Assembly: GCA_964471125.1 (NCBI GenBank)
Contig: CAYYFD010000002.1
Span: 1 to 33,399, forward strand
Length of the DNA: 33,399 nt
Direction: 5' to 3'
Source of the DNA: an uncultured Candidatus Peribacteria bacterium
GTDB lineage: Bacteria > Patescibacteriota > Gracilibacteria > Peribacterales > Peribacteraceae
Shown here one piece after another: positions 1 through 33,399 of the stretch. Every line of letters begins with the position of its first letter. The first letter of the stretch is position 1. Under the pieces are notes generated by a model that was not told the DNA's origin, did no database searches, and saw only the letters and a list, made by a program, of their open reading frames with translations. Made by a program: the position numbers and the translations under genes.

Positions 1-777
1 GGGGGTTTCCCCCGCCCCTCCCGGGTACTTCTTGGCGCAGGAAGGAGCTTTGTCGCGCGCGTCAGTGTCATCTGCGTCGAAGGCGCCCAGTCTCTCGCAG
101 CAGTCGCCGTTTAGCGGGTCATCGTTGCGAGCCTTTTCCTTGTTGCCGTGCTGCACGCAGGTTTGTCTGTCCACAACAAGAGGAACAAGGGAGATGATCT
201 TGTACCAGACATCAACCCAGACAGGAGATTGCCATTTATTCATACGCTGACAGATGGTCTGACAGCGATCCGGTGTCGACATATTGTCCTTGTTCGGGTC
301 ATCGTCCGGATCTTTACAAGGGGGGGCGTCATCGAAAAACGGCGGAAACCCCGGGCGGCATGCTGTACTCCATCCTCGCGCGCGCGTAGTGACCGGAAAG
401 ACATAGCCGTCACCTAGCGCTCCACTGGACTCATCACGCATGGCCATGCCGGAGGGTTTTTTCGCAAATGGATCTCCTGTGCTCCCTGGTACCCCCACCA
501 CCGTAGCAATTCTATCGACGACGCTTAAGTTTATATTCCATCCGCCACAGACCGCACGATCATTCAGATCCTGATAGATTTCACCTTTAAGCTGACCGAT
601 CTTCCCCGTGACATCGAAGATGGCATCCATATCAGCCGGATTTGTCGTAGGGATTTTATACGGCTCGGGAAAGTCCACCGTATCTCTCGGAGCGGCACTC
701 GCTGAACTCACTGTCAGAAGCATTCCACATCCGAGCAATGTCGCGAGAAGTCGGCGGGGAGGAGGAAGTGTTCGCAC
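1..777 (-). CDS. secreted Cys-rich hypothetical protein (3' end cut by window edge)
   Basis: Uninterrupted 259-codon minus-strand frame from GTG at 775-777 to position 1. The N-terminus (M)RTLPPPRRLLATLLGCGMLLTVSSASA-AP looks like a signal peptide. It is absent from the ORF track because its stop lies outside the window. Confidence 0.55.
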   Translation of the reverse strand, partial: MRTLPPPRRLLATLLGCGMLLTVSSASAAPRDTVDFPEPYKIPTTNPADMDAIFDVTGKIGQLKGEIYQDLNDRAVCGGWNINLSVVDRIATVVGVPGSTGDPFAKKPSGMAMRDESSGALGDGYVFPVTTRARGWSTACRPGFPPFFDDAPPCKDPDDDPNKDNMSTPDRCQTICQRMNKWQSPVWVDVWYKIISLVPLVVDRQTCVQHGNKEKARNDDPLNGDCCERLGAFDADDTDARDKAPSCAKKYPGGAGETP

Positions 778-874
778 AGCGGTTCCTATGGTAACTCTTT
801 TATGCGCAGAGGATGGTGAAGAAAAATTGACACGACACGTAGAAAATAGAAGAGCAGCAGGACGAAAGAAAAAA

Positions 875-963
875 AGAAATAAGGGATGTACGGGAAATAA
901 GGGATTATCCCTTACATCCCTTATTTCTCTTATTCCCCTTATTTCCCTTATTTCCCGTATTCT
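875..963. repeat. cluster of GAAATAAGGG / CCCTTATTTC 10-mers including a 16-bp inverted repeat
   Basis: AGAAATAAGGGATGTA (875-890) is the exact reverse complement of TACATCCCTTATTTCT (913-928). An inner palindrome AAGGGATTATCCCTT lies at 899-913. CCCTTATTTC recurs at 918-927, 936-945 and 945-954, with degenerate copies beside them. Confidence 0.8.
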
Positions 964-1075
964 CAATCCCTTCGTCTATTGCACCTTCTTTTTCATGGGT
1001 GTACGAATGTACACGTTGCTTCTTTTGCAACCTCGCGTAGGCTCCGCGATCCACTTGTCTTTCCCCCATTATTCT

Positions 1076-1930
1076 ATGTTTTCCCTCAATCGTGTTTCCC
1101 TCATCGGGTACCAAACACAGCCTGTTGAGCTTCGTCAGACCCCTTCCGGAACGGCAGTGACCGATCTGAATATCGTTGTTCCCACAACATTTTCTTCCGG
1201 AGCGGGAGAGCAGCTCACCGGCAAAGGATTTTTTACGGTGACGGTTTGGGGAGCGATGGCGGAAGTCGCATCACAATATTTGCGTGCCGGCGGACAGGTG
1301 TACATCAGTGGTCGTCTGCAGACCGATAGCTGGGAGGACCAGCAAAGCAAAGAGAAGCGCAATAAAACAAAGATCGTTGCTCAGGACATGATCCTTCTGG
1401 ATCCTAAAGATGGTCAGCGCCCTGCCACCGCGGGGTCAGAGCTGGGTAAATGCCTGAATCGTGCCGAGATCATCGGCAATGTAACCAAAGATCCCGAAAT
1501 GCGTACAACAACGAGTGGTCAGAACGTGCTGACGATCGGCGTCGCCAGTAACGAGAAGTGGAAAGACAAGCAGAGCAATGAGATGAAGGAGCGCACGGAG
1601 TTCCACAGTGTTGTCGTATGGGGTGCGCTTGCCCAAGAGCTTTCAGCGCAGGTGAAGAAGGGCAATAAAGTATTCGTTTCCGGCCGCGTGCAAACACGCA
1701 GTTGGGAAACGCAGACCGGAAGCAAGCGGACAACGACGGAGGTTGTTGCTGATCAAGTAAGTTTGCTCGGCGTTGCGAATGCTATTGCGACTGAAGCAGT
1801 TTCTTCGCGCTCTGCAATGCCTGCACGCGAGAAGCAGGAAGAGTCCGCATCGGTTGCTGCAGAGCCCGTCGGCGTGATGCCGGAAGTGCAGTACCAGTCG
1901 GATGTGAAGGTGGAGGATTTGCCGTTTTAA
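1076..1930 (+). CDS. ssb: single-stranded DNA-binding protein with two tandem OB folds
   Basis: Two consecutive SSB-like OB segments (MFSLNRVSLIGY...SGRLQTDSWED and LNRAEIIGNVTKDPEMR...SGRVQTRSWET) and the C-terminal tip ...VKVEDLPF. The ATG at 1076 is in frame with track ORF 608..1930, whose upstream part overlaps the minus-strand CDS and the repeats. Confidence 0.85.
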   Translation: MFSLNRVSLIGYQTQPVELRQTPSGTAVTDLNIVVPTTFSSGAGEQLTGKGFFTVTVWGAMAEVASQYLRAGGQVYISGRLQTDSWEDQQSKEKRNKTKIVAQDMILLDPKDGQRPATAGSELGKCLNRAEIIGNVTKDPEMRTTTSGQNVLTIGVASNEKWKDKQSNEMKERTEFHSVVVWGALAQELSAQVKKGNKVFVSGRVQTRSWETQTGSKRTTTEVVADQVSLLGVANAIATEAVSSRSAMPAREKQEESASVAAEPVGVMPEVQYQSDVKVEDLPF

Positions 1931-1945
1931 AAAATTCTTCCAAGT

Positions 1946-1983
1946 CCGTAGCGGAGGTTCATGAACCTCCGCTACGGTTTTTT
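1946..1983 (+). terminator. rho-independent terminator between convergent ssb and murB
   Basis: Perfect 32-nt palindrome CCGTAGCGGAGGTTCA/TGAACCTCCGCTACGG (1946-1977) followed by T6 (1978-1983). An A-run upstream could give weaker function on the minus strand. Confidence 0.75.
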
Positions 1984-2851
1984 AAAACGTAAGCGATCCA
2001 TTGGGTTGGATACATCGCATCTCCACCTCCAACTTCTCCGGGATTTTTTCTTTCACCGTATTCACTACATTTACCGCGTCCTTAAACGTCGCGCCCTTTT
2101 CTCCAATCAAAAAATTTGCGTGCTTCTCGCTGATCATCACGCCGCCCGACTTGTATCCCCGTAATTCTACGGCGTCTATCAGTTGCCATGCAGGAGTATC
2201 GCCAACTGCCTTGAAGCAGGAACCTGCCGTGCGCTGGTGAGGCTGCGTTTCAATCCGTTTTTGCAGGAGACGTTCTATTTCGGCTTTGACTGCGGCAGGG
2301 TCGCCATGGGGGATAGTGAGGGTTGCAGACCAGATAATGGGATAAGCTGACAGCTTTTTTTTAAAGATACTTTCGCGGTACTCAAAGCCACATTCTTTTT
2401 TCGTAAGTGTTCGCCATTGGCCGTCGAAGATCGTTACTGATTCCACAAACTGATCCACCCATATCCCCTTCGGTCCCTGTCCGGCGTTACCGAAGATCGC
2501 ACCGCCGATCGTTCCCGGAATCCCCGTAAGAGGGGAGAGATCGAGGCCTTCCTTTGCAAGTTCGTTGATGAGCATGGGAAGGTTCTTGCCGGAGGAGATG
2601 GCAATGGTTGCGGAGTTTTCGACTGTCCAGTCTTGCGCGGCGATGCGAACGATAAGAGCGTTGATTTCACCATCAGCGAAGATTGTGTTGCTGCCTGAGC
2701 CGAGAACGATCAGGGGAAGATTCTTTTCCTGTGCAAATGCGTACGCTTCCTCAGCGGCTTCTTTTGTCGTGAGTTCTGCAAAGTAGCGTGCGGTACCACC
2801 GATGCGCATGGTGGTTTTGGGGCCGAGGGGTTCGTGCTCCTTAAGGTGCAT
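1982..2851 (-). CDS. murB: UDP-N-acetylenolpyruvoylglucosamine reductase
   Basis: 289-aa ORF with MurB-like FAD-binding N-terminus (RIGGTARYF, VLGSGSN) and a MurB-like C-terminal region (AGSCFK, GGVMISEKHANF). Confidence 0.9.
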   Translation of the reverse strand: MHLKEHEPLGPKTTMRIGGTARYFAELTTKEAAEEAYAFAQEKNLPLIVLGSGSNTIFADGEINALIVRIAAQDWTVENSATIAISSGKNLPMLINELAKEGLDLSPLTGIPGTIGGAIFGNAGQGPKGIWVDQFVESVTIFDGQWRTLTKKECGFEYRESIFKKKLSAYPIIWSATLTIPHGDPAAVKAEIERLLQKRIETQPHQRTAGSCFKAVGDTPAWQLIDAVELRGYKSGGVMISEKHANFLIGEKGATFKDAVNVVNTVKEKIPEKLEVEMRCIQPNGSLTF

Positions 2852-2873
2852 GTTTCTATTGTGCCTTCTCGTC

Positions 2874-3350
2874 CTATCTCTTCGATAGCAATGCCGCCGC
2901 CTTTTCCATACTATCGAACACCTTTTGTCCCCCTCCGCGTAGCTGTACTTTACTCATCATCCATCCGACAGCAGCAACGGCGACAAGCCCGCCGGCAAGG
3001 ATGGCCAGTTCTTTGGTTCCAAGGCTAATATTGACCTGAAGAAGGAGGAGTTCCATCACAGCGAGCGCAAACACTCCACCGATCATGCCGATGCCGAGTG
3101 TGACAACCACAATATGTACACGGTTCTCCTGACTGTCCTGTGCGGCTCCGGCGAGGCTCGTCAGAAGTTCTGCATCAATTACCACAGGAGATGCACCCCA
3201 GTCTTTGAAGAGCGTGGTGACTTTGCGCTGGATCACCAGCATCACGAATGTTTTAAAGGGAACGGTCGTCTTTCCTTCGATGATTGCTCGTGTTCCGTCG
3301 GAACGGAGCGTGACTTCTGTGTCGTGTTTGCTGGAGGTAGTGAAGGCCAT
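2874..3350 (-). CDS. hypothetical membrane protein
   Basis: 158-aa ORF with two hydrophobic helices (VHIVVVTLGIGMIGGVFALAVMELLLL and LAILAGGLVAVAAVGWMM). It is tightly packed between the TrmB-like gene and murB on the same strand. Confidence 0.6.
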   Translation of the reverse strand: MAFTTSSKHDTEVTLRSDGTRAIIEGKTTVPFKTFVMLVIQRKVTTLFKDWGASPVVIDAELLTSLAGAAQDSQENRVHIVVVTLGIGMIGGVFALAVMELLLLQVNISLGTKELAILAGGLVAVAAVGWMMSKVQLRGGGQKVFDSMEKAAALLSKR

Positions 3351-3362
3351 AAACGGAGTGTA

Positions 3363-4145
3363 TCACCTTTTGGTAACAGGGGAACTTGCCTGCCAGAGGA
3401 TTTCAAACCATGCGCGGAAAGCATCGGCGATATTTTTATTTTCGATGCGTATGATTGTCTGTTCGTCATCATGGGCAAACAAGGCGAGCGTATCTTCAAA
3501 GAGCATGGTATCCAGATCGAACTGTGCATCCTTTGGCAGTAGCCGCATCTGGTAATCATCACTGGGCGGCACGTCGCGAATGTACTGCATTGCCATTGCA
3601 CTTTGTACGAGAAGATCGCGACCACGTAACTTTGCCGATTTACCAAAGAGTGACGTGACGATATTCCCGCCAAACGATTGAAATAACGATGCAGGATTGA
3701 ATATGCCGCAGATTTCGTGGGACAGTGCATCTCTGTAGAGCTGTCGCATGCCTTCCATACCCCGCAGTGTGGTGACACGCGGCGTTCCCATAAGGGGTTT
3801 TGTCAGCTGGGACAGCAGAGGGAGTGATCCCAATATCAGAGGTTTAAGAGAGTGCAATTCCCGTTCTCTGTTTTCGACAAACTGCAGCAGGCGCTCCGGC
3901 GGTTCTGCAATGAAGTGAATCACCTTCCCGCGTTCAATCTCAGAGACCAACCCTTTTGCCTCAAGATTGCGCAGGAGCAAATACACATGACTGCGTTCCT
4001 GCTTTGCAGCTTTTGCGACTGCGCTTGCCCGTGCGACCTTAAGGGAGAGGAGCGCCAGATAGACTTCCACCTCTTTTTCATCGAGCCCGATGCGCAGAAG
4101 AAGCGGGCGGATAGCAGTGAAGCCTGATGGAGAAGTGGTAGCCAT
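3363..4145 (-). CDS. TrmB-family winged-helix transcriptional regulator
   Basis: The N-terminus LGLDEKEVEVYLALLSLKVARASAVAKAAKQERSHVYLLLRNLEAKGLV matches the TrmB-type HTH pattern. A roughly 180-aa C-terminal domain follows. Confidence 0.7.
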   Translation of the reverse strand: MATTSPSGFTAIRPLLLRIGLDEKEVEVYLALLSLKVARASAVAKAAKQERSHVYLLLRNLEAKGLVSEIERGKVIHFIAEPPERLLQFVENRERELHSLKPLILGSLPLLSQLTKPLMGTPRVTTLRGMEGMRQLYRDALSHEICGIFNPASLFQSFGGNIVTSLFGKSAKLRGRDLLVQSAMAMQYIRDVPPSDDYQMRLLPKDAQFDLDTMLFEDTLALFAHDDEQTIIRIENKNIADAFRAWFEILWQASSPVTKR

Positions 4146-4328
4146 ATGTTGTTAATAATTATAGACAAAATGAGTTTATAAGTAAAGCATTGGCTTCATA
4201 TAGATATTATTTGGTGATGTGAAGTAATATACAAAATGTATATTTATGAAATAATAGTGTTGTTCAGTCAATGTTTGATTGAATATGGTCTTTCACACAA
4301 GCGGCTCAGAAAAAGGTGGTAATCCATT

Positions 4329-4592
4329 ATGCGTACCAAAGCGACAAACCAGAAACGTGAAACTTTTATCAAGATTTTCTCCAGCCTGTCATCGCGAGAT
4401 GATGGCCAGGGAAAATTCTTTGGTTGCAAGAAGCTATTGTTTGATCCACTGATTCTCCAACGGGAAATCCAGGAATGGATCGTAGACAATCCTCGGATTG
4501 AAATCTTACAAATGGTGCAAAGTCAGCATATGCAGGAAGCGTCCGACAACAGACTGCCATGGATTACCATTAGTCTTCTCTACACACGGTAG
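4329..4592 (+). CDS. hypothetical small protein (87 aa)
   Basis: AAGGTGG lies 9 nt upstream of the ATG, an AT-rich region precedes it, and a strong terminator follows 23 nt after the stop. I recognised no family. Confidence 0.4.
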   Translation: MRTKATNQKRETFIKIFSSLSSRDDGQGKFFGCKKLLFDPLILQREIQEWIVDNPRIEILQMVQSQHMQEASDNRLPWITISLLYTR

Positions 4593-4614
4593 AGTCAGAT
4601 GTGAGCCGCACACC

Positions 4615-4640
4615 GCCCCAACTTCGGTTGGGGCTTTTTT
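4615..4640 (+). terminator. rho-independent terminator
   Basis: GCCCCAAC-TTCG-GTTGGGGC (8-bp stem, UUCG loop) followed by T6. Confidence 0.85.
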
Positions 4641-4665
4641 GTGATGCTCTACGTCGGCCGCTCTG

Positions 4666-4926
4666 TTATTTGCCATTAGCAACTTCCAACCCGCCCGCCT
4701 CGAGCATCAGGCGTCTGATATCGAGTACAAACCCCAAGCTTTTGCTGTTGATCTGCACATCCATTCTTTTGCTTCGGGTATCGAATGTCACAGGGCTTTG
4801 GAAGTCCCCGAAAATCCAGTCACGCATTTTCGTTCGGGATTCCTCCGTCATTTGCGTCGTGTCAAAATGCAAAACTGGGAAGAGTGACCGATCTGTTCTA
4901 TCTGAGAATAAGTGGGCGAATTCCAT
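4666..4926 (-). CDS. hypothetical small protein (86 aa)
   Basis: ORF in tandem with the 75-aa ORF downstream of gltX on the same strand. No recognisable motif. Confidence 0.4.
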   Translation of the reverse strand: MEFAHLFSDRTDRSLFPVLHFDTTQMTEESRTKMRDWIFGDFQSPVTFDTRSKRMDVQINSKSLGFVLDIRRLMLEAGGLEVANGK

Positions 4927-4962
4927 GATGTAGAGAAAATAAATAACGCTCCATTCATTTTC

Positions 4963-5190
4963 CTAGGTGTTGATGCTTTGGGTAAGAGGGCATCCAGCTT
5001 TCTCCAAGAGCATTTTAATTGTGTCACGATGTTCTTGCCCTGAAGAAGTAAGTTGAATTTCGATAAAATCCCCATTTGCTTGTACATCTCCCCACCCACG
5101 GCCTGAAATTGTTCGCATCGCCGTTGGCCAGTCCACTTCAGAATCTAGAGAGTGCCCCCAGTGCGCTGTCATGATTTGCTCGGATGTCAT
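4963..5190 (-). CDS. hypothetical small protein (75 aa)
   Basis: ORF starting 20 nt after the gltX stop on the same strand. No recognisable motif. Confidence 0.4.
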   Translation of the reverse strand: MTSEQIMTAHWGHSLDSEVDWPTAMRTISGRGWGDVQANGDFIEIQLTSSGQEHRDTIKMLLEKAGCPLTQSINT

Positions 5191-5210
5191 ATATGATTAT
5201 ATAAATATAA

Positions 5211-6668
5211 TTATGAGCATGCGTCAATCCTTTGCAGCGTCTTTTCCTTCCCTAGCGCCTCCGCCACCTCAAACGCCCCCGGGCTGTAGGGCTTGCCTGT
5301 AAGTGCGGCGCGTAGAGGCCACAGGATTTGACCGAGCTTGTATCCCTTTGTTTCCACGAGAGCGCGTAATCGTTCCTCAAGAATTGTCCGGTTCCAATCT
5401 TTTGCGTCAATGTCCGCGAGCACTGCATGTAACTGCGGCAGAATTTCCTTTACCAGCTCCGGCGTTAGTTTTTGCTTAGGGTTGGCCAGAAGTTCCATCG
5501 TCACGGTCGGTTCCTCGTAGAAGAATCGTAGTGTCTCAGGCGCTTCAGGAAGAAGGATCAGGCGCTCCTGAATGAGGATAGCCTTCGAAAGAATGTCGTG
5601 GTCTTTGGAAGCAACAGGCAGATCTTTTTGAAGATATGGATGAATGCGCTGCAAAAATTCCTCAGGCGTGAACTTGCGGATCCACTGCCCCTGAATCCAG
5701 TCGAGTTTCTCGTGGTCGAATATCGCGCCTGCCTTTGAAACACGCTCGATCGAGAATGCATCGATGAGTTCAGCAAGTGAAAACATTTCCTGTTCCGTAC
5801 CGGGGTTCCACCCGAGAAGTGTAAGGAAGTTCAGCAGCGCTTCGGGGAGGTATCCCTTCGTCTGGTAATCCTCTGCGGCGACATCACCCTGGCGCTTAGA
5901 GAGCTTGCTTCGGTCGGCATTCAGCAGGAGCGGTACATGCGCATAGCGCGGCGGTTTCCAGCCGAGGTACTCAAAGAGTAGTAGGTGTTTGGGAAGAGAG
6001 CTCAGCCACTCCTCTCCGCGGATGACGATATCGATATCCATGAGGTGATCATCCACAACGTGTGCGAGGTGGTAGGTGGGGAATCCATCACTCTTGAGAA
6101 GTACCTGATCATCGATGGTTTCTCCTTCGAAGGAAACAAAGCCACGAATGTCATCGGTGAATGTCACCGCCGAACTTCGGGGAATCTCCATGCGGATGAC
6201 ATACTTCTCTCCAGCTGCGATCCGACTTACAACGACTTCCTTGGAAAGTCCGAGGCATTTGCGATCATACATCGGAGCCTGCTTGTGCGCTTGCTGGTCT
6301 TTGCGCATGCGGTCGAGACGTTCTGTGGTGCAGAAGCATGGGTATGCTTTGCCGGATGCCAGAAGTTCATCTGCATATTTTCTGTAGAGGCCGAGACGCT
6401 GCGATTGGATGTACGGTCCCTTCGATCCTTTTTGTACAACTACTCCATTCTCCATCAGTACTCCTTCATCCGGAGGAAGTCCTGCCCAGTGCAGGGTCCG
6501 GAGAATATTTTCAATCGCTCCATCCACACTTCTTTCTTGATCTGTATCTTCGATGCGCAAGAGGAAAGACCCCTTCGTTTGCTTCGCGACGAGGTACGCA
6601 AAAAGCGCAGTGCGTAGTCCCCCGATATGAAGCATGCCGGTGGGGGAGGGGGCGAAACGGGTGCGCAT
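5211..6668 (-). CDS. gltX: glutamate--tRNA ligase
   Basis: Class I HIGH-type motif (RFAPSPTGMLHIGG), KMSKS-type motif (KLSKR), and a GluRS-like sequence throughout. Confidence 0.93.
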   Translation of the reverse strand: MRTRFAPSPTGMLHIGGLRTALFAYLVAKQTKGSFLLRIEDTDQERSVDGAIENILRTLHWAGLPPDEGVLMENGVVVQKGSKGPYIQSQRLGLYRKYADELLASGKAYPCFCTTERLDRMRKDQQAHKQAPMYDRKCLGLSKEVVVSRIAAGEKYVIRMEIPRSSAVTFTDDIRGFVSFEGETIDDQVLLKSDGFPTYHLAHVVDDHLMDIDIVIRGEEWLSSLPKHLLLFEYLGWKPPRYAHVPLLLNADRSKLSKRQGDVAAEDYQTKGYLPEALLNFLTLLGWNPGTEQEMFSLAELIDAFSIERVSKAGAIFDHEKLDWIQGQWIRKFTPEEFLQRIHPYLQKDLPVASKDHDILSKAILIQERLILLPEAPETLRFFYEEPTVTMELLANPKQKLTPELVKEILPQLHAVLADIDAKDWNRTILEERLRALVETKGYKLGQILWPLRAALTGKPYSPGAFEVAEALGKEKTLQRIDACS

Positions 6669-6683
6669 GAATGCAGCTTATAG

Positions 6684-6737
6684 CTGTCAGCTTTCAGCTT
6701 ACAGTAGCTTTATCTAAAAAACCTGACAGCTGAAAGC
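6684..6737. repeat. intergenic word-shuffled palindromes (CTGTCAG/GCTTTCAGC vs CTGACAG/GCTGAAAGC)
   Basis: GCTTTCAGC (6690-6698) pairs with GCTGAAAGC (6729-6737). Alternatively, CTGTCAG (6684-6690) pairs with CTGACAG (6723-6729). The element sits between the cyclophilin stop and the gltX start. Confidence 0.6.
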
Positions 6738-6753
6738 CAAAACCTAACAGCTA

Positions 6754-7404
6754 TTACTTTACCTCCACACTGAACGTCACCGGCACATTCGGCATATCAT
6801 TCTGATTACGGTCCACTTTGGCGATTTTGTGGATGACATCTGTACCAACAGTGACTTGTCCGAAGATCGTGTAGTTCGGGGGTAGTGGATAGTCCGCGTC
6901 CATAATGAAGAACTGCGATCCGTTCGTATCCGGTCCGCGGTTGGCCATGGCGAGCACTCCTACTTTGTAGCCAATGGACATCAGAGCATTGCTGTCGTCC
7001 GTTTCATCCTCAAACGTATCACCGTAGACGCTATTTCCTCCAGTTCCGTTTCCATTTGGGTCTCCTCCCTGAATCATAAATCCCGGGATAACACGGTGGA
7101 ATGTAAGCTGATCGTAGTATCCACTCTGTGCGAGGGTGATGAAGTTCGTTGCTGTTTTTGGTGCATTATCTGCATCCAGTTCTGCGGTGATGTCGCCCTT
7201 TGAGGTCTTGATGACGACTGTGTGCTTGCCGGAGAGAAGTTTTCCATCGAATCCTTTAAGCATGGTGGTGGGGGCAGAAGGTTGAGCAGCCGGAGCAGGG
7301 ACGGGCTTGTCGCCGTTCACCTCTGCAGGGGAGCAGCCGACAAGGAGAGCCAATGCGAACAGCGGGACAATGAATTTCCACATAAGACGGGCCAGAGTAG
7401 TCAT
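6754..7404 (-). CDS. cyclophilin-type peptidyl-prolyl cis-trans isomerase, probable lipoprotein
   Basis: Cyclophilin signature FHRVIPGFMIQGGDP...GSQFFI. N-terminal signal peptide with lipobox LLVGC. Confidence 0.88.
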   Translation of the reverse strand: MTTLARLMWKFIVPLFALALLVGCSPAEVNGDKPVPAPAAQPSAPTTMLKGFDGKLLSGKHTVVIKTSKGDITAELDADNAPKTATNFITLAQSGYYDQLTFHRVIPGFMIQGGDPNGNGTGGNSVYGDTFEDETDDSNALMSIGYKVGVLAMANRGPDTNGSQFFIMDADYPLPPNYTIFGQVTVGTDVIHKIAKVDRNQNDMPNVPVTFSVEVK

Positions 7405-7406
7405 GA

Positions 7407-8531
7407 TCAGTGCTTCCCGACAAGAGTCTCAGAGATGATATCTACAATTTGTCCAGCACTGTCTCCCCCCTGCATCTTGCGAATTCTGTCCTTCATGAGC
7501 TGATACTCCTCAGAATTCGCAATGAGTTGCGAGACCACATTCATGAGGTCTTTGTCCATCTCATTCTGTGTAACGAGCAAGGCAACTTTACGTTCTTGTA
7601 AAGACATCGCGTTTTTTAATTGATGATCATGTGCGAGACCGGAGATAGGGATGAGAATCGTCGGGATTCCATTCCCAAGAAGTTCAGCAATGGAACCTGC
7701 TCCTGCGCGACTGATGGCAATCGAGGTGCAGGCGTAGAGATGGGGGAGTTCTGAGTGGGCGAAGGGGAGGGAGAAGTAATTCCGAGTTCCGAGTTCCGAG
7801 TTCCGTTCTGCATATTTTCCCGGGCCGGTGAGATGTATGACATCACATATCGTCGTTAATTGATGAAGGTTTTTCAGCGTCCATTCGTTGATCACTTGCG
7901 CTCCTTGGCTGCCACCCATTATCAAAAGAATTGGTCGGATGCCGGAAAAGCCGGTGATGCGAAGGCCTTCTTCGCGCGAACCTTGGGTGATTTCGGGGCG
8001 GAGGGGGTTGCCGGTATAAAAATTCCTGGTTGCTTGTCCTGAGCCGCGTCGAAGGGCTGATTCCTGGTTGCTAATAGGGAACCCAAGGCAGACCTTTGTT
8101 GCCATCTTTGCAATCAATCTATTTGCCCTTCCCATCACGGCATCAGACTCATGAAGGATGATTGGTATGCCGAGTTTCTTTGCGGCGAAACAGACCGGTA
8201 CAGATACGTAGCCTCCTTTACTGAAGATGGCCTTGGGCTTAAGAGACCGCAATAACTTCAGTGACTGACGGTGTGCGATGAAAAATTTCCACGGGAAATT
8301 CCACGACAACCTCGGAGCATCAAGAACGGTGTATGGCAGAGATTCTTTTTTCAGAAATTCCGCTTCCCCACGGGGGCTGCAGACGAAATGGACGGAGAAC
8401 TCCGGATTCCTCTCCAGAAGTTTCCGTGCAACAGCGACGGCTGGGACAATGTGACCGAGGGTACCGCCGCCGGCGAAGAGGATTGTGGACATTGATTCCA
8501 GTATAGGGGGACTACTGAGAGAGTTTGGCAT
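7407..8531 (-). CDS. murG: undecaprenyldiphospho-muramoylpentapeptide beta-N-acetylglucosaminyltransferase
   Basis: G-loop FAGGGTLGHIVPA and C-terminal ISRAGAGSIAELL, with ftsW immediately upstream. An alternative and perhaps better start is the ATG at 8492 (MSTILFAGGG). Confidence 0.9.
   Translation of the reverse strand: MPNSLSSPPILESMSTILFAGGGTLGHIVPAVAVARKLLERNPEFSVHFVCSPRGEAEFLKKESLPYTVLDAPRLSWNFPWKFFIAHRQSLKLLRSLKPKAIFSKGGYVSVPVCFAAKKLGIPIILHESDAVMGRANRLIAKMATKVCLGFPISNQESALRRGSGQATRNFYTGNPLRPEITQGSREEGLRITGFSGIRPILLIMGGSQGAQVINEWTLKNLHQLTTICDVIHLTGPGKYAERNSELGTRNYFSLPFAHSELPHLYACTSIAISRAGAGSIAELLGNGIPTILIPISGLAHDHQLKNAMSLQERKVALLVTQNEMDKDLMNVVSQLIANSEEYQLMKDRIRKMQGGDSAGQIVDIISETLVGKH
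7780..7807. repeat. heptanucleotide tandem repeat (TTCCGAG x3 + TTCCGTT) inside murG
   Basis: Direct reading gives TTCCGAG at 7780-7786, 7787-7793 and 7794-7800, then TTCCGTT at 7801-7807. It encodes ...RNSELGTRN... in a variable MurG loop. Confidence 0.9.
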
Positions 8532-8597
8532 GATTTATAAAGATTATAAAAGTAGGACAGGAACGTTCCTGTCCTACTTTTATAATCTTTATAAATC
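8532..8597. repeat. perfect 66-bp palindrome filling the ftsW-murG spacer
   Basis: GATTTATAAAGATTATAAAAGTAGGACAGGAAC (8532-8564) is the exact reverse complement of 8565-8597, with no loop. The identical peptide fragments in both-strand track ORFs reflect this palindrome. Confidence 0.95.
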
Positions 8598-8598
8598 T

Positions 8599-9789
8599 TC
8601 ACGTCATCAACTTCTGCAGCATCCCCGTCTTGCGTCTTCCTCGTCGTGCCATTACTGCCTCCTGCGTTGAATGCATCGAGATATTGAGCAGAATGCCGGT
8701 GCCCATGAGGATGGACATCAGAGAGGATCCTCCGTAGCTGAGAAAGGGGAGAGTGAGTCCCGTGAGAGGGAACAGCGCGAGCGTCACGGCGACATTGAGC
8801 AGAGCCTGAAAAGCGATCCACGTGGTGATGCCGGTTGCCACCAGAAACCCGAAGCGATCCGGTGCGCAGCGCGCGACTGTATACCCGCGCCAGACAAAAA
8901 TGCCGTACATGCCGAGGATGATCATGAGCCGCAGAAACCCAAGCTCCTCCGCCATCGCTGCAAAGATCATGTCTGCCTGCACCTCCGGGAGGTAGCCGAA
9001 TTTCTGGATGGATTTTCCATACCCAACGCCGAAGGGGCCGCCGGAGCCGACAGCGATGAGCGCCTGTTTGATCTGGAAGCCGATGGACTCGGCGATCGAC
9101 GGGTCATCCGGATGTAGAAACGCCATGAAGCGGTTGCGCACATATTGCTGCTGTAAAATGAGTGGTAGTCCGAAGACTGCTGCGATGGATGAGCCAAGAA
9201 TGACATGGAGGATATTGCCTCCAGCGACGAAGAACATCGTCACAGCGATGGCCGAGAGGACAAGAAAAGATCCAAGATCCGGCTGGATGGCGACGAGGAA
9301 CGTCGATACGAGGAGAAGCGATGCAAACGGCATAAATCCCTCTTTCCATGTGGAGATTTCCTGCTCGCGTTTTTGGAGCCAGAGCGCAAGGTAGAAGATC
9401 ATGGTGAGCTTTAAAAACTCCGATGGCTGCAGAGAAAACGGACCGATGCGCAGCCAGCTATGGGCTGTGCCGTACTCCGCGGAGATTCCTGGTAGAAATA
9501 CGATGACAAGGAGAAGAAGCGTGAGGCCGAACAGTGGCATCGCCAGTCGCTCCCACAGCCGGTAGGGCACGAGCATACAAAGGAAGCCCGCTCCTATACC
9601 CAGAAGCACATGGAAGAAGCTACGCCAAAGATAAAATGAATTACTTGGTGCATCCATTGCTCCCTGCGCTACCAGTCGCTCGGTGATCTGATAGCTTTCA
9701 AAGACCGACACGCTCGCGATCATCGCCAACCCGAAGAGCGTGAGCACCACAGTGACGCCGGCGAGGAGCATATCCATCCTGCGGAACAT
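8599..9789 (-). CDS. ftsW: SEDS-family peptidoglycan glycosyltransferase (FtsW/RodA/SpoVE)
   Basis: Polytopic membrane protein with the conserved C-terminal LTLPFLSYGGSS motif, located directly upstream of murG. Confidence 0.85.
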   Translation of the reverse strand: MFRRMDMLLAGVTVVLTLFGLAMIASVSVFESYQITERLVAQGAMDAPSNSFYLWRSFFHVLLGIGAGFLCMLVPYRLWERLAMPLFGLTLLLLVIVFLPGISAEYGTAHSWLRIGPFSLQPSEFLKLTMIFYLALWLQKREQEISTWKEGFMPFASLLLVSTFLVAIQPDLGSFLVLSAIAVTMFFVAGGNILHVILGSSIAAVFGLPLILQQQYVRNRFMAFLHPDDPSIAESIGFQIKQALIAVGSGGPFGVGYGKSIQKFGYLPEVQADMIFAAMAEELGFLRLMIILGMYGIFVWRGYTVARCAPDRFGFLVATGITTWIAFQALLNVAVTLALFPLTGLTLPFLSYGGSSLMSILMGTGILLNISMHSTQEAVMARRGRRKTGMLQKLMT

Positions 9790-9838
9790 AAGGCGTGAAT
9801 TATGAATTCAGAACGAGGAATTCGGAATTGTATTTGTT

Positions 9839-10714
9839 CTATTTTGCGTTTCGTATGCCACTCAGAAATGCCCGCCTGTGCTTCCCTGCCATCGTCGGCA
9901 GCATTGCAGATAATCTATAGAGCAAGAGCTTCCAGCCGTGCGGCAAACGGTCAAACCCTGCAAAGAGCGATCCTATTCGCACGGCGGACTCTCCGAGCAC
10001 TTCCATACGTTTTATAGAGGACTCCATAGTGATGCGGTGGCGATGCAGTGCGCGGGCATCCGGCTCAAAGATCAAAGGTACTCCTCCATCCCGCAGCCGC
10101 GATCCCCATTCGATGTCCTCCCAGCCGTAGAGTGTGACGTCTTCGCGGAAGGGATATTGTTTTGCGATTTCCGTCGGAAGACTGATGTGACTGGTGTACG
10201 TGAAACGATGCTGCATGTGCGCTGGTATGGGTTTGTGTACATAGTTTTTCAGAAGCGGATAACCGAACTGCCATCCGGATTTCTCAAGCCAGCGCATCAC
10301 CGGCGTAATGCCGAGAGCGGGATCCCAAGTGGTGTAGCCGAGGACGGCAGACTCATGGTTGTGGGTTGTGGGTTGCGGGTTGTGTGCCTTTACATGAATT
10401 TCGCATGCACTCCTCTCCAGAAATATATCATCACCGATGAACATGACGAGTGGAGCGGTAGCGAGGGCGACACCGCGGTTACGAGCGACACCTTGTTGGG
10501 ATTTGGGGATTTCAAGGAACCGTAAGTTGCAAGTTGCAAGTTGCAAAGCAGACTTCGGACTAAAGAGCTTGGTGGTTGCATGGTCGTGTCCGTCGCTCAC
10601 AACGATGACTTCCAGTTGGTCGGCGATAGTTTGCGTTGAAAGATGATGCAAGCAGCGCGCGAGAATATCGGCGCGTTCATGCGTGGGGATGACGACCGAA
10701 AGAGAAGGTTGCAA
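9839..10714 (-). CDS. family 2 (GT-A) glycosyltransferase
   Basis: The N-terminus LSVVIPTHERADIL and the later IGDDIF resemble GT2 signatures. The start is TTG at 10714. Confidence 0.75.
   Translation of the reverse strand: MQPSLSVVIPTHERADILARCLHHLSTQTIADQLEVIVVSDGHDHATTKLFSPKSALQLATCNLRFLEIPKSQQGVARNRGVALATAPLVMFIGDDIFLERSACEIHVKAHNPQPTTHNHESAVLGYTTWDPALGITPVMRWLEKSGWQFGYPLLKNYVHKPIPAHMQHRFTYTSHISLPTEIAKQYPFREDVTLYGWEDIEWGSRLRDGGVPLIFEPDARALHRHRITMESSIKRMEVLGESAVRIGSLFAGFDRLPHGWKLLLYRLSAMLPTMAGKHRRAFLSGIRNAK
10347..10374. repeat. heptanucleotide tandem repeat GGTTGYG x4 inside the glycosyltransferase gene
   Basis: GGTTGTG, GGTTGTG, GGTTGCG and GGTTGTG are read directly. The region encodes ...HNPQPTTHNH... 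Confidence 0.9.
10524..10548. repeat. heptanucleotide tandem repeat AAGTTGC x3.5 inside the glycosyltransferase gene
   Basis: AAGTTGC at 10524, 10531 and 10538, then AAAG. The region encodes ...ALQLATCNLRF... Confidence 0.9.
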
Positions 10715-10775
10715 AGGAAAAATGGAAAATCGATTAAATTGTAGGCTAAGAACGTTCTTGAACTACAATTTAGCT

Positions 10776-11420
10776 GTGAAATGTCTCTACATCGATCTCG
10801 CTTCCAACAAAGGATCTTTGGCGTTGGTTACGAAACAGGGAGTTTCGGCGATAGAGCATATTGATCAGCGCTTGGAGGATCAGGAGCTACTGCCGAGGGT
10901 CGAGAAATTATTGCAGGATGCTGGTTCCAGATTTGAAGACCTCACGCAGATTGTTTGTGTTGTGGGTCCGGGGGGTTTTATGAGTTTGCGGGTGGCGGTG
11001 GCGCTGGCAAATACTTTGGCGGATCAACTTAACATTCCAATCTGTGGAGTCCATTTGAGTGATGTATATGGAGGAAGGTTGCAGGTTGCAGGTTGCAGAT
11101 TGCAGAGTTGTTTATGGTTACATTCCACAAAAAAACAGGAATTGTTTGTACGGGGATTCGGGGACAGTGCGAAGATGTGGCCGGAGGCAACGCATGTGAC
11201 ATTGGAGGATTTTTTGAACATCCTCCGTAGAGACGCGCCTTTGGCACGTCTCTTGTGGGTTGGCGAATTAATCCCCGAACACCGCGATGTCCTCGCCGCA
11301 TCCGCAGCGGAGATTCATGAATCTCCGCTGCTACCCATGGAACAAATTCTCCCCGCATTCCTTCTACATCACGAATATAAAAAACAAATCCTCGAACCGT
11401 GGTACGGAAGAGGGTGGTAA
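10776..11420 (+). CDS. tsaB: tRNA threonylcarbamoyladenosine biosynthesis protein TsaB-like
   Basis: CLYIDLASNKGSLAL... and VVGPGGFMSLRVAVALANTLA match the TsaB (M22-like, inactive) pattern. I prefer the GTG at 10776 over the track start 10683, which would overlap the divergent gene. Confidence 0.7.
   Translation: MKCLYIDLASNKGSLALVTKQGVSAIEHIDQRLEDQELLPRVEKLLQDAGSRFEDLTQIVCVVGPGGFMSLRVAVALANTLADQLNIPICGVHLSDVYGGRLQVAGCRLQSCLWLHSTKKQELFVRGFGDSAKMWPEATHVTLEDFLNILRRDAPLARLLWVGELIPEHRDVLAASAAEIHESPLLPMEQILPAFLLHHEYKKQILEPWYGRGW
11076..11107. repeat. heptanucleotide tandem repeat AGGTTGC x3 + AGATTGC inside tsaB
   Basis: AGGTTGC at 11076, 11083 and 11090, then AGATTGC at 11097. The region encodes ...GRLQVAGCRLQS... 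Confidence 0.9.
11304..11331. repeat. 28-bp perfect palindrome inside tsaB, related to the ssb terminator hairpin
   Basis: GCAGCGGAGATTCA/TGAATCTCCGCTGC. Compare CCGTAGCGGAGGTTCA/TGAACCTCCGCTACGG at 1946-1977. Confidence 0.85.
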
Positions 11421-11796
11421 TTTCTTCCGAGAGATACTTGTTAATTTTCATGAATATTCTATATTCGCTTTAGGTATCTCCATGCACGTCTAACAAAAGG
11501 AGGACATCGTGCTGGGTTTTCTTCTCTGTCAGAACTGTATCGCTGTTCTGGTTCTCGGGGTTCCACCCGACAAATTCAGGACGAAGATACGCCGCGTGAA
11601 GCCATCACAGGATTGGCCGACTGCGGTAGAACAGCTGCGGTCTCCGCAGCGCAGAGGACTGCCGGTGCACATGCATCGGAAAGGCTGACATCTGTCAGCC
11701 ACAGAATACCTACGCCCGGAGTCTCAGACTCCGGGCGGCATTTAAAACACCATCGAATCCTTCGAACTCTTTCCATTCTTCGCTATCCTCTCCCCG
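11421..11796 (+). promoter_or_regulatory. long structured non-coding spacer upstream of secA (candidate leader or ncRNA)
   Basis: 376 nt with no convincing ORF and several stems: 11542-11549/11628-11635, 11634-11650, 11683-11700, and 11713-11737 (11-bp stem, 3-nt loop). Confidence 0.4.
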
Positions 11797-14532
11797 ATGG
11801 CTGTCATTGAATTTTTAAACAAGCTCCTCGGCGATCCCAATGAAAAGGAACTCAAACGTGTTCGGCCGGTGGTGCCGAAAGTGCGCGAGTGGCAGAAAAA
11901 GTATCAGGATCTACAGTTAGCCGATCTTCCGATGAAGACCGAAGAGTTCAAAAAGCGCATTGCCGGCGGAGAATCCGTCGATGATCTTCTTCCTGAAGCT
12001 TTTGGACTGGTGTGCCGTGCATGCGAACTCCTCAAGGGTAGTTCCGCGTCACTCGGTCAGCAGACCTTCACATGGAACATGGTGCCGTTTGATGTGCAGA
12101 TCATTGGTGGTGCGGCGCTTCACAAAGGATGCATTGCAGAGATGAAGACCGGAGAAGGCAAGACACTCGTTTGTACATTGCCTGTGTACCTCAATGCACT
12201 TTCTGGAAAAGGCGTACATGTGGTCACCGTCAACGATTATCTCGCACGTCGTGACAGCACATGGATGGGCCTTCTCTACAACGCTCTTGGCCTCACTGTC
12301 GGTGTGATTATTCACGAAAAGACTACAGAAGAGCGAAGGACTGCATATGCATCCGATGTTACCTACGGAACGAACAACGAATTCGGTTTTGACTACCTCA
12401 GAGACAACATGTCGGTGAGTATCGACCGGCAGGTGCAGAGGGGTCTTCATTACGCCATCGTCGACGAAGTCGACAGCATTCTTATCGATGAAGCTCGCAC
12501 GCCGCTCATTATTTCCCAACCTGCAGGAGAGTCCACAACGAAGTATCAGCAGTATGCCCAGCTTGTGCAGGGTCTTGCGGAGAATACGCATTACACGCGT
12601 GATGAAAAGCAGCGTGTGGCGACACTTACAGAAGAGGGTGTAAAAAAAATGGAGGAACTTCTCGGACTGGAAAATATCTATACCGAGAAAGGTTTTGAGG
12701 AAGTGCATCACATCGAGCAGGCATTGCGCGCGCATGCTATCTACCGCACGGATGTAGATTACGTCGTGAAAGACGGCGAGATCATCATCGTTGATGAATT
12801 TACAGGTCGCCTGATGCCGGGCCGGAGGTACAGTCACGGCCTTCACCAGGCTATCGAAGCAAAGGAGCGGGTCGAAGTGCAGCGCGAGAGCAAGACGCTT
12901 GCGACAATCACCTTTCAGAACTATTTCCGTCTCTATGGAAAGCTCGCAGGCATGACCGGAACAGCGAAAACAGAAGAAGAAGAGTTTGAGTCGATCTACA
13001 AACTGGGAACGCTTGTCATCCCCACACACATGCCAGTGACGCGCGACGACAATTCTGATGCTGTCTACAGCACCGTCGTTGCTAAGTTCCGTGCCGTCGC
13101 CAAAATTGCAAAAGAGAAGTACGAGAAGGGTCAGCCGGTACTCATCGGTACTACTTCCATCGAAAAATCCGAGGCGATGGGGCTTCTCCTCGAAGAGATG
13201 CAGGTTCCCTACCAGATTCTCAATGCCAAGCAGCACCAGCGTGAAGCCGAGATCATTGCGAATGCCGGACAAAAAGGATCCATCACGATCGCAACGAACA
13301 TGGCCGGGCGCGGTACAGACATCAAGCTGGGAGAGGGAATAGCAGGTCTTGGGGGATTAGTCGTTCTTGGAACCGAACGCCACGAAGCACGGCGTATAGA
13401 TAACCAGCTCCGTGGTCGTAGTGGTCGCCAGGGAGACCCAGGAGAGTCACGATTTTTCGTCTCTATGGAAGATGATCTCATGCGTCTCTTTGGCGGAGAT
13501 CGCCTCAAGGCGATGATGGTGCGCCTGAAAGTTCCTGATGATGTTCCTCTCGAAAATTCCCTTGTTTCGCGCAGTATCGAAAGTGCGCAGAAAAAAGTGG
13601 AAGGTCGCAACTTCGATATCCGCCGGCATGTCGTGCAGTACGACGACGTGATGAACAAGCACCGCGAGATCATTTATAAGAGGCGGCAGAAGATTCTCCA
13701 GAGGCTTGCGGAGTTTGAGAATGGCAATGAAGAATTGAAAACCTCCACAGAGCAGCCATCTGACGAATCTCCGCTTCATGAAGTAGTCCTCAATATTCTT
13801 CGTGAGGAGGTGCAGTCGCTTGTTGCATTACACTGCACTGCTACTGATCCGGATGCATGGGGGATCGACATCATTCATTCAACGATCGTTGGCATGCATC
13901 CCGATCTCCAAACGCGTATGCCACTGGAGAAATGTAAAGAGTTTGCGGATGCAGATGCACTGGTAAAATTCCTCGGAGATCAGCTGACAGGGTTATACGA
14001 GGAACGGTGTGTAGCAGCGGATCCCATTGCTGTTGCGCAGGCGGAGCGTGTCGTCACATTGCGTTCTATCGACACGCACTGGATGGATCACATTGATGAC
14101 ATGGCGCACCTCAGAGAGCAGGTGGCCTTCGCCGGATTTGCCCAGCGCGATCCGCTCATCGAGTACAAGGATCAGGGCTTCCGTCGTTTCCAGCAGCTTC
14201 TTGCGACGATCGATTCCACCATCGCACGCACACTTCTCCAAGTCGACTTCCGGCAATTCCAGCCGCGCGCGATTTTGCAGCAGGCCGACGATGAACTTGC
14301 CAGTATCCGGACGAATGAAGATCAGATCGAGGCAGAGCTGGAGGAGACGGGCGTGGGAACAAGTAAGGCAGCTGGGGGAGGGCAGATGGCGGGTGATATT
14401 CTCAGTGCGCGACCGAGTGGTGGACGGTCATCCGCGCCCATGGTGAAGGAACGGCATACACAGGATGTCGGGCGCAATGATGCGTGTCCTTGCGGGAGTG
14501 GAAAGAAGTTTAAGAAGTGTCATGGGAAATAA
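11797..14532 (+). CDS. secA: preprotein translocase ATPase SecA
   Basis: Motor motifs [26 protein letters not shown] and [10 protein letters not shown], plus the C-terminal zinc-binding tail [15 protein letters not shown]. Confidence 0.96.
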
Positions 14533-14538
14533 CACACA

Positions 14539-14838
14539 TCACGCCAATCGCGTTCCTCTATCAGCATCGATCACAATGCCTTCCTTGGTAGGAATAGCTG
14601 TACATGTTCTTGCATAAGGAGCATATCCATCGCCATGGATTGTCGGTTTCTGTGTTTTGAGATTAAGAATATTCTCTATACCTGAAACCACATGCCGCGA
14701 GCACATATTACAAATCCCATGGCCTCCACAAGCACCCAGAAGATTGATCCCGATGCGGCTGGCTGCAGAGGCAATGGACTCGCCGTCATTCACTTCACAG
14801 GGGATATCAGTGCCATCCTGCCTGATGGTTATTCTCAT
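14539..14838 (-). CDS. small 2Fe-2S ferredoxin-like protein
   Basis: Cys pattern GACGGHGICNMC...TC, paralogous to the 94-aa ferredoxin at 16760-17044. Confidence 0.65.
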   Translation of the reverse strand: MRITIRQDGTDIPCEVNDGESIASAASRIGINLLGACGGHGICNMCSRHVVSGIENILNLKTQKPTIHGDGYAPYARTCTAIPTKEGIVIDADRGTRLA

Positions 14839-14912
14839 ATGATTATTATGTGTTATAACCTAATATTGTCAACCATTTGTAATAGTCATGTCTGTGAAGA
14901 TTCCCTTCCCTG

Positions 14913-14935
14913 GAGACGCACTAAAAGTGCGTCTC
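14913..14935. repeat. GAGACGCAC-loop-GTGCGTCTC hairpin
   Basis: 9-bp stem with a 5-nt loop. It shares the GGAGACG(G)CAC...GTG(C)CGTCTCTAC pattern with the copies at 19197-19275. Confidence 0.8.
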
Positions 14936-14957
14936 TACGCATGCTGTAACAATACTA

Positions 14958-15950
14958 TTGAAGCGGTATACTGCTATCTCTATACGTATCCCCGATGCCA
15001 TTGTCGGCCACGCAGAGCAGCTTGAGGCTCTGCGCAGTGACATTACTTCAGAGAATGTCTCCCATGCGTATCTTTTCCATGGACCTGCGCATCTCGGGAA
15101 GATGACGGTTGCCATGTGGTTTGCGCGTGAACTGCTGCGTAGCGGAGTAAGTGCGGATGCAATGGAAAATATTGATCATCAGATCGAGCGCCTCACACAT
15201 CCCGATCTCTTTGTGCTCGATCAACTCTGGATGGAGGAAGTTTGCGAGGACTGGAATGTTATCGCGAGGACATCCAACGTGCCGCAGGGGCACAGGGAAA
15301 AATCTGGCGCGAAGACCGATGTTATTAGTATTGACGATATTCGCGCGCTCCATGACCGCCTGCATGAAAAAGGACTCTCGCGATATCGCTGCTGTGTCAT
15401 ACGGTCGGTTGACCGTATGCAGGACAATGCGAGCAACGTGCTTCTGAAAATTCTCGAGGAGCCGCCGGCAGGTTTAGTATTTATCCTGACAGCGGATTCT
15501 TCCGCATCGCTGCTCCCCACAATTGTTTCGCGTGCACGCGTCATGCCTTTCCATCGTGTGGCGGATCGCGCGCTTCTGCCACTTCTGTCCGCTGCCGCGG
15601 ATGATGATCGGCAGTTTATCCTTGCACTCGCTCAGGGTGCTCCGGGCATTATTTACAATCTCAAGGATGACCCTGATGTCCTGCGCAGTCACCGGCTCCA
15701 GCAGAGCGCGGCCAGTGCATTCTGGCGATCCACTTCACTCTCCGAGCGTCTTCAGTACCTCGAGCCGGTTCTCAAGCGCGGAAAGGACGCTGATGATTTT
15801 CTCCTGCATCTAGCACTCGCACTACGTCAGCAATCCGTTGCGCATCCTCGCGCAACCCGCGCACTCATGGAACTTCTGCGAGGCTTTGAAACCAATGCCC
15901 ATCGGCAAATTCTCTCGCAGCGGTTTGCGATGAAAAGTCTCGCTGGGTAG
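14958..15950 (+). CDS. holB: DNA polymerase III delta-prime subunit (clamp-loader AAA+ family)
   Basis: AYLFHGPAHLGKMTVA and LLKILEEPPAG boxes, followed by SRA, typical of delta-prime/gamma clamp-loader subunits. The TTG start at 14958 is uncertain. Confidence 0.78.
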   Translation: MKRYTAISIRIPDAIVGHAEQLEALRSDITSENVSHAYLFHGPAHLGKMTVAMWFARELLRSGVSADAMENIDHQIERLTHPDLFVLDQLWMEEVCEDWNVIARTSNVPQGHREKSGAKTDVISIDDIRALHDRLHEKGLSRYRCCVIRSVDRMQDNASNVLLKILEEPPAGLVFILTADSSASLLPTIVSRARVMPFHRVADRALLPLLSAAADDDRQFILALAQGAPGIIYNLKDDPDVLRSHRLQQSAASAFWRSTSLSERLQYLEPVLKRGKDADDFLLHLALALRQQSVAHPRATRALMELLRGFETNAHRQILSQRFAMKSLAG

Positions 15951-15954
15951 CGCT

Positions 15955-16725
15955 CTAGACTTTTGCCAGCTCCGCCATCTTCGCTTTTACTGCTTCATCG
16001 TAAGGCTCTAGACGGTTGATGCGTCGGTACGTTTCCTCGGCCTTATCCTTGTGGCCCAGCTGCAGATAGCATTCGGCTAGGAGATGCAGGAGCTCCGTAC
16101 TGCGGCCCAGACGATGTGCCGCTTTTTCTAGTAGGGGAGCGGCTTCCTCAAACCGGTGTGCTGCAATACAAGCTCTTCCGAGGGCTGCAGACCTCTCCGG
16201 AGTTTTCGGATCACGGTTCAGTGCCTCCTGATACGCGCGGCAGGCATCCACATATTTTGCCTGTCGGTAGTACGCCAGTCCGAGGTTGGCGTGGAAAGAT
16301 ACATCATCCTGTTGCTGCAGGAGCTCTTTATAGAGTGCTTCCGCTTTCGGTTCGCGCTCTGTAGTGAGGTAGAGCTTCGCGAGCTCCGCACGCACATCGC
16401 AGGCCGTAGGGTCAATGGTAAGAGCCTGTATGAAGAGTCGCTCCGCTTCCTCGGTCTTGCTCTGGGCAATGGCTTTCTCTGCCGAACGGAAGAGTGTGCG
16501 TACCTGCTGCATTTCCATAGCCGACACGCGGGGATTTTTCTTCGGCTTACAGATAACGCGCTCCTCCACCACATTCAATCCCCGTTGCTCGGCAAGTGCG
16601 GCGCGGTAGCGGATCGACCGTACGAATCTGCGTACCATCCTGTTACGGACAACGATTTTTAGTCCGAGGATGGTGCAAATACCGAGAAAAGAGCCGATAA
16701 GGACGAGGACATAGATCAACGGCAA
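15955..16725 (-). CDS. membrane-anchored TPR-repeat protein
   Basis: N-terminal TM helix (LIYVLVLIGSFLGICTILGL) followed by several 34-aa TPR-like repeats (e.g. ANLGLAYYRQAKYVDACRAYQEAL). Confidence 0.72.
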   Translation of the reverse strand: MPLIYVLVLIGSFLGICTILGLKIVVRNRMVRRFVRSIRYRAALAEQRGLNVVEERVICKPKKNPRVSAMEMQQVRTLFRSAEKAIAQSKTEEAERLFIQALTIDPTACDVRAELAKLYLTTEREPKAEALYKELLQQQDDVSFHANLGLAYYRQAKYVDACRAYQEALNRDPKTPERSAALGRACIAAHRFEEAAPLLEKAAHRLGRSTELLHLLAECYLQLGHKDKAEETYRRINRLEPYDEAVKAKMAELAKV

Positions 16726-16759
16726 GAAAGCCTAACATTTTTCGTTAAAGGCAACAAGG

Positions 16760-17044
16760 CTAATACTCTATGACCTCCACCTCTACATCATTTTCCACCT
16801 GCGCCTGACAACTCAGGCGATCAGGGTCTTCTATGACGCCCATATTTTCTTCGCGGTCATTGCGCGGGCTTAAGTTCTCTATGCCCTGTTTCACTTTGCA
16901 CATGCAGGTGGTGCAAAATCCATTCCCTCCGCAAGCATGTTCCATGGGAATGCCATGGTCCAATGCAATTTGCAGAAGTGTCTGGCCGGTTTCTGCCTCG
17001 ACGGTTTTTATCTGGCCGGAGTAGTGGAATGTGACTTTGGGCAC
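16760..17044 (-). CDS. 2Fe-2S ferredoxin
   Basis: ACGGNGFCTTCMC plus the distal LSCQ Cys, a plant/adrenodoxin-like 2Fe-2S pattern. GTG start. Confidence 0.78.
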   Translation of the reverse strand: MPKVTFHYSGQIKTVEAETGQTLLQIALDHGIPMEHACGGNGFCTTCMCKVKQGIENLSPRNDREENMGVIEDPDRLSCQAQVENDVEVEVIEY

Positions 17045-17126
17045 GGGGGGCTAGAGTACTGGAATACGAGAATACTAGGCGAAATTTAATTTCTAGTACT
17101 CTAGTATTCTAGCCCAAGCCCCAACT
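17045..17126. promoter_or_regulatory. divergent ferredoxin/sufC control region with imperfect inverted repeats
   Basis: CTAGAGTACT...GAATACGAGAATACTAG - 15 nt AT-rich - TAGTACTCTAGTATTCTAG. The words CTAGAGTACT/AGTACTCTAG and GAATACTAG/CTAGTATTC are mutually complementary. Confidence 0.45.
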
Positions 17127-17876
17127 ATGTCTTTCCTTTCCATCTCCAATCTCCATGTCTCGGTAGATACCAAGGAGATCATCCGTGGTATTGATCTGGA
17201 TCTCCCCGAAGGGGAAGTCCATGCCATCATGGGGCCCAATGGATCGGGGAAATCGACGCTGGTGAATGCGCTTGCAGGTCATCCCAAATATACTGTCACC
17301 TCCGGATCAGCACAGTTTCAGGGTAAGGATCTTCTGGCGATGGAGCCGCATGCGCGGGCCAAAGCAGGGATGTTTCTGGCGATGCAATATCCAAAGGAGA
17401 TCGCCGGTGTGACACTACGCAGCTTTCTTTTTGCCGCATACAAGGCGCAAATGATTGCGCGGGATCCGGCTTTCAAGAGTGTGTCCCCGGTGAAGTTTAA
17501 GACGATGCTCGAGGCGCACATGAAGCAACTGCATATGGATCCGGCGTTTGCGGAGCGGTCCGTGAACAAGGGTTTTTCCGGCGGTGAAAAGAAAAAAGCA
17601 GAGGTGTTGCAGATGAGCATCCTTCAGCCATGTCTCGCGCTGCTCGATGAAACGGATTCCGGACTGGATGTTGATGCACTGAAGATTGTTGCCGAGGGAG
17701 TGCAAGCAATGCGAACGCCCCTTTTCTCTGCCCTGATTGTCACGCACTATGCCCGCATCCTTGAGTACATCATTCCCGATCGAGTGCATGTCATGATTTC
17801 AGGGAAAATTGTGGAAAGCGGCGGGGCAGATCTGGCGAAAACACTGGAGAAGGAGGGGTATCGCAAATATGAGTGA
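17127..17876 (+). CDS. sufC: Fe-S cluster assembly ATPase SufC
   Basis: Walker A GPNGSGKST, ABC signature FSGGEKKK, Walker B ALLDETDSGLD, and an H-loop THY. Confidence 0.93.
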   Translation: MSFLSISNLHVSVDTKEIIRGIDLDLPEGEVHAIMGPNGSGKSTLVNALAGHPKYTVTSGSAQFQGKDLLAMEPHARAKAGMFLAMQYPKEIAGVTLRSFLFAAYKAQMIARDPAFKSVSPVKFKTMLEAHMKQLHMDPAFAERSVNKGFSGGEKKKAEVLQMSILQPCLALLDETDSGLDVDALKIVAEGVQAMRTPLFSALIVTHYARILEYIIPDRVHVMISGKIVESGGADLAKTLEKEGYRKYE

Positions 17877-17927
17877 TCCCCGTGCGTCAGATTTGTATTT
17901 GCCGATAGAAATAGTAGAATTTTGGAA

Positions 17928-18362
17928 ATGAGCCAAAGCACGTCTGCGTCCATGGAACCAGGACCTTCGGGTGCACGAGACGACATTGTGATACGTTCGT
18001 GGGTTCTTTCTTATGAAGATGATATCAGGACGAAATTGACAGGTGAGGATCCTAAATTGATTGAAGGATTCATCCGTTCCATCGAGCAAACGCGGTCAGA
18101 AATTGCCTCTTCGGATGCTCTCGCCGAGGCCCACAGAGCATTGGAGACGACGATGAAATATTCCGACGCAGAGTTGCGCGGGATGTTCGCAGAGTTTTGC
18201 AAGGATGTGGGTCTCCATGGAATGCAGGAAGTGTTACAACGGTTTGCCCGCGATAGCAGGAGTGGTTCATACACCGTGACATTGCCAGTAATGATGCACG
18301 AGGTCAGGGGTGCTTATACGAATACACTTGGCTATGAGACGGATGGCGCTGATGATTTGTAA
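17928..18362 (+). CDS. hypothetical protein (144 aa)
   Basis: ORF between sufC and the SIMPL gene. I prefer the ATG at 17928 over the TTG at 17922. TTGTAT-16-TAGAAT lies just upstream. Confidence 0.5.
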   Translation: MSQSTSASMEPGPSGARDDIVIRSWVLSYEDDIRTKLTGEDPKLIEGFIRSIEQTRSEIASSDALAEAHRALETTMKYSDAELRGMFAEFCKDVGLHGMQEVLQRFARDSRSGSYTVTLPVMMHEVRGAYTNTLGYETDGADDL

Positions 18363-18420
18363 GAGTCATCGCCTTCATCCGTCTTAGTGTAAAATACTTC
18401 CACTTTCCCCCTTATTTTGT

Positions 18421-19179
18421 ATGGACGAACATCTTCTCAAAATCCGCCCGCCTGTGTGGCTACCTCTTCTGGTAGTTCTCATTGCCGGCAGTAGTTACAT
18501 TGCTGGAAAACACGTTGAAGTAAGCGGCTATCAGCCCGTGACTATCTCTGTAAATGGTGAGGGTAAGGTCACAGCCGTTCCGGATATCGCAGAGCTTTCT
18601 TTCGGTGTGCAGACCGGCCCGCAGCCGACGGCCAAGGCTGCCATGGAGAAACTCCAGAAATCCATGAATGCTGCTTTTGAAGCCGTGAAGGCTCTTGGGA
18701 TCGAAGAGAAAGACATCTCCGTGCAGTCGCTCTGGCTGAACCCCAGTTACGACTGGAACAATGGCAAGCAGACCCTGAGAGGTTACGAAGCTAACCAATC
18801 ACTGAGCGTCAAAGTCCGCGATCTCGACAAGGTCAGTGATGTGCTGAGCGCCGCGACGAATGCCGGAGCCAATCAGGCAGGCGGCGTAACATTCACTATC
18901 GACGATCCGGAGATTCTTCGGGCCGATGCGCGCAAGAAGGCGATAGCCAATGCGCAGGAAAAGGCCGAGCAGCTCGCCGAGCAACTTGGCGTTGAGCTCG
19001 GTGATCTCAAGGGATTCTCCGAGGGCGGTGGCGGTTACCAGCCTCCGATGCCGTACATGGCCAAGACTGCAATGATGGAAAGTGTGGGCGGCGGTATGGC
19101 TGATGCCAGTGTGCCTCTTCCTGCAGGCGAACAGGAGGTTATGGTGAATGTGAGCATGACCTACGAGGTGGAGGATTAA
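18421..19179 (+). CDS. SIMPL/DUF541-family periplasmic protein
   Basis: N-terminal TM/signal helix. ISVNGEGKVTAVPDIAELSFGVQT and the ending ...VMVNVSMTYEV follow the SIMPL (26-kDa periplasmic immunogenic protein) pattern. Confidence 0.72.
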   Translation: MDEHLLKIRPPVWLPLLVVLIAGSSYIAGKHVEVSGYQPVTISVNGEGKVTAVPDIAELSFGVQTGPQPTAKAAMEKLQKSMNAAFEAVKALGIEEKDISVQSLWLNPSYDWNNGKQTLRGYEANQSLSVKVRDLDKVSDVLSAATNAGANQAGGVTFTIDDPEILRADARKKAIANAQEKAEQLAEQLGVELGDLKGFSEGGGGYQPPMPYMAKTAMMESVGGGMADASVPLPAGEQEVMVNVSMTYEVED

Positions 19180-19196
19180 TCAGAGAAATGGTTGTT

Positions 19197-19275
19197 TGTA
19201 GAGACGGCACTCTGTGCCGTCTTTTTTTGGTGATTTTTAATGTAGATGGAGACGGCACAGAGTGCCGTCTCTACA
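19197..19275. repeat. 26-bp perfect inverted repeat whose arms are each hairpins
   Basis: TGTAGAGACGGCACTCTGTGCCGTCT (19197-19222) is the exact reverse complement of 19250-19275. The spacer is 27 nt. The element lies between convergent genes. Confidence 0.9.
19201..19228 (+). terminator. rho-independent terminator of the SIMPL gene
   Basis: GAGACGGCAC-TCT-GTGCCGTCT stem-loop followed by a T7 run. Confidence 0.85.
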
Positions 19276-19281
19276 TCGTAT

Positions 19282-19701
19282 TCATAAATCCCACACATTC
19301 AATCCCGTCTCGTCATCCTTCACTCGTGTAATTTCCGTTTCCGTGGCATCGATGATTACCTCACATGTAACGCCGACGCGTGCGTTATGCAGATGTCCTG
19401 CGTACGCCTTGTACTCCGTATCACCGATGGTGATGTGGAGGTGAGCCCAAGGCTTGCCGTTCATAACTGAGACATTGCCAAGGAGTGCGGTGATCTCAAA
19501 TTCCCCCTCAAATGTTTTACTGAAGTATTCCTTCTTCTTCACATCGTAGTACCGGAGCGTGACGATGTCGGCTGCGCCGATAGCACTTATGGATCCCGCA
19601 CGGATATTTCTCTCTCGCACATAACTATTGATCTGTTCGCAGATTTCCTCGCCACGTTTGAGGACAAGAAAGTGCCGGGAACCAACGGTACGGGAGTTCA
19701 T
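19282..19701 (-). CDS. PPC (DUF296) domain protein
   Basis: HFLVLKRGEEI...SAIGA...GNVS...GKPWAHLHITIGD...AGHL follows the PPC/DUF296 pattern. Confidence 0.72.
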   Translation of the reverse strand: MNSRTVGSRHFLVLKRGEEICEQINSYVRERNIRAGSISAIGAADIVTLRYYDVKKKEYFSKTFEGEFEITALLGNVSVMNGKPWAHLHITIGDTEYKAYAGHLHNARVGVTCEVIIDATETEITRVKDDETGLNVWDL

Positions 19702-19786
19702 AGGAGAATGTTATGGGTTTTGTTCCAAAATTTGCAAAGTTTTTCTATTGCGGTCTTGTATTACTTTTGTAGAGTGTGCGCCTTAT

Positions 19787-20266
19787 ATGCCATACGAATT
19801 CATTCGCATTGTCGATACCGAAGATGATGATCTCGTCCAAACCATCCTCTGGCGTGAGGAGAATGAAAGCCGTGATGAGGCTATAGGGAGGAGCTTTGGG
19901 GATTCATACAAGCTTCTTTTTGGCTTACAACTTCCTGCATGCATTGAGACCGTGCTTATAGAATCCGAAGAAACGGGACATGTTGCTGCATCTTGCCACG
20001 AAGAGTTATGCGAGATCGTTGGACGCTGTAGAGAAGTCGTTGCGATAGTGCTGGAGCAGCTCAGACGCGGTAGCATCGTTTGTTGGGAGCCGGTGGCATC
20101 GTATGGGAATCCTCGATCTGCAGAAGAAGATTTAGGGGAAGCACATGATGGATTTAGTGGAGGAATGCCGGTTTTCCATGATGAAATTCGCAGACTGATC
20201 GCAGATTTACTTGCTGAGGAACTGCATACACTGGATCTTCAATGTCTCGCGGCACCTATGAACTAA
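19787..20266 (+). CDS. hypothetical acidic protein (159 aa)
   Basis: In-frame ATG at 19787 within track ORF 19628..20266. The upstream part overlaps the PPC gene. No motif recognised. Confidence 0.45.
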   Translation: MPYEFIRIVDTEDDDLVQTILWREENESRDEAIGRSFGDSYKLLFGLQLPACIETVLIESEETGHVAASCHEELCEIVGRCREVVAIVLEQLRRGSIVCWEPVASYGNPRSAEEDLGEAHDGFSGGMPVFHDEIRRLIADLLAEELHTLDLQCLAAPMN

Positions 20267-20316
20267 TAGCATGTAGTTTTTGCATTATGCATGACAGAGA
20301 AGCGTATAATTTCTCT

Positions 20317-21720
20317 ATGAGTGACGGTGCAATTTTCGCAGGTCTCAATCGCTCCGTCTTCGACGACGCAAACCCTTCTCCGTACACAGTAGGATTAAAA
20401 AAAGGAGTGGATGAAGAGCTGGTCCGTGCAATCAGTGCGGACAAAAAAGAGCCTGCATGGATGCTGGAGCATCGTCTGGGGAGTCTGAAGATCTTTCAGG
20501 ACAAACCGATGCCGACATGGGGAGCCGACCTTTCCACGCTAGATCTCGATAATATTATTTATTACGCAAAGGAGGGTGCAAAGGAAACAGATAACTGGGA
20601 AGAGGTGCCGGCGGATATCCGCCGTGTCTACGACCGCCTCGGTATCCCTGAAGCTGAGCGCAGGATGCTTGCCGGAGTCGGTGCGCAGTACGAGAGCGAG
20701 ATGATTTACCACAAACTCAAAGAGGAGTGGGGGGCCCTTGGCGTAATTTTTTTGGATATGGATGATGCACTTGAGCAACATCCAGACTTGGTGCAGCAAT
20801 ATTTTATGAAGTGCGTTCCCGCATCCGATCACAAGTTTTCCGCTCTGCATGGGGCTGTATGGAGTGGTGGGACATTCCTCTATGTTCCGAAGGGCGTGCA
20901 TATTCGCGATCCGCTACAGGCGTACTTCCGTATGAACGCAAAAAATATGGGACAGTTTGAGCACACGCTGATTATTGTGGAAGACGGCGCATCTGCGCAT
21001 TATATCGAGGGCTGCTCGGCTCCCAAGTACGGGTCACAGGGGCTGCATGCAGGGCTCGTAGAGATTTTTGTAAAACTCGGAGCGAAGTTTCGATACTCGA
21101 GTGTGGAGAATTGGAGTCGCGATACGTATAACCTGAATACCAAACGCGCCATTATCGAGCGTGATGGCATCATGGAGTGGGTGGGGGGCAATATGGGTTC
21201 CGGTGTCACGATGCTTTACCCGTGCTCGGTACTCGCTGGCGAAGGTGCACGGTGCGATCACCTAGCGATTGCGTTTGCAAACAAGGGGCAGTGGCAGGAC
21301 ACAGGCGCAAAGGTCATCCATGCGGCGCCGCATACGAGCAGTACGGTGATCAGTAAGAGCATTAGTAAAGATGGAGGAGTGGCGGTGTACAGGGGGCTCC
21401 TCAAAATCGCTCCCCATGCCCATGACTGCACGGCAAGCGTGGAGTGCGATGCACTCCTGCTCGATGAAATATCGCGCACGGACACCATCCCCGATATGCA
21501 GATCCGCAATAACGATGTGACCATCGCGCACGAAGCGACAGTAGGAAAGCTCAGCGAAGAAGATGTTTTCTACCTGATGTCGCGTGGCATTGCCGAGGAA
21601 CAAGCAAGAGCGATGATTGTGAATGGCTTTATTGAGCCGATTGTGCGGTCTTTACCGCTGGAATATGCAGTGGAGATGAATCGGCTTATTGAATTGGAAA
21701 TGGAGGGAAGTGTGGGATAA
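20317..21720 (+). CDS. sufB: Fe-S cluster assembly scaffold SufB
   Basis: Strong SufB-like sequence (e.g. GTFLYVPKGV, HTLIIVEDGASAHYIEGC, HEATVGKLSEEDVFYLMSRGI). I chose the ATG at 20317 (MSDGAIF...), which has TATAAT 6 nt upstream. Confidence 0.93.
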   Translation: MSDGAIFAGLNRSVFDDANPSPYTVGLKKGVDEELVRAISADKKEPAWMLEHRLGSLKIFQDKPMPTWGADLSTLDLDNIIYYAKEGAKETDNWEEVPADIRRVYDRLGIPEAERRMLAGVGAQYESEMIYHKLKEEWGALGVIFLDMDDALEQHPDLVQQYFMKCVPASDHKFSALHGAVWSGGTFLYVPKGVHIRDPLQAYFRMNAKNMGQFEHTLIIVEDGASAHYIEGCSAPKYGSQGLHAGLVEIFVKLGAKFRYSSVENWSRDTYNLNTKRAIIERDGIMEWVGGNMGSGVTMLYPCSVLAGEGARCDHLAIAFANKGQWQDTGAKVIHAAPHTSSTVISKSISKDGGVAVYRGLLKIAPHAHDCTASVECDALLLDEISRTDTIPDMQIRNNDVTIAHEATVGKLSEEDVFYLMSRGIAEEQARAMIVNGFIEPIVRSLPLEYAVEMNRLIELEMEGSVG

Positions 21721-21771
21721 CTCCGCATAATTTCTTGCCATGTATTGTCTCGAGGGCATACTGCTTCTCCT

Positions 21772-22653
21772 ATGTCTTCTGCTGAATCCACTTCCGCCAA
21801 TGCCATTCCTGTCATCGAAGACGATGTTCTCGTAGAACATGTTCTTGGCATGGGCGTTATTCCCCAACTTCAAAGTGGTGACAGCTATGCATCGAATGCT
21901 ATCCCAGCCTTGGCGCGCCGCGCACTGACTAAGCATAATCTTCCAGCACCGCAGGACCATATACAGAGATTGGTTGATTCCGTTACGACATCCTTAATTG
22001 CAAGGGGCATCACGGTTCAAGCTTCTCGTTCCCTTACGCCCAATGGAGCTCCTCAGAGAGTACAAGCCCGATGGAGAAAAACTCTACAAAATCTTTCTAC
22101 TCTTATAGATACAGAACAAGCCATTGTAGAAGAGATTGCTGCAGCTGCGGTTGAAGCAATGCATGGATCACCTCGCTCGCGCAGTAGTATTGAATCGGCT
22201 ACACACCTTCGTCTTAGTGAACGTATGGATATATCGATGTCTCGGATGCGTGTGATGACGGAATCCGTCATAGCACGTATAGAGGCATTGATGGGGCAGC
22301 AGAATGTGGATCCTACTACTCAACATAACGATGCAGCTGAGAATGCGGATGGAGATATTGTAGACGCTGCAAATGCAGATTATGCCGATAGTGATCCGGA
22401 GGCTGACTTGCAGGATCTGACAAAAAAAGGTGTTGATCCCAGTAAGCCCAGCAAGGCAAAGCCCGGGTCGGAAGAAAGAATATTACACATTGCTGCGTGC
22501 TATGCAGCCGGGAAGCCGCTCTGGAAGCCCGGTGATGAAAATGAAATGACGTCACCTCAAGATGAAGAGCAATCGCGCAGGGCTCGCGTTGAGGCAAGTA
22601 AACAGGCGACTGATCGCGTTCGTGCGGATCTTGCAGCACTCAAAGAATATTAA
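21772..22653 (+). CDS. hypothetical low-complexity/acidic protein (293 aa from ATG 21772)
   Basis: ORF inserted between sufB and sufD. The track start at 21745 is TTG. No motif recognised. Confidence 0.5.
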   Translation: MSSAESTSANAIPVIEDDVLVEHVLGMGVIPQLQSGDSYASNAIPALARRALTKHNLPAPQDHIQRLVDSVTTSLIARGITVQASRSLTPNGAPQRVQARWRKTLQNLSTLIDTEQAIVEEIAAAAVEAMHGSPRSRSSIESATHLRLSERMDISMSRMRVMTESVIARIEALMGQQNVDPTTQHNDAAENADGDIVDAANADYADSDPEADLQDLTKKGVDPSKPSKAKPGSEERILHIAACYAAGKPLWKPGDENEMTSPQDEEQSRRARVEASKQATDRVRADLAALKEY

Positions 22654-22671
22654 GCTCTATACTGCCGGAGC

Positions 22672-23388
22672 GTGGATCAATCCATCACCATTCCTGCAGG
22701 CGAACATCGTAAAGATCCGGTTATTTTTCGTGTACAAGAATCTACTGCAGTTCGCGTACAACTGGAGCAGGGTGCACGTACGATTGTTGTGTGTCTGTGC
22801 ATTTCCGCTCGTGAGAAAATTATTCTTGAGCAAAAAGCAGAGGTTGCTGCAGGCGCACATCTGCACTGGATCAATATCACCGTCGGCGATGGCATCGAGC
22901 AGTCGCTCGTTGCAACATGCATAGGTGACGGCGCAGTGAGTGCTATCGATTGGGTGTTTCGTGCGGGGAACAAAGATCGGCAGAAGCTCAGTGTACGCAA
23001 TGTTTTTGCGTCCTCACATGGAGCAGGGGAGATCACGATGAAAGGAGTTGCAGAAGACTCCGCTCACGTCGGTGCCTCCGGCATGATCGAGATTGGGCTA
23101 CAGGGTGGCGGTACGCATACCTACCTCACACAGAACGTCCTCATGCTCGACCCCACCGCAAAAGTAGATGCCATTCCTGGACTGGAGATCAAAACAAACG
23201 ACGTGAAAGCGAGCCACTCGGCAACCGTGTCGCGCGTCACTTCAGAAGATCTTTTTTATTTCGCTGCGCGGGGCATTGCAGAGTCCGAAGCACGGACGAT
23301 GTACATCGAGGGATTTCTCGGAGAGATTGTGGATAAAATTGAAGATAGCGCGCTGCAGGAGGAGATGAAACAGGCCTTGTTTGCCTGA
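22672..23388 (+). CDS. sufD: Fe-S cluster assembly protein SufD (short form)
   Basis: C-terminal SufBD motif IPGLEIKTNDVKASHSATVSRVTSEDLFYFAARGI. GTG start. Only 238 aa. Confidence 0.8.
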   Translation: MDQSITIPAGEHRKDPVIFRVQESTAVRVQLEQGARTIVVCLCISAREKIILEQKAEVAAGAHLHWINITVGDGIEQSLVATCIGDGAVSAIDWVFRAGNKDRQKLSVRNVFASSHGAGEITMKGVAEDSAHVGASGMIEIGLQGGGTHTYLTQNVLMLDPTAKVDAIPGLEIKTNDVKASHSATVSRVTSEDLFYFAARGIAESEARTMYIEGFLGEIVDKIEDSALQEEMKQALFA

Positions 23389-23442
23389 GGGGAGAAAAGC
23401 GCTATAGCGCTCTGAATTGGTATATTGAATGTGTATAGATGA

Positions 23443-23470
23443 TTGCAAATATCTAAAAATATACTATAAT
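23443..23470 (+). promoter_or_regulatory. sigma-70-like promoter TTGCAA-16-TATAAT
   Basis: TTGCAA at 23443-23448 and TATAAT at 23465-23470. It lies about 150 nt upstream of the 431-aa gene. Confidence 0.6.
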
Positions 23471-23620
23471 ATTTCCTCTCTCATTTTTTGGGAGAGATGA
23501 TCATTTTCTCTACTGCGATCATTCAGTCCTGCCATGTTTTCTTGTTGAAATCAGGGCCGGGCTGAATGTGTAGGTCCTACTTTTTTTCTCACATGCACTG
23601 GGTGCAGAAATGGAGGTGCC

Positions 23621-24916
23621 ATGTCGCGTTATTCATTGCGGCATGACCGGTATTCCGACAAGGACATGGAGATGATTCTGAGGATGTGCGCCGGTTCGTT
23701 GCTCGTTGCAGCAGGCTTTGGAGGGTGGATGATCCACCAGGGCATCTTCGGAAAACTCTGGGCGATTGCCTGGGGTGGTTTTCCCATCTGGGTGATTTTC
23801 ACACTAGTGGGAGGCTTCGGCTTGATATGGAAACTCAAGCATGAAGAGTTCTCGTGGGGAGAGTTTGCTTCCTTGGGTTTCCTGGTGCCACTTCTCAGTA
23901 CGCCGTTTGTCATGGGTGGCTACTACTTCACGACAGATCTCCGCGACACGGAGATTTGGAATGGGTACGTTACCCGCGCGGAGTACGAGGAGGAGTACAC
24001 CACAGAGACCACATCGACGGACGATGATGGAGATACCACGACGAGTACGACGTATCATCCGCCAGAGTGGTGGATCTATACGTCCAATCAGATGGGTCTC
24101 GGGCCTGAGCGAGTGCGAACGGACTCTGTCGTTTTCGATCGCTATGCGCAACTCTTCGGCAACAAGCGGGAGGAAGACAAGTATCACCCTGACCAGAGCA
24201 GCATCGGTGACGGTGATGTGTGGATTACGGATTTCGACGGGCTTCCTGCCCATCAGATCCCGACTGCCGTGGAACACGAGTTTGTGAATTACGTCAAAGC
24301 GACGGATAACATTCTCAAGGTCCACGGGGCACTCTCCGGGTACGAGCAGTATTTGCTGCCCTACCCCCACGTCCATGCCGGTCCTCATGGTGAGATCGAA
24401 TTCGATCGCATCGTTAATCCGGGCGTGAATGTCCCGACAACATGGTCAACGGAAGTCGACCAGAAGCTGGATCGCGTACTGATGAACATGGGCCAGCGCA
24501 AGCAGGTCAATGTTATCGTGTACTTCGCTCCGGCCAATCAAGGTTTCTTCCAAGCTCTGCAAGAGTCGTGGTGTCTGGGTAAAAAGAACGATGTCATCGT
24601 GGTCATCGGCATGAAACAATGGCCGACTGTCGATTGGGTTCAGGTTATGGCCTGGACTGACCACAAAATCTTTGTCGAAGAACTCAAGGATCATGTTCTT
24701 ACGATGGGCCCTCTGGAAGGAAAGGCAGAGGAATTCGTCACAGGTGTCGTTGGTTGTATCGATGGTACGAAGGGTGAGGGGTATGAACGCAAACCCATGT
24801 CGGATTACGACTACTTGGTCGCCGATATCGGTCTGCCCTGGTGGGCTGACTTCGGAGTTGCGGTCATCGGTTCCATATTGATTCTGCCGTTTATCGGCTT
24901 GTTTATCCGCAACTGA
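23621..24916 (+). CDS. hypothetical polytopic membrane protein (431 aa)
   Basis: GGAGG lies 4 nt upstream. There are three N-terminal TM helices and one C-terminal TM helix flanking a roughly 300-aa soluble region with an acidic Thr-rich stretch (EEEYTTETTSTDDDGDTTTSTTY). Confidence 0.75.
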   Translation: MSRYSLRHDRYSDKDMEMILRMCAGSLLVAAGFGGWMIHQGIFGKLWAIAWGGFPIWVIFTLVGGFGLIWKLKHEEFSWGEFASLGFLVPLLSTPFVMGGYYFTTDLRDTEIWNGYVTRAEYEEEYTTETTSTDDDGDTTTSTTYHPPEWWIYTSNQMGLGPERVRTDSVVFDRYAQLFGNKREEDKYHPDQSSIGDGDVWITDFDGLPAHQIPTAVEHEFVNYVKATDNILKVHGALSGYEQYLLPYPHVHAGPHGEIEFDRIVNPGVNVPTTWSTEVDQKLDRVLMNMGQRKQVNVIVYFAPANQGFFQALQESWCLGKKNDVIVVIGMKQWPTVDWVQVMAWTDHKIFVEELKDHVLTMGPLEGKAEEFVTGVVGCIDGTKGEGYERKPMSDYDYLVADIGLPWWADFGVAVIGSILILPFIGLFIRN

Positions 24917-24974
24917 TCGTTTCAGATGCGAATGGTGTCTCGTTTCACTTTAGTTCACTTTCAGGAGGCCAGTC

Positions 24975-25553
24975 ATGAAAAAGCTTTGGTTGATTCTCGG
25001 TGTGCTCGTTGTGGTCGCACTACTCGCTGCAATCTATGTCTTCGGAGTTCGCAATAGCTTCGTCTCACAGGAGGCCAAGATTGTTGCACTTCAAAAAAAG
25101 TGCCAGAACACCTTGTCGACAATGACCAATTCCCTGCGCAGTCAGGGTTTGGTGCAAGCAGAGTACAAAGACATGCTGCTCAAGGCTCTCGATAAGGTCA
25201 CGAGTGCTCGCAAACTCAGTGGCGCTTTGGCTGTTATGAACGCTATCAAGGAGGATAACCCGACCGTATCAGACGATATCCTCAAGAAGATTCAGAATGC
25301 CATCGAGGGGCATTACACAAAGTTCGAGTCGGATCAGAATACGAAGGTGGATGCCGTGCGCATCTTGCGTTCGCAGACCGATCCAGCCATGTTCCCACGG
25401 GGAGCCATTGCTCAGTTCTTCGGCTTCCCTCGTATTACCTTGGATGATTATGACCAGATCATTATGTCCGAGGAGGCATCCAAAGCCTTTGATACCGGAA
25501 AACTCGCACCGGTGAACCCATTCGGAGAAGAAAGTAAGGCCGAAAAGGAGTGA
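24975..25553 (+). CDS. membrane-anchored LemA-like protein (assignment tentative)
   Basis: AGGAGG lies 6 nt upstream. An N-terminal TM helix is followed by YVFGVRNSFVSQEAKIVALQKK..., which resembles the LemA N-terminal pattern (YNxLV...). Confidence 0.65.
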   Translation: MKKLWLILGVLVVVALLAAIYVFGVRNSFVSQEAKIVALQKKCQNTLSTMTNSLRSQGLVQAEYKDMLLKALDKVTSARKLSGALAVMNAIKEDNPTVSDDILKKIQNAIEGHYTKFESDQNTKVDAVRILRSQTDPAMFPRGAIAQFFGFPRITLDDYDQIIMSEEASKAFDTGKLAPVNPFGEESKAEKE

Positions 25554-25585
25554 TGCCAGTGGCATCGCTTCTACGCAGTAGAACA

Positions 25586-25618
25586 AGCGGGCGACCATCA
25601 GGTCGCTCGCTTTTCTTG
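25586..25618 (+). terminator. rho-independent terminator
   Basis: AGCGGGCGACC-ATCA-GGTCGCTCGCT (11-bp stem with one G-U pair) followed by TTTTCTT. Confidence 0.8.
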
Positions 25619-25643
25619 TATTACAATATCCCTTCATATATTC

Positions 25644-26081
25644 ATGTATCCTAAAACTATGTCCCCCTTACAGAAGAAGAACCACCCTTTCATCAAATTT
25701 GCCCGTTGGGTGGCGTACATCACCGGTCGACCTTTAACATTCCTTCTCGCGCTCTTGGTCATTGTCGTATGGCTCGCGACTGGGCCGTACTTTCACTTCA
25801 GCGATACGTGGCAGCTCGTGATCAATACTGGAACAACCATTATTACCTTTCTTATGGTCTTCCTCATTCAAAACACACAAAACCGCGACAGTGTTGCTCT
25901 TCAGGTGAAGATTGATGAGCTTCTCCGAACGAATGAAAAAGCCCACAATGCATTACTCGATCTTGAAGAACTGACAGAGGATGAGCTCCTTGTCTTCCGC
26001 GACCGTTACCAAAAGTTGGCGCAGGAAGCCCGCAAATCTTTGCAGAGAGGAGGGAGTGATACGGGGAGTCCAACGGTGTAG
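25644..26081 (+). CDS. low-affinity iron permease family protein
   Basis: FSDTWQLVINTGTTIITFLMVFLIQNTQNRDSVALQVKIDELL matches the conserved core of the bacterial low-affinity Fe permease (Fet4-like) family. Confidence 0.82.
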   Translation: MYPKTMSPLQKKNHPFIKFARWVAYITGRPLTFLLALLVIVVWLATGPYFHFSDTWQLVINTGTTIITFLMVFLIQNTQNRDSVALQVKIDELLRTNEKAHNALLDLEELTEDELLVFRDRYQKLAQEARKSLQRGGSDTGSPTV

Positions 26082-26091
26082 AAATAGCTGT

Positions 26092-26119
26092 TTGCTATTG
26101 TTATATTATGGTATATAAT
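26092..26119 (+). promoter_or_regulatory. sigma-70-like promoter TTGCTA-16-TATAAT
   Basis: TTGCTA at 26092-26097 and TATAAT at 26114-26119. Confidence 0.55.
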
Positions 26120-26191
26120 GATATTAGTGATCCTTCTCATAATCGGCGCGCGCTGAGTGGGGAGGTCATGTCTCAAACCTGAGGAGAGATC

Positions 26192-26671
26192 ATGTTGCAT
26201 CCAGTCGTCATCTGTTGTTTCTTGTTGATGTTTGGGATTGGCTTTGCAATCCCCGTTGGGATGATCATCTTTGAAAAGCTCCGTGAGCAAACGGTTGCGG
26301 GAATGGCTGGATCTTCCCAGCTCAATCCGGCGATGGCTCAGAAGCGCCGAGAAGACTTTGCAGGCATGCACTGCAAGTACTCGCTGCCGACTGAAAGATC
26401 ACTGACAGCCGGCCTCTACCAAGAGGCCGGCTACGTTTGTTGTATTTGTCCGTTACGCCGTTCGTCTTTAGGAAAGCTGGTCTATTTCGAACTGCCTTTT
26501 TGCAAAGTCCTGGACCGAGAAGATGTTGGTATCCAGCTCATAAAACGTTCTCAAATCATTCCCTTGATATTCATGATATTGATGGCTGCTGCCTTGCTGT
26601 TTCCTTCTGTGTACTTCTTTATTGTAAAACACTTTGAATTCATCAAAATTCCAAGGTTCTTGGTTGAATGA
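26192..26671 (+). CDS. hypothetical two-TM small protein (159 aa), uncertain
   Basis: GAGGAG lies 5 nt upstream of the ATG and a promoter lies upstream. Hydrophobic helices sit at both ends. However, the ORF contains a terminator-like hairpin and is codon-aligned antisense to a minus-strand ORF. Confidence 0.4.
   Translation: MLHPVVICCFLLMFGIGFAIPVGMIIFEKLREQTVAGMAGSSQLNPAMAQKRREDFAGMHCKYSLPTERSLTAGLYQEAGYVCCICPLRRSSLGKLVYFELPFCKVLDREDVGIQLIKRSQIIPLIFMILMAAALLFPSVYFFIVKHFEFIKIPRFLVE
26407..26445 (+). terminator. terminator-like hairpin inside ORF 26192..26671
   Basis: AGCCGGCCTCT-ACCA-AGAGGCCGGCT (11-bp perfect stem) followed by the T-rich ACGTTTGTTGTATTTGT. Confidence 0.45.
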
Positions 26672-26701
26672 TTCGATGCCAGTGAATTGTAAGTCGTTCA
26701 T
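26468..26701 (-). CDS. alternative 77-aa ORF overlapping the stop of the 1,652-aa gene (ATGA)
   Basis: The ATG at 26701-26699 overlaps the TGA at 26700-26698 of the upstream gene. The composition is odd (almost no Ala), so it may be a shadow of the plus-strand ORF. Confidence 0.2.
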   Translation of the reverse strand: MNDLQFTGIESFNQEPWNFDEFKVFYNKEVHRRKQQGSSHQYHEYQGNDLRTFYELDTNIFSVQDFAKRQFEIDQLS

Positions 26702-29700
26702 GATGTGGGGGGTAAGGAGAATTCGGGGAATTGCTTGAGAAGCTGCGAACGGTAGCTCTGGATTTGTAGGAGTAGGAACCGTGATGCCTTGGAAAAACGT
26801 GTAAACGTTTCCTGCTGCATCTGCGCATACATGGGTTCGATAATCGGCAGAAAGAACTGAATAAACCACTCTTTGGGCAGTTGCCGCTTTGCAGGTGGTT
26901 GCTTCGTATCCTGCAGAACGCTGCGGTAATTATCCAGCATGTCTCCCAGTTTTATGATTTTTACGCCTTCATCTGCGGCGTGTATCTGTGCAAGATAGGC
27001 GGTCACCGAGGCATCGCCTGTCGGGTTTGTAAGTGCCGCGATCTTGCGGTCGGTATCTGCGCCAAACTTTTGCTGAATTTTCTCATGATCGACGTCGGTA
27101 TCTTCATAGAGATCATGCCCTAGGGCAGCAAGGAGTATGGTTTCTTTTTCAGCATCCGGAACATCTCGATCCAGTGATAGTGCTGCTTCGAGATCGCATG
27201 TCACATCGATGCAGTGCTGCCAGTCGGGTCGCCCGCCTGATCGCATACCGTGATGTTTTTGCTGGATGAGCGCTGCAAGATCTTTTTTCTTTCCCTCCCA
27301 GCGATGAGGAACACCGCCTTTGTGCGGGAAAAATGTCCTGTAGTAGGCTTCCCAAGATTTCTCATTGAGCATGTCCTGATCTTTCACAAATCCGTAATAC
27401 TCTTCTCTCCCACGATATGCAGGCAGAGGGGCTGATGCACGTGCAAGTACCCATGCACTCAAGACTTTAGCTACCTTTCCGCAGCCATCTTCGAAGAAAT
27501 GGTCTGTGAGATCGATCTTGTACTCCACCCAGGCCGCAAGAGCGACGGGATCCTGGTCTCCATCACTTAGTCTTCGGTGGAACTCCTCGCAAAACTGGTT
27601 CATGGCATCGGGCAACTTCGCGATGGCGGTATAGGGGAACTTTGTCGAGTCTGCCGTGCGGTACAAGATCCCTTCCTTCACGATTCCACGATTGATTTCT
27701 GTCGCAATCGTCTCGATGAATACACGAATATCCTGGGGACTTTCGAATGCACGGTTACGTTCGGCATGTACCCGCTCGACGACACACTGGAAATTGAGAC
27801 GTGCGAAATCTCCTACTGATCCGTCGATCTTTGCCATGGATGTAGCCTTTTTTGCGGTTGCAGAGGTATCCACGGTTCCACTGCCGATGGTTCGGCTCAT
27901 GCCATTGATGTTTGCCAGGCATTTTCTGGAAAAGAGCATGCCTTCAGGAGCTTGCATCGCATGCATGACAAGCATGGGATAGTCGGTGTTTAGCGTGGGC
28001 TCAGCCTCACTTGGCTGCTGCTGCGCAAGAAGCACAGCCTGTTTTTCGCCCGGGATATCGCTTTTCAGGAGCCAGTATTCGCCGTTGATCTCATGAATAA
28101 GATTCGCCTTCTCTCTACGATGAGACACGGACTCTGTATATCCGCCATCAATGATAGTGCGTGGAGGGATGGGCGAGGTGCCGTTAGGGTTGCGTCCCTT
28201 GATTCCTTTGCCCGGGTTTCCATAGACACGATCGAGACTTGTCTGGAGCTCTGCATCAACATCAATCATGATGGTGTGATATCCCTGTGCCTGGTTGGCG
28301 ACCTCCCGTACGTCGCTCGGTTTGGTAAATCGTTTGTCGATAGCGACGTGCATTTCTTTTCCCAGTGCCCAACGGATAAGGTCTTCGGCCATCTGCGCAC
28401 CTTCGGTATGCGCCTGAATGGAGGTAATTTGTGGGACTCCATTCACCAATTCTTCTCCGCGGATAGCAGCTTTCATTTCATCAGGATTGATGGCACACGA
28501 CGGGTCGATATTCAAAAGCCCGATTCTTTCGCATGCTGCAGGCGGGTGCTCCACGGTATAGCTCTTGCCGGATGCAGTATTGCCACTCAAAAGCACCAAT
28601 ACTTTTTTTCCACGCAGATCTGCCAGTCCATCTTTTTCTGCGATCGCACGCTTCATTTTTTCATGGCCTTCTACAATCTTTGCGCGCCAGGTTTCTACAA
28701 TATTCTCGCGAACCGCATGACGCTCGGGGATCCATTTGTCGATATCGGCAATCTCGGCTTTCTTATCATCTTTACCCTGCGGCAGCGTGTTATAGGTATA
28801 TGCGTCGATGGTATGGATGTCCGGATTGCGCCACATGCATTCACGGAGTAATTCGTAACGATTTTTGCTGGCATCTTCCTCACCGGCTGTTTCAATCTTT
28901 TGCGTCGGGCTTACTTTGTAGCGTGCCAAAACCTCACGCGCACTTTCCCGAGTAATCTCTTCAAAATATACCCTGCCCGCACTATCGATCGTTACCACGC
29001 CGTCTTCCGAGCGGCCAACGATGGTAAATTGGCACTCACGGAAATTGGGGACTCCGCCAGGGTACAAATCATTCACTTCATCAATCGCTGCATCTCTCTT
29101 TTTCGGATCATTGAGGACATCGGGCGAAAATTTGGTCCGCCAGTTATCTGCGACATCTAATCCAGTGATAATTTTCAGTCCTTTCTGGTTTTCTCGTTGT
29201 TTTGCCAATTGCTCGAGACGGACAGCCAACGGTACATTCTCTCGGAGCATCGCCTGAAATTCCTCCTCCCGTACTTCCAAGACCACAGTACCGTCTTCTT
29301 CCGCCGTTACTGTTGCATTTCTGCGTCGATCCTTACTGAAATGGAGCATTTCGCCGACGGTGGTTCCGGGGCCGATGATGCCGAGAAAAATAGGATCGCC
29401 GGACTCACTGCGGCGATAAATGCCCGCACGTCCTTTCAGGACAACAAAGATGCTGCGCTCACCGCTCTTTTCCTTCGCAGTCCCCGTGCCCCGATGTTCC
29501 GGTGACTGCGTGATGATGCGGCTGTCACGATTGAATTGTTTCCGGAGGAAAAGATTCTCCGCATTGGGATGGGCATTGGCATATGCAATGACTCCTTCCA
29601 GAATGTCTTTCTTGTGATCATCAATTTTGCCACCGTTCTCATTGAGGACATTAGCAAGCTCCTCTATACCCTGCGCAGAGGAAAGGACTTCGGTTTTGGT

Positions 29701-31656
29701 GACGTAGGCAAGCAGGCGCTGCCGCGCAAGGCTCTGAAATGCCTCTTCGAATCCTTCCGTGCTCATCAACTGATGGAAATCATTACTCGTCATGGTGATT
29801 GCTTCTACATCGCCGCCTTCGATGACGACGTCCGCAGTCGCCGTATTGTCGTTGAGCAGTGAGAGCTCCCCGGCAACATTCGGGAAGGCCATACGGTCAA
29901 TGAGGCGTCGCTGCATTTGCCCCTCTTTTGTGCGAACTTCTTTGTAGACCGCTGGCTTGCCTGTACCAGAGAGAAGCAGGAAGACCGTATGGTTTTCCTG
30001 TCCTTGTCCCAGAATCACTTCTCCTTCTTTTAGCGTCCGTCGCTGCAATCGGTTTGCAAACTCCGGATGGGCACGTGCGTAGTCCACGACACAATGGATC
30101 ATCGTACCGCGACGGCTGCCGGGGCGTAGTACTCGTGCATGGGACTCGATCTCATGTATGAGTGAGTTTTCCTCAGGTTCCTCGGGCCTTGCGCCATTCG
30201 GTGTCCTGACTGCTTCCCGAAGCTCGCGCAGTTTCTGCTGGGACATAGGATTGCCCTGAATGCTTTGTAGGAACGCAATGAGATACTGACATGCCTCACG
30301 GTCCGGATGATCCGGCGGCATTTCGCGGTATCGCGAACGCAGACAGGCAAGATCCTGCGTCATGTTTGTGAGATGGCCGGTGACACCAATCACAGTTTTT
30401 CCAAAGGCAAATGCCTTTCCGTGAATATCTTCCAGTGCTGCGATTTCATCGTTGGAAGTTGCGAGTAACTTCTTGGCCAATCCTTCTAATGTCGGATCGA
30501 TTTCCCGGAAAGCGATGACAAATGCGTCACGCTCATTTTTTGTATTTTCGATAGTTCCATGGAAAATGTTTTCACTTGTCTCGTCTGCTAGCTGAGAAAA
30601 ATTCCTGACGATCAAGGGGTACTTTTTCTGTGCTTCTCCGGATGTCAGGAGGTTACCCTTTGTATCTGCTGCGACAATGCCTTGTTCATCGATCTGTATA
30701 TCCCGCATGCGCCGTGACGGCGTAATGCGGTCGAGTGCATATCCCAGTAATCCGACCGTGCGCGCTTCCTTCTGGGGAATGCCCGCTTGTCCTGCTCCAA
30801 AATCGATAATTTTCTTGCGCAGTTGATTGGCAAGCGCGTCGAACTCAGGTGAGTCCTTTTTGCCTTCCAATAGGGATAATTCGCCTTCTTCCGATGGAGT
30901 CAGGACAGCTTTAGGTACGCTCTTTTTCTTCTTCAATGTTGCGAGCCGTGCCGCTTCTTTTGAGCAAATGAAAAGGATAGGGCAAAGATCCGGAGGGACA
31001 TCGCCGCCCGGAACGAAGTTGCGGACCATGTCGATGGGGTACCCCGGATGATGCGCTGCGAAGATGTACGAGAGCCCTCGGGCTTGCTCCGGTGAAAGGC
31101 CAGCTGCCTCCAGCCGACGCATACCTGCGACGATGCTACCCGTTCCATGAAGAAGGATTTTCCGTACGGTATAATTCTGATTCTCTGGACGTGTGATGAA
31201 ATCATATGCTTCACCTGCCTTCACCTCCGCATCTTTATCTGTATATCCGGCGATAATGGCATTATCGGTGAATACCCGTCGCAGTTCCTTTTCATGGCTT
31301 ACAAGATTCAGCTCCGTATCGCTGTAGGCAAGGTCATGATGTTTAATAAAAACCTGCAGTAATGTTTTCAGCTCCGAAGGTTCGGGAAAAATGCTATCCA
31401 AAAGCTCCAGATGAGAGGCGAGGTGGGGGTCTACTCCCGGTGGGTAATCGGAAGGACTTTCTTGTCCTAATGCCAATGCTAATTTTTCCAAAACGTCCGG
31501 AGGAAGTTGCAGATGGAGACTTGTAAGTGCATTCCCATCAAGCACATGAGGAATGGCATCTCTCACATCACCAATCCCTGTCGGGATCGCTGTTAGAGGA
31601 TTGCTAGGAACAGCATTTTCAGCCGCATTATTTTCATCAATACGATCTGCAGGCAT
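26698..31656 (-). CDS. giant multidomain protein: HD-like / 2x cNMP-binding / Zeta-like P-loop kinase / Fic-Doc-like / RelA-SpoT-type HD hydrolase
   Basis: Single uninterrupted 1,652-codon ORF. The domain motifs are listed in the separate domain features and in the findings. Confidence 0.9.
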   Translation of the reverse strand: MPADRIDENNAAENAVPSNPLTAIPTGIGDVRDAIPHVLDGNALTSLHLQLPPDVLEKLALALGQESPSDYPPGVDPHLASHLELLDSIFPEPSELKTLLQVFIKHHDLAYSDTELNLVSHEKELRRVFTDNAIIAGYTDKDAEVKAGEAYDFITRPENQNYTVRKILLHGTGSIVAGMRRLEAAGLSPEQARGLSYIFAAHHPGYPIDMVRNFVPGGDVPPDLCPILFICSKEAARLATLKKKKSVPKAVLTPSEEGELSLLEGKKDSPEFDALANQLRKKIIDFGAGQAGIPQKEARTVGLLGYALDRITPSRRMRDIQIDEQGIVAADTKGNLLTSGEAQKKYPLIVRNFSQLADETSENIFHGTIENTKNERDAFVIAFREIDPTLEGLAKKLLATSNDEIAALEDIHGKAFAFGKTVIGVTGHLTNMTQDLACLRSRYREMPPDHPDREACQYLIAFLQSIQGNPMSQQKLRELREAVRTPNGARPEEPEENSLIHEIESHARVLRPGSRRGTMIHCVVDYARAHPEFANRLQRRTLKEGEVILGQGQENHTVFLLLSGTGKPAVYKEVRTKEGQMQRRLIDRMAFPNVAGELSLLNDNTATADVVIEGGDVEAITMTSNDFHQLMSTEGFEEAFQSLARQRLLAYVTKTEVLSSAQGIEELANVLNENGGKIDDHKKDILEGVIAYANAHPNAENLFLRKQFNRDSRIITQSPEHRGTGTAKEKSGERSIFVVLKGRAGIYRRSESGDPIFLGIIGPGTTVGEMLHFSKDRRRNATVTAEEDGTVVLEVREEEFQAMLRENVPLAVRLEQLAKQRENQKGLKIITGLDVADNWRTKFSPDVLNDPKKRDAAIDEVNDLYPGGVPNFRECQFTIVGRSEDGVVTIDSAGRVYFEEITRESAREVLARYKVSPTQKIETAGEEDASKNRYELLRECMWRNPDIHTIDAYTYNTLPQGKDDKKAEIADIDKWIPERHAVRENIVETWRAKIVEGHEKMKRAIAEKDGLADLRGKKVLVLLSGNTASGKSYTVEHPPAACERIGLLNIDPSCAINPDEMKAAIRGEELVNGVPQITSIQAHTEGAQMAEDLIRWALGKEMHVAIDKRFTKPSDVREVANQAQGYHTIMIDVDAELQTSLDRVYGNPGKGIKGRNPNGTSPIPPRTIIDGGYTESVSHRREKANLIHEINGEYWLLKSDIPGEKQAVLLAQQQPSEAEPTLNTDYPMLVMHAMQAPEGMLFSRKCLANINGMSRTIGSGTVDTSATAKKATSMAKIDGSVGDFARLNFQCVVERVHAERNRAFESPQDIRVFIETIATEINRGIVKEGILYRTADSTKFPYTAIAKLPDAMNQFCEEFHRRLSDGDQDPVALAAWVEYKIDLTDHFFEDGCGKVAKVLSAWVLARASAPLPAYRGREEYYGFVKDQDMLNEKSWEAYYRTFFPHKGGVPHRWEGKKKDLAALIQQKHHGMRSGGRPDWQHCIDVTCDLEAALSLDRDVPDAEKETILLAALGHDLYEDTDVDHEKIQQKFGADTDRKIAALTNPTGDASVTAYLAQIHAADEGVKIIKLGDMLDNYRSVLQDTKQPPAKRQLPKEWFIQFFLPIIEPMYAQMQQETFTRFSKASRFLLLQIQSYRSQLLKQFPEFSLPPTS
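26857..27225 (-). other. RelA/SpoT-type HD domain (alarmone-hydrolase-like, aa ~1478-1600)
   Basis: HCIDVTCDL...ILLAALGHDLYEDTDVDHEKIQQKFGADTDRKIAALTNP...VKIIKLGDMLDNYRSV parallels the H...AALLHDvvEDT...FG...v..lT...vKLADRLHNmR pattern. Confidence 0.7.
27397..27789 (-). other. Fic/Doc-like module with non-canonical motif (aa ~1290-1420)
   Basis: GILYR...DPVALAAWVEYKIDLTDHFFEDGCGKVAKVLSAWVLARASAPLP. The motif HFFEDGCGKVAK (27463-27501) differs from the canonical HxFx(D/E)GNGRxxR. Confidence 0.6.
28057..28623 (-). other. Zeta-toxin-like P-loop kinase module (aa ~1012-1200)
   Basis: Walker A VLVLLSGNTASGKSY, then LLNIDPSCAINPDEM, VAIDKRF and IMIDVDAELQTSLDRV, in the order seen in Zeta/AAA_33-type kinases. 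Confidence 0.5.
29212..29604 (-). other. CAP-type cyclic-nucleotide-binding module 2 (aa ~685-815)
   Basis: SIFVVLKGRAGIYRR...GPGTTVGEMLHFSKDRRRNATVTAEEDGTVVLEVREEEFQAML. The GE...R-x-ATV cassette is intact. Confidence 0.7.
29737..30099 (-). other. CAP-type cyclic-nucleotide-binding module 1 (aa ~520-640)
   Basis: GEVILGQGQENHTVFLLLSG...VAGELSLLNDNTATADVVIE...ITMTSNDFHQLM. The phosphate-binding-cassette Arg appears to be replaced. Confidence 0.6.
31012..31359 (-). other. possible HD-type phosphohydrolase region (aa ~100-215)
   Basis: H..H (PHLASHLE), then IKHHDLAY, LLHGTGS and FAAHHPGYPID. This is a loose H...HD...H...HH-GYP spacing, and the match is weak. Confidence 0.3.
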
Positions 31657-31662
31657 CAGATG

Positions 31663-31691
31663 ATTATAGCAAAAAATGGCACATTCTTCAA
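31663..31691 (-). promoter_or_regulatory. sigma-70-like promoter TTGAAG-17-TATAAT placed 6 nt before the ATG of the giant gene
   Basis: The minus strand reads TTGAAGaatgtgccattttttgcTATAATcatctgATG. This implies a leaderless or near-leaderless mRNA. Confidence 0.55.
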
Positions 31692-31710
31692 TGCACGGTA
31701 TTGCAGATAT

Positions 31711-32424
31711 TTAGTTTGTAAGTGTGGTTTTGGCTGCAAATTGCTCCCTCCACGCAGTAGTAGCCTCTTGCCAAGCTGTCGCTTGTGTAGCCCCATCTGC
31801 AATCATATGCAGAATAGGGAGTGATGTTGTCAGTTTTGGTTCCACGCAGTCACGAAAACAGGAATATGCCTTGCGGAATCTCGCCCAAAACTTTCGTATG
31901 GCTGGAGGTGTGATCTCCGTTGGTTGGAAATGCATCGCTGCGATACGCTCCGCGCATGTCAGATTGTCGACATCCTGCGTGGAAAGTTCTGTGAGGAGGC
32001 TCCATGCATCATCGATGGTTTGCGCATCGCCTTCGCGTCTACTCGCAAGGTGCTGCAGCGCGCGTTCCATGAAATTGCGGTTTCCCCGTTCGCGGTCCAT
32101 CACCATCATGAGGCAGTCATCTTCAGTGCCGATGCTGAAATCATAAGCATTGCGCACGACGCCCATATCGATGAGCGCGCGAGCAACATCAAAGTAGGGA
32201 AGGGGATCTTGTTCACTGAGAGCAATGATGGTATTTGCCTTGGATTGCATATCAGGATGCCCGGCAGTGTCATCCAGTACATCTTCACAAAGCTCATGCG
32301 TTCGGGCTATACGTTCGTTTAACATTGGTGGCCTGGTGACTACTTCTGTTCGTGTTTCAAAGAGTTGGCCTTGGAGCCGGTCAGGTGTGTGGGTACGCCT
32401 CATAAGGACTATAGTAGCAATCAT
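31711..32424 (-). CDS. hypothetical protein (237 aa)
   Basis: ORF immediately upstream of the giant gene on the same strand. No motif recognised. Confidence 0.6.
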   Translation of the reverse strand: MIATIVLMRRTHTPDRLQGQLFETRTEVVTRPPMLNERIARTHELCEDVLDDTAGHPDMQSKANTIIALSEQDPLPYFDVARALIDMGVVRNAYDFSIGTEDDCLMMVMDRERGNRNFMERALQHLASRREGDAQTIDDAWSLLTELSTQDVDNLTCAERIAAMHFQPTEITPPAIRKFWARFRKAYSCFRDCVEPKLTTSLPILHMIADGATQATAWQEATTAWREQFAAKTTLTN

Positions 32425-32642
32425 CTTTTTGTGTGTATGTCAAAATACCCACTAAAGTGAGTATGTATTGTTCACAGCATTGCAGAGTAGAGAAGGTCTT
32501 CCGGGCCGCATTCGCACTTCCGTGCGGTGCGGGGTAGCCCCCGGGCAATCATAAGTATGATGGCAATTGGTTACCTGCCAGAGCATACGTCCCTAGATCA
32601 CACTAAAGAGTATGATGCTAGGTCAGAGAAAAATTCCTCTGG

Positions 32643-33399
<757 letters not shown>

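Follow-up and report, generated by a model that had tools for sequence, protein, structure and literature searches.

AvrRxo1 of Xanthomonas oryzae pv. oryzicola is a zeta-superfamily NAD 3'-kinase that serves as a toxin and effector and is encoded together with a downstream antitoxin, Arc1. The characterised activity of the AvrRxo1 branch is the 3'-phosphorylation of NAD and NAAD (PMC5087710, PMC5491322) to 3'-NADP and 3'-NAADP; ATP and ADP are phosphorylated slowly, and the branch, which has no UNAG-binding motif, leaves UNAG unphosphorylated (PMC5087710). AvrRxo1 is toxic in E. coli, and this toxicity is neutralised by Arc1 (AvrRxo2) (PMC5491322, PMC4938570). All characterised homologues that were tested inhibited growth in the absence of Arc1 (PMC4938570, PMC5491322). 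In 2016, Triplett et al. reported that AvrRxo1-like proteins of Parcubacteria and Saccharibacteria carry a Fic/Doc domain at the C-terminus and are encoded upstream of an arc1-like ORF, naming Parcubacteria SG8_24 KPJ86019 and Ca. Saccharimonas aalborgensis AGL61921 as examples; for S. aalborgensis, merely 'another ORF' was mentioned between avrRxo1 and arc1 (PMC4938570). Small alarmone hydrolases (SAH) act as type IV antitoxins of toxSAS by degrading the product of the toxin, and in the FaRel system the SAH is a product-degrading antitoxin beside a second, protein-binding antitoxin (PMC7229694).

In the window, i.e. the whole stretch of 33,399 nucleotides that was analysed, a preliminary description had recognised one uninterrupted ORF of 1,652 aa. 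This was confirmed, and the ORF was found on the minus strand, which had been left unstated (Table 1); the plus strand of the same interval was riddled with stops. The product, of about 184 kDa and pI 5.7, contained no TM-like or signal peptide-like segment, and because no TM-like segment was present, it was predicted to be soluble and cytoplasmic. The domains and their order had been named correctly, apart from the corrections per module given below, and the quoted motifs were all located in the translation with the exception of the kinase Asp motif. The same domain order recurred in full-length orthologues from independent contigs. P0001 (71% identity) was found on 5 of these, drawn from one JGI data set and two SRA data sets; P0002 was found on 3, and P0003 was a further orthologue. 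It follows that the large ORF is not an assembly chimera. The other members of the 90% cluster of the window protein were fragments only. Composition was uniform across the ORF, with the GC content of the window average, and purifying selection acts on each of the modules (pN/pS about 0.14-0.25).

Table 1. Positions of the large ORF, its modules and the adjoining features in the window.
Feature	Position	Strand	Basis
Large ORF, 1652 aa	26698..31656	-	ATG start, single open frame
N-terminal conserved module, aa 68-485	30202..31455	-	orthologue and family alignments
Cyclic-nucleotide-binding (CNB)-like domain 1, aa ~533-650	29707..30060	-	profile matches, alignment
CNB domain 2, aa ~700-825	29182..29559	-	profile matches, canonical phosphate-binding cassette
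AvrRxo1-type P-loop kinase, aa ~945-1225	27982..28824	-	profiles, Foldseek
Fic-like domain, aa ~1280-1445	27322..27819	-	profiles, Foldseek, alignments
Small-alarmone-hydrolase/MESH1-type HD, aa 1456-1647	26716..27291	-	profiles, Foldseek
77-aa partner gene	26468..26701	-	ATG overlaps the TGA of the large ORF (ATGA)
Sigma-70-like promoter match, TTGAAG-17-TGcTATAAT	31663..31691	-	consensus match only
GC-rich hairpin, 11-bp stem, AGCCGGCCTCT-ACCA-AGAGGCCGGCT	26407..26432		sequence
Upstream 237-aa ORF	31711..32424	-	same strand as the large ORF

The kinase had been described as Zeta-like, which was supported by a match to Pfam Zeta_toxin above the cut-off (E 7.9e-6), but the branch was that of AvrRxo1. 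NCBIfam XopAJ/AvrRxo1 matched with E 1.5e-21 (77 bits, far under the model's 300-bit cut-off), and the family profile aligned with residues 4-332 of 334 of the AvrRxo1-ORF1 crystal construct (E 1.5e-69). In Foldseek, the match to AvrRxo1 (E 2e-12, TM 0.70) was much closer than that to zeta/PezT (E 2e-3, TM about 0.5), and the identity of a UDP-GlcNAc zeta kinase was rejected. By these profile and fold matches the kinase is assigned to the AvrRxo1 branch, the NAD 3'-kinase family, and the activity to be expected is NAD/NAAD 3'-phosphorylation (PMC5087710, PMC5491322) instead of the UDP-GlcNAc phosphorylation suggested before. In the Walker A motif GNTASGKS (1025-1032), S1032 was equivalent to AvrRxo1 T167, and the catalytic Asp was D1059 in INPD, equivalent to D193, rather than that of the previously quoted 'NIDPS'. 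As judged from the alignment, the residues experimentally essential in AvrRxo1 (T167 and D193) are conserved here. Further motifs were IDKRF (1106-1110) and DVDAELQTSLDRV (1132-1144). Since the identity to AvrRxo1 is only about 20%, the acceptor could differ from NAD. Unlike the window protein, AvrRxo1 has about 421 aa, is secreted by the T3SS and lacks the Fic, HD, CNB and N-terminal HD-like domains.

A Fic fold with a deviant core had been proposed for the next module. The fold was suggested by a profile match to FICD (4e-4) and by Foldseek matches to Fic structures (E 0.01), although Pfam Fic remained below the cut-off (E 0.0055). The core, HFFEDGCGKVAK at 1386-1397, follows the pattern HFFxDGCGKxx[KN], which is deviant, yet family-invariant: the catalytic His is kept, Asn is replaced by Cys and Arg by Lys. 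This domain was the best-conserved segment compared with stand-alone proteins of Candidate Phyla Radiation (CPR) bacteria (41-52% identity). Since it is conserved and under selection, it probably acts with the kinase as an active or regulatory partner.

The assignment of the C-terminal domain to the RelA/SpoT-type HD domains was borne out, with the SAH/MESH1 type indicated by a profile match of E 2e-13 and by Foldseek TM values of 0.64-0.75; the structures matched included the MESH1-NADPH and MESH1-PAPS complexes. It has the fold of SAH/MESH1 enzymes, ATfaRel included, and their HD...ED...D..N motifs are complete in it. The motifs GHDLYEDT (1513-1520) and KLGDMLDNYRS (1569-1579) were present, and H1481, H1514-D1515, E1518-D1519, D1572 and D1575-N1576 were intact; a synthetase domain was absent beside it. 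MESH1-type enzymes take the 3'-pyrophosphate off ppGpp and the 2'-phosphate off NADPH. MESH1 is also a CoA 3'-phosphatase (PMC13221220). Nevertheless, the substrate of the domain could simply be (p)ppGpp/(p)ppApp, with no relation to the product of the kinase.

A built-in counter-activity had been suggested for this domain, and comparison of loci gave this idea strong support. Five stand-alone CPR loci were examined (L011, L012/13, L014, L015 and L010); in each of them kinase-Fic, HD and Arc1-like genes were separate but linked, and the separate HD genes matched aa 1456-1647 with E 1e-21 to 1e-30. HD is fused to kinase-Fic in the window protein, P0001 and P0002/3, so that kinase-Fic was linked or fused with HD in 8/8 distinct loci. 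From the linkage in the stand-alone loci, the window protein is regarded as a fused form of this module joined to a sensor half. The CPR AvrRxo1-like proteins, among which P0011 is the Parcubacteria SG8_24 protein of the 2016 report, share with it the kinase-Fic cassette with its invariant core HFFxDGCGK, as well as the SAH-type HD gene and the Arc1-like small ORF as linked genes. They differ in having 736-893 aa, with HD as a separate gene, and in lacking the approximately 900-aa sensor half, i.e. the N-terminal module and two CNB domains. Relatives of both halves came from CPR and Omnitrophota MAGs. Thus, the architecture, for which no described precedent had been named, is only partly new: kinase-Fic with arc1 has been known since 2016 (PMC4938570), but linkage with the HD and fusion to sensor domains appear to be undescribed.

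Within the sensor half, two CAP-type modules had been noted, and two stretches indeed matched Pfam cNMP_binding above the cut-off (E 5.9e-23). In CNB-1 (AGELSLL...ATADVVI, 595-612), however, the Glu of the phosphate-binding cassette was kept while the phosphate-binding Arg was replaced (PKG2 'VRSA' aligned to 'TATA'), as was observed in all four orthologues. In CNB-2 (VGEMLHFSKDRRRNATVTAEE, 767-787), E769 and R779 were the equivalents of CAP E72 and R82. At least one canonical domain for binding cyclic nucleotides (cNMP) thus lies upstream of the enzymatic half, as had been proposed.

The N-terminal module, described before as loosely HD-like, is a member of a very rare family of all-helical domains, with only 40 representatives among 1.84e9 proteins. 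The motifs KHHDLAYS (105-112) and AAHHPGYP (200-207) were present, and the family invariants H78, H107-D108, H170, H202-H203(PGYP) and D309, beside GGE..KKY and E375, follow the ligand order of the HD superfamily. This order, H...HD...H...HH(PGYP)...D, is also that of HD-GYP and Cas3-type HD domains. HD-GYP domains have the spacing HHExxDGxGYP; in the window family GYP directly follows HH, and its Tyr is often Phe. Association with GGDEF, REC and CNB domains is common to both (cNMP_binding 6/18, GGDEF 3/18 and REC 2/18 in the family). Two weak links to Cas3 HD were found, one family member matching Pfam Cas3_HD at 1.3e-5. The module had no Pfam or NCBIfam match of its own, hhalign gave nothing significant, and its AF2 model (pLDDT 77) had no significant PDB fold match in Foldseek, so that no HD family was matched significantly by profile or fold. 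Membership of the HD superfamily is suggested by the motif order and the two Cas3-HD links.

The 77-aa partner gene, which had gone unnoticed in the preliminary description, is predicted from the start-stop overlap to be translationally coupled to the large ORF, and it was kept beside all orthologues, including one of 36% identity. Its product is a weak candidate for an inhibitor of the Arc1 (AvrRxo1-ORF2) type, in divergent form: it resembled the Arc1-like proteins of CPR bacteria weakly but in register (hhalign E 0.0018, probability 15%), and the published Arc1 motif KExFD...(Y/L)ExxYY was partly kept. It is those CPR proteins that match solved Arc1 (E 9.5e-5), and the 77-aa protein itself had no direct PDB match. 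The locus thus resembles AvrRxo1-Arc1 in kinase fold and sequence family, Walker A, catalytic Asp and a small gene immediately downstream on the same strand, and differs in the weakly Arc1-like nature of the partner; from epsilon/zeta and PezAT (UDP-GlcNAc 3'-kinases), which share the P-loop kinase superfamily, it differs in that the partner lies downstream, not upstream, of the kinase. Upstream, the -10 element of the promoter match ends 6 nt ahead of the ATG and no Shine-Dalgarno sequence was seen, so the mRNA may be leaderless. The hairpin, situated between the convergent 77-aa gene and an iron-permease gene, is likely a bidirectional terminator. The 237-aa ORF was kept (51% identity) only beside the close orthologue and not convincingly beside distant ones, which makes its place in the module doubtful.

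Taken together, the best reading of the 1652-aa protein, to which we give about an even chance, is a toxin-like writer/eraser switch controlled by cNMP. It would be a soluble cytoplasmic signalling enzyme, the fused and sensor-equipped form of the CPR module. Like AvrRxo1, the kinase would 'write' a phosphate at the 3' position of NAD or of a similar adenine nucleotide, and the product would deplete or poison the cofactor pool and lead to growth arrest; the C-terminal HD would 'erase' the 3'-(pyro)phosphate made by the kinase, and the 77-aa protein might block the kinase directly, by analogy with Arc1. This would parallel FaRel/ATfaRel/AT2faRel, where a degrader of the nucleotide product is combined with a second protein antitoxin (PMC7229694), except that a P-loop kinase here takes the place of the RelA/SpoT synthetase as 'writer' and that the hydrolase is part of the same polypeptide. 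Binding of a cyclic nucleotide to CNB-2 would shift the balance of writer and eraser, and the N-terminal HD-superfamily-like module would most likely give feedback by hydrolysing the cyclic (di)nucleotide signal, or provide a further output. Overall, this would amount to a reversible growth/dormancy switch of the toxin-antitoxin type under second-messenger control.

The same domain identities would also suit a non-toxic second-messenger relay or metabolic regulator, in which the kinase makes and the HD degrades a signalling nucleotide according to cNMP. The stable inheritance of the gene amid the core genome, with purifying selection acting on it, the sensor domains, which are typical for signalling proteins, and the use of ATP and ADP by AvrRxo1 (PMC5087710) are in line with this. 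Nevertheless, we consider it unlikely, because the AvrRxo1 homologues tested were all growth-inhibitory without Arc1 (PMC4938570, PMC5491322) and tight coupling with a small downstream inhibitor-like gene is a hallmark of toxin-antitoxin systems. In such a relay, the signal would be, for example, 3'-NADP or 3'-phosphorylated ADP/ATP, the Fic-like domain would modify a downstream protein, and the small protein would be a regulator rather than an antitoxin.

CPR and Omnitrophota lineages have host-dependent lifestyles, and the relatives of both halves come from them. As another reading, the protein would be an effector that a small-genome bacterium living as an epibiont or predator exports or delivers by contact; the kinase-Fic-HD half would work inside host or prey, in the way of AvrRxo1 in plants, and the 77-aa protein would be the producer's immunity protein or chaperone. 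The layout, with a small immunity-like gene downstream, would fit an effector, AvrRxo1 being a secreted type III effector and Arc1 its antitoxin/chaperone (PMC4938570). This reading is improbable, and the host-directed effector of an episymbiont envisaged earlier is unsupported: there was no signal peptide-like or TM segment, the only secretion gene in the window was housekeeping SecA, intracellular signalling-type domains as in the N-terminal half are unusual in a translocated toxin, and a fused 'eraser' would work against the effector's own action in the target.

Likewise improbable is single-protein anti-phage abortive infection, with a phage-induced cyclic nucleotide activating kinase and Fic as in Pycsar/CBASS, so that the infected cell would be killed or arrested. 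As in effectors such as PycTIR, CAP-type CNB domains lie N-terminal to a toxic effector domain, and those of the window protein resembled Pycsar ones (PADLOC PycTIR E 1e-13, PDB 8jsk); NAD-targeting and alarmone-type toxins serve abortive infection, and toxSAS are implicated in phage defence (PMC7229694). However, the PADLOC matches were confined to the generic CNB domain and absent from the ten neighbours, and a search of the window revealed no nucleotide cyclase, nor was a cyclase or defence gene adjacent to the large ORF. The neighbours were housekeeping genes, with a 16S rRNA gene adjoining, the locus was syntenic in a sister organism, and an average GC content is not what marks out a mobile defence island; the defence reading of the preliminary description thus lacks contextual support. 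Several enzymatic domains, the built-in eraser and the small partner gene also set the protein apart from Pycsar/CBASS effectors. An assembly chimera, or a pseudogene in decay that is made of unrelated fragments, which the great length, the odd domain combination and the otherwise fragmentary 90% cluster might suggest, has a negligible chance and is effectively refuted by the recurrence of the full-length architecture in assemblies made independently of one another, with different data sets, and by the unbroken, uniform frame with pN/pS well below 1 in each module.

The earlier view of a cyclic-nucleotide-gated multi-effector therefore persists in its domains, their order, the canonical CNB domain and the HD counter-activity, whereas its kinase class is replaced and its defence and host-effector roles are unsupported. 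If the writer/eraser reading is true, sensor domains on a toxin-like module would constitute a testable writer-eraser switch for growth control.

The preliminary description had reported a single long ORF without giving its strand. Translation of the window placed it on the minus strand, where it begins with ATG, runs uninterrupted and codes for 1,652 aa; the plus-strand reading of the same interval was ruled out, since that frame is full of stops. All the motifs quoted at that time were located in the translation. The protein (∼184 kDa, acidic) was found to comprise, in order, an N-terminal module, two CNB domains, a kinase, a Fic-like domain and an HD domain; no transmembrane-like stretch was detected in it (19-residue Kyte–Doolittle mean, maximum 1.09), and its gene has the same GC content as the window. 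The same domain order, which the preliminary description had thought worth seeking in other genomes, was found in three full-length orthologues: P0001 (71% identity), present on five contigs that come from three data sets, and P0002 and P0003 (36–37% identity), on further contigs. The P0001 locus was syntenic with the window, both having, in this order, the 16S rRNA gene, small ORFs, the large gene, a small gene, the iron permease and SufD/SufB. Comparison of the two large genes showed that synonymous sites were saturated and that pN/pS was ∼0.14–0.25 in every module, the linker 486–532 being the sole relaxed segment. These data show a genuine gene under selection.

The kinase had been described as Zeta-like, with the UDP-GlcNAc identity which that name carries. 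A P-loop kinase was indeed found above the gathering threshold of Pfam Zeta_toxin (PF06414; 25.9 bits vs 22.3), but AvrRxo1 was a far closer match. The NCBIfam model XopAJ/AvrRxo1 (NF041405) matched aa 950–1208 with E 1.5e-21, at a score of 77 bits, which is below the curated whole-protein cut-off of 300 bits for this T3SS effector subfamily. The family profile aligned with chain residues 4–332 of the 334 in the AvrRxo1-ORF1 crystal construct (PDB 4z8q/4z8v; E 1.5e-69), and a single-sequence search gave E 7e-7. When the AlphaFold model of aa 880–1652 (pLDDT 86, pTM 0.77) was used for Foldseek, AvrRxo1-ORF1 was matched with E 2e-12 and TM(target) 0.70, whereas the matches to zeta/PezT were far weaker (E 2e-3, TM ∼0.5). 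The UDP-GlcNAc zeta-toxin identity was accordingly rejected for an AvrRxo1-type one on the NCBIfam, family-profile and Foldseek results, in line with the report that the AvrRxo1 branch is without the UNAG-binding motif (PMC5087710). The Walker A motif GNTASGKS was aligned with LRGNTATGKT of AvrRxo1, S1032 being equivalent to T167, and the catalytic Asp was assigned to D1059 in INPD, aligned with VNPD of AvrRxo1 and equivalent to D193; NIDPS as the catalytic motif was thereby rejected. It was shown by experiment that T167 and D193 of AvrRxo1 are required for toxicity and 3'-NADP formation (PMC5491322, PMC5087710). As judged from the sequence, the kinase is a distant branch of the AvrRxo1/XopAJ family and not an orthologue of the XopAJ-type effectors.

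The Fic-like domain had been noted for a deviant core, and this core was observed, while the matches to the fold were weak. Pfam Fic (PF02661) gave 18.0 bits (E 0.0055), below the cut-off of 24; the family profile matched FICD with E 4e-4, and Foldseek matched the Fic proteins 3eqx and 3zec with E 0.01–0.025. The core of the window protein reads HFFEDGCGKVAK, which departs from the canonical HxFx(D/E)GNGRxxR. The catalytic His, the Phe, the Asp and both Gly are kept; Cys replaces the Asn and Lys each of the two Arg, the last of these positions being Asn in P0002 and P0003. In the alignment of 12 family members, HFFxDGCGK was at least 90% invariant.

The large protein ends with the HD domain. 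This had been called RelA/SpoT-type, which agreed with the NCBIfam resemblance of the C-terminus to spoT/relA hydrolases and with profile, fold and motifs of the SAH/MESH1 type, although the window protein itself stayed below the Pfam thresholds (HD PF01966: E 0.12, 13 bits vs 22; HD_4: sub-threshold matches solely in P0002 and P0003). A profile search matched the SAH/MESH1 structures 3nqw, 6yvc and 4yf1 with E 2e-13, and the family profile that had matched AvrRxo1-ORF1 and FICD also matched MESH1, with E 2.5e-10. With the aa 880–1652 model, Foldseek found small alarmone hydrolases and MESH1 (E ∼1e-4, best 8e-5; TM as high as 0.75); the complexes MESH1-NADPH and MESH1-PAPS were among these matches. 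The HD motif set was complete (H1481, H1514-D1515, E1518-D1519, D1572 and D1575-N1576), invariant in the family alignments and aligned to MESH1. No SYNTH domain was found in the large protein by the Pfam scan.

When aa 880–1652 was used as the query, stand-alone relatives of 736–893 aa were found in Parcubacteria, Saccharibacteria and metagenomes, which span the kinase and Fic-like domains and end where the HD domain starts. In the CPR loci L011, L012/13, L014 and L015, the next gene encodes a 186–197-aa protein matching window aa 1456–1647 (E 1e-21 to 1e-30), and a 101–120-aa ORF comes after it. In L010, from Parcubacteria SG8_24, an SAH-type HD homologue (3227–3772, plus strand; 36% identity to window aa 1456–1639, E 3e-28) lies directly upstream of KPJ86019, the published AvrRxo1-like gene; there is no called gene at this place, and that collection apparently has no annotation for the homologue. 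The small ORFs of the CPR loci carry the published Arc1 motif, and their profile matched the solved AvrRxo1-ORF2 (4z8q_B) with E 9.5e-5. The kinase-Fic gene, the SAH-type HD and the small ORF were thus linked in 5 of 5 stand-alone loci, with fusion in three further lineages. These results show that the CPR kinase-Fic branch is constantly accompanied by an alarmone-hydrolase/MESH1-type HD, and such Rosetta-stone evidence points to a joint function. It was also observed that the kinase-Fic and HD genes overlap by 1–4 nt in unfused CPR operons (L012 3446–3449; L014 5117), which resembles the ATGA coupling of the large gene to the 77-aa gene in the window.

CPR AvrRxo1-like proteins with a C-terminal Fic/Doc domain and arc1-like ORFs were already known from Triplett et al. 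2016, who also noted an unnamed ORF intervening in the Ca. S. aalborgensis locus (PMC4938570). In the literature collection searched, nothing tying AvrRxo1 to small alarmone hydrolases was found. Neither the components nor the kinase-Fic-arc1 arrangement is new. What is new here is that an SAH/MESH1-type HD is constantly linked or fused, that there is a cNMP sensor half, and that the N-terminal module belongs to a rare family.

The small gene behind the large ORF had not been named in the preliminary description. Genes of 76–81 aa were found behind the large-gene orthologues, with the common pattern PW..F..YN...Y..D.N..DF, and an 11-bp GC hairpin comes after the gene in the window. Direct homology of the 77-aa protein to Arc1 was not detected by phmmer or by a 3-sequence profile against the PDB. 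By hhalign, it aligned in register with the CPR Arc1-like proteins, albeit weakly (E 0.0018, probability 15%), and the KExFD...(Y/L)ExxYY motif was partly kept. Its position, size and ATGA coupling fit a downstream Arc1-type antitoxin gene. The overall layout is of the TA type: an ATGA overlap, a conserved small partner, and a linked or fused putative eraser. Upstream of the large ORF, one sigma-70-like consensus match was found; no Shine-Dalgarno sequence and no other promoter-like element were seen there, and the short distance from the match to the ATG together with the lack of a Shine-Dalgarno sequence suggests that the transcript may be leaderless. The upstream 237-aa ORF matched no family and was conserved solely beside the 71% orthologue, which makes its membership of the module doubtful.

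For the sensor half, the claim of two CAP-type modules was borne out, both stretches lying above the threshold of cNMP_binding (PF00027; 81 bits vs 27.5, E 5.9e-23). The phosphate-binding cassette of CNB-2 has E769 and R779, equivalent to E72 and R82 of CAP. In CNB-1 the Glu is kept and the position of the cyclic-phosphate Arg is Ala, the Arg being missing in all four orthologues. The N-terminal 485 residues of the window protein had no Pfam or NCBIfam match. An exhaustive HMMER search of 1.84 billion proteins gave just 40 cluster representatives for the family of this module. Some are stand-alone (∼360–430 aa); the others lie within giant proteins, the longest of 3,948 aa, among them one of 2,512 aa from Peribacteria and one of 2,784 aa from Omnitrophota. 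In 15 stand-alone and 18 multidomain members, H107-D108, H170, H202-H203(PGYP) and D309 were invariant and H78 was at least 90% conserved; GGE..KKY and E375 were further invariants. These residues follow the order of HD-superfamily ligands, H...HD...H...HH...D. Alongside the module, the Pfam domain cNMP_binding was found in 6 of the 18 multidomain members, GGDEF in 3 and REC in 2. Cas3_HD was matched by one of 15 family members (E 1.3e-5), and the profile aligned GHG...HHPGyP with the T. thermophilus Cas3 HD (3sk9), weakly (E 0.23). On the motif order, the domain associations and the two weak Cas3-HD links, the module is probably a divergent enzyme of the HD superfamily with a link to cyclic-nucleotide signalling, perhaps an HD-GYP-like phosphodiesterase or a nuclease. 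A bona fide HD-GYP was dropped as an assignment: beside the absence of Pfam and NCBIfam matches, the AlphaFold model (pLDDT 77) had no significant PDB neighbour by Foldseek, the best named ones being PDE10 catalytic domains (E 0.45–1.8), and hhalign against the SAH HD was negative (probability <1%). As to the giant proteins, the 2,512-aa one (L007 2149–9687) carried zero Pfam domains, and the 2,784-aa (L008 7–8361) and 3,948-aa (P0017) ones join the N-terminal module with CofD-like, glucosamine-6-P isomerase-like, cNMP-binding and REC domains.

The window belongs to the core chromosome: it has tandem-SSB, MurB, GluRS, MurG, FtsW, SecA, HolB, SufC/B/D, the iron permease and, at its end, the 3' half of a 16S rRNA gene. 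The 16S 3' halves of the window and of L001, the sister contig with the P0001 locus, were 98.3% identical over 757 nt. Downstream of the window 16S on the same strand, the 237-aa ORF and the large gene were found, with no tRNA or 23S; the rRNA genes are therefore apparently unlinked. The three ORFs around SufD had no significant Pfam, NCBIfam or PADLOC match, and the housekeeping genes are directly adjacent in the syntenic L001, which marks these ORFs as lineage-specific insertions. The SSB is unusually long for a bacterial one, apparently by tandem duplication or fusion.

Positions of the large gene and other features in the window
Feature	Position	Strand	Remarks
Long SSB protein, 440 aa	608-1930	plus	Pfam SSB E 1.2e-59, 2 stretches
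ORFs of 302, 431 and 192 aa	21745-22653, 23621-24916, 24975-25553	plus	SufB-SufD and SufD-iron permease gaps
Mechanical ORF, 159 aa	26192-26671	plus	Overlaps conserved 77-aa gene; no family match; probably not a gene
Partner gene, 77 aa	26468-26701	minus	ATG overlaps TGA of large ORF (ATGA)
Large ORF	26698-31656	minus	
Promoter-like element, sigma-70-like consensus match	31657-31691	minus	TATAAT ends 6 nt before ATG
Mechanical ORF, 108 aa	32527-32853	plus	Overlaps 16S rRNA gene; no family match; probably not a gene
16S rRNA gene, 3' half at window end	32643-33399	minus	Complete 16S in L001 at 7009-8480, same position

It was reported that AvrRxo1 phosphorylates the adenosine 3'-OH of NAD and NAAD, and slowly that of ATP/ADP, and that it is bacteriostatic and neutralised by Arc1/AvrRxo2 (PMC5087710, PMC5491322, PMC4938570). 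MESH1/SAH enzymes take the 3'-pyrophosphate off (p)ppGpp/(p)ppApp, the 2'-phosphate off NADPH and the 3'-phosphate off CoA (PMC13221220), and in the FaRel system an SAH acts as a product-degrading type IV antitoxin beside a second, protein-binding antitoxin (PMC7229694). The fusion of the HD to kinase-Fic, and its conserved linkage elsewhere, led us to the hypothesis that the HD dephosphorylates the product of the kinase. In this model, the kinase would write by 3'-phosphorylating NAD or a similar adenine nucleotide, the fused HD would erase this phosphate, and the 77-aa protein would block the kinase; binding of a cyclic nucleotide at CNB-2 would set the balance of writer and eraser, and the N-terminal module might reset the signal or add an output. 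We give this composite an even chance of being right. The identification of the large protein as a sensor-fused form of the AvrRxo1-Fic/SAH/Arc1-like module of CPR bacteria stands on far firmer ground than the mechanism. More tentatively, and with the balance tilted against it, the kinase and HD may form a pair dedicated to writing and erasing 3'-NADP or a related 3'-phosphorylated adenine nucleotide, under cNMP control here, with the N-terminal module as a new HD-superfamily family of cyclic-(di)nucleotide phosphodiesterases and the HFFxDGCGK Fic having a non-AMPylation chemistry.

Among the alternatives, a benign messenger relay, set beside the CNB domains on one side and the TA-type gene layout on the other, is unlikely. 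An exported effector is distinctly improbable. The preliminary description had also read the protein as a possible defence protein, and abortive infection would suit the PADLOC matches of the large protein, but these were limited to the CNB domain, which is common to Pycsar effectors. Among the window neighbours, no nucleotide cyclase was detected, and the defence-system models of PADLOC had no match in the ten uncharacterised ones. Membership of a Pycsar/CBASS-like system was rejected on these grounds and on the housekeeping, syntenic context, and we consider abortive-infection defence rather remote. Finally, an artefact is scarcely credible, as a chimeric assembly or a pseudogene is contradicted by the same architecture in independent orthologues and by the low pN/pS in every module.

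AvrRxo1 is the founding NAD 3'-kinase toxin/effector. If the writer-eraser pair is true, the HD would be the first eraser from nature for products of the AvrRxo1 type and would give a bacterial role to MESH1-like 3'-phosphatase chemistry, bearing on how 3'-NADP is removed in the cell and on the function of AvrRxo1 homologues outside pathogens. The HD-as-eraser hypothesis joins AvrRxo1 biology to the recently reported 3'-phosphatase activities of MESH1; it would surprise specialists of TA systems and effectors or of alarmones, and is readily testable. The sensor half offers a rare N-terminal family with HD-type ligands in giant CPR and Omnitrophota proteins, and the Fic variant an invariant Cys/Lys-substituted core. 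If confirmed, the large protein would be a compact case, from bacteria with small genomes, of toxin control that is gated by a second messenger and reverses itself.
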